From: Kudoa neothunni
Lineage: Eukaryota > Animalia > Cnidaria
Length of the DNA: 64,000 nt
Reading direction: 5' to 3'
Assembly (NCBI GenBank): GCA_964304625.1
Contig: OZ199840.1
Span: 6,064,784 to 6,128,783, forward strand
A model generated the notes under the pieces. It was not told the origin of the DNA and searched no databases. It saw only the letters and a program-made list of their open reading frames with translations. Numbering within the stretch: position 1 is the first letter of the stretch; the number at the start of each line of letters is the position of its first letter. Shown here one piece after another: positions 1 to 64,000 of the stretch. Both the position numbers and the translations under genes were made by a program.

Positions 1-842
1 ATTTTAAATTCCCTATTACAACGAGACAATCAAGATTTTCATGGTGAGATTTATTTTAACAATAAGGCTGTTTACACGGTCGTACCATATCTGTCAACAT
101 ATAGCTCGCATTCGAAGACTAACTTATTTAGTAATCATTTTTAAAAATTGTATACGCTCATATAAATTCGCTCAACTCAAGATTGCAAACATCAGTAATA
201 GTGCACATCCATATTTTACCCCTTCATTATTCTTATAAGCGAATAATAATCAATATAGTTCATTCAATCATCGTTTGTAATTGAACTTAGCTATTGTAAC
301 TCATCCTTTATGTGTCTATTTATATATTCAACAGTTAAATCTAACATTTCATTTTCCAGAAAATTTAAAATTACAAACACTGAAGTATCGCAATTTTTTA
401 ATGCGATATTTTTAAAGGAGGTTTTATGTTTGAAAATGTTCTTTGCGTCAGTTTGTCTTCGAGTGTGTGTTGATTTTTCAGACCATTTTCTCCCACCTTA
501 AATGCCACCGCGTAGATTTTTCGTTGGAAAGATAAATTTCATTATTGGCATAATAGAAACTCGAGGTGGGGTTCTCAATTATACAATTACTAAATTCAAA
601 ATTAATTTCTTCAAATTGTGGCTCGCATTCAGCGAATTCAAAATTCATTGTGTCACGTGTGCGACTATAATTGGTAATATCCGTATTTTATTATTCGGTG
701 ACTACAAAATTTTCTAAGTTTTCTATAAAAATACATGAATTTTTATTACATATAAAAGCCATTTAAAAAAATGTAAGAGTTTTTTCAAAATGTCCCCCCA
801 CCGTGGGGAACGTAATATTTTTAGCATGTGCATGAGGGTTAA
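1..842 (-). mobile_element. Degenerate piggyBac element, 5' end with decayed transposase N-terminus (continues left of the window)
   Basis: Ends in GAGGG|TTAA (TTAA 839-842) with a subterminal CCCC..GGGG palindrome near 795-808. Broken minus-strand frames resemble a PGBD transposase N-terminal half (acidic start, YLSNEKSTRW, NLTMKILIVS ~ NLTIDEQLV). Many stops. Confidence 0.55.
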
Positions 843-3236
843 TATGAACCTAATTATTGAATTTAAAGAAATAAACATGTGGTAAATATTTCGCGAAAAT
901 AACAGAATATATCCGCGATAATGTATTTGAAAAATTAATGATTTTATCGCATAAATGTTGTTCATTTTTAGATTCTCAAATGAGATGTCAATTAAAATAT
1001 ATAAATATTTTATTCTTTTTCAAATTGAATCACTTTTACTTTAAAAGAAACAAAAAGATTTTTTGATAAGATTGACGTCAATTTAGACGACTGATAGACC
1101 AAAGGATAAAATAATTTGAGAGAATCAATATATCACCAAAAATTCTTTAATCTAAAATCATTTTTAATTCATATAACCTAAAAAATATATGTCATTGTTG
1201 CTTCTAACCACCTTTAGCAATATGAATATAACACAAATATAAGAAATACACCAGGTTGTATTTTAAGCTCTTAAGATTTGTTGGGTCATTTTGACCCAAT
1301 CAATATTGCTTGATGATTTTTTAAATCTAAATGATTTTCTAACAATATTAATACAAAATATAAAACGCAATTCTCCTTGCTAATTCAAATATAGTATAAC
1401 TATAAAATAGTTTCATAAATACATAAACTAAAAAATTTGTTCACAAGAAATTAATGGTGTCAAAAGAAGAAAAAATATTGTTGTTCTCTCATATACTCCT
1501 ATATCAGCTTGATATATGTTTAACCCGGCTTATTATCTTTTAAAATACTACAGAAACGAATGATTTAAAAATTTGTAGATACATTAATTTCATTTTCATT
1601 ACAAAATCTACGTAAGGGTAAAAGACAATACTAATTTTTCTACTTCTTATAAAATAATCTAAATTATAAATATAATCTTTTTTATTATATAATCGTAAAA
1701 TAGATCAATGCGTCTTGTGAATCAAGTTAAAAATTAGTTCGCGGTTTTTAACACTGCCAGCCTCAGTATTACAAGTTAGAGTATCGAGGTATTTTACTTA
1801 AAATGATCATAAAAGATTCCACAATATGAATATCAAAAGGTCGGCCTTATCGCTTTGTAAATCATATGATATAAAAATAATAATTACGATCATTAAATTT
1901 TTGGAGGAATTTTAATGTTGTATTCATAAATGAATAAACATTTAAATTGTATTATTATCATTAATTCTACATATTGGAACTTAATATTTTCATTAAACAA
2001 TAACATTAATTTAAAATTCGAAATTTCCTGTTATTGAAAACTTTGACGGGTTAATATAACAGTTATGAATATTTGGATGGCATAAACGTAAGGATAATTT
2101 CAATTATAACATTTAAAAAATATAAGAAACAATGACGACTGTAGTTTTTTCTAATACAGTTGATATTCCATAAACAACTTCCATATTCAAAAATAAGTAA
2201 TTCTAGATAATCAATGTTAAAATATTCCAAACTTATCGCAGCTTGTCTTATGAAACTACTTTCAATTAATAATGAAGAGGTTATTCACCTTGGTGCAGGA
2301 AAAATGTCTCCTTGGTCTTAAGATGTGAGAAAAATATTAGAATAATTAATCCCACTTAAAAAATAAATCTGACTAAATTTCGGCGAATGAATATATTAGC
2401 AAGTGTCTATTTGCATTGTAAACAATATTCAGATGTCACTAGTTTTAAATATATTCATTTATAGTTCCTAAGAGCGAAGCAATGGGCCAGAAGTAATTAA
2501 ATATCATTGATTCTAAAGAATCAGAGCTGCATAATGCTCGTGAGGAAGGGTTACCGAATTAAAAAATGCCGCTCTTAATATCCAATGTAAGCTTATTAAT
2601 ATTATTCGACAAAAAAATCAAGCTTTGTCTCTGTTGTTATGTACCTATAAGAAATATAAAATTGAAATGATGATATTATAAATAATTCAATATATTGAAG
2701 AGTTTCTGATTTATTAAAGACCAAAAAAAATTATCATATTTTTTCTTATTGAGCCTAAACAAGTATATTCACATCTTTAATCAGATTATAATCTACAAAA
2801 ATGAATTCAAAATTATTAAATATCAATAAATATTTTTAAGATTTATTTCTTTCAAGCGTTGTGAAATTATTTGAATGCAAAAAGATAAGTGTATTATCTG
2901 TTCAGAAGCGCTTGGAGGATCTAACAGAAGACTTTTTTTTATTTGAAGAAATTAAAAATTAATTAATTTCTCAAATTCCTCCAAATATACCAGTTCTTAA
3001 TAAATATCATTTATTTTTATTTACATCGAGAAGACACAATGATTACTTTTTCAATATAAAATTAGCATCATAATAATAAAATATAATCTCCTTATATATC
3101 ATTTAAAAAAGTTAACCATGCCTAAAACTACACAAATGTCAAAGTTTGTAGTGAAATATATTCATTAAGCAAATTATTCTACATATTTTTCACAGCTCAA
3201 TATTCATTTTATTAAATTAAAAAATCAATAAACAAA

Positions 3237-3571
3237 ATGGCGACAATAACACCAAGAATAATCAAATAATTTTACTTTTAGTTACGCTCATAGTTACATT
3301 CATATTTCTGGACCTGATAATGCTGCTGTTGTGTATTGTGCTGTCGATGTGATTTAAAATGTCGCCCCAAAATCTTACACTTTTTAGGGTATACATGAGT
3401 AAAAGATATTTAAACAAGATGAGGATATACGGTAAAAAATTACAATCAACTCAAAGTTAAATCTCAACTATAGGCACAACATCGTTCCTACAGTCAACAA
3501 ACAACAACTTAATGACCTTCTGCTGGAAAATGAATAAAACCGATTCAACGCTAATCGATCCCAATATTTGA
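3237..3571 (+). CDS. Possible small orphan membrane-protein gene (3 exons; needs one 1-nt correction near 3265)
   Basis: AAAATGGCG start context. A hydrophobic run IILLLVTLIVTFIFLDLIMLLLCIVLS is followed by two phase-compatible GT-AG introns to VYMSKRYLNKMRIYG|TTSFLQ...IDPNI*. The frame from ATG 3237 stops early unless one A is missing. Confidence 0.3.
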
Positions 3572-3628
3572 ACAGTCAGAGATAAAAATCATAAGAGTAT
3601 CAAAATACGATATATTATACAAATAGAT

Positions 3629-4121
3629 TTATGCGTCTGATTGTCTGGTTGCACTGATATCTTTGATTTTGACTCCACAAATTGCACAAATTCCTACCAA
3701 AAATAATCAATTATTAATAGAACAATCGGCGTACACGCTCACCAAGTTTATAACAGCAGTCTAAATTAAGTTTCAATCACAATAACATTCCACTTAAAAA
3801 ATACTTTGACAATAGTGCGCATGGGGTTGATGAATAAGTCCTTTGCATTTTTTACAATTTACCTTAGACTTTGTGGTAAAATTGAATTTCCTAGATGATA
3901 AAAGTTTGTTTTCGTTTAGTTTTCTATTATTTTCTAATCGAATAGAGAGGTCATTCCGAGGTATTTATTAAAAACAAATTAAGGGTACTTGTTTGTTTTT
4001 GAACTTTATTTCGAAAAGGATCCGGGGTAATAACAGACTTTAATTTTATCTTACCTTAATACAATTTAGAATAATTTAAATTGCGATACAGCGCTCAAAA
4101 AATACATTTATCGCACACCAT
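3629..4121 (-). CDS. CRIPT: Cysteine-rich PDZ-binding protein CRIPT, 97 aa, 5 exons
   Basis: Exons 4121-4106, 4054-3989, 3933-3805, 3760-3743 and 3693-3629 splice to MVCDKCKIKLKSVITPDPFRNK...RKLNENKLLSSRK...CKKCKGLIHQPHAHYCQNCCYKLGICAICGVKIKDISATRQSDA*. This matches the CRIPT pattern (MVCEKC, VITPD, RKLNENK, HQP..HYCQ.C.YK.GICA.CG). Absent from the ORF track. Confidence 0.95.
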
Positions 4122-4140
4122 AGGATTTGTTAATGTTTTG

Positions 4141-4180
4141 TGCGCATGCGCATCGTGAAATTTCGATTGGCAGCCATCTT
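4141..4180. promoter_or_regulatory. Bidirectional CRIPT/MFAP1 promoter core: NRF1-type palindrome, CCAAT box and YY1-type site
   Basis: Perfect TGCGCATGCGCA at 4141-4152, ATTGG at 4166-4170 and GCCATCTT at 4173-4180, all in the 465 bp between the divergent start codons. A second CGCATGCGCA lies at 4568-4577. Confidence 0.55.
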
Positions 4181-4586
4181 TGTTTTAATATTGTTAAATT
4201 ATTTAAAGTCAACTATATAGATCATTTACTGAGTATTTAAACAATATACTAATTAACTCTGCGAAATTTTTTAATAGAAATTTGCATTGAACATGCTTTG
4301 AATTACTCTTATAATAATATATCTTAATATTTCATCCGGTAATAATCAAACAAATCAGTGAAACAAACATATTTATAATTTTAAAATACACAATAGTTTA
4401 GTCAATTAAGTTATATCTTTCATTGGAGAAATATCACGGCGTTGCGACATAACGAAAATTTCTATAAAGAAAAGAATATATATTTTTGACTTGACAGATT
4501 TTATTATAATGAATATTTTGCATTATTTTTTAATTAATGCATCAAATAATCAACTTATTGAATTTGTCGCATGCGCATCATACCAA

Positions 4587-6406
4587 ATGTCCAGCTTTAA
4601 CCGGGGAATTTCCACTGGAAATGCAAAAATAGACAATAAAATAAAAGGCCTTGGCAAGAAAAATGTCAGTTCTACCGCAGGAGCTATTGTGACGACCAAC
4701 GAAAAAGGTTTAAGCAACTTCAAAGAGATATCATGTATTTTACAAACCATTAGGAGAAACGACTATGGAAAAGGTGAAAGTGAAGCGTTATGTTGCAGGA
4801 AAAATGTTAGTTGCCATTTGTTATTTCGCAAGTGGTTTAATGGTTGTATATTAGACCGGAATTTAAAACCGCTGTCGAACCAATCAAACCATCGTCTGCT
4901 GCTCCAAAATCTAAATCAGAAACTGCATCACAAGAAAGCTATTACACGGTTAGAGATGATTTAAATCGGAAAATTAATGAGTGAGTTTTTCACAGAATTC
5001 GGTCAATTTTTGATTGGTTCAGGTTCAATATTGATGACCAACAAAGTCATCGCAATCAAATCCACGCTGGGAATGAAATCAAGGTCAATTTTGGTAGAAA
5101 ACAAAATGTACAAGACGCGGACTCTTCGATTGAATTCAATCAACCTGCTCAAGGCCTTCAACGCGACTCGATTGATGATCAAAGCCAAGATGATGCTGCG
5201 TTACGCCGACGTCTCATGAAAGAGAAATTGCTTGCACAACAACAAAAGGAGCAAATCAAGTCGAAGAATGCCAATCAGGCGATTAACGCCACAACTGATA
5301 CAGCCCAAGTTCCCCAAGACAGCACTGACGATGAATATGAATATTATTCATCTGAAGAGGATGAGGAGTATTCTGATGATGCTGGAGTTGCAGTTCCTCG
5401 TCTGAAACCGGTTTTTGTTCGAAAGTAACAGTTGAAATTAGTGGAATTGCGAATAATTGTGATGATCAACATACTAGAGAGGATCGTGTAACTTTGCATG
5501 AGGATGAAACCGATCCCAATAATAGCAGTGTTGTAAAATCATCTGATGTAGCCGACCAAAAACTGCTTTTGGAACGACGTAAAGAATCTCGACGAATGGT
5601 CTCTGCTATTAGAAAAGAGGAGTTGGTTGATGAGCAAAATGTTGACACCTTTGATCAAGTTGTTATCACAGATGATGAAGATGACGAGGCTGAGGTGAAT
5701 GTTAAAGTTGATTTGATCGCTCTCTTCAATTAGTCGTTGTATAGTTCGAAGCGTGGAAACTACGTGAACTCAAACGAATGAAACGTGATATCGAAGAGAG
5801 ACAAGAGTATATACATGAACATAATTTAATTGTTCGGTTATTTGTTTGTAGGCTTGAAAATGAAAAAATTGAGTTGGAAAAAATCAGAAATATGAGCGAA
5901 AAAGAACGAATCAAATATTTCGAACAAAACCCCAAATTAGTTACCAACCAAGCTTCGAAAGGAACCTATAAATATCTACAGAAATACTACCATAGAGGAG
6001 CCTTCTTTTTGGTGATTTTATTAGCAACTGATGGTTGTAATCAAGTTGATAACAATTCTTTGTGTTGTAGGATCGTGAAGATGAAATATTTAAACGTAAC
6101 TACGACGCCCCAACCCTCGAAGATCACTTTGATAAATCTGTGCTGCCTGATTACCTACAAATTAAAAACTTTGGTAAAGTTGGTCGCACCAAATACACCC
6201 ATTTGACTGATCAAGATACCACTGATGTATCGGTTTCTTTTGATTCGTCAAATTTAATTAAACTGTAGCATTTGTTAAATCGAGATGAAGCGAGTGCTAA
6301 TATTCCCGCCTTTCAACAAAAACTTCATTCCAAGATATCAGCCGGCTCAAAGCAGATTTTCGAGAAACCTTCTCACAAAAGAAAACGTCATATTGATGAT
6401 AATTGA
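4587..6406 (+). CDS. MFAP1: Microfibrillar-associated protein 1 (spliceosomal B-complex factor), multi-exon
   Basis: Spliced motifs [36 protein letters not shown]|[47 protein letters not shown]...[20 protein letters not shown]. Introns of about 45-60 bp, all GT-AG where checked. Confidence 0.96.
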
Positions 6407-8859
6407 TTTTTATTTTTTAAACTGTTTTATGTATTTTTGTGATATATTAGTTGTTCTCATTCTACTCTTTTTTATTTTAATAATTTAAGAGATTATCCTA
6501 TAAACTCTTGAAGCAACAAACCTTAGCATCGTTAGGCTTGCAGTGTTAGGGAATTGCTTAATTGTTTGTATAATGGGTGGTGGATAATACGTAGTCCATT
6601 CGGAAGAAGGGAAATGAATATTATTCGACAATTTGTTTAAAATTCTGTATTTTATTTGATTGTTGTCGAAAAACTATATCTCGGGTGGAAAAATTCAACT
6701 AAATTATGTTTATAAACAGGGATCGTCGTTTCGACTAAAATTGACTTAAATCGATTTTAATCGTCGAGTTTTTAAAAAATCTTTGATATTTATTATCCAG
6801 GAATACTCAAAACCTTCCAAAAACTTATATGAGTAATAATCGGAGAGAAATTAAAAGTTTTTTGTTGAATTAATCCAAACAAAGAAGACGGAAAACGAAT
6901 TAGTCTTCAATACTGCAAAGTGAAATTACCTCCACAGCAAAATAAATTCAATGTAACATACATCGCTAAAAACGCATTTCAAAACACATCTCTGCCAGTT
7001 ATTTTTTTTGATAGAAAAAACGATAAAATAGAGGAAAATTTGGTTTCTGTTATTGTTCTTGATACCCTTCCATTATCGCTATTTCACAAGAGAAGTTTTT
7101 TATGGGGATTATGTTCCACATTCTTTTTAATTTAATGTGTTCAAACATGTGCACACTCGTACTTCTAAACCAACCAAAATAAACGCCGATTTCAATTGTC
7201 GAATTTTTTTAAAGTGAACGTCAAAAACGGTAATCCCAATTTATAAACATCAATTTAATCCTCCTATGCCACCATGATGGACAGAGTGTCTACTATGGTG
7301 GTTTTCTTAAAATATAACATCCTTTTTAAAGTCTCTTAGTACTTATGTTTCTTTTATTATATTTCACTGGATTTACATGTAGAATATTAAATTATAGCTA
7401 ATTTTTTAAAGTCTGAGATCAATAAATCGTTTATCTTAAAAAAATTCCGCCCATGCCTGGAGGTAAACACCTATCCAGCAAAGTGTGTTTTAAATTTACC
7501 ATTCTAATAATAGTTTTATAATATTGATATTTTACCTACAGATTCTTAAGAATATTTTTATACTTCAAATTAAGTTTGGTCAGGTTAAAATGAGTTAGAG
7601 ATACATAAATTCTAAAAGGAATGTTCATTTCCAGGCGTTTAAGAAGGTGACCTTCCAGTCTATTCTATGATTTCCTAGATAATGCACTACATATTTCATA
7701 ATAATGATGTTTTAATAAATTACACCTGTAAAGATACTCAAATTTAAGTTTTTATTCTAATCTGAGCATAATTACCTCTTTAAGGTGTATTCAATTGAGA
7801 CAAGCTAAGTCTACGAATGATCGTGGACTGTGCTCCTGTCCAGGCAATTAAGGAATTGTCTTATTTTTGTATAATTTCCTAGATTCTTCTAGTGCAGTGC
7901 TTCCCCCATTCATTTTAGTTTCCATACCCCCTACTACTTACGAAGACAACTCCGCACCCTTTCTCAAAAAGGAGATTTAAAATGGATTTATTTTCTGGTT
8001 GGGAAAATGTTTGTGTTAAAATAACATTAAAAAGAAAAAACCCATCTATTTTAACAAGAAACCGAATGTGAAAACAATAAATAAAACAAATAAAATTAAC
8101 AATAAATTAAATGTTTTGAATTTTCTTTCTTGGCTTTTTCGGACAATAATTGGGTCAAAATGGGACTCTTTATCAGATAAAGTTATGAATAAATCATAAT
8201 TTGTAAAGTTACAAGATATGCTAAAATTTTTGTGCAAAATGTCAGATGTTAATAGTTGAGCTTACGCGAAATTTTGGATTTTGTAATTTATTTGTTTAAT
8301 TATAAATTTAAAGTAATTAAACAAAAAAAATCTAAATAACGTAACCTTGACACTAATTAAAATTTAACTCTTACTTGCATTATAGTTTCATTAAAAATAA
8401 TATATAATACAATTTTTAATAATTCATCCATTTTAAAATCTTTTATATGTCGTTTATCTTTCCAATTAAAAGTAAATATTTTATAATTTTTTGCGTTGTT
8501 CCATTTAAAATATAAACAAAATAATTCATTTAGGTACGAAAAAGGAATAAGTTATCGTTTTTATACCATATGCTAAAACAAAGTAGATAGAAGAAACAAA
8601 AATGTTCAAGAATTTTCATCAAATGACTATTTATTTAATACACTTATTTCAGCTTCGATTGTGCATGAATCGCACATGATATATTGTCGAGAGAGATTCT
8701 GATTACTTGGAATCGATACTTGATGTACAAAGTATGCTAAGTGGTCAAATTTTTCGTTGACTCTAGACGTGAATCTCGGACCCCCAGTAACTGTCTCCCG
8801 GAAGCCCTGTTCTGGAGTATTCTCAGATGTTATGGATACATTTATGCAATTCTCCATTA

Positions 8860-9183
8860 TTATGGAATATTCTACGCCATTTCTTTGATAAAACGGGCGT
8901 TCGTAGGAGGTCGTCAGTCTAACAATAAATAACATCGAGGGTTTTATATATATTTCATCAGCAGATTCTGAATAAAAGTGGATCCGAAGATCTTGAGGTA
9001 ATAGACACAATTATTGACAAACTCATTAACCATAAGGGTGATGACACTGATTTTGACGGCGATCTATAAATTGATAACTCATCAAATGTCATTCCTGCGG
9101 AAGAGGGGAAGACAATGACAAGTGGTATTCTCAGCCAACTCGAATTGAAGGGCGAACAAATTTTGAAAATATATATGATATAA
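8860..9183 (+). mobile_element. Decayed pogo/Tigger-type transposase C-terminal fragment
   Basis: Frameshifted translation FYAISLIKRA / EVVSLTINN resembles the DDE_1 end (DAI.LI..AW.EV...TI.N). It is followed by an acidic tail with an internal stop. Confidence 0.35.
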
Positions 9184-9198
9184 ACTAAACTTTTACAT

Positions 9199-9714
9199 CA
9201 GTGGTTCCAAACCGAGATTCAATCGAACCCTCAGGGTTCAGTGAGCTAGTGCCAGGGATTCGACGGACGCGGAAATATTTTATTGTTCGGTCTGCGCCAG
9301 TTTTTATCAGATCCAAAAATACTATAACTAAGTTTCCTATTCTCATTTAAATACAAAGAATGCCACGACGACGAAAAAATATTTACAGAAATTAGCTTTT
9401 TTATTCAAATCATTCACTTTTTAAATTGAAGAATTAATGAAAAAATTTTTCAGTGAAAACTATTCCAAATTTTTACGATATGTGTAAGTATATAATTAAT
9501 TTTAAATGTATACTTATTAATTCACACATCAATGAATTGTCCATTCATGTATAAATATTTATTATTTATAATATTTAAAATAATGATTATTTTACATAAA
9601 AATGTATTTATTATCTGAGGACTTCATACAATAATCATAAAAAGATATGAAGTAAAAAATTAATTATCCTAACAGAGAGGGGTTTGACGAAATCGAAAAT
9701 GTTGAGATTTATTG
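9199..9714. mobile_element. hAT (Charlie/Buster-like) non-autonomous element
   Basis: Left end CAGTGGTTCCAAACC with internal GAACCC/GGGTTC repeats. Degenerate right end GGGGTTTGACG...GTTGAGATTTATTG. No clean TSD. Confidence 0.4.
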
Positions 9715-9719
9715 TACTA

Positions 9720-10161
9720 GATGCTGGTCAATTGTCGTTTATACAACATAACACATGCGGCAACATATTACGCATTTCAACTGCATGGGACTAAGAACCT
9801 CAATTTCTTAGTTAATACAAGCTTCAGTCCAAAAGAGAATTCCAAAAAAAACTATCAATGTAGCTTTTATAGGAATCCAAAACAAATATAAAAAATAATA
9901 GTGAAAAGACGGACGATGAGCCAAGAAAATGCGGACATTGTGGTGTTCCTAACAGATCTTCCAAAAAACGATGTCGTACAAGATACAGTATGTACGACCA
10001 ATTCACTTTTGACGAACATAAATAAATGTAATATTATGAAAAACATATTTTGTTAAATAAATCATTGTTTTGTCACATATTTCACTGTTTTTTGAGGGAT
10101 GGACACAAAGTCCACCTCCAGACGTGCGCGTAAATTTTTTTCCTGGGTCCCGGAGAGTTAA
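9720..10161 (+). mobile_element. piggyBac 3' end remnant with cysteine-rich-domain fragment
   Basis: Translation PRKCGHCGVPNRSSKKRCRTRY resembles the piggyBac C-terminal CRD. Terminus GGGTCCCGGAGAG|TTAA (TTAA 10158-10161). Confidence 0.5.
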
Positions 10162-10677
10162 GTAATGTAATAAATTCTATATGAAATAGAAAAGTGCGTA
10201 TCAATCGTCACCAATTGTAAGAAGGCAGGGGTAATTGACATGGAAATTTGTAATCCTAAAATGTGAGTGATCATGCGCGATGGATATTTTTTTAATCCCA
10301 GTAATTTTTACTCACAAGCTGTGTATAATTTTAATTTTTTACAATTAAATGTAGTGATAATAACGATGCTAGATTGTTATTTACATGCCAATAGCCACTT
10401 CCTTACAATAACATTTATTACAAAATTAAAAATTCGACAGAGTAGGAAATAATTAATCAATTCGTTAATATAAAAATACATCCAAATAAAATGAAACTAA
10501 GACATAAGCCGGGTAATTAAATAACTATATATTAACTATGGGTTTTGATTTTATTATGGAACTTTCTCTGGAAGCAATCGAAAAAATATATAATAAGAAA
10601 ATCAATTTATTTATTTATAATACGTCGAATTTTTTTGCTTCCCATTTTTAATTTTGTCTATTCAATTATTCTTACTT

Positions 10678-10703
10678 GCGCGTGCGTGCGTGCGTGCGTG
10701 CGT
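10678..10703. repeat. (GCGT)n microsatellite
   Basis: gcgcgtgcgtgcgtgcgtgcgtgcgt is directly visible. Confidence 0.9.
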
Positions 10704-11886
10704 GATGTATTCCCTTATGTTCTGAATTTAGCGTTATGTAAAAAAGGTCTCCACCCACATACCACATAGCTATTATTTACTTATAACAATCCAAGCTAAT
10801 TATAATTGAAGTTTTTCTCAAAATTGATTTTTAAGAACAAATGCATTAGTTAGTGTGAAATTAAATTCAAAATCTGGAAATAATTAACAATGATCATTGA
10901 TTGAATGTTAACAAATTATTTAAATATAATTAGATGCTAAAATAACTCAATTGTTATAATCATTAAATTTATAATGATATAAAAAGTGTTCTAACGTATT
11001 TTAGGCTTAAAATTTAAAATTTTTAATGAAAGTTAACCTTATAAATCGGAATATATACCAAATATCCATACATCCAGAGGTAACTAGATGAACAATTTTC
11101 TTAATAATTTATTGTATTCGAAAGCTGTAACAGAGTTAACTGAACAGACTTTCAAACAAGAATTTTATTTGTAGCTTACTTATATCTACAAATATAGGTG
11201 AGAATTTTATCTTCAAATAACGATTGTGTGAGTTGTAATAAACCAAGAGTTAATAGATGGCATTATTGAAGCATTTCTTGATAAATGTATACATAATATT
11301 TATTGATCAACGAACAAACGCATAATAACTCAACGCCGGAAACTCAATTTCACAAGTGGGAATAAATTCTTGAATAAATTTATCTTTAGGAATTTAGTCA
11401 ATAATATATTTCTTTGTAATCATCGGTTGAATAAAATTAATAAATTTACTGAATTTTTACTTTATCTTCAGTGATAACAAAGTTTTAAATGCATTTATTT
11501 GATTATAAATTAATTCCATTTGTTTTTAAAACGAATTCCCACGGCTTAAACAAGGAAACTAGAAAGAATGAATGCCCTATTTATTGTTGAATATATTAAG
11601 CGGAGTTATTTGATTTAAGTGTCTATTTGATTTTCAGGGCCACAAACTGTATAGTTGATGAATACATTGATCTCTATTTGAGGCATGGATAGAATGTAAA
11701 TGTATTCAACCAATAGAAAAAAATCAAAAACCACCTTGTGAATAATTTCCATTCTATATCTATAGTTTATTTTGGGTTTAGCGCAAACACCAAACCTCAT
11801 ATGTGAATTTGGTCAAAAATAAACCATCTCCAAACAAACCTCAACCCAAAAGGGATAAACCCACTATCCCATGAGAGTAAACAACG

Positions 11887-12243
11887 ATGAACAATGTTTA
11901 CACCATTTTCATTATCATTATGTTTTCCATTTTTATATTGATATTTGTGTTGTATTTATTTTGCTATTGTTTCTCCAAACGTAATTTTGTATTAATTTTG
12001 TCAGCGTTCTAACATTCCTAAAATGTAGTGCAAAACAATCTCGAGCGAAGAAATGCTATAATTCAAGTGGAAATAGGCTCGGAAGTGCATCACATCGTTG
12101 TGGAACCAAATATTGAAATTCCTGCCCCTCCGTACAAATCCCAAACCAGTGTAGAAGTTGATACTGTAACTGAAACCCAACCACCGTCGTATAGAACTAC
12201 CACCACAAACAGTGATAACCGCGTCAAAATATATTATAAATAA
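11887..12243 (+). CDS. Small single-pass membrane protein with PPxY motif (paralog A), 102 aa, 2 exons
   Basis: Exons 11887-11980 and 12029-12243 (48-bp phase-1 GT-AG intron): MNNVYTIFIIIMFSIFILIFVLYLFCYCFSKLQNNLERR...IPAPPYKS...TQPPSYRT...KIYYK*. Confidence 0.75.
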
Positions 12244-12407
12244 ATTCAAATAATAATATAGATAACAATGTGTAATTACTTTTACGTTGAAAAATATTTC
12301 TTCCAACCAACCGTAATCAACAAAAACAAATAACATCTACTAAACGGATGTTTATAACTTTTTGATGTACAAACCAATTTAAATTCTATAAACAATAATC
12401 CATCATA

Positions 12408-12705
12408 ATGTTTATCGATAGTAATACCCAGCCTCATTACTATTCTTTGTTAGATGATGAATCTCTCACTACTATAATTCTATTTTGTCTCTGTATTCTA
12501 CTGATACTAATTGTGCATATACTGTTCGTTAGGATAATTATTAAAAGTAAATCTTTCATTCTGCATAATAATGACGGTTTATTAAGAACTTCGTCGTAGC
12601 CAAGACATCCAAATTAGGGATACGAGCGTAGTAACACCTCCAACATACAACTGGGCCGCTGTCTGTGTAGAAAATATCTCACCTCCACAATATATCACAA
12701 TTTGA
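12408..12705 (+). CDS. Small single-pass membrane protein with two PPxY motifs (paralog B), 85 aa, 2 exons
   Basis: Exons 12408-12546 and 12587-12705 (40-bp phase-1 GT-AG intron): MFIDS...TTIILFCLCILLILIVHILFVRIIIKKLRRSQDIQIRDTSVVTPPTYNWAAVCVENISPPQYITI*. Confidence 0.75.
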
Positions 12706-13859
12706 TTATAGTTTTCTCTAATATATGTGGAATATTCTCAATTTGAAGTTTAATGTATGTTCCTTAATCCTCCTTGCACGGCGCGGAAGAAACTGTCTTA
12801 ATGGTTTTTAATTTCTTTGTGCTATGTTTTAAACAATTTTTCAACTATTTGTAAGATGTTCTGCGTAGGAAATTTAATTAGCTATGGAGCGTTAGTAGGC
12901 TTCAGAACAGAGTCCCCTAATGCATCAATATCGGCTATTTAATAGTAAGGAAAAAATTAACCAAACAAAAATTAAAATTAAACAGATTCCATCTGAAAAT
13001 AGTAATTTCGAACGTGAAACCCACTTCTAAATAAGATAGTGCAAGTAAAATTGATCCGAGCGCACATCAACGGCGGCAGCGTTGGTGTATTAAGTCGGAA
13101 ACAGCAAATTAACAATAAACAGATTCAATCGAATAAAGGTGTCTTGGCTCTAATTTATAATTTAACGTGATTTTTTATGGCATGTATAAGAGGAAAATTT
13201 AAATTAACTCTTGAAATTTGATTTATACATCTTTTCTTGCCAGATAAAATTTGTTATTTGAAAACACTAGATTTGTCGCGTTACTTCTGTCACGTAATCC
13301 TTAATTTTCACTTTATTTTACTTTTTTAAACATTTTCCTTATAAATTTAATAATATCAGAAATAGATTTTCATTGTTACAAAGTTAAGTGAAACGACCGA
13401 AAATTCCACGATTTTTAAACCACATTCTTGATTCTCTCTAATATTCATTAAAATTTAAAGTTGGCCAAAGGAAACGCTTCCATCCTTCTAGAGACAAGCT
13501 TATAGTAACGAAAAGTACATCCGAAAATTAAATATGTTATTTTTGGATCGAGTATGTAATCCGCGGTGAAGTTCTATAATATGCTAAGATATATCATTTA
13601 CTCAATGAAATGTTACATCTTAAATTTTTAAATCTACGATTATAAGATAAAAATATATTTACTCGGTATATATGTGTTTTCCTTAAAAACGAAACATATT
13701 TATGTTTGTAGAGACAACAAAATCATTAAAATTAGCCAATAATAATTTTTTTAATGTAATGTTTTTACGTCGTTCGAAATGATTTAAACTTCTAGAGGAA
13801 TTCCGAAATTTACAGATGGCTTAGATTTTTCTACCCAAGACTAGGTTCAAATTAGTTGG

Positions 13860-13901
13860 ATTTTTGGTCCGCGCGGACCCATTCCGGACAGGAAGGGTTA
13901 A
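13860..13901. mobile_element. piggyBac terminus
   Basis: Subterminal palindrome GGTCCGCGCGGACC followed by GGAAGGG|TTAA (TTAA 13898-13901). The element body to the left is too decayed to bound. Confidence 0.5.
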
Positions 13902-16900
13902 TCGCTATGTCAATCTCTATTTGGACAGCATTCGAGATTAAAATAGGAATTAAGGAAGTTAACATAACGTAAGTGAGTAAGTGAGCTCTAATTCCGGTTT
14001 ATTCGATGCTTTCAGTTTTTAATATTAGTACAAATTGATAAAAACCTCCTAATATTTGTTAACTTTTTAACAAGCTCACTCAAAGTCATAATATTATGGT
14101 CTTTTGACAATGTTACAAACGTATATATAATACTTCTTGGAATTTTTTGCGTTACAAAGTGAAACCTTTAGAGCCCATATTAGGAAGTGTATCTTTGGTG
14201 GACCAAGTCTTATTCACAAACATTATAACTGCTAATTTTTCTCTCTAAGAGAAAATGAGGATGTAACGTAATAAACGCGCCCGCTATAGGGAAAGCAGAA
14301 GCACGAACTCTTCCCCTTGTTAAACGTTAACACTATTAGGCCTATGATGCACATTATTATCATGTAACACGTCCCGAACGACTCTAAGTTAATATAACTT
14401 TCCCCGCTGGGCAAAAACAATATATGCAGAGGGTTGAAACAGTGAGCGTAACTCTAAAAAAACGTTACCGATATGAAATAGCCAAACACGGCTGAAATGA
14501 CACTTTTAGAACAAGAGGTTTAACTCTTCCCTCAAATTTAACGCATTGAAGAGGCCCCTTTTTTAGTATGTTCCCTCCATTATTATTCTAATGAATGAAA
14601 TGTTCATTCTGTCTCTATTCTACAAACATAATTATGTTTCACCTTCTGAATATTACCGTTTTTACAACGAAATAAACAAAATTTGTCATTACTCCATTAA
14701 TTCTAACTCTTCTAACTTATTCGATCCAATGCAAGATATCGAATTAAGTAAATAAAAATAATACAGCATTTTATTTTCTTTATTCAGCACGCACCCGAAT
14801 GCCACGTAATGTCATTTACAAGATGAAAATACAAGCAACTTGCATGTTTATACAATAAGCATAAATAAATAAATTGTACATTTATGGATTAGTTTATGCA
14901 ATTAGATAAAAAAATTAAGGCACTTTCAACTTTAGAGTCTCGTGATTAAAGAACGAAACAGGTGGGCCGATTAGTACAAACTATCGAATGATTTAAACTT
15001 TAATCTTTATTTTGGAAAAATAAACCATTTTTGGCAAATGTACACTTGGAGCGATATTATATGTGCCAATATCCACTTCCCACATTTATATATTTTTTAA
15101 TCCTTTTTTTTTGATCTCTACATTATTTATTGGGATACAAATGATCAAATTAATATACTGGTATTCGATTGACACTTTAGTTATATTTTAATTTAGAGTA
15201 CAAAAATAATATAGTATTGTCGAATGTCCATCACAAACTCAAAATTAGGATAATTTTGCGTGAATTTAAATCATACGAATTAGAATGGGATTAACGAGAG
15301 GAGGTTCTGATTATCATGCTCTAAATGTTATAATTTCTGTGCTAGTATAATGGCTCGATTAAATTATTCTTTAAAAAATTGGTATTGATAAAATTGACAA
15401 TTTGTTTGTTCATTGTATGTGTATTGCATTCATTCAATTTTTTTATTATAAATTATATTTTTTCATTACATCTTTATTATTAAATAATAATTAATCCGAG
15501 ATAAGAGAAAAATTATTCAAAATTCCTAGATCTAGTTGAACTTCAGCACGTTCCCAATATAATTTTCGAAGGTTAGTCATTTGAGGATTAACTACCATGA
15601 TGAAGAACCCTCTAAGCATCTTCTTAACGATGTCTTAATGAGTTTAAAACGCTGAATCATATTTTCAAAACCCGAAAATACTAGAGAAATTAATAATCAT
15701 TTTCAATGAAAAATTTATCAAAAGTTGTATTTTCGATTCAGTTTTAGGCGCCTCTATCGAACCATCGAACGCAGTCATATTCTGATCACACATGTGGAGC
15801 ATTAGTCCATCCCAATGCATTTATAATTTGAAATAATGTATCTACAGTTGTTTTTAATAATCAAAGACATTAGGTAATTTTCCATTCAATTCCCTGGAAT
15901 GACTAACTATTCATTTAGATCTCGCTCGAATTGGTCACCTTTTTCACATGTGATTTTTAATCGGCAAAAAATAGGTTATAGAATTCGAGACTTTTTGTAA
16001 AAGTATTAATAACGAGAAATAACTGTCATTAATCCTAATAGTATTCGTTATAACATATTATTCAACAAGTTAAAATGATACGGAGGTATCGTCCTAACAC
16101 CGGATATTTCTCTGGATTTTTAGCACTCTATAATTATTGTCTTCTGCTTTAAAGTTCACTTAAATGGGATCGCATCAAAAGCTCAATCTTATAACCCAGA
16201 TTTTTGGGATAATTAAAAAGAAATATTTTATTTTCACGGAAAATAATTGAAACATGAGTTAGGAAAAAAACTACCATATTGCAGGTTAATTTTGAAGTTA
16301 CTAAAATATATCTATCCACATACTTGGAGTCTAATTTTAAATTAATATAAAATTTTGAAACAAACACCGAGAGCCTCTGAAACGAGTTATTTCCTGATTC
16401 AAAAGTTCCAGGAAAAATTAAAAAAAATTTCCAACTCGCTTTAATGAATAAGTGAAACCGCATAAGAATTTATGAACACATCTATGTGGTCAGCATTTAC
16501 AAAAATTCACATTTTACGGCGATAAAAAGCATTTTCAAACGATTTTTATGGCATATTCGGTAATCCTCTTTAGCTTGGTGCTAATCTTCTTAGATTAATT
16601 GAGAAAAATTGACTAAGATCCGGATAAAGATGAGCTATTGGATTTTTATAGGGCGTATTCGATTTTCCCGTTAAGGACAAGAAATTATTGAATTTAAATT
16701 GGAATAATTTCTAAAGTGTGCTCGGCTATAAAAAATAGAATTAAATTAGGGATTCAATTAAACGCCGCAAGGTATTGTAGGTTGGGTACTTAGTCGGGAA
16801 GGAAACGTGATTGTTAAATAAATAAAGAATTAAAATGTTATTAAATTTGAATGTTTTTATGGGCAAAAACCCATCAAATGTAACAAACATAACCGAGCAG

Positions 16901-17950
16901 TTAGTTGACCATTGAGAGCTTTCCCAAAACAGGTATCGTCATCAGTTTATCGAAAATTACTTCACACCACACAGAACACAACTCTAAAAATCTTGTTTTT
17001 ACCACAAATTTAACCGCAAAGTTATCTTTATTGAACATAACCTAAAGTGGTTCGTTGACTCATGGTATCGAATGATTCAAAATGATCAGTTAAGTATACC
17101 TAATTAATAAATCAATCAAACGCATTCCATTGGGAAAATGGATAAACATACAAATATTAATTTTAAGGAGGATTACATTTCCACCTTGAAGGTGAATAGC
17201 GGTTTGAAAATTATTCAACCCAGGTGGTTTTTGGATTACATAATGCATTAGTATTGGTCAACAAAATTTTTAACAGCGGTCTGTCGGTTGTGGGAACAGT
17301 TATAGATTATTGAAGGATCACTTGATTAACACCCATGATAAACATTTTACATGTAAACATTCATATTTAAGTTAGAGAGATGTTAGAGGTTAGGTTTTAA
17401 CCGATTGTAATGTTAATACGTCAGTATATATTAAAGGTCTTCGTCGAAAACTACCGCTTTTTTAGGAGGTGTATGGAATAGTTCGAATTTGATTAGTATT
17501 AATGTGATCGATCGTTAATTTCAACCCCAATTAAATGCAAAATTTACTAAAATTCACAATTGGATGCGATTGGCAAATATTTCTGGGGTATTACAATCAA
17601 CACTCATGTGTGAAGATAGGTTCTAAGTATTGAGATATCCTTAAACAAATAAATACAGCTACAATCTGTACTTAATAGTTATTTCCAATCGATATAAAAG
17701 ATTCGATAAATGTTGTTGCCTGTGGAAAGGTATCGATTGATGAACGAACCATTTAAGCAACTACTTTCCAAAATTAAATTCTGCAATAATCTCAATCCAA
17801 AGAGCTATATCCAATGATCGGCCTACTTTACAAGTTTTAGGATACAGGTAAATTAAATCCTTCTCACTATTATCTCTTAAACTAGTTAAGGAAATTAATC
17901 GTAGTGTTACATCTTGTGATAGAGCTCATAGTTATTCACAACATACTGCA

Positions 17951-20357
17951 ATGTCTAAACAAGATAGTTCAATAAATAACTGTGTGACACTGAACGAATC
18001 GGGTGTCGGTGGAGGTATGTATGAGAAGATGGATGGAGGAGAGAGTTGTTCATTGGTAGTGGCGAGCGGTGCAACATCATCATCGTCCTCTGCAACTACA
18101 ACTGCTCCATCCACTCAAGAAGATATCCTCCAAATTCCATCGTCAACACCTCAGAAGTTGTTGTTATCACACAACAGCAAATCCACAACAATAAACTATA
18201 TCACCACAACTGACACAAGCGACGTTGTAAATGGTAGCCGAATTGTGTATTGGTTTGTGGAGAGGATTTAATTTTGTTTTTAAGACTTTACAGATTTACC
18301 GCCCCCCAATTTTGTTGAGTCCACCCTCATGAGCACCAATAATTCGACTGTTGTAAGTGTTAGTGAAAAAACAGGGAGTAAGGCGGTATTGAAAACTGAA
18401 AATTGTGTAAAGGAAACACCTTTTCAACCCGTTCCTTGTACGAACAGTGCAAGTTCAGCAGCGCCCAACTTCAGTCAAGAAAGCAATTGTAATATATTCC
18501 AGTCGTTAGCGAATGCATATAAATTATTTATTTTGGTGTTGAATAGTGACTGTTCGTAAGAACTCAATAGAACCGAGCCACTCAAGCAACATTAGCATTA
18601 ACAAAACAATTCCAGATAATAACCAGGTAAAAATCACACTATTGGACGAAAAATTATGGGAAAAATTTCACACTCATGTCAACGAAATGATTGTCACTAA
18701 GGATGGCAGGTAAAAATCGAAATTAATACCAACAATCGGTGTGCATTGATGATGGCGATTTGTAGGCGTATGTTTCCAGTACTTAAAATAAAAATCGACG
18801 GACTAGAGCCCACATCAATGTACACTGTTACCATTGATTTTTCGGTGTCTGACTCCCATCGATGGAAATTCATGAACGGCAGATGGATACGAGGCAACAA
18901 AGAAGATAACATCAAAAACAGTAGCACCTATATGCATTGCGATTCGCCAAATTTTGGCTCATTCTGGATGAATAATACTATAAGCTTTGCCAAGTTGAAA
19001 ATCAGTAACAAAGTCTCGAAAGATTCTTCCAAAGTTGCTTTCCATCACATTGGCTTCGCTTTAAAGTGTACATATTTTAGATTCAGATCCATTCATTGTT
19101 TAGATATCTTCCGTGTATTCATATTTATTCGATCGATAATACAACTAGGGGACTCACTCATGTGATAACGAAACACTTTGAAAACACTGAATTTGTAGCG
19201 GTGACTGCTTATCAAAATGATGCGATCACTAGACTAAAAGTTAGCTACAATCCATTTGCGAAGGCATTTCTCGACGTAAAACGCTCCGGTAATGATAGCC
19301 CCATTAGCCATTATAATAGTAGCAGTGGAAGCGGTCATTGTCTTAGTCGAGGTAGTTGTTATATTTCAGTTAGCCTGACCCAAACACAATTGTAATATAG
19401 ATATATACAAGCCCTATGATGATAATTATATCAAAAATTTTAACTCAGTGTCTACATCAGCTTCATCCTCTGGAACTAACAACAATAGCAATGGTGGTGC
19501 TGCAAATCAAAGCTGCAGTATTAGCGGCAGCAACAACAACGGCAATAATTCAGTTTCCACTTGTAAAACACAAATTTCGGATATTATTTGTGTCTATTAG
19601 TAGAATTCTTTCGTTAGATCATAAACAGTTAAGCGGCACCAATGATGATAGCTATAGCAATTTGGCAAATAATGTAAATCCATTTTTGTACCAACAAAAT
19701 CTAGCGCAAGATCCCTCTAACAATATTCCCCAAGTTATGGCCCATCATCTAAAACCATCTTGCAACAGTAGCACATCCACCACAACTAACAACAACGGTC
19801 ACAATTTGAGCAGCACTCTAACAAACAGCGATTTGAATAACAGCGCTAACAGTTCACTTGGCATGATCAATCCAACCAATCTCCCACATTATTACGATTA
19901 TCTACAATCTACAACTGAAAACTGTTCGATGAACCCTCGAATTAATGTAGAGACCCGCAACAACTCGCTGCTCTCTTTCTATGACAATAGTGGCAACTTT
20001 AAAACACCCAACTATCCTTATGCGTATCAGTACAATTGTCCAAATAACTACTACTATGACAAGGCGTATTTGTCTGCTGATAATGGAACCTATTTTTATG
20101 CCATCAAACCTGATAATTCCCCCACTCAGCAATCAATAAACACCTCCTTGCACAACAACCATCAAAGTGGCAATGCAGGTGGAAACATTGCTAATTGTAA
20201 CAGTCGTCATATTCCGGTCGAAAACATCCATCAATATAACTACAACTATCAAACCACCGCCTCATTTTATAACAAGGATACCAAATTTCATGAAAAAACC
20301 AACCCCAAACCTAATCATTCATCTCAAACTATTCGTGATGATAAACGATTAGACTGA
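17951..20357 (+). CDS. TBXT: Brachyury (T) subfamily T-box transcription factor, 7 exons
   Basis: Spliced T-box LWEKFHTHVNEMIVTKDGR|RMFPVLKI...HRWKFMNGRW...DSPNFGSFWM..ISFAKLKISNK...|IQIHSLFRYLPCIHI...TEFVAVTAYQNDAITRLKVSYNPFAKAFLD. NEMIVTK, PNFG, (T/S)NK and AKAFLD are Brachyury-type. The termini are S/T/N-rich. Confidence 0.9.
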
Positions 20358-21460
20358 ATCGCTATCATTAGAGAATATAAGACACTTCTGCCATTATTAT
20401 CACTATTTACATACAATGAATTTCACCTCATCATTTAGCTTTTTTTTTGATTGCCTATTTAGCTTTCTAAGTCTCTTTGCGGTACACTTTTAAAATATAT
20501 TCATCGATCTAATAAATGTTCATTTTCATCTAGATTTAGCCTATTTGTTTATAATTTTAGGTTTTTTAGCTATAATATCGGAGAGGAGAATTAACTACTG
20601 GATGGATTCCTTTTTAATTGATAAGCTAAAAGTAATTAATTTTAGAGCTGTATTTCGGTATTTTTCGTATTAATTTATTAAAGGTAGTTTGTTGTATTTC
20701 GGTTAAATTGAGGAGTACGTTGGGTACAACGAATTTTAGAAACTAGTAAAGTATGTTATTTATAATTGCTCCTTGAGTTGGTTAATTAGCAGTAAAATTC
20801 GCCACATCTAAAATACCGCTAGGTATGTTAGAAAAATTAGATTTGTCCGTTAATATCACTCATTTAAATAAAAGTGCCAAAAAAATCATCGCTGAGAGGT
20901 TCGAATTAGTGTCAAAATGTTTATTGGTGCATACAAAAGTGAAATCTCTAAGTTGGACCAAATAACGCTATCTGTAATGACTGATATTCTATTTTATTGT
21001 TCATGATCAATTAAATTAAAAAACCTTGGCCGTCTACATTATATATTCTAATTGATAAATTAGAATATTCAAGTTCGCAAGTTTAAAAAACTAAAAAATA
21101 TTATCCTGTAGTTGAGCAATTTTTTTTCGAGTTGGAAACACCTCATCCACGTATGTGGTTTTACCTCGAGGGTGGTTTTGTAATGAACATAAAATAAATG
21201 AAGCCCAGGCATTTTAAGTTACAATGTTGCTAAATTATTTAAATGAATTCAAAAATTTTCCATATACGTTGTCTGTTCAAAAAGTAGCAAGACTAGCCTA
21301 TTATCAAGTATTAAAGTGTTTTATACTATTCAAAATTATCAAAACTTATAAAGAATATATTTATAAGTGTTATTTATACATTAGGCAAAAATTTATATAA
21401 AACTAAAAGAGTTCTAACACATTTTAAAAGTTACAATCCAAGTCGACGTCGCGCGATCAA

Positions 21461-22263
21461 ATGTCTGAGAATCATGAACTGCGTATTTGCAAAAAGTTTT
21501 GCATAAAACTTGGCGATACCAATACGGAATCATACGATATGGTTCAAAAGGTATTTTTAAATGAGTCGATCTAGAGTTTATGAGTGGTATTGACGATTTA
21601 AACAGGGAAGAATCTCTGTTTACATTAATGATCGCAATGGGGGACCTTTATCGAGCAGAAATGCTGAATTAATTGAAATTGTGAAAAATCTGATTAATTC
21701 AGATTGAAGATTAACCATCAGGGAAATTAATGAAGAAACGGGAATTTCACTTGGGCCATATCACGATATTTTAACAGGTGACCTTGGAATGAGAAGAATT
21801 GCGGCCAAGTTTGTTCCACATCCGCTTGCGAAAGAACAGAAAGATAAACGTGCTGAAATTCCAAGGAATCACTTCCAAAAGGTACTAGAATGTGACAAAC
21901 TAATGTCCTATATCGTCATCAGCGATGAGACGTGGGTTTACGGTTAGGGCCTAGAAACCAAGTCACAATCATCCGAGTGGAAGACTCCACCATTCCCAAG
22001 AACGAGAAAAGCGCGGCAAGTTAAAAGTAAAATAAAGGTTTTTCTCGCCGTATTCTTTGGCACCCTGTGATTTCTTTTTGTCCCCAAAGATAAAATTACA
22101 CTTAAAAAGGAGAAAATTTTCATCGATTACGAAAATAAAACAAAATGCGACAAAGGAATTATTTTCCCTCTAAAAAATAGGCTTTTCTCAATGTTTCCAA
22201 AATAGGAAAAATCGTTGGAAAAGGTGCGTTGATTGGGAAAGTGAATATTTTTAAGGGACATAA
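21461..22263 (+). mobile_element. Mariner transposase pseudogene with internal deletion
   Basis: RICKKFCIKLG, RLTIREINEETGIS, AKFVPHPL, VISDETWVYG, SQSSEWK, KVFLAVFF jump directly to PCDFFL and RWKRCV...EYF. The middle of the catalytic domain is missing, with several stops and frameshifts. Confidence 0.9.
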
Positions 22264-23445
22264 ATAAAATATTTATAATTGTAGACATTTTTTTAACAGA
22301 ACAGGTATACTGATTTAGTCATGTATGAGATAACAGAAAAAATTTCACATTATTAATATCCATACTATAATTGCTAAAATCCAATGATATATGAATGGTA
22401 ATATATTTATTCATTATGTTATGTTTAAATTATCGATGTGGCTTTAAATTTCATATTTCAACTATATTAATGTTCAATCATGAATTCTATGTTTAAAAAT
22501 ATTGCGCAATTATTTGTGCCATAGCTGACACGCAGAACCCTAATTCAGAGGTTTTTAACCTGGGGTACATGAGTGATTTAAATAAAATCTGGATCCAATT
22601 ATATCATCATACATTTATTAAAATTAGGTATTTTTAGCATTAGCGTAATTATTAGAAATTTGAAATATACCCTTGCGTTATTGTTCCTTATAAATATTTT
22701 CATTTATTACAAAATTTCCTTGTGATATAATTTATTTTGTAAAAAAATCTATAAAACAAAAGTTATTCAGCAGGATAGTTGATAAAAGCTAAAAATTTCC
22801 AAAATATACTTCTTAGTATTGCAGAGTATGCAATTAGATTGATTGCTCCTTTTACAACAACCTCTTATTGCGAAACTAGATTTCCATGGTGGTTACCATA
22901 AAAGTCATGAAATCGCTTGTATGCGCGTTGTTCTTTCAAATACTTGTCAGAATTCTGTGAACTTATTGATAAAAAGAAACTACAAAAATCTCATTAAATA
23001 TTCTTTTAACGTCTATTATTTATAAAAAAGTAGAGTTTTTGCATTGATCTTGCATTCTACTATATAAGAATTCCTCGTTTGTTAACTCTTTGTTGTTATA
23101 AACACAATAATTATTGAAAATAAAGATTTTGTTTAATAAAAATATTTTAATTCTTACAAGAGCATTTTTCACTCTGGAATTTTAGATGGATTTTACTTTA
23201 ACATTTATCCATGTATAGATAATAATTCAACAACTTTCATTAAATTTTTTGTTTTAAATATTAGCACTATTGGGTATATTTGATTAGAATTTTAATAATT
23301 TCTAAAAAAATTACAGGTAAGGATTTCAGACTTTTTATTATTTTTGTTTTAATATCAAAAATAATTCATATATAAGGGATTAACAAATTTTAATACGTAT
23401 TTTAAAACAAATGCACTACATAATTAATTTACATACAAAAATATT

Positions 23446-24560
23446 TTAACCTTCCCTGTACTGAGTGAGAAAAAAATTAACCATGTGCCGAGGTGGGCCA
23501 CTCAGCGACCCCACAATAAATCAATGTTAATTAAATTTTATTGCGCTTGAATTATTATCATTTAATTTAATATACAGTATTAAGCTAATAAAAATAAAAA
23601 TTTAACTGAATTTTTATTTCGTTCATTACAAAAAATGACATTGTTTGTTAGCCGAAACATTTTGTACACAAGATGAAATGTATGGGTTTTAATCTGTGGC
23701 ATTTCTGCGATGACGATTTCTTTGTAGATATAATTCATTCTCTAATAAGAAAACTTTTAAAAAAAAGTTTAGTATGATATACATTATCAACAGCGCAAAC
23801 CACACATCGAAACGCACCTTTCAGTCGTGGTCGGTATAAGCAGATTTCTTATCCAAAGACGCAGGATTTTGTGTTTAGCTGTATGCTGAATTCTTCAGTC
23901 ATAATCTGTTGCATGTTAAAATTTCCACGCTTTATGATTATTTGCTGACATTATAATTCAATTTATTTGAGTTCTAAACCTGTATTTCTCAGTCGAGTTT
24001 GTTTCCTCTTTTTTAAACTTCGATCTTTATATTTATTTGAAAAACGAAATTTAATAATTTAATTTTTGGTTTTGCTTATGAAATATCAACAATATTACGA
24101 ATGAGAAAATCAGTTTGAGTAAGTGTAATATCGGAAAATTATGTATATCAATAGTTACATTCTTTAACTACCGTTTTTTTGAGATTGATCCAACGTTTGT
24201 TGAAAAAAGATGGAGATTACACGTGAATCCGGCTGCGTTCGGATGAAAAATTCTTAAAATTTGAAAGTTATTATTTTGAGCGGAATTTTTGCTCTCCGTA
24301 TTCTTTTATTTTCGTATCAATAATAATGAAAAAAAAATGCGCAAGAGGACGTTTTTTAGGTGCCACATACTTTACCATTACCTGATATTTTATTGTCAGG
24401 CCTAATGAATATTGCGAACATAATTTTTTGTTGTATTGTTCAATCGTGAAATGTGTGAAGATTTATAAAAAACTAAGAATAATTTTAAAGAGTCAATTTA
24501 AAGACATCTTGATACATTTTAATGTAATTTGACACACTATTCTTCATTATATACTGGTTT
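23446..24560 (-). mobile_element. Decayed piggyBac element (3' part)
   Basis: TTAA|CCTTCCC terminus at 23446 with a subterminal GGG..GACCCC motif. Minus-strand remnants DKKSAYT...VWFALL and a CRD-like KCHR...CTKC. The right boundary is approximate. Confidence 0.5.
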
Positions 24561-25303
24561 TAAAAAAATAAATTTTATTAATATCGCGACAACCCTAATA
24601 TTTTATAATAAATCACATTATTGATTAGATTTGTATTATTCTAGTTTTAATGGTTTCTATTTTTAAAATACAGTCCTATCTTGAATGAAATAATAATTTC
24701 GATTTTTCTAATTAGGATACCGTGCAACGTTGAAATAACGGATAACTTAAAGTGCTGAAAAATAGTAGTCATGACACCTCTCTATGACAAAGAATCAAAA
24801 TACATAATTTTTTAATATTTTTCTCATATATTTCTTTAATTATATGATTTTTTCATCACTCATTTTTCTGTAATTACGAAAAACACATACAAAATAGATA
24901 AACTTAATTAAAATTAGAAAATGTTTTCATTCATTTGATGCATCATATTATAATATAATATGATGTATCTTTATAACAAAATTAATGAAGCATAAATCTT
25001 CTTTTTGTTAAAAGAAAAAAGGGGGTCAAGGGCGCGAAGAACTGCTCACCAATTGTATACCTGAATTAGGATTTCAAACAAGATAACTATCGTAACCAGG
25101 TTTACTTCCATAAGTGTATTTCTCGGCGAATTAATTATAAACTAGAGGTAGTCGTTCTCGACGTTTATTTTTAAAAAAATCGATCTTCATTTTTGTTTGG
25201 TTCAGCGGCAAACACACGCCACAAATTACGTAAAATTGGTTAATGATGCATTTTCAGTAACTTTTTGCTGTGCCCAAGGGAATTACGGAAAATCGGTTAC
25301 CTA

Positions 25304-25360
25304 CTGTATTGTTGTATCGTAGTATTGTTGTATCGTATCGTAGTATTGTAGTATTATAGT
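25304..25360. repeat. Short tandem repeat (GTATTGTTGTATCGTA-like units) adjoining a solo MITE TIR
   Basis: Repeated gtattgttgtatcgta / gtattgta units directly follow ATCGGTTACCTACTG (about 25292-25306), which matches the TIR of the MITE at 43436-43833. Confidence 0.6.
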
Positions 25361-25550
25361 GTTATACTATTATACAGTGCGGCATTTATCATTTATAATG
25401 AGGCGTTTATATCAAATGTGATCCACCATGTGAAATAAAGTGGCATCGTTGAAATCTTATTTACCGGTTTTGAACCAATCAGTTAAATTATACAACAAAT
25501 ATTTTAATCATTTTATGGATTAACACATGCTCATGCGCAATATAATTAAA

Positions 25551-26906
25551 ATGCCCCCGGACACCTTCCCTGGTGAACAAATCGGCGCCGCTGCCGATGA
25601 TAAATGTTTCTCAGATATCGATAAAAATAGTGACATTGTGGATGAGCGTAAAAATCCGGAATAAAATTTAAACAAATTTACACCCCTCTTTGCCTTATAG
25701 ATACTTTAGTGACAGAAATTATGAATATTCCCCGAAGTGTAACTAGCGAGAAACTTCTTTCTTTAGTTGCTGAGAAAAAACAAAGTAAACTTAAATAAAA
25801 TTCATCAGCTGAGTCCTCGTAGATAAAGTAACTTATTGGGAGTCAACAATGGAAAAACAAGCCGCCCACTCCACAATGTTAAATGATAGCAGTAAAAAAC
25901 TTTTGTTGGAGATTATTTTTTTAAATGAAATTCTTATTGATAATTTTCAATCGCATAAGCTTTGATCTTGAATCATCATTGAGATTAGGACATTCCAGTT
26001 TGAAAAATTGTTTTATGATGAAAGATATGAAAGTGATTGAGTTGCCTCAAGTTGGTTCATGGGTCACTATAGCTGCAACTGGTGTGATACCTAACAACGA
26101 TTCAATTTGGTTCAATTTTATCGGACGGTTTCCTTTTGGTTGTGAATCCCTAGAAACTATTCCCTCCAGCCAAAACGATAACTTTTCTATTCTACAAAAT
26201 CGACTTATGTAATTACTTTCATTTATAGAATTGTTATTATCGTTCTCAATCTTAGAAAATTTTACCATAACAAATCTAAACGATATAGAAATACCACATT
26301 TGCTCCTAATCAAATGGTAGCTGTGTATGTGAGTAGAGATCGTATGTGGTATCGTGGTTATGTGGTTAATTTGGATAAAAATAGAAAATCAGTTGTCACT
26401 TATCAAGTAGGTTGGTTGTGTAGGATGACGGCGACAATTGTGTCGTTGTTATTGTTGTAAAGTGTGTAAATTTAATGTCATAAATATAGGTTATTCTTGT
26501 AGACTATGGCTATTCAATTATCACATCAACATACGATTTATTCCCCCTGGATGCTATTTTTACTGAATTGGAGCCTCAAGCTGTTAATTTTTGTTTATCC
26601 TCGTTTCAAATGCCACTTCATCATCACTCCAAACCTCCAATCAACTCTCTTGTGTATGATTTTTTGTTATTTATTAGCGTATTAACTCGTTTATTGTGTG
26701 ATTGTGTAGGGACACATTCCATGAACTAACCAAAAATAAGTTGATAGTAGCTCACGTCGATCAAATGTACCGTTAAACTCGATTTTACTACTAAATAAAG
26801 ATATTTTTGTAGTATTGATGATACGGTGTTTGTCACGCTGCACACTCAGAATTACAAAGGCCAAATCCAGTGTGTTAATACTTATCTGAGAAATAGATTT
26901 ATTTGA
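25551..26906 (+). CDS. Single extended-Tudor domain protein (TDRKH/TDRD/AKAP1-like), multi-exon
   Basis: Spliced QMVAVYVSRDRMWYRGYVV...|VILVDYGY......DLFPLDAIFTELEPQAVNFCLS...KNKLIVAHV...VFVTL...VNTYL is a Tudor core with SN-like flanks. The N-terminal exons are less certain. Confidence 0.8.
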
Positions 26907-27157
26907 GGTCGATAATTGATATGAAAGTTTTGTTTCCGATAGAAATTATATTGTTTTTCTGTGCGCTGGAATTGGTTGATTTTGTGTTGATCATAGCAAC
27001 TAACTCGTAACCATGGAGCTGCGTGTAATATAGGACTCCCTATAGAAAACGATGTTTGCGTAGAGAATCAAACCATCGGTTCGTTGTCAGCTCTAAATTA
27101 TAGAAGACAATTATATTTCGCTTGAATTGAGATTGCGTATTTCAATCACACTTTAAA

Positions 27158-30100
27158 ATGATCTCACCTTACCGAATTATTACACGAATTGATTCGCCCC
27201 TTTTCTTACGTTTGTGTGCTGTGTGGCTGTTTGTGTCCAGCCTTATCACGAATGTGTACACAGGTAGAGAGATACTTTATTCTGATTAAAAATCCACATT
27301 AACATTTTTAATGGATTATATTTTTTAATTATTTAATATGATTTAGCGGTTAATATCACCAATAAAGGTTTTGTGTACAAAAATTCTGCTCTCACTCCCG
27401 AACTCGCTGTGCATGAAATGTCACTCACATTTGTAACCACTAAACACAATGGTTTGTTGTTCTATGGAAATAATGCGAAAGCTTACTTTTCAATGGAGCT
27501 ATACTATGGATCTGTTAGGTAGGTGATTTGAATTGACGATGTTTGTTGGTCGCTTGCAACGATAATATGTGCAATTATTTAGAATAAGCGGGAATTTTTC
27601 CAACCAACGCACAACAATGCCATTTATCGGTTTCGTGGGGCACGGTCTAGCTGACGGGAAACCACACCAAGTCGAATTCTTCAAACGATCCGAAGAAATC
27701 ATGGCCATCGTTGATCGTGGCACCTCCAAACGAGACTCCTACATTGTAGCATCTAGTTTTTTAAATGATATCATCAATTTCGACGATATCTATTTGGGTA
27801 ATCACCCCGAGCTGAAAACATTCGACAATTTTCAATCGATGACCAAGACAAACTTTATTGGATGTATTGAAGAGGCCAGTTGGAATTCGTTGGATCTACT
27901 GAGTGACGCCTACTCGGAAATGTCTATTCCTAATTGTGGTGTATTTTACGATCATAAACCAATCACATTTCTCTATTTGGACAGCTACATTATGATGTAC
28001 CGAAGCAGCAAAGCCGATGGGTTCGATTTGGAATTCGACCTGCTTGTCTATCAAAATTTCACCATTATCATCTCTCACAAAGTGAACGATACTAGGTTTG
28101 ATTTGGTTATTTTGGAAGGTAGACTTCAAATGACTCTCTACATTGTCAATAATATTGTTATCAACGCCATCACCGATTCGTTGGTCAGCGATGGAAGTTG
28201 GCACAAGGTATGTACTATTATATGGTGGTAGAATTAGGAATATTGTTTATGGATTAATAATATTTAGGTTAAGATATTCATCCCCGGAAGATCCTCATCA
28301 ACTGCTAACGTTATTTTTAAAGTGGACGAATTCCTTACCGACTCACCATCTCCCATTTTCTACAATGCTGGGAAAAATATAAAATTTGGTGGTTTTGGCT
28401 TCGTTGGCTGTATCGAAAATGTGAGACTAGATCAAAAAACTTATCACCTCGAGAAACACTATCAAAGAAGTGGAATATCAACGTCAGGCTGCAACATCAC
28501 CTTCCAATGCAACCCTAACCCCTGTGTGAACGCTGGCAATTGTATGGCTCTTCAAAACCTCGAGTACACTTGTTTATGTAACGGCAACTCCACCGGTTCT
28601 AATTGTGAACAACGTAATATTCTTTTTATCGTCTATTTATAAGATCTTTTTCCACTATATATAAATAATTTTTAAAATTTGATAATTAGCTGTTGCACCC
28701 AACACCTGCACAGACATACACAAAGCAGGCTTCAAGAGGGACGGCCCAACAATCATTGATGCGGATGGAATAGGACTTTTTGACCCCATTTGGGTCAACT
28801 GCTTCCATATGAATTCCTTCGATAGTGATCGAGCAGTCACTGTAGTCAAACCCATTCAAAGCACCTACAATCTCATTGACGCGCCAAAAAGCTGGGAAAT
28901 CCGCTACAATGTTAGCACCGAATTGCTAAATATTATAGCCGCCAACAGCTTCTACTGCAAACAAACGGTCACCTATCAATGCACCCGTTCTAGGATCACT
29001 CTCGGAAATATCACTTTAATGAACTGGGTGGGTGGAGATGGCCGAGTTCATAACTATTGGAATTCGCGCGCCATCTACGGAAAATGTGAATGTTCTATTC
29101 GAAATAACACCTGTTTCAACAATCAAAATTGCAACTGTGACAACTATGACACAATATCAAGAGTGGATCGAACTGAACTTCAATTCAAAGCTCATCTACC
29201 CATTATCCGAATCAACGCTATGAACATATCCAGCATGTTGGGTTCGAGCGCCAAGCTGGAAGTGGGAGACTTTTTCTGCCAAGGTGATGGCGGAAAATTA
29301 TCCACGGTAACATTTACGGAGGTATACAGTTACCTAGAGGTTGAATCCCTCAATTTGTGGAACGCCGGCTCCTTCCATATCGAATTCAAAACTGATCAAG
29401 CTCGCGGAAACATATTTCTTTATTCACGCGGACGAATCTCGAAAGATTACATTTTACTCTTCTTGAAAAATCCAACCACACTCACCGTAGAAGTTAATTT
29501 GGGAACGTACACTCATATTCTCGATGCAAGTATACTGTCGAAAGCTCCATCTAATTTCGAAGACCAGGAATTCCACTCTGCCAAATTTACTATCAGCAGA
29601 CGTGGCTTCAACCTTACAGTCGACAAGTTGACATACACCAAACCACTTGAAAATAATATCAATGTTGGAGTTTTACTCAACCTTGACAACCTTCCCACAT
29701 TCATTGGAGGTACACCGTTTGATCCATTTTCCGGATTTCGAGGCACAATCCGCAATTTTGTAATTATTTTCATAAATTTTTAAACAACTAGATGATATTT
29801 TAATTGTTTATTAGAGAATAAATGGACAACCATATAAATTGTTTGAAAAAGCAATGAATGAGTCGATTGTAGGAGTGGTGCCGGGTATAACTTCTGCATG
29901 TAGGTCGGTCAGTAACCCATGCAATTCTGGTCGTTGTATGGACCATTATAACTACTACGTGTGTAATTGTGACTACTCTCCATATTATGGATCCCATTGT
30001 CAAAATGAGCAAGGTTTATCTATGAGAGGTGGAGATTTCGCAGTAGCCTACAATCTTGATCCTAGCCTCACACTAACCCAATGGTTCATTTCTGTTGGGT

Positions 30101-31157
30101 TTGTTACCACAAACGCGAGCGCTACATTATTCTCGTTGATCAGTGAAAATACTGATATTTTCTTTTTGGGCAATATGGTCAATGGAGTATTTGGAGTATA
30201 TTATCATTTCAGGGTATTATATATTGGATTTGTTGTTTTTATGTATTCTTCTAAAATTATCGAATGTAGAACGATATTTCCTTCCAATCCAGATCGTTCA
30301 TTATAGAACATTCCGATTTGGGCTACTATCTCAATAATGGCGATCTACACATTATCAAGGTTGAATTCAGCTCCGAGACAATTTATGTTTATATCGATAA
30401 TCGACTGTTTTTGCGAATGATCGAGGAGTACACCACCGAACCAACCACTTTTCAAGAGCCAAGCGCATTCTATCTAGGTGGAGCTATATTGACAAGTGTG
30501 TCTGCTTCCGAGTTGGATCAATATATTGTGTATCCATTCTTGGGGTGCATCACCGGTGGAAAACTTGTCTACAAAGCAAGAGGTATCTACAACAAAATCT
30601 TGGTGGATCCAGTCGATCTTTTTTATATGGGATCATCGGTATGTTAGAAGTTTATCGCTCTCTTATCCCTTAACCCATTCACTAACACAAATAGATTGTA
30701 TTAGTGGGGGATTTCTTAGTTATTTCTTATTTTTACACTTATTTCCATTGTTTATTGATAGATGGTACAAGTTGGCCAGGTGACCAAAGAGAAATGTGGC
30801 CTTGTGAATTTTACTGTTGCTGGAAACGCTCCTCTCATTCCCTACCCTCCTAACCCAGTGGCTGGCGACACAAGTAGCTTTGAACGTCGCGTGCCTCTTG
30901 GTGATAGTTGGGGATCAACACTGCTCGGTTTGGGAGTGTTTCTTTTCATACTCATTATTCTAATAATGGTCTTTGTGTTGAAGTGGTATTCTCGAAACAT
31001 CGGCTGCTATCAAACCGAAGAAGGAAACCTCGCCAAAACAGGAAACGTAATTGGCATCCTACAAAACAACTCATTTAGATCGGACGACGAATCCGAAAAA
31101 AGCCCTCTTATAACAGAAAATCGAGACATAATCGCAACCGAAACCGGATACATATAG
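27158..31157 (+). CDS. Contactin-associated protein / Neurexin IV-like cell-junction receptor
   Basis: Signal-peptide exon at 27158, then LamG-LamG-EGF(CNPNPCVNAGNC)-fibrinogen-like(IDADGIGLFDPIWVNC; NWVGGDGRVHNYW; CNCD)-LamG-EGF-LamG-TM, a band-4.1-type motif (GCYQTEE) and a PDZ-type tail TETGYI*. Confidence 0.9.
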
Positions 31158-31343
31158 AAAATTAATATACACTAACTGTGTTAACTCGTATATATCATAT
31201 TATATGTATTTTCATGGGTATATATAAATGCAGTTGGGGTGAGTTTTTGTGGTTTGTAATATGATTCAGTCTTGGTGGGTTTATTCTCTCCTGTGTTGGA
31301 TTTTTGATCCGTGGTTTCCACCAATAACAGCTTATAACTCGTT

Positions 31344-32012
31344 TCAAAAATCAAGCGTGTCTTTCTTAGTAGTACTGTAATTTAGCGTTTTGTTCGCCGA
31401 ACCTTTAGCATTCATCTAAAATCGCCGTTAACAATTGGTTACTCGACATATGACTGTAAAAATTGAGAATAATTTCTCTTAAAGTACCAATAAATTAAAT
31501 TAACTAAATTATTCAAACCAAAATATTAACTTCTAAAAAAACTTAATATAATTATTTAGGATAGAGCAAATACCCTACGAACTAATTCCATATTTTTTTC
31601 AAAGCAAATCGAATAAGATGTGTCTGATAACGACATATTTCCAAGTTTCATAGCACAATCAATTAATTCCCTTTGAATCTTATTTTTACGATTCAGTTGA
31701 GGGGTAACTGGATTGGCTTGAGAGTTATTGGTTTCGATCAACGCCAGTCCCAAATGATACCCTATCTAATTTAAATAATAACGAATTTGAAATTTTAATG
31801 AAATCGATATATTTTTTCTACTTTGAAACCATCTTTCATACCCCTTATAACTCCTGTATTAGCCGAATCCAAATGGATATCCTCAGGAAGTCCAATAGTA
31901 TGGAATCCATCATGATATCCCTTGTCATAAGCACTAATTCCATCCCAAATATTAAAGACACTCAAAATTATCTTTACTGTTTTTCAAAATCGATAACATC
32001 ATCAAAGTCCAT
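31344..32012 (-). CDS. LTO1: LTO1/ORAOV1-like Fe-S (CIA) adaptor, multi-exon
   Basis: MDFDDVIDFEKH|AYDKGYHDGF...GVIRGMKDGFK|IGYHLG shows the GxxxG repeats of the Yae1/Lto1 family. The last exon ends KKDTLDF*, matching the [LIM]-[DES]-[WF] CIA-targeting C-terminal tripeptide. An alternative in-frame ATG lies at 32051. Confidence 0.75.
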
Positions 32013-32276
32013 CCTTAAAGTGTGATTATAAAAGTGACGATTTTTGCCCATGCGCATTATCTATTTTTAATAAAACGACAATTCTTTTTACAAGTTGTAT
32101 ACAGAGTTAATTATTTGTGGCCCAAGAGCCATTCCCATATTTAAATACATAAATTGTTTCTCATTTATTTTATTTCTCTTTTTGATGAATTCGATGTCAA
32201 TGTTGGTTGTATTTGAAATGAGACTCAAAATAATTTTTTTGTATTCAACCTTAAACCGTCCGCACAAACTACTAAT

Positions 32277-32351
32277 GAGCGGATAAATTGGGAAATCGTT
32301 TAGTCATTCGACCGCTAATCTTAAGGTCGCGAGTTCAATCCTGCCTCAGCA
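32277..32351 (+). mobile_element. tRNA-derived sequence (pseudo-tRNA or SINE head)
   Basis: Recognisable variable-loop/T-arm/B-box AAGGTCGCGAGTTCAATCCTG. The acceptor, D and anticodon stems pair poorly. Confidence 0.4.
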
Positions 32352-33883
32352 CTGTGCACCAAAACAATATTGAATAACGGAAGTTGTAGTTAATGTGTAC
32401 GCTCATTATTATGTGTCATTAGCCAAAAGTTACAATTCAGCTTAGTTGGTAGGGTCGAATTAGACAATAAAATCTTGTAGGTCCCACAAAACCAACGCCA
32501 TTGTAGCTGAAAAATTGAAGGGAGTAAGTTTCAAGTAGTTTTTCGCCCGGACATTTATATTTAGCGGGGAAAATTCCACCATTAACCAAAAAAGGTAGGA
32601 CAAAATATTAAATGTGATTAACTTATTGCTATTATTACATGTTACATTAAAGTATTTTGTGGAAGCCATAACTGTACAGTTTAATAGGTTGATCTTGTGA
32701 TCTCAACGCGTGAACGAAAAATCGTACTTATTCCCAAACTACTCTGTGATATTTTATGCAATTTATGAATTATCTGTTAATACTTCAAATGGTAATTTCT
32801 TATAGCAGAATATTACAATAGTGAATACGTGCAAAACTACATTATCACGATCGTGCTATCATAATAAAGATAGCGGCATACTTTGTGCAGGAGCAGAGAC
32901 AGATTAGTTGGTTGATTGGTTAATGAGGATTTTTCAATGATTCCAACTTTTTATGCTCGTAATTCATAAAGAAATACAATATATATTATTTATATAAATG
33001 TATTATTCCGATGCGTATTATTTTGGGACAACTAACTTCAATATTTTGTGATGTTTTGGCTAATATGTAATTGTTTAAAATTTGTCAAAATAAATAGAAT
33101 TAATGTGTCACTCCTCAATATTTTAAACATTACGAACATTCCTTAAAAACAATTCTTATATTATTACATAATAAATTAATGAAATTCTCTAGGTACGAAT
33201 TTTTGAACTCAATTAATTTATTTTTCAGCTATTTAAATTATTTTGAACGACAATTTTTAGACGTTATAATTATATGAAGCTCCTTGAATTAATTTTATAT
33301 CCCCCTTTCAAAGTCGCATTTTTTGTGGTTTTATAAAAAATATGAATTACACAATATCCATGTTCATCAGGTGTTTTCCTTATAAAACGGTTTAATAATC
33401 GATGTTGTCCGTAATGTAAGTGATTTCGAACAATGCGGATGATCGTTTCTAAGAAGATTCAACTACGACAGGTTTTCTATGGATAAATATCACTTTAAGC
33501 TTCCATTGATAACTCGATTGCTACTATTAACTATCGATCTTTATGTAAACGACTTTTACAATTGTATAAGTGTTTCTATCACACACATGCATTTAACTTT
33601 ATCTCTAATAAGATTGAGAACTCCTACTTCCTAACTAATGTGACACATAATTATAATATCATCTATTAATAACAAATTTATAACGTGTATAAAGAGATAG
33701 ATACGTTTGATATTGTAACAATAAATGGAGTAATTTTAAAGTCCTTATTTATTTTTAAATTAATAAAAAAAGTTTTTCTGATAAAACTAAAGCATTAGTT
33801 AGAAAATATTGGGATGTAAGAATGACGTTATCGATATAGATCTATAGAATAAAATTGGAATTGTTTGTACTCTCGATTAAAAG

Positions 33884-35084
33884 GTAAACAATTAAATCGA
33901 CAACACTATTTAAACTATCAATACCTGAACAAGCTTTCGTAGCTTGGGGATTAATTTTATCTATTGATCAAATTTGAAACTTAGATAACTATCTTAAAAC
34001 TAATCAACCAACTTAAAAGTGTTTTATTGTAGGCGATGCCAAGGTGAGAATTACAGTAAGACGGAATTACAACAAAATCGGATTATTCAACCCGAAAACA
34101 TCACCAGTCATTTGGGTTTTTAACCAGATTTAACATTCTTAAAGCATCAATTGGGAGGTAACTCTAAAGTCGTGATTGTTGAAACTGAATCTATTATTTC
34201 TAACTTGTAATAGGTGGGCTGATGAGACGATGGACAACAGAAAACATGACAACATAGTCAACCAACAAAGGAGGGTACAGAGCCAAAGTTTGTCTGTTAT
34301 TGAAGGAAAGAAATCTCAAGTAGTCGAAAAATTTTATTTAACCCCAACGACAAAAATTCACAGTGGAGAAATGTCATCTCAGATGTCTCTAGACAATGAT
34401 GGAACCGATACATTGGAAATGAACACCTACCATTCAAACATCACTACAAATAAGAAAGTATGTACGAATCAATTTGTCTAATTTTAAAACTATTTTCATG
34501 TGGATAATTCACAATAATAGGCAGTCTGTATAACTGAACTATACAGTGTATCCGTTGGGTTGGTTAAATTGGTCTAGTTGTAATTTTCGATATTAATAAT
34601 GACCAACTAATAATCAATCAAATTAGATATTTTTTAAATCAATTTAATTTCAATGATTATAGAATCACTTGAAAATTTTGGGGGAAGTTACAGGTAGTTG
34701 GTACAACCAGAATTCAGTCGCTTTCGACACCAAAAACAACCAAATTCGTGCCACAAATACTCAACAACCTGCAATCAATGTGCTTGAAGGAATCAATAGT
34801 GAATGCTCTATTGATAAAATGCTACAAAAAATCGATTCCTACATAACCAACGCCAAGAATGTGTACAATGATCAAAGAAAATGTAATCGCACTCGGCTTC
34901 AATTATATTAGAAACTGTGATTATAGCAATGTTCTCTAATTATAGCTTACAGCTTAGGTTATCGGTAGAAAACATAAAAAATTTGTATTGAAAATGTACA
35001 GACGCACTTAATTGTATGTGCAGCAATAGCGATTTCAACCAGCTAAACAACAAGACCAAAGATATTTTTGATAATTATCATTAG
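33884..35084 (+). CDS. Uncharacterised multi-exon protein (5' end and last exon uncertain)
   Basis: Chain of phase-compatible short GT-AG introns linking open exons (RCQGENYSKTELQQNR..., WADETMDNRKH..., NHLKILGEV...SIDKMLQKIDSYITNAK..., ...KTKDIFDNYH*). No confident domain. Confidence 0.55.
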
Positions 35085-35115
35085 AACAATTTATTTTTTT
35101 AGAAAACTCAATTTT

Positions 35116-38100
35116 TCATTGATCATTTTGTGTCGCTTCGCAAACCTTTGATTCATCAAATTTGAGATGTATAGTCATTGATTCTTCAGTCATTTTTTTT
35201 GTAGGAACCCTTATACATTCATTCCAAAATAATGGAATATCTATATTCGTTGTTATTTTATTTGTGGAGGTTTGATGTAAAATCTATTTGTTACCTTGTA
35301 ATGAATTAGAGGAATATACAATTATGTTGAGGTAATGTTTCAACATTTGGGTTTTTGACACACATAACACCAATGTTCGATTTGTGATGAGTGAGATAGG
35401 TCCAACTAGCAGGCCTAAGCATTTATCGTAACCTATTTACATGAAAAAATTAATATTTTTATTATAAAAACATTCCATTTTGTTTTAAAAGTTTATAATA
35501 TTTATAGTTGTATCATCTATTTATAAGAAATTTTTTTTATGTTACTATATTTACTTTTTTAATTAAGAATAATTTTAAAATTCCGTAACAACCTCATTTA
35601 TTCAAAACAATCAAAGACCTTAAAAATGCTTAATTTCATAATTGTACGTAATTATTGACATCACAATAATTAGAATGTAAGATAACATAAAATCCATAAA
35701 TTCATTTTTTTCAATAATAATGTGTAACCCTCATAGCACGGAGCTATGGAAAATTCCTTGTGGGGTGGTGCGGGACGGGATAGTTTGGGAAACCAGTAAT
35801 TTTAGCCTTTTTTTAAAACCTCTCGTCAAAAAATCCTCCGTACACTAACAACTCATATTGATTCCTCTTAAAAATTATATCCAATTTTTGAAAAATCTCA
35901 AATTTAAAAAAATGCAAAAAATCCTGTAATGATAAGCCCACATGTTTCATCCACTATGTCACTCATAATGAGTCAACAATAAGTTTTGGGGCATCACGAT
36001 ACTTCCAGAACTAGGATACAGCAAAATGATATATGTTAACAAGTTGTTTCTGTAGTTATTCTCAACAGTCTTAGACAGGCACATACACCACGAGTTTCTG
36101 AAGATGGCCACTAATCATATTTTTGTAATTACAGTCGAGCCTCGATATTGCATATTGCGTAGTAGCCTAATATCTCGTTAATTTTTTAATTATTTATAAA
36201 ATTGGATACTACTAAGTAATAATTAGGCTATTATCTCGTAAAATATGCGAAAAATATTTATGAATGAAAAATTCATATGAAATTGCTCAGTACTGCGAAG
36301 TAATTTTGTATTGCGTAGCAATTCTAGGGTCCGGAAACCCCGTTTTGATTCGACATTGCGTAATAAATTTGACCATGCCAAGGATAAAGAGGGATGTTGA
36401 CGAGAAATTTAAAATCATCATCAGTAATAATTCAGTTAAGTCAATCAGGAGTTCCAAAATAAACTGCTTAGAAATTTTGCCTTAGTAATGGAATAATTAT
36501 AATAATTATGTCTTGGTAAAAAATACATTTTAAATATAAAGAATATTCAACCCTCGGTAAAATATATTAGATAGCACAAAAACTTTCCAACTACGACGTT
36601 TCTAACAAACGAAAACGTGAATGTAGGAAGGCTTTACTAGTGGTCTAATTTAATAATGTGCCATGCACCGGTATCTCTGATAATAAGTGACAAAAGGAAC
36701 AATTAATCGTCAAACTGTCAACTTCTAAAATTAAGGATGCCTTAAGAACTCTTAGACAAACCTTTACAAGCCGAGATCCAGAAGGTCTATGTGATTTGTA
36801 TCCTGCTATCGATAGAAAATCAGCTATTTCAAAAAAAAGAAAGAGAAGCGCGGATTAAAATGATAGGCACTTCTTCTAAAGATAAAATTAAAAATAGAAA
36901 ACCCTTGCTTTCATTATATAAATGAATTTATGTTTAAAAAGAAGCCAATAAATGGTTTTATCTATTTTTTTCTTAATGCGCGTACGCGAAATACGATATT
37001 GCGTACTAATTTTGTATTACGTGGTAAGTTGGCGGTCCCAATTTACTACGCATTACCGAAGCACGACTGTACTCGTATCAGTTTTAGGCAGCGTTTATTT
37101 TGCCGGATCTGGCAAAATAGATACAGCCTTAGTTTTAACCTTATTGCTTGATTGATGTCCTCATCGACAATGTAATCATCTATTAGATTTGAGTTATTTG
37201 ACATAATTTTCAAGACAAAATTATATTAAAATCGTACTCAGGTTTAAATGTTTACCGACAAGCAAGATAGGCAACAAAAACTTAAACCGCATTAATCCCT
37301 AGTAAACCTGTATTTGTTCAGTGTAATACATCGGAGTTTCTCCAATTCTGGAAAAAAAATTCCTAGTAAAAAAGATATTTTTAAAGTTTTAGAAATATTT
37401 CGTGTCAAATAGTGACGTTATTACGCTTATTGTATTTAAAAAATTCTAAATTAAAACTTTTACGATAATAAATGTAGATCCATGAAAAATAAACACATTT
37501 CTCAAACTAATTATTTATCTTTAACGCTATTTGATATCTTAGGAAATAACTTTGGTACTTAATTGAAGAACGCCTAGAGTGTGAATTAAATACGAAATGT
37601 TTAAGTCGGGGTCGCGATATATCTCGCCTTCACGGGAGGGTTAAACTTTTCTCGTAATTGGATATAGTTGAATAAAGAAGTTTCAAATTTTGAATTTAGA
37701 AATTAAAGTCATTGTTATTTTATGATTAGAAAAAAAAATTGGGGGAAATTTTGGAGCAGCGTTAAAGTTAATATTGTTAGTTAATTAAAAAGTGGTAAAA
37801 TAGCCCGACTATAGCAAAACAATGAGTTACCAAATGTGAAAGATTGTAGGAAAAATTTGCACGATTCACTATTTGGTGTTGCTCCTTCAAGTCGAGCACG
37901 GATTCCAATATCATATTGTAAGATTTCACCATGAGGAACCATAAGAATTTGTTTTTCAGTTGACTCAATAATGGAACGATTATTTAATTCAAAAATATTA
38001 TCACTAATATCACAATATTTCACCGGACAATTATTCCCACAAAAGTTACTCTACAGGTGGACATGATATTTTTTTAGGTTCATTCACTCCTGTTTTTGTT

Positions 38101-41100
38101 TGTTTGGCGTACTTTTTCTAGAGAAACCAATTTATAGGTTTTTAATATAAAAACAATTAGATTTTTTATTCTATTTTACTATAGTAGAAAGTGGCAGGAG
38201 ACATGGATGATTTTGTTCGGTTTTGATAGATTTTGAAATTATTTCCAACCATCGATTTTCTTTAATATCACTTGTCGAAATGTATACTTTTCCTGTAGTA
38301 TAAATCAACGTGAAAATTTCTGTTATAAGGAGAATAAAGTAGATACTTTTCTTGATTACAAACTCGCATTTGGAAAAGTACCGAGAGATTTGATCATTTG
38401 AGGAATTATTGTATAGAAGGGAATCATCGTCTACAGTCTCATCTTCTAGTCCTGAATATGTATTTCTCAGTAGGCTAAGAATGGGTATATAATAGAAATC
38501 ACACAAATTATAAGATCTACTGGCAACAATCTTTCGAAAAATCAATAAACAAATGTATGGCTATAGCGTAGAATGGTTGTAGAAAAGCAAAATTATTCAC
38601 GCCAGCTACTGCCAAGAGACGTTTATTCTGAGATAATGTTTTCAAATCAAATCAAACCACACTATCATTTAAATATCATACTTGATTGGCCAAATATTCA
38701 ATAATAGAAGATTTTGAAAGGCACATCAAAGGGAAGTGTTGAAATTCATCCCCATTAATAGTTGTGAGGATTCTTTCGATAAAATTACCATCAAAATTGC
38801 AATGAATTATAACAGGTCTAAGGAAGGTTGCTAGAAGACAAAGTTAATTTTACTGGAAATCGGTTTTGATTCATCCTAAATAAAATCAGATAAAAAATAC
38901 CCTTAATCCAATCTAAACGTTGGTAAGGGTCGGACAAAACAGATTCGGCATTTAAAGATAGGTCGATATTTTGAAATCTTTTGATGGCTGAAGTTTTGTT
39001 TTTATAAATAGAAACAATTCTATGTTACCAATGAATACAATGATCAACGGGAAGTTTTTACTCTTTTGGACTGGGAATACAGCCGATCGACTCAACAGAT
39101 AAACTAAGGGGGTCCAATTTTTCACAAAAATACAAACCAATCCTCCCCCTATATGCTGTGGAGGTGATATGTAGAATATCATCTTTAGAAATTGTCAAAA
39201 AATTTGTTTCCAATGTATCGTCTAAAGGTCGAATATCGATTCCAGATCTTAAGAAAAATTTGGGAATTTTTTAAACCCCATGGTTAAACACATGATTACT
39301 TGACGTAAACATCATCACCATCAAGCATTGTAGCACACTCGTATTCATCGATCATGTCAATATACACAATTTCTATTGGTTGGTTGTTAGGAATGCCGCT
39401 AAGAGTATGAGTAGCTTCTTCTAGGGTTGTATCTTCAAAAGAAATTGAATTCACCTAAATATACGTAAATTATTCTTAGATAACTTCTCTACTTAGGTTA
39501 TTTATATTATAGAATAAAAAATACACTTATAATCTTGTATCCAGCCTTGAGACCGGAATTTTCCGCTCTACTTCCATTTTTTACACCCACAATGAAAATT
39601 CCATGGATATTTCCACCTCCTAATTTAACTCCAAGAATGCTACCGCATTCGTCAGATGGTTTGATGGTTATAGAAACTTTGGGTTTGTATCTAGATTGAA
39701 GGAAAAATCATTCTACAACTTTAAAATTTTGGCAATACCTAAAATCATTTTCTACACATTCCGAGGAGAAATGGGATAAATATTTTGGGTCAATTCGGCC
39801 AATATGGTTTGTGCTTGTATGTTTGTTCATTGACTGACAACTAAATGACTTTCTGGTTAAGAGTGTTTGGCGTGAGGTCGAATTAGATATCGTGCTGGTT
39901 ATCGCCGTTTGTTTATATATGGAATCTATTTGTTTATCTTCCGCACTACAATAATTGTTTGTGATGAGTTGCCGGCGGACGTTTGTGTCACTGAATGTGC
40001 CTTCTTTGGAGCTACTCCCCAAAGATTTTCTGTTAGTTATTCTACCCTCACTGTTATTATTATTATCATCTAAAAAAAATTAATCAATTGATTCTAAATT
40101 CGTAGACTAGACCACTTTTCTCTCTGTTATTTTTTCGAGAATGTCTCCATAATTCAATTGACACTTCATTTTTGCCCTGTGAAAGGTTCAACAGATCAAT
40201 GTTATTTTTTAAGGTTGTCATAGAAATGGGAATCCCGTTTATCTAAACCAAAACAACTTTAATTTAACAAACCCTAATTGAAAGGAGTACTTTTTTAATC
40301 AAATCATTTTTTCTAATATTGAGTTGCTTGACGCTTTCGTGTACATACAGGACATTACTGAACTTTAGATAGGAAAAGTGATTAAATTTATGGTGACTCA
40401 AAGTTAGATGGCAATGTTCGAATTTGCTGTCAAAATTATCTAATAAAATAGAACTAATAGTTAAAATTGGGAATAAATTAACAATATTTAATAAGGGCAT
40501 AAAGTACAATTAAAAAGGAACCGAAACAGTTTTCGGTTCCTTTAACATTTGGCATTACTCTTTAAAGCAGGTGTTATTACAATCAATAAATATAAATTTA
40601 TTTTTGTTGTCTTTGAATAAAAAATTGATCTCATACCAATATACGATGTTTCCGATGAGAATACTTGGCCTTGAATAGAGGGAGAGGTGTTAGTGAGTGA
40701 CGATCCAATGGTGGTATCGTTGGTTGTGTCGATGATTATGTCGTTGGTGCTGCCGGATGGAGAGTATGAATCACGAAAATTTTTTCTTTGTTTCAATTTC
40801 GATATGATACCCATATAGCCCTCTTCATTGGATATTATGTTGCATATTCGATCTCGCTGGTCTCCACTTATTGGCGGTTCAGTCGAAGTGACTATGGTCA
40901 ATCTAGTTAGCCAACAAAACAAAACGAAACAATCTACTCGATTGTAATTTGTCCGTTGATGACCAATATTCCTTAGGTTTTTGTTTTTTCCATGAAAATT
41001 GAAACTTAAAACTGTGTGGATCAAATTCTATGTGCGTAAACATTATTCAACTCAATTGTTGATGTGAGACAAAAAATTCACTTTTTTTTAATTTTTGTAA

Positions 41101-42265
41101 CGCAGTTTGTTCGCTATATCGAAGTCATTATAATCTATCAAAGTAAAATACTTTAGGATGTTTTCTTGGTCCGTTGACATAGAGCTTTTATTTGGCAGAG
41201 TATGGGCGTGCCTCTCTTTTAAATTTTGAAGTGAACTTGGGCGCTAAAAAAATAAATCAATACTAGCTCAATTAACAACTTTAATTATACCACAGTGAAT
41301 TCTGGATTTAGATACAATCTTTTATTAAAAATTTCCGAGTTTCGATGCCTAAAATTTTTTATTGAAAGTCAGATTCAACAAAAAAACGAACATTGTATTT
41401 CTCCCCCCTTCATCCATATCTGATGAATTTTCTTTGGATAAGTTAACTTAAAACGTTACAACAATGAAAACTATGACAAAGAGGCTAAGTCTACTATCAG
41501 ATGGTCGAGGAGAATTAACGCCACATAACGACTGAGCCTCTTGGTTGGGTAATGTTGAGACACTTAGCACACTATTAGTAAAAAGTAATGGCATTCAATG
41601 TGGAATACTCAATATTCGGTTGGTTGTTTTGATTGGAATTTTCTTTGTTAAATTTAGAAACGGAGAAATTGGGATCAAGTGAAACAGTATCGTCAGCTAG
41701 ATACCACAAATAATTAATTATAGATTTTTGTGAATGAAAGTCACAAAAATACTATTTCGTTTCCTTTGAACAACCTAGGTTATATTGATTTCAATAATTG
41801 GTAAAATGTAAAATTTACTAATGTAAGTTCTGATTCAGTGGCTATATAATGTAAGGCTTGAGTTAAGGTTTCAGCTGAGCACACTCTCACATCATTTAAG
41901 TAAATCAATTTATCATCAGGCCTAAATTTATCGGTAATAAAAAAATCTTAATAGTGCATGAATATGCGATGAATACTGCAATAAACCATAGGCCTTTCCC
42001 TCTGGTTTTACTTTGTTTATTGTGAAACAAGCCCCTGATTTAGGTCCATTACGATTGGGAGAACTTTTCAGATGAAATCCCCAGGTGTCGTTTTTTGTTT
42101 TTTTCTTTATTATAAACGTGTGTATCTCATCCTATGTATGTGAGTTATTTTAAGCGATGCCGATTACAGTACAAAATGTTTTCGATAATCCTACTACTTA
42201 TTTAAGTCTCTTACTTTGCCTGATTCAATTTTTTGAGACTTAAACTCTGAATTATCTTCATACAT
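35116..42265 (-). CDS. ZO-1/Polychaetoid-like MAGUK scaffold (PDZ x3 - SH3 - GuK - ZU5), multi-exon
   Basis: PDZ1 (EIHTFII...WGFHL...GKAYGLLQPDD...VVQRKR), a divergent PDZ2 at about 40130-40450, and PDZ3 (LGVKLGGGNIHGIFIVGV...EEATHTL...DGDDVYVK). SH3 (DDILHITST), a degenerate GuK, and a ZU5-like end (ILMVPHGEI ... LLVGPISLITNRTLVL) split by a 2.4-kb intron (37830-35433). The start codon is tentative. Confidence 0.75.
36132..37069 (+). mobile_element. Internally deleted pogo/Tigger-like element inside a ZO-1 intron
   Basis: Imperfect TIRs CAGTCGAGCCTCGATATTGC and GCATTACCGAAGCACGACTG, with TA on both sides. An internal MPRIKR...EKFKII resembles the start of a pogo HTH. Confidence 0.75.
37600..37644. 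mobile_element. piggyBac terminus (intronic)
   Basis: GGGGTCGCGATATATCTCGCC subterminal palindrome then GGGAGGG|TTAA (TTAA 37641-37644). Confidence 0.45.
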
Positions 42266-43435
42266 ACTTAAGATCAGTTTATTTCTGATATGATGTTATT
42301 CGCTTATTGAATCTCACGAACAGCTAATAAGATTGAAGGAATTAAGCTGATTGAAAACATCTTTCTAGCAAACACGTATTCGGAATTAGAATCTAATCAA
42401 CACATTATAGTATATTATATATTATTATAATTTAAAAATCACAACCAAATATTGTCCATCTCGCCAATTATAACGATGAAAAATCCTCATTAATTCCAAT
42501 GGGTACTGTTTAGTCCCTCCTTTACCGATTAAATGAATCGGATATAATAATTGAATGATTAAATAAATGAATTTAATAGTTGCTTACTATATTTTAATTC
42601 TATAAGAAAATATTTACCGCTAGAAATATTCAGTTTAAATGATTTTAATTGAAAAATATAAAATTTTATCATTAGTCAAGATTTTCACATAAATATAACT
42701 CATATAATAATGATCCACATAATTACAAAATGTTATTTTTATATTGAGCTATTATTATTCTTGGTTTAAATCATTCCTAGTACGATTAACGAGAATTAAT
42801 CTGATAATTTTTAAGCCATTATTTTTCTATAATTTTTTCAGATTAATTCCACTAAATCAGCTCCAATTATGGATTGTTTCAGTTTATTACATTTCTCAAG
42901 AAAATATCATGATGTATAAATTGGGAATTCTTTGTTTGGTAACCTCACCGATTTTTTGAGTATTAAAACGAAGTCATTTATTAATTGAAAATAAATTTTA
43001 TATATAAATATGGCATAATGGTTTATTTGTGTTATTATAAGATCATATAAAAACTTCCATCACATGGAACAATATAAAACGTGATTGGGAAATAATCATA
43101 CTCGTATTTTAGCCTTAAATCGATAAACCGACTTGTTATCATCTGATTTTAATTCCTGTTATAGCTTTTACATTACACTTTTAATATGTTTAATCAAAAC
43201 TTCTCTGGCAATTTCAACCATTATAGAATTTAACCTAAGATATAAAACTACTGAAATCCGATTTAAACTTTTTTGTGTTAAAGACATTTGCTCTAACTTG
43301 AAATTAATTTGTTAAGTACAACGAAAATTTTTCTTGTGCCAACATACCCGGCTTCTTCTAAGAGTGAGATTATTTATTTGGAAAAACTAAGCGAATAAAA
43401 ATAACCTTTATCATACAACAGACCCCTCGATTATA

Positions 43436-43833
43436 CAGTAGGCAACCGATAATACGTATTGAACTGCGTGCGTATTTATGTGAGGGTTGTGTTTTCTTTA
43501 TTTTTCAGCATGGATATTACACCTTTTGTTTAATTGGACTAAAAAACATTATTGTGATTATTCAGGCGAAAAATAATTCACAGTTTTTGTTTTAATCATA
43601 TTTATTGATATAATATTTATATCCGTTTACATAGGGGTAAAATTTAGTGAATGGTCAGTTCTAACAAATTATAAATACTATTTTATTTCGTATTCATTTT
43701 TTAGTGCAATATGAATTTTTCTATTCGTTCATAAATTCAACCACCGTAATTAAAATATTTCCTTCGTTTCCAATAAAAACAATTTAACCTACGCGGTTTG
43801 GCCGAAAAAGTACGTATTATCGGTTGCCTACTG
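43436..43833. mobile_element. MITE (Tc1/mariner-superfamily type), 398 bp
   Basis: Perfect 23-bp TIRs CAGTAGGCAACCGATAATACGTA and TACGTATTATCGGTTGCCTACTG. TA on the left, CA on the right. No coding capacity. Confidence 0.9.
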
Positions 43834-45464
43834 CAATATTGTTCTTTTGACGACAACGTTAATCGAAACAAGAAGTAATATCCTGCCCTCTTCGTTTGGA
43901 TTTGGAGCCGACTTTATTTATAATTAAAAATCGAAATCTCATAAACTTATAGTTGAAGCAGCTGCGGAAACACAAAGTTATCTACGCTTACCTCCACAGT
44001 CAACAACGGTCACTGCGTAGTTGGATATTGCGAATTAATTTTAGACATCAGTAAATTTAACAATATCTCCAAATTAAAGTGTATTATCATTATTTGGTGA
44101 TTTTTATATTAATATAAATTATTCAGGATAAAATTTATTAAATAACAAAAATTGAACTAATAGTCAATAAAGAAAAACAGAAATATTTTTATAATTATAA
44201 ATTTTATCCACATGTACAAATTTATTAGTACTTTGGTTTCCTTACAAGATTACATGTTGTTATTTTAATTTGAGTAGATTCATTGATTTTAAACTATAAT
44301 TGTTGGTCGATGTACGTAAATCCAAAAGCAACAATGATAACACATGAATGTATGCTTTTACTATTAGATTGTTTTAGGGTTAAATTAACTCTATTTTATT
44401 GCATAAAAAAGATAATAATAAAAATACAGAATAAATTTATTCATTAGAGCAGAGTTTAATTGCCGATTAAATTAAAAAATATTTTTATTATATTTAATGT
44501 TATTGATGTAACTACGACAAATGGATAATGTTAACAATGAGGATGACATTTAAATATTTTACATAGAATACTGTGAGCTTAATTACTAAATACAAATTGA
44601 CTTCTTTGATGCATATATCTCTGAGATCCTAAATCGATGATCAAATTGATGATAAAAAAAATATTAAAATGATGTGATAAAAAAATAACTCACGTATATA
44701 ACACTTTTTTAAAATAATCATACTTTATATTAATTTCGAAACATTACTAGGTTTTGTTTTTATGTCTGCGCAATCTAACGGCTGTGTGGAGCAGAATTTT
44801 TATTTTTATGTAACTCAGTATAATATTTATGTGGGAAAATAAAACTTTTATCGATTAATTAAATTATAAACAAATAGGGAAAAGATTGCAATAAGACATT
44901 AAACTCTCAATATGTTCATTGATCATTATGATGAAAATAAGTATTTAGAAAAAGTAAAGTATTTCTATTTTACCCTTATTGGTTAAATTTATTATAGGTG
45001 TTATATTTTTTATTATAAATAACATATACATTGATACCATTATAATGTTGAAAACCGTTAAAAAAATTTATAAACTAAAACATCATTATTGATTATTGAA
45101 AATGATATTTAATTGTAAAAATTTTAAAATTTTAGTAGTGTAGTAAAAAACTTTCTTTAAATACTGAAAACCGACCTATAATTATATATGATAAGTATTA
45201 AAAAGCGAATAATATATTGGAACAAATTGCATTTTGGGATTTAATCATCATATATTTTTTCTTCACAATTAAAAATGTTAATTTTTAACCCCATTTTTAT
45301 AAAAATATTTTATTACGTTTTTCAACTGTAATAATATCTAATTGCATCTTTGTTAAAAAAATTTAAATGAGTATAAATATAACCGATTATATAAGATGAA
45401 ATCATAAATTTCAAAATTAAATTAAACGTAAAATAACAATTTCATTCCAAACACGCGCACACCC

Positions 45465-45906
45465 ATGTATGTTATCATGGTTCTTACGTATATCTTTCGT
45501 ATTTTCTTACCCAACCCAACTTTGGTAAATCCAAATCTTTTTATAATTTGATTCCAAAAATTAGATTTTAAAGAAAAATTTATCGAAAATTAATTCAGAA
45601 GGAACACCTTTCTATATACATAATGTCGATCGAGTTTGCTTTTAATTCTCAACTTATAAAGTTTTAATAAATCCAACAAGATTTTTATATCATTATTAAT
45701 CAGTTAGATCACGGAAACATATGAAATCATAGAATCTGGTTATTATTCTTATAAGAACAATCCATCTATTTCAAATAAAAATTCTCAATATGACGCAAAT
45801 CCAAATGAAAATGACTACATCACGTATGTATTTAACGCGGACACATTTTTAACTTAGACCCAAATGGATTGAATGGCTTCTACCCAGTGAGGGATGGGAT
45901 ATCTAA
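45465..45906 (+). CDS. Orphan 97-aa protein with hydrophobic N-terminus, 4 exons
   Basis: Exons 45465-45524, 45565-45633, 45708-45823 and 45858-45906 splice in frame via GT-AG introns: MYVIMVLTYIFRIFLPNPTLILKKNL...NENDYITPKWIEWLLPSEGWDI*. AATAAA lies about 10 bp after the stop. Confidence 0.55.
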
Positions 45907-46317
45907 AATTGTAGAATAAACATTGAAATGTACTTTTATAACAATTTTCCCAAAAAATAAATGTTGATTAGTTCGCTTAAAAGAAAATAAATGAGTTTTA
46001 TTTGCATGCGCACGCAAATAGGTGGATGTTGCGTACCTTCTTGGCATTCCCCCAAAAACTGCGCAATAACCATTGTTGACTGTATATTATATTGAGACTC
46101 ACATGATAAAATAATCTTACTATTTCTAGCGCTAATCTACTTTCAAAAAATTTCCACTACAAATTCACCACTTTATAAGCATGCGGAATGCTCCGTTATA
46201 TTTTTGTAGTTAATTTTATATTTTTTAAAGTATATTAAAAGACTCATTAAGTAGAATAAGTCTCTGTATAGGTAGAAGAGTTGTGCACACACGTGGACAC
46301 CACAACTTTATATACAC

Positions 46318-46338
46318 GGATAGATAGATAGATAGATA
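46318..46338. repeat. (GATA)n microsatellite
   Basis: gatagatagatagatagata is directly visible. Confidence 0.85.
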
Positions 46339-49200
46339 AAACGTTATCATGCTCATAGTTCGAATCTATATAGCCGAAGGCATGGTTTTTCTAATATTTA
46401 AAAATATTCTTCAATTATACTGATAATTTGCTAAATAATAATTATAACATTAGACTTTTAGTTCTGACTTAAAGCTGTATAACTGTCTCACTCACTATAA
46501 TAACTTAGATAATGAAAAAAGGAGGTTTCTATCGTTATTTTATATAAAATCCAATATAATTTTGACTGACTAAAATTATATTGGATTTATTATTTTGCGA
46601 GAAATAAGAAATTTCATATAATAATTACGTCATGTAAAGTGGGAAGAATAACCCCTATCTAATCTATCATGGACGAATGTGTGAACATTGCTAGTTAATA
46701 ATTATATCAAAACTTTCTGTCACTAAGTAAAAGCGCTGTGGCACTATATTAATACAGCGAGGTCTCTATATTGTGTAATTTAACGTTTACCTTCCATATT
46801 TCATTTAGTCTATTTATTTAAGTATGTTATATGTTCGTAATTTTCTAGTGAAATCTATATTACAGTTTTTAATTAAATTCTAATCATATAAATATTAAAA
46901 AATAGAGAATTACGTAGGGTTCCGCTACTGCATCATTATTTTCTATATTTAAATCTCATAATCCTTGAATTGGACTTCTTCGACGTTCAGTTTAATTAAA
47001 CTCTAATTAGGTTTTGGGTATTAAAGTAGAGTTATACAGTTTCATAAATAGATCAAATTAATATATTATTAAAAACCTATGATTGCGAAACATGTTACTT
47101 TCGAATTTGCAAGTCAATTTTTAGCCTATAAACAATTAATTACAATTATAATTTCCATAAATATCATCGCAATTATACAAAACTTTACCTAATAAAAATA
47201 AAACATTTCTTTAAAAATCCAGAAAGAACGGAATTTTAAATTTATGTACGTATTATAATAATGGTGTAACCATTTAAGACTAAAATTGGTAGAATGGGAG
47301 GGTAATGCTCCTTTACGTGGCATTTAATAAATTGAAAAATAAAGGAATTTTAATTAAATAAATATCTTTTTGATAAAATATTTTAAATTTATGATTAAAA
47401 TAATGGTATTAATTAAATCATAAGTGTGTTTCTATAACACAACAAAGACGAATTGCTTAATTTACTATCTGAAATTAACTGAGATGATACTCGTTTAAAT
47501 TCTAAAACTAATATCTAAAATACAACAGTTATAACAAAGGTATCATCATGTAACGTCATTATGGAATATCATATATTTTTGGAATCTGTCGAATTTTATT
47601 GGATAAAATTATTCTCCTCACCTCAAATTGTAATTTTTTATTTTTAGTAATAATATCAGAACCTCCATGGAAATGATAATTTATTACAAAATACCAACTC
47701 ATATTGTCTAGAAAAAACTTCATCAATTTTATTGCAAGTACTATTCACACATTCTACGTCTTCGTAATTATACTTTTTTTAACATTTTCAGTATAATTAT
47801 TTATCTTGCATTTTGTAAAACCCCCTTTAATGGAGTGTTTATATAAAATTCTGATATTTATACGTATTCGAAATTTAGAAAGAATCATAACCAATCAACT
47901 TATTATTATTTGACGAAGGTTCGATATCTGTAGCACGAGACAAGCTAAATTCTTATCAGTAGTCGTCTATGAAAGTTACTTAAAACGAATGATATCGCCT
48001 AAGCTTTCAAATTTAATTCTAATCATTATGTGCAATAATCTTCTTACATAACAGTAAATAATCGAATATGAGTTATTTAATGCCACCGAAAAATAAATAT
48101 TCCTATTTTGAATATTCTATTAAACCATAATCGAAAAAACCCGGTATATTCATTTTGCCGCTTAAAAGCTGTCTACAGTTACAAATCGAAAATTATCGAT
48201 ATCACTATTGACTCACACTACATTTTAGCCATCTGAATGAACATTTCTTCAAATAATTTAATGAGATTTCAATTAATCATAATATCTGTTATAAAAAAAT
48301 TTCATATTACGTCCACAAACAGGTTTTGACATTAACAGGTCTAATCCACTGACATAGGCGTGGGCGTATCCTCGACATTCAATAATATAACTTAACGTGC
48401 TACCATTCAGGGGTCACTGATAATATAAGACTGATCATTTATTATGAATAGTTTTTTGTCGATCATATACATTTTAAACAGTTCCTCATCACTATTTAAT
48501 AACATCGTCTCAAAGTAATCAACGTTTTCCCATGGGGCATCGCGAGTTTGTGAAAGGGTTGAATCGAGCGGGGAAATTATTCTTGACTCTCATGAAATCT
48601 TGGTATTCGAATCGCTACGAGCACTTACACATTTTGGAAATATATTTGATGCCCATCTTTTGCAGGATTAAAGTGCACACCTAATGACAATCAACAAAAT
48701 AATCGCTTTCATTTTACTGCGAGTTCCATAGGGAATCATTTAAGTGTTTATTTTGGAATTAATGCCGATTAGAAGTTGTTTACATATTAGGAATTAATCC
48801 ACTCGATTATTAGTTAATATTAATTCGAGCCTATTCTATTATTTAAGATAGAATTCCTTCGTTTGTGTAGTTTCTCCAATTATATCAATGTATCAATGTG
48901 ATAAAGTTTTTTAAACAATATTCCCACTCTAACTAACCAATCCTAAATATGCATGATACGATGTAATCATACTAAGCAGATTACTCTTAATCCCTTAAGA
49001 TCACCTTATTTATAAGATCAGTTAAAAGGTAGGTGGATAATCTAAGGATATTCAACAAATTTAACCTGTCTCATTAATATTTTTAGTTGCAAGCTAGTGC
49101 AACTTTGATAAGAAATGAGATAGGATTGTGTTCACGTGACTTTTCGCGCATATATCGTTATAATAAGTAAAATCTGCGCGAGGCGTGAACAGGTAAATTG

Positions 49201-50114
49201 ATGGAAGAAGCAATACGCGATCAAGTTGGTAATGTTCCCAAAGACAAAGTAATATTTATTCTATCAATTAAAATGTTATCATTTCGGTATGTTATCATTT
49301 TTGGCGTTAGGTCCTGGAACTTAATTTAATTTCATGCCCTCCAATCGACTTGAAACAACTTGAACCATATACCTCGTTATGTGCTCTAGCATTGTCTGAT
49401 AATGATATAACTTCATTGGAGGATCTACCTGAGTTTAAAGAATTGATCACGGTATATAATTATGATATGACGTGTTTTTTATTTCAGTGTGATTGTTGTA
49501 ATGTGTAGTTGGATCTGTCCGGAAACCGAATTGCAAACGGGTTCGAAGTTCTTAGCACCAAATGTAATCAGATAACCGGTCTCGATTTATCCAGAAATCC
49601 AATTGAAAATCTGGATGATCTTAAGTGTTTATCAGATATAATTAATTTGGAAAGTCTCTGTTTGGAAGAATGTCCTGTTACCGACAATGCCAGCTATAGA
49701 CCAACTATATTTTCAATATGTGAGAACCTGATTGCGTTGGATGGATTGGATGCGGATGGACACCCAGTAGATACGTCTGAGGAGGAATACGATGACGACG
49801 ACGAAGATGAGGATGACGATGAAGAGACGTCCACCAACTCTGACACTCGTCTAGAGGTTCTTCTTGGTGATGATATTCCTAGTGAGCTGGATGATAGCGA
49901 ATTTCAGATGGATGATTCTGCTTTGAATGAAGCCCAATCGCTCAATGAAAGATCAACCACTTTGAATGAATCGGTTGTCGAGAATGATGTTGATTCAGCG
50001 GAAATGGCGTCATCATCGAAAGTCACATCGGAAGAAAGTGCTGAAAAACGTCCAATCTCAGATTCTATTGAGGGAGTTATTCATCCATCACCCACCAAAA
50101 AACCTAAAGTCTAA
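49201..50114 (+). CDS. ANP32: Acidic leucine-rich nuclear phosphoprotein 32 family protein, 3 exons
   Basis: Exons 49201-49248, 49311-49451 and 49509-50114: VLELNL..C, LRRs (LDLSGNRI, LDLSRNPI), LRR cap (CPVT...YR..IF....L..LDG), an acidic tail and a terminal NLS PTKKPKV. Confidence 0.92.
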
Positions 50115-50468
50115 TGAATCGCGCTACTCTGTTGTTGTGGACTAGAGTCAAGTGTTATAACAATATTGATTCATTATTATTGTAATGTGATGATGGGTTG
50201 GTTGTGTTTGGTTGATATTTATGTGTGCGTTTTCGATTATTTTATGGGTTTATTTTGGTCAATATGCGGTAAATCGAGTTAACGACGAAACTCTTAACCA
50301 ATGTCCATGCTCGGGATCGTTTTATGGAGTTACGTAGGTGTGTTTTGGTTGGGTTGAATAGACGATCGTCCTTTAGAATGACTACTTAAATATTCCGCCC
50401 AAGTGGATTATTCTCCATCCATATACCTAATTGATGCTTTTGAAGTCAGCGTTAATTTTGATAGAGAG

Positions 50469-51414
50469 ATGAAACTATGTTTTCGAGCCAAATTATGTTT
50501 GATAGGTCAGATATTCGTTGTTTTGTTAGGAAATTGTAGCATTACGGCAATATCTAGTTCGACTCCGACTCCAGGTCCAGGTAGGCGTTAGCTCTTTTTA
50601 CTGTGGTGATTCTATTGAGAGACGAACTGTCACTAATTTTAAACTGCTGTTTAGTACGATGTATGAGCAAACAAGCTAAGCAAATGATCAGTAGCGGTAG
50701 CGAGTCATTCTTAGCGTCTTCCATCAGCAAAGATAATACTGAGCTGAATAGTATCGATTTTATCGGTTATGATTTCGGTCAATGACACTGCTGTCACTAT
50801 TATCGATAATGATCAGCATTGTATGTCACCTCCAGGTACAAAATTGTTGTTCGCCGTTAAATATGACCCATGCTTAACCAAACGCTTCAACAATACCAAT
50901 GTGTATTTGTCATTTTTCAGTATAACCAGGGCATCAAGACTCAACTGATGGTCATCCCATCTGTAGGGCGCTTCAAAGATGTTAACTACGAAAAGTAATT
51001 ATTCAATGATCTCTCGATTTTTAGGTTTATTATCTCCATCTAGTCCTATCTACAAGCATAGATGCAACGCAACTGTGTGGGACGAGAAACTGCTAAAAGT
51101 GCAATGTTTCGACATTATTTATGAAAATCTCAGCCCTCATCATAGCAATATTGAATTAAAACCAAAAATTGAATCCATCTACGCAATTGAAGCTATCAAT
51201 TGTAATTGAACTTTAGTGTATTGTGATTATGTTTTAAATAGGCACGTCAAATTACTTCCGCAGAATCTCGAGAAGAAATATTATTAATTTCTCGGTGAGT
51301 GTAATAATAGGACTGGTTGTTGCAGTTTCAATCTTCATTGTGTTCTTCAAAGTCGAATTGAACTTCGTGAAAGAACACATCGTCTTCGAAGCGAATGAAC
51401 CACCTGAGCAATAG
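50469..51414 (+). CDS. Orphan type-I membrane protein, 6 exons, about 225 aa
   Basis: Exons 50469-50580, 50656-50777, 50836-50900, 50967-50994, 51025-51201 and 51242-51414 splice in frame. Signal-like N-terminus, Cys- and N-glycan-sequon-containing ectodomain, TM FSVSVIIGLVVAVSIFIVFF and a short acidic tail. Confidence 0.65.
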
Positions 51415-51938
51415 TTTAGTTGTAGAATCTAAAATAGTCTAGCATAATATTTATTCTGGTTAATTTCAGTCTATTTGTATCAAGCATTATTGTATAAACT
51501 GCATTTTATTCGTAATATCTACATTTTTAAGACCTTCTCTAACTGGAGTCGGCAACCATTTTGAGTAACAGGCCGAACAGACATACCCTAACTCGAATGC
51601 AAGTGATATTTTTTATCAATCTACTAAAGTGTTCAATTATGCTTAATTCGAATTTTGAATTTAAATATATAATTAAAAATTTAATAAATTCCTTAAAGTA
51701 GAAAAATACTTCGAATCAAAAGCATTATATTCTAATAATTTTCACTTCTCATAATTAACTCGTGTTCAACTTGTTAATGAACACTATTGGACGATGTCAA
51801 GTAACATTAGACATGCCTTTTTAAAAATATTTTATACTTTTATGGAAATAATTTAACAGTCATATTTATTCCGGATTTCCGATTTAATGAAAATGAAATC
51901 AGTCACTAAAATATTTATATCAACAACATATCAACATT

Positions 51939-54633
51939 TTAACCTTCCGAGCGCATGAAAATCGACTTTACACATTCCTTATTTTGGGGTCCAATGGACC
52001 CCACATTTTTTGAGCTTGAATTATGGATAAAAATGAAATAAGTAATTTAGCAAAGTATGAGAGAAAACTATCGATAAAATATTGGAAAATATTACAATTA
52101 TAACACCGTCGGTAGTTAATGACGATTATCGAAACATTTAAAAGGTTGGATTAAACGAGTTTAGGCCTCTTTTTTAATATAATGGAATTTAATAAAACAT
52201 ATATATCATTCCCCATTAAATAATTCTTAAAAATTGTTTCCTTCGTAATTAATTTTCTAATAATCACGCCCAATATACCCGCAAACATATTATTCCATAA
52301 TACTTAAATGCGAGATATTTATATTACAAAATATCACGCAAACAACTTTTGAACTGCTTTCATTAAAGATGACTCTACAAACAGAAAATCCTCGCTTTTC
52401 TGTCTTGAGATTTCGAACCATAACAGCATCACTCGCGACAAAGTAATTCTATTATGCTATTATAATTTTTATCAATGCAATTTTTGTTTCTCTGAACATA
52501 ATCCTTCGCCAAACCATCTTCAAGCTCTTCTAGAAACTTAACTGTTGAACAATTGAGATCATAGAAAACAGTCATTAAGATAAAATCAATTAACCAAGCT
52601 AATACCACCCTAATGAAGAATACTGCTGTCGACCATCGATTCGTTTACTTTGTACACTCGTTGTAACAATAATATGATCCATTGTTCCCATTCTTCCCTT
52701 TTTAACGATTATATTCCAGGTTAACAACAGGTTTTTTCAGTCTGTATCTTCAACATTTGTAATGAACCGGAGGTTGTTAGTATTAAAATTGCTTTACCTT
52801 TTATAGGAACATAGATGATTAGTATTAGTTTTTGATTAAACAAAAGTGTACTAAAACTTCCCGGTTGGAATTCGTTTTTTAAATAATTTGTAATATCTCG
52901 ATTATTATTTCGGAGGTGTTCCAGTCATTCCCCCTGCAAGAGTTTTTGGGAAATGGAAACAGAAGTAAAGAAACTTTCACAAATGATATTTCTCCACTTT
53001 CCATTAATGATGACACAAGATCTAGGACAATATCTCCTCAACATTTTCTGACGCTTCATTATTATTTTTATCCAAATACACAGGAAGTTATAAGTGTACT
53101 TGGTCTCGGGATTGGAAAGGAGAAAATACGTAATTCCGTATATATTGCCCGAAGAAAAATTTTCCCTAAAGGCAAATAGCAGCTGGTCGTCAATGGTCAA
53201 ACTCTCCGGGGGTAACAAAGTTCGGAACGACAATCTTTCGAATCCTTAAAAATATCATAAATGGGGAAGAACCCATCCATGATCGTTCAAGCTTCACTAG
53301 TTTTGAATTCCTCCTAATGAATAGCCCTCGAAATTTGATTCAACCCATTTAATGGTATAATCTTTCGAAAAATATCCCTTCGCTTTCCAACACTCCAAAG
53401 CAATTTGAATCATTCTAATTAAGATTAAAAATGGGAATATAATTATGGATTCCCAAATTAGCTAATAAATCTTGTTTTGAAAAATCTTCAAATAACTCTG
53501 ATAATTAAAATTGGTAAACGTGTTAATGTTTTAAGTAACAATTGAGAAAATAAATAGATTCACCATCAAATATGAGGAATGATCAGCAAATAAGGTGATT
53601 CTGTTTGAAACATAAGAAGCTGAACCTGGACACTTTGAAAAATATTTCGTTTAAAACTTTTAATTATTTAAAGTCCCTCAAAAAACCAATTAACATCATC
53701 CTTATCTTCGTAAATTTTTCGATAGCGTTTATTATCTTCAGAAACATTAGAATGACATATATATCTAAATTACCAAAAGATGTTATAAAATTAATTGATA
53801 TCGGATTCAAATTCATCCAAAATATTACGCTCAGAACCATTTATGGCAGCGTTTTACTCGTCGGTACTGATCGACATTTAACGTATGTATGATTTTTTCA
53901 ATTTTTGTCTGTTTCCTTTCGATATAATTTTATTTAATTATCAAAATTGTTGTAAATTATTTTTCTTTGTTGTTTGATAGAAAAAAGGATTAAGACAATA
54001 GCAATGTGCTTTATTTAATTTAAAAGTTAACCTCATAATTGCGCAATATAAGTGTATCAATGTCAGGTTCGAACTTCTCAAATCAATTGTCTATTGACAA
54101 ATTATCGATATGACTGCTTTTAATTCATTTATTGTGTTGGTTCAAAGAATTCGGGCATGTTTGAAAGATAAACCTAATTGCCGACAACAATTTTTAGTGA
54201 CGTATCCATTTTGTTAATTACAAGCCACCAAAAGAGGAGCTGAAGACCAAAAAATTGGATGTTAACCCGCCTTCAAGCGTTCTCTTGGAGAATTAGAGTT
54301 TAAATTCAATTAGAATAACACGTCAATTACGAAAAATAACAATATAAATGCTCGGAAACGATTTATTTTATGTCCTACACGCATCGTAAGGATCATAAGG
54401 CGGAACAAACAAGCATATCATAGTTGTACCAACATTATATATAACGAGCATTCAATAAAAATACTAACCTATTGGAATGTCCACAAAAATAAATTATTTA
54501 TTGTATATCATGTAGTTTTTACCGCGTAATAACGTATTAAAGTAAGCAAATGTAGCTTAAAAATCTAATCCACTAAAGGGGAGAAATTAATCTTGGTGGA
54601 CTCGTCGAGCCCAGGTCACCCATTAAGGGTTAA
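51939..54633 (-). mobile_element. piggyBac (PGBD4-like) element with disrupted transposase
   Basis: TTAA|CCTTCC end at 51939 with a GGGGTCC..GGACCCC palindrome. Minus-strand PESLTIDDQLL.AFR, IIYVPIKGKAILIL and TNRWSTAVFF with stops and frameshifts. GGG|TTAA end at 54633, but the TIRs do not match well, so the right boundary is uncertain. Confidence 0.8.
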
Positions 54634-54782
54634 CACACAAAGCGATAAATTAAAACCGAAAAAATGAGATTGTTATTAGAGAACAACAATACGAATTCAT
54701 TTTCGAATAATAATTGTAAGGTAAATGAAAGTAGCAAGTAATACGCAAATTGATGCGAAATAATAATGCCAATGGCATCCGA

Positions 54783-57700
54783 TTATGGTAAACCAATTCC
54801 ATTTAGGAAGGCATCATCTGAAGGTTTTCTGCCTAAAAAGTCAACCAACATATCCATACCATCCTAAGTTATCAAGTATGAGTTAGGTGTATGTGAATTT
54901 GGGTGGTAAATTACTTTTGAACCTCCAGGACTGAGTATACACTTCTGTAGAGAAGACCGGCGGTAGAATCAGTAGGGTTAGCTTTGAAGCGAGACGCATA
55001 CATATCAGCCGAATACACTTGACTCCACTGAAATTAGGGAATATATTAGAAGATAAACCTCATAAAAAATCTCAAATTACCAAATAACCATAATATCTTG
55101 CATCATAACCCCCAGTCAGATGACCAAACGAAGCACTAAAGTTGGTTCCTTCCATAGGTTTGATTCCCCAGTAATTGGTCAAAGCATCTTCCACCTCTTT
55201 ACGACTATCAATCTACGTAGGATTTGTGTTCCAATTGATAAAAACCACGATAAATTTAATACGTGATCTTTTGAGTGAATTGATTGATCAAGCTTCGAAA
55301 ATGAAATCTACATAACAGGAATTTTTAAAAATCCCACTAAATAACCAATACCTGTCTCAAATAGTAAAGTGCAGCATTAGCCTTTTTGCTTTCGATCAGT
55401 CGATCAATGAGTTCATCCGACATTGGTTCGTGGGCTAAAAATTTATCTTATCTACTAACTTAGTAAGAAAATCCATACTTTTATGATGACTGGAAAGAGA
55501 CTTCAAAACTGATTTATCCCAAACCCAATTTTCCAACATTTGAGAAGGGGCTCAACAAAATCTCTTTCGACACTCGTACCGCTACAAAAATATAAATGCC
55601 CCAATCATTTTTCTACCTGAACATAGCGAAACGACTTGAACTACACATGGTGTGCATTACAAGTCCAAATTCATGGAAAAATGTCTCCACTTAAAAAATA
55701 TTCCATATATATTTTAAGTTTTAAAAACAGCTGAGATTCCGTAAATTCAAAGGTTTGTGTACATACTTCGCTGTGGGTGAATAGAACAGGTTTGTTGGGA
55801 AGTGGTTTTGTAAAATTCGCTACCATGGCAGATACACCGGGCTAAACAAACAGATCACCACTTAGAAATGACACACTATAACCACTTGGTATTCGCCATT
55901 CGGGAGCATACAACGATGTTGAATGGTGAAACAAGCTGCATGACTATATTTGTTAGGTCTAGGAAATAGATCCAAATAGAAATAGCCCAAGAGTTGGCCT
56001 TTGTTTTCGCTTGAAGGACAGTCTTCAATAACGGCATATAAGGAAACATCAGAGTGCCAAGTTGGTGCTCCTTCAACCTTTTGCAAATTTTAGTTTTAAT
56101 AAATCCTAAATTGTTGATTAAAAAAATTGAATAATGTTTTATAATGTTATTGTTTAGTTTTTGGGGGGTGACTTCAAGCTTTAATAGGGAGAATCCACCA
56201 TAGCTCAACAGAATTTATATTAAAATTATTCTGACACTTATTTCACTTGATAAAATCGATCGACTGAGAGCATAAGCTTGATTTTATATTATTAATTTCT
56301 CCCCGATAAATTAGAGAATAATTATTCATCAAAATAAATCATTCAAAACTATTTCAAAACTTTTCTCTCTGATTTAAATACTTAACACTAAAATAATCGT
56401 GATATCATTGATTAATTAAATATGAATATATTATAGAAATAAAACTTCAGAGAACAATTTTTTCGATTAAAAAAGACTAAACTTGAATTCCAATAAAGTA
56501 ATTTACTAAAAAAACCAATAAAAATTATTATACAATCATAAAATGTTTACATAGTTTATATTTAAACGTTCCTTTACAAAACAAATAATCCTTTCTTAAA
56601 TTTTAAATTTCCCCTTTCCATATTTATTTTAACTATTAAAATAAAAGATGCAAATCGTTTGATCACGTGTAAAATGTTATAACTACTAAATTAAGTTGAG
56701 AAGTTATTTTCTATGTAAAACTCATCCATTTTATCAGAAACAATAAGGTAGATATAATTCTACTATATTTTAATTCAATAAATGAAAAAATTACTATCTC
56801 ACGAAATAAATTTAAACAAAGCAAAGCTTCCTATTGCGTTATGTAAAATTTAATCTAAAATTCTAAATTAAATAATTGAAATTGTACTTTACAAAAATAA
56901 CTATGAATAAAAATATTATTTGTTCTATAAAATATCCAATTATTAAAAAATGTCGATGGCTCATAAAATATTCATAATATCTATTAGTAAATTCAATAAA
57001 ATTTTCTTCAATTTTTATAACTTCAAATACAGGGAAATGAAAGGTCAAAATCTCAATTTTCAATAAATTCACAAAAGTATTCCAAGATTTTAACAAAAGA
57101 TAAAAAGGTAATTAATTTACATAAATTCAATTTCAGCAATAATTAATAGAAAGCTACAACCTTGAGATTGATAATGGTAAAATGTCATACACTGTAAGTT
57201 TCTTAAAGCTATGTTCTTCATAAAAAATCCGTCGAATAAGAGTCCATGAAAAAAACATTAATGCTTCAAAAATTATACTTCCAATAATTTAACGAATCAA
57301 TTAGCCAAATAATGAAATTCAAATAATAGATAACAATTTATTAAATAAAATACTCTAGAAGAGAAATAAAATTTAATCTATTTAACTCATTACTGAAGAC
57401 TATTCCAATCGTACATTTGCATCAAATATATATATATATATATATACATGTACTTACTTATAATAAATTAATAATTCCAAAAGAAAAAAAATCATGTTCA
57501 TTTATTACGTAGAAAATAAATCTAATTAAATAGATATTTTACAAGATTTTGCGGAAATAAACGTATATACAGTGTGTTAGAGAAACCATAAGGATCGAGC
57601 ATAATTCATAACCACCCTCATCATTAAATCATTCACACTTATTTAGCAAGATATGCCAAAAAAATTCAAGTAATTTTACATCAATAATTAAAAACCTGAT

Positions 57701-59247
57701 TTTCCTTTTAACACAACAAAATTATATAAGTTTATTGCCTACTTCAATTATCGTTTGACCGTAAATTTATTTTATAACTTAAACTAAACCCCTCAACAAT
57801 AAAACCTTACCTGATAAAGTTGGTAAATTTTCTCGGAAACTTTACCGAAATCAAATATTTCCTTGATTTTATCATGATCCACACAGTAGTCAAGTTTGGA
57901 AACAAGGTTGGTGTAATAACTGTAATCCACGAATTGATTTTTCCATCAAATGGGATATTCCTAGATTGGCACTAAACGAAATAAATGTATTTTATAATTT
58001 ATAAAATTAAATTGATACATCCTCTTTTTTAATTTCTATCAATCGATTGATTTCATTTTGTTGCAACGGTCTCAACTTGTTCACTAACGAATCCAAAAAC
58101 TTTTCGACAGTTTCAGGAGTTTTCGCCATAAGTTTCTTTTTTAAAAACACACTTAGAATTCGCCTAATAAACCAAATATTTACTTCAATTGAATATTGGG
58201 CGTGTGTGTCGTAACCAAGCAATCGAGCTTTCTGAGTGAATGAACCTCACAAACTCATACACGATAAATGACTACTTTGTGTCGCAAGGCAACTATTTTT
58301 TCAAGAATTTCAGTATTTTGGCTGATACACCGAGAGTTGAAATGAAAATTGACCGATTTTCTAGTGGATTCCACTTGGCAGTATTCATAATTGGAACAAC
58401 ATGAGGATATTTTAGTGTGACCTTTCGTTTACCATTCCCGTCCATTTCTAAACATTCCAACAAATCCATGGATATACCAACTAAACAAAAAGATGTTAGT
58501 ACGACTTAAAAAACAACAATCAAATAAACCTAATTCACTATCATCAAAGTGAAGAACAGTATTCTCAGTGTTGATATTGTTGTTGAATGTAATACAAAGA
58601 TTTTGAATTTCTTTCATCAATTCTTCAACATTTTTCCTGGTTGATTCATCGAGATGTAGACCTCTTCTTCGACCATCCAATATCCATCGATCTAGAAGTC
58701 GTTTTTCTTCTCCTTCCAGGTTGGGGTTGGCTTTCTGTTGATAGTTGGAACGAAATAAATAGAATACTCAGTTAAGTAAACTTACTTGGCATTGCACAAT
58801 TTTGTCAAACATTTGTTTACACATTCTAATATATGTAGTTACAGCGATATAGCTATTCGAATGGGAATTCATACGACAGTTTCACAACAAAATCTGTAAG
58901 ATCTTTATCACTGTCAGTAGATGCCTTGCGTTGATTTTTCATCCGGTGAAACATATTGAAAAAACTCGATGTATGATGAGGTATCCATAAAAGTGATATC
59001 ACCATATGATGATGGCTACACAAACAACAGTAAACAACTACAGAAAAAACTAATTTCGCACCAAAACAATATCCTCAAATTTAGTGTTTTCTGATGGTAA
59101 GTTGAGTATGCTGTCATGCAAAGATTGAGTGGAAGTTTTCAGTGTATTTGTCATTGTTACTATTTGTTCACCACTCTCGGTCCATTTATGTCGTCCACAA
59201 TATTTCTCAAAATTACGCAACAACACATCATTCTCAACTAAAGTCAT
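54783..59247 (-). CDS. THOP1: Thimet oligopeptidase/neurolysin (peptidase M3A); frameshifted as assembled
   Basis: [114 protein letters not shown]. Requires seven 1-nt corrections. One 1.7-kb intron (about 56108-57810). Confidence 0.9.
57426..57446. repeat. (AT)n microsatellite in the long THOP1 intron
   Basis: An alternating AT run is directly visible. Confidence 0.85.
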
Positions 59248-60851
59248 TTTGGTCCCTTATAACAAGAATTTAGATCGACTATGCGGCATCAAGCAACCCC
59301 AAGGGTCTCACTTTTGAATGCAAATGCAACAGTTTGACAGCTCGATAATGTGCCAGAGATTAATCTTCGCATACAAATGAATACGTATGCATGCGTCCTT
59401 CGCACAAACGCACATGGCGGTCGACTTGTATAATTTAGCGATATTTATCGTAGTGGATATTAACTATTTTTCAAGTATTTAAATTGTTCTACATTACGAA
59501 ATGTTTCAATAACTTTATCGTTGTTTATTTCTAATTTACCACAAAAAATAAACACTTCCTCCATAAAAATTAATATCTATTTATTCAGTTGGTTGATCCA
59601 CATCTAAATAGTTTTTTGAGAATATGAAAGAAAAAACGCGAATATTTTATTTACAGGATTGATGTGAAAGATATCGCATGATGCTGTCAATATACCCTCT
59701 AATTTCAATAGTAAATGTTGTTCGATGAGTCAAAGTTTTAAATATGTTTATTAAAAATTTTACTAAACGTTTAAATTCCTTTTTATGACAGGGTAGAATT
59801 TATTTGTCAGTAACATCGACGTATGTGTGACACCTTTAGTTAACCAGCTTAATTTTTTAACTGAATACAAAAACATTTAATTTTTATACTATTACGTTAA
59901 ATCTTTTAATACATAAAAAGAGAGGTCTCGTCGACATATAAAAATTCTAATAACTTTTGAGGTAGTTTTCGCTAGATTTAATCTACCTATACATTACGAG
60001 CAAAAATCAACAAACAGTAATCATTGAGGAAAGGGTTATATTGACAAGGTAAATAATATTCAGGGCCCACTAGTTTTGATTATATTTAAATACTTCAAGC
60101 ATCTAAGAACAGAAAGGCGGTCTAGAAATAATTAACTTTAACAGATTCTAAAAAATTTAATCTGTATACAGTTTGCGAGTAAGAGTTGCTTAGATTAAAA
60201 ATTTCGAATGCGCAAGCGTACACGCCGTTTAGGATTAAATTTTACCTTGTCGGTAGCCTCAGCCTCCTAAAATTTGAGTGGAACCACTAAGCTTTTGATG
60301 TATTATAACCATATTGCCCTGGCGATTACATATTATTAATTCTTTTTCTACAAGAATAAGAATTTATACTTTATGCAGCCATCAGCCGATTAATTCTAGT
60401 AAATGTTTAATTTTACCAATAAAAATTAATTATTTGACGAAATGCATGAGTCATTAGCATAAATTGCCCCATAAATATCACATTATTCTAATTTACGTAT
60501 GTAGGATTAATGTTCAGGCTAACTATAATCATTTAATGGAAAATGTTGCCATTGTTCTTCAATTCAACCGCACAAATAACCTCTACCCTTTTTAAATGAT
60601 AATGTTTCATTTTATAATAATTCTAGAATACGATTTAAAGTATTTTATCAATCTAAATTTTGTAAAAATAAATTGAGTAACTTTGCTAAGAATCAAAAAT
60701 TGATCCAACAAAGTTTCTGTCGTATTATAATGGATCTTTAAAATAAACCTCAAATTTATCTTGGAAACAGGTAGAAATTAAAATAAAATTCTTTATGATT
60801 AAATTGATTCAAAATTTAAAATTACGCGATTGAATACTCCCTCCTCCCGTT

Positions 60852-62305
60852 CAGGGTTGCTAGAGTTGGTACGTTTTCGCCCTAAATAAAGGTATTGGCA
60901 CTTTCGGTACGACTTCGACGCAAGTTGGTACGTTTTAAGGTCAATGAGTTTCGAGATAGAATTATTATAAGCGCATGCCACATATAAGATAATGTGTTAG
61001 AAGACCTGGCACAAAGTATCCACTCATATTCCTCAAATAGCTCAAAACGTCAAAATAAATATAACGGATTACAATAATTATTCGGCATCGAGCATCCGAC
61101 CATATTGTATCTGCCGCATAAGATGGCCGTCTCTTGAGCAAACTATTTATAAAATATTGGACGAATGGACAATTCTAACAACGTTTCTCAAGGTTGGACC
61201 ATAAGAAAACAGGGCTAAACCCGTATCTAAAATATTTGCACCTCTATTTAAACTCATACATAGAATGTACTATACATTCTAACTTTTCTTACTCATAATC
61301 GATAAATTCGAAATTAAATTACAAGGTGAGAGTTTAGAGTACATAATCTATGGAATTCCTTTGAAAATCTTATGAAAATGATATGTAATTATTTGTTGAA
61401 AAGTCTGATCAAAAATAACACCTTCTAGAGCTTAAATTTTAAATTCCCCTTAAATTATATTCATCCGGATAAGTTTTATTACAAGTCAAAAGTAGAATCA
61501 GTTTAGAATGAAAATACTACCATAATAAATATTCAAGATTGTGTTTACTTTCTTACCAAAACTCTAGATTTCCATTTATTTACGGACGAAATAGATGCTT
61601 CAAAGGTTTTTAAGCGTCGCAAAATTTATACCTATACGGTTACTTGAACCAATGCATCCTGCAAATGTTAATGAAGGAAAACCCCACTCCATTATACCCC
61701 TCTCAATGAGATTTCCAAATATTATTGTTGAAGATGAATATTTTAAATTTGGGCAATGAATAGATAGAACTTAGCCTGCAAAATAACCATCATTCATTGA
61801 AAGAGACCCGAAGAAATATTGTTACGCGGTCACAAATGAAAGAAGAGGAGAAATATTTAAGTATCGATTGCTGTCAAAATTAATGCTGTCTTTATTTGCT
61901 ATGCCTTGTTCGCCTGGATCTGCTGGCGATCTATTTTTATTAATGAATAAAAACAAATTTGAAAACAGATTTATATTGGAAGATGAAACAATAATTGCTC
62001 TACAATACATTAAATGTTTACTGAGAGACGTCAGTCGCACGAGGTAGAATCCATATATATGACCAATTAACTAAAATGATGGAAAAAATAAATCTACATG
62101 ATGAGAAAGATAATGATAGTAAATTAATATTTTGATATATAAATAGATCCTATCAATTATTTTTTCTGTTTCGATTAGTTTAATGTTGCTGGAATTATAT
62201 TGTTTGTATTATTTTTAAAAAATGGTACTATTATAAAATTTTAGTACAATTTTAAATTTCTTGGTATTATTTGGTACGATTTACAAAAATCGTCTGGCAA
62301 CCCTG
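60852..62305 (+). mobile_element. Internally deleted hAT element retaining the dimerisation domain
   Basis: TIRs CAGGGTTGCTAGA and TCTGGCAACCCTG, with subterminal TTGGTAC repeats at both ends. KYRLLSKLMLSLFAMPCSPGSAGDLFLLMNKNK....ILEDETIIALQYIK resembles the hAT C-terminal dimerisation motif. The TSD is degenerate. Confidence 0.8.
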
Positions 62306-62919
62306 CCTCTATTATTTTAACTCTAGTGATCATTCGCGTTGGGGCGTGCGGTGCGCAAGGAGATATATTCTCTAACAAAATTAGATATAGAACTTAATTA
62401 TTAACGCGTGGCACAACATTTTATTTTACTATGAAATAATGCCTGTTAATATCGTCTTGAATGACGATTTAGTTATGTTTTATTCTTTCTTTAACAATGG
62501 ATATATCTGACGCAAGCGTCGTAATTAACCGGCCTTCGCAGGTTTTTTTCGCATCTTTAAAATAATCGTTTTTTAGAAATGACACTACGTAGAAATATTC
62601 GCTGTGTAGGATTTTGTGACTCTCACGTTGAGTTTTAAACGAGTCCATAATTTGATTTATCTAACATAAGACTATAGTACGAGGGATGTCTGGGCTTGGA
62701 TTTTTTTTATTTCAGCCTGGGGTTTTGACCGCCATTATCGGGTTTCCTTTAATCTTCCGAGTGCTTTGGTGCTTAATAGACTCCAAAGCATTTTGTGATA
62801 AGGATTTTTTGTACTTGTTGGAATCAAACACGATTTATATCCCGTATAATCTACTAAAATATACACATGAATATTAAAATCGGTTATTTTATAAAAGATT
62901 AAAGTTTAAGGGAAATAAA

Positions 62920-64000
62920 GTAGACTTTATACACTTTGTACTTTTGGTGGCCTATTAGACCCCACAATTTTATAGGCTTCAACAACTGTAAAAATTATTT
63001 TGTACATCTTATCAAAATTAAAACAGATTCTATCTCACAGATTAAGAGAAAATAAGTAAGCAAGTATCGGTGATGTTCCGCGAGAAATACCGAGAACATC
63101 TATAGAAATACGAGCGCCTCTGATGATATAAATTATGAAAATTACGAAAGCGATGACAACAAATCCATTAATATATTACAATGTAATCATAATTTTTCAG
63201 AACATTTCGAATTCTATGATAGTGGTGTTGACTCACCTAATATATATGCAGACAAAATTGGCGTAATGTGTTCGATTGAAGTTCTGAAAACCTCAAAGTG
63301 TACACAGAAAATATTGTAAACGATGCCCCTGGTGTTACAGCTTATTTAACTCGTAGAATACAGGAATTTGCGGAATGCTCAGATATACTTTTTCGTGGCG
63401 GCGTTTATGAAACCTTAATATGGGATACAAATACATTTGGTTTATATCATTACAGTCGTTGTTGGAAACAGTTTTTAAATCAAAAATGTTTGGGCCCACA
63501 TAGGTGTACCGATTTATATGATAATATTGAAATCACGATTGGAGGTTTTTAAAAACATTTTGGAATAAGGATAAAAAGTAGAGAAATATTTCAAAATGTC
63601 ATGTTTTTGAGAGATTGATTCAAATTACGAAGACTCTCCTTTCTGGCTATTTTGCGAACACAACCGATAAAACAAACTGATGACTTTTTCTTAATACCCT
63701 GTTCAAATTTAACAGCTGCTGATCAGTTGATTACTTATGGAAGGAAATATCCTTCCATACGATACATGCCTTATAAACCAACAGTCTACGGAATCAAATT
63801 ATTCTGGGTTGTTGACACATTAACTACCTTTTTCCGTAATACTTCTGTCAACCCGGGTAAACAAAATAACCAAAAAGCTAAATGTTTTGGAGAAAATATT
63901 GTTTTAGACCTTGTGTCATACCTATAAACAATAATCGAAGAACAACGAATTCATACATCCTTTATTTAGGGCTTTATTGTGAAAAATCTCTCAGTTTCTT
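62920..64000 (+). mobile_element. piggyBac (PGBD4-like) transposase pseudogene, runs off the window
   Basis: NLTAADQLITYGRKYPSIRYMPYKPTVYGIKLFWVVD...GENIVLDL is the piggyBac first catalytic region. The subterminal motif at about 62920-62965 resembles that at about 51960-52005. Confidence 0.85.

Follow-up and report, generated by a model that had tools for sequence, protein, structure and literature searches.

The question raised by this locus is whether two very small, adjacent genes encode genuine membrane proteins and, if so, what reads the Pro-Tyr (PY) motifs in their tails. Motifs of the PPxY type bind group-I WW domains, above all those of Nedd4-family ligases. The two genes, here called A and B, lie in a stretch of 64,000 nucleotides (the window) from Kudoa neothunni, a myxozoan parasite of yellowfin tuna muscle, in the company of genes for MFAP1, a T-box protein, a laminin-G/EGF membrane protein, and ANP32. 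In the original prediction, A and B were regarded as an anciently duplicated pair of proteins with a transmembrane (TM) helix and PPxY motifs, and as candidates for a lineage-specific system of Nedd4 adaptors or for host-directed effectors.

Gene models and splicing

The K. neothunni genome consists of three chromosomes (40.2 Mb, GC 30.4%) and a mitochondrial contig of 18,219 bases; it was assembled from approximately sevenfold read coverage, and the RNA was insufficient for annotation (PMC12239612). Its introns have a median length of 49 nt and a GC content of 26.0%, and its exons a median of 112 nt and a GC content of 36.8% (PMC12239612). The order of genes is conserved with K. sp. trachurus and K. 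iwatai (PMC12239612). The assembly searched in the present study comprised 40,260,978 bases in four contigs, i.e., the mitochondrial contig and three of 17,154,348, 12,040,071, and 11,048,340 bases.

Genes A and B were each modelled with two exons, encoding 102 and 85 aa, respectively (Table 1), and lie co-oriented and closely spaced on the same strand, as had been described. Gene A has no upstream coding exon because an in-frame stop is present at 11878 and exon 1 contains no AG. An upstream ectodomain exon was also looked for in gene B and was not found; a possible 33-nt upstream intron in this gene (12421-12453) would only shorten the N-terminus. The arrangement of A and B as one gene was ruled out, as the second tail would face outwards.

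Table 1. Features of genes A and B in the window and of related loci elsewhere in the K. neothunni genome.
Feature	Position	Strand	Remarks
Gene A exon 1	11887..11980	+	Start codon, 6-residue N-terminus, TM helix aa 7-25, juxtamembrane CxC aa 26-28, K31
Gene A intron (predicted)	11981..12028	+	48 nt, phase 1, GTAATT donor, CTAAC branch-like motif at -17, TAG acceptor
Gene A exon 2	12029..12243	+	Cytosolic tail to TAA; GC 40.5%, codon log-odds +20.7 bits, best of six frames
APPY, non-canonical PY-like motif of A	12124..12135	+	aa 64-67
PPSY, canonical PPxY of A	12181..12192	+	aa 83-86
Intergenic spacer A/B	12244..12407	+	164 bp, GC 23%
Gene B exon 1	12408..12546	+	Acidic 22-residue N-terminus without signal peptide, TM helix aa 23-41 (C27, C29), R42..K46
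Gene B intron (predicted)	12547..12586	+	40 nt, phase 1, GTAAAT donor, AAG acceptor
Gene B exon 2	12587..12705	+	Basic stop-transfer residues, tail to TGA; GC 43.9%, codon log-odds +10.0 bits, best of six frames
PPTY, canonical PPxY of B	12637..12648	+	aa 64-67
PPQY, canonical PPxY of B	12682..12693	+	aa 79-82; overlaps C-terminal YxxI tyrosine-sorting-like motif
Third ectodomain-less TM microgene	L038:4421-4765 (C3:3.585 Mb)	+	About 101 aa, 39-nt phase-1 intron, PPKY and PPGY
Signal peptide-VWC-like-TM-PPxY gene	L041:4371-5130 (C2:0.522 Mb)	-	Three PPxY
Signal peptide-VWC-like-TM-PPxY gene	L039:5095-5880 (C3:3.510 Mb)	-	Four PPxY
Four-helix membrane protein ending in two PPxY	L042:4330-5215 (C1:3.339 Mb)	-	LAPTM4-like layout; no Pfam support
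Single-WW (WAC/WBP4-like) gene	L033:5650-6430 (C1:16.378 Mb)	-	Small, adjoins RPL11; candidate alternative reader of the tails

Three DNA runs (X1, X3, and X4), which represent one sample, probably taken from the same fish as the assembly, pass through both introns and contain no differing letter at the locus; the RNA run had no read there. The splicing of A and B is predicted from the gene models, and the reads do not decide it. For comparison, we used 38 reference introns of 33-67 nt (32 ending in TAG, three in CAG, and three in AAG), and the resulting splice statistics are approximate because these introns were hand-picked from our own rough gene-finder predictions. The intron of A is typical of this set and was predicted exactly by a simple gene finder in whose training this locus was masked. 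Regarding gene B, branch-like motifs lie at -13, -16, and -19 from the acceptor at 12586, and no earlier AG follows them; the acceptor is, however, of the AAG type (3/38 references). An alternative TAG acceptor at 12599 is out of frame and outscores 12586 on a crude matrix; its use would skip an AG 13 nt upstream (7/38) and would entail a GC-rich 3' end (2/38) and distant branch-like motifs. We favour 12586. Two further acceptors, 12604 and 12631, are in frame and retain both PPxY motifs. Nested (stwintron) splicing was considered as a means of rescuing 12599 and was rejected, as no fitting sequence was found.

The coding character of the second exons agrees with these models, with a GC content of 40.5% in A and 43.9% in B, whereas the introns have 27% and the spacer 23%. 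When the window was scanned for an ATG followed by a TM helix, an intron of 30-90 nt, and a PPxY motif, exactly the A and B loci were returned, whereas no match was obtained in the reversed window or in 50 block-wise dinucleotide-preserving shuffles; the same scan over 104 kb of other genome loci gave one match. The original observation was partly confirmed, and the models and their motifs go beyond chance.

It is nevertheless conceivable that one or both models are wrong or that the genes are decaying, such that B is spliced at 12599 and lacks a PY motif, or that the two loci, no longer transcribed, are relics of the signal peptide-VWC-TM-PPxY family described below. The empty RNA run, the lack of homologues, the preference of the crude matrix for 12599, and the rarity of AAG acceptors are in keeping with such an explanation. 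We consider it quite improbable: both frames are intact in the DNA contigs, the weaknesses of acceptor 12599 count against it, and it leaves unexplained two PPxY motifs in the downstream frame of B (residue-shuffle P = 4e-5), which is exactly the frame in which exon 2 is coding-like.

Topology and PY motifs

TM helices were called from hydropathy and charge bias, and one helix per protein was found, as had been claimed (KD19 of 3.21 for residues 7-25 of A and 3.45 for residues 23-41 of B). No basic residue precedes either helix, and the 15 residues behind it contain three K/R in A and five in B, in line with the basic stop-transfer residues described previously. Because this charge distribution is positive-inside, both proteins are predicted to adopt an N-out/C-in single-pass topology without a signal peptide, with their tails in the cytosol. 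Both tails are short, low-complexity sequences. The phase-1 intron noted behind the helix was recovered in each gene model, five or six codons after the helix.

The description of a cysteine-containing helix as a common feature held for the single helix, but not for the cysteines: C26 and C28 of A lie past the helix core, while C27 and C29 of B lie within the outer half of the helix. The juxtamembrane cysteines of A are a possible palmitoylation site. Two PY motifs approximately 15-20 aa apart had also been attributed to each protein, and the spacing was borne out (19 aa in A and 15 aa in B). Both motifs of B are canonical. In A, however, APPY is neither PPxY nor LPxY, and PPSY is the single canonical motif (P = 0.024 for one PPxY upon residue shuffling of exon 2). 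In the yeast protein Rcr1, the non-canonical VPEY can be the main binder of Rsp5 (PMC5578492), which makes APPY credible as a motif. The TM + PY adaptor architecture as such, namely, a single helix, a cytosolic tail, and at least one canonical PPxY after the helix, was found in both proteins. The YxxI at the end of B may serve in sorting.

Relationship between A and B and search for homologues

Database searches were run exon by exon, and the joined proteins were translated and aligned with each other locally. A word search with A exon 2 and B exon 1 gave no candidate homologue, and a HMMER search of A exon 2 against 1.84 billion representatives gave no credible one, its single match being rejected as a low-complexity repeat protein. 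A language-model search was empty for A and gave only beta-helix noise in the case of B, and a Pfam scan of the individual exons to E = 5 returned hydrophobic noise only, with no match to the WBP-1, Shisa, or RCR families. Within its own genome, A exon 2 matched itself only. This blank is weak because close Kudoa proteins are missing from the databases even in the case of ANP32, a conserved control for which no Kudoa-labelled orthologue was present in them.

Little identity between A and B had been anticipated, and this was confirmed: the local protein score was 37 against a block-shuffled null mean of 34 (P = 0.30), and no DNA similarity was detected, with a best match of 15 nt. An ungapped alignment of the helices (T6-K31 of A with T21-K46 of B) places both phase-1 introns after the same lysine. 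The proposed old duplication is plausible from the gene models, with the same intron column and phase, adjacency, and shared strand on its side, although the similarity does not exceed the null. The shared intron position is a weak sign of paralogy because phase-1 introns behind a TM helix are general in this genome.

Other TM + PPxY genes in the genome

The pair is not alone. A genome-wide pattern of two PPxY motifs 36-66 nt apart gave 20 matches against three for a control pattern; 12 of the 20 are in frame, and seven of these 12, in six genes, follow a TM exon. Five more TM + PPxY genes were found in this way. One is a third TM microgene that resembles A and B in having no ectodomain (Table 1). 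Three others, at C2:0.52, C3:3.50, and C3:3.51 Mb, encode a signal peptide, a VWC-like cysteine domain, which was recognised by eye and not called by Pfam, a TM helix, and two to four PPxY motifs; those at C2:0.522 and C3:3.510 Mb, with three and four PPxY, are clear paralogues on different chromosomes. The last is the four-helix, LAPTM4-like protein. In all of the single-pass TM-PPxY genes found, the TM exon is followed by a phase-1 intron. PPxY motifs are, accordingly, kept on proteins that resemble the parasite's own membrane inventory. As to the claim of a new, lineage-specific family, no homologue was found, a weak blank as stated above, and A and B belong to a set of many such genes in this genome.

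Comparison with known PY adaptors

The design of A and B is well known and common in this genome, and as genes they are ordinary. Short TM + PY proteins bind Nedd4/Rsp5 and show very low conservation outside the motifs; Commissureless, PRRG4, Rcr1, and CYYR1 control the surface level of other membrane proteins, with topology and motifs alone being conserved (PMC5578492). Drosophila Commissureless and vertebrate PRRG1-4 resemble A and B in being short and single-pass, with no signal sequence, a cytosolic tail carrying two PY motifs, and little conservation elsewhere (PMC5578492). However, neither A nor B has the extended GLPSY(D/E)xA(L/V) motif of these proteins, and both differ further in having no Gla or propeptide region, no Pfam match, and far shorter ectodomains of 6 and 22 residues. 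The yeast Rsp5 adaptors Rcr1 and Rcr2 also have a single TM helix, and Rcr1 pairs PPSY with VPEY much as A, which has juxtamembrane cysteines, pairs PPSY with APPY; A and B are, in contrast, about half as long, show no detectable sequence relationship, and come from a genome in which a counterpart of Rsp5 was not found.

Members of the Shisa-like/STMC6 group (WBP1, WBP1L, VOPP1, TMEM92, and CYYR1), for which an adaptor role has been proposed, likewise have a single TM helix followed by PPxY. They are defined by a six-cysteine C*C*CC*CC ectodomain (PMC5578492), which A and B lack together with a signal peptide; the six residues of A and 22 residues of B before the helix contain no such ectodomain, and those of B contain no cysteine. 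PMEPA1 and LDLRAD4 carry the Smad-interaction motif PPNR between two PY motifs, whereas PPNR is absent from both PY spacers in A and B. In DGCR2, LDLa, C-type lectin, and VWC domains form an ectodomain before the helix, for which A and B have no exon. The signal peptide-VWC-TM-PPxY genes at C3:3.50-3.51 and C2:0.52 Mb are DGCR2-like and share with A and B a TM exon, a phase-1 intron (41-50 nt), and a terminal exon with multiple PPxY motifs; they differ in their signal peptide and cysteine-rich ectodomain and in the position of the intron, 17-22 residues after the helix rather than 5-6. Compared pairwise with A or B, they show marginal similarity at best (lowest P = 0.04, uncorrected).

Search for a Nedd4-type partner

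The role of A and B in a Nedd4 adaptor system is backed by their TM/PPxY architecture, but an endogenous ligase, looked for by profiles and DNA patterns, was not found. A HECT profile matched one gene in the genome at any E-value up to 10, UBR5 (L036, C1:5.157-5.164 Mb), and did not detect HUWE1, TRIP12, UBE3, or a Nedd4-type HECT ligase. A WW profile matched PRPF40A, TCERG1, PQBP1, and one WAC/WBP4-like single-WW gene, and the detected WW domains appear to be of the spliceosomal/nuclear type only. A tyrosine-pocket histidine is typical of PPxY-binding WW domains, and, except for one PRPF40A domain, those detected are without it. Weaker WW-profile matches at two loci (L030 and L031) were not WW genes, and matches to an HTCFN pattern were neither WW nor HECT genes. 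Five DNA patterns, one for the group-I WW core and four for Nedd4 HECT motifs, gave scattered matches that were co-located neither with one another nor with C2 matches, and profiles for Ndfip, arrestin-C, TEAD, and the dystrophin EF-hand gave nothing over the cut-off in the genome.

This blank is not trivial, and short exons alone do not blind the search, because the control profiles, matching pieces of 25-45 residues, recovered VPS28 as well as approximately eleven E2 and approximately twelve USP loci. On the other hand, a C2 profile found only four loci in the genome, which suggests that diverged domains were missed, and the blank rests on a low-coverage assembly (about 7x reads). We regard the true absence of the Nedd4 family from K. 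neothunni as about evenly balanced. What appears to be new is the detection of one HECT ligase, UBR5, and of nuclear/spliceosomal WW domains only, beside a large PPxY repertoire. We know of no animal without Nedd4 ligases, and, if real, their absence would be a striking loss for an animal, the HECT and group-I WW network of which would be extremely reduced. Nedd4-family ligases were present in all holozoan lineages surveyed (PMC3673628). In the available portion of a Notch-pathway survey, 14 components are given as lost in myxozoans, a list that does not include Nedd4 (PMC12166595), which speaks against a loss; beyond this survey, the literature searched contained nothing on myxozoan PPxY proteins, HECT ligases, or WW proteins.

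A reader of another type may have taken over if the Nedd4 family has been lost, A and B then being trafficking tags or adaptors that operate without a HECT ligase. Candidates would be a WW protein put to a new use, e.g., that of the single-WW gene at C1:16.378 Mb, or else a factor of tyrosine-based sorting or an ESCRT accessory. This possibility gains from the failure to detect a Nedd4-type gene or a group-I WW domain despite working controls, from the precedent of RSP5 loss in microsporidia (PMC5913265), and from the retention of ESCRT, the orientation of the tails towards the parasite cytosol, and the YxxI end of B. We nevertheless consider it rather unlikely, since two prolines are strictly kept before the tyrosine in many genes, for which WW binding is the simplest explanation, nearly all of the detected WW domains lack the pocket histidine, and no alternative reader was identified.

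Possible functions of A and B

The reading that we prefer, tentatively and at slightly less than an even chance, is that A and B are minimal endogenous WW-docking membrane adaptors that direct cargo through a Nedd4/Itch-type ligase to disposal by ESCRT. They would be real, expressed genes for type III (N-out, C-in) single-pass proteins, part of the genome-wide TM + PPxY set, and would act inside the parasite's own cells like adaptors of the Commissureless, PRRG, and Rcr1 types. The helix would seat A and B in a secretory or endosomal membrane and pick a partner membrane protein, and the paired PY motifs would, according to established PPxY-WW biochemistry, dock the tandem WW domains of the ligase. 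Ubiquitinated cargo might then be passed by ESCRT to the lysosome; among the ESCRT-0/I/III parts, VHS, VPS28, a weak UEV, and Snf7 were found by profile match. The ligase itself may be too diverged or intron-split for our searches, or may be missing from the low-coverage assembly.

Another possibility is that A and B are host-directed and recruit host Nedd4/Itch/WWP or other WW proteins at the membranes of infected fish muscle fibres. Because the tail faces inwards in the parasite's membrane, reading by the host needs a delivery route, which could be provided by vesicles or by insertion at the interface. A Kudoa parasite, K. thyrsites, lives within muscle fibres without inflammation (PMC9279243), which fits this explanation, as do the many divergent copies in tandem arrays and the absence of a detected endogenous ligase. 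A precedent is also available in Toxoplasma GRA14, a membrane protein that recruits host ESCRT through late-domain motifs facing the host cytosol (PMC8700025), and in viral PPxY late domains, with which A and B share short linear motifs on membrane proteins that could recruit host ubiquitin/ESCRT. GRA14, however, reaches the vacuole membrane by secretion, its tail lying in the host cytosol, and uses PTAP/YPXnL motifs (PMC8700025). Their predicted topology argues against a host target, and they have no signal peptide or export signal; moreover, the same motif occurs on receptor-like and LAPTM-like proteins, and the retention of Nedd4 in myxozoans is implied by the available portion of the Notch survey (PMC12166595). 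We accordingly regard a host-directed role as unlikely. A PPxY effector family in a metazoan parasite has not been described in the literature searched.

A broader scenario, which we consider doubtful, is that the Nedd4 family and all PPxY-binding WW proteins were lost, yet approximately twenty small PPxY-tailed membrane proteins were kept and multiplied, and that these hijack fish ligases or are read by a new non-Nedd4 protein. If the absence of Nedd4 is true, the PPxY repertoire becomes a testable candidate for the handling of the muscle fibre by Kudoa plasmodia or for a new motif reader. If A and B are instead the ordinary endogenous adaptors that we prefer, standard gene calling and homology searches overlook many unannotated PY-tailed microproteins retained in an animal genome that is among the most reduced, a result of use for annotation and of modest importance for biology.

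Other features of the window

Several observations were made around the pair. Upstream of A, a spliced orphan gene is located on the opposite strand (8627-9350, -), the last exon of which has no Pfam match. The densest AAACC/GGTTT cluster of the window lies directly upstream of gene A (11701-11900) and includes three copies of TAAACC, the telomere motif of the species; it is perhaps a promoter element or a telomere-like remnant. In high-depth contigs of the DNA runs, 12792-12816 was joined to 11721-11738. The join spans a 15-nt palindrome and most likely reflects a chance match, at the 90% setting, to an unrelated repeat of the host.

Further downstream, a Brachyury-like T-box gene with short introns (17951-20357, +) appears intact by eye; the loss of developmental genes is known in this lineage. 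It is followed by a large Caspr/neurexin-IV-like gene (about 25500-31157, +) with laminin G, EGF, and fibrinogen-like domains, a TM helix, and a short tail. The best match of the ANP32 gene (49509-50114) was NP_001134049.1, filed as Salmo salar ANP32E, with 53% identity over the whole query, whereas true fish proteins matched at about 43% over 40% of the query; on this comparison, NP_001134049.1 probably originated as a myxozoan transcript that entered a salmon cDNA set by contamination.
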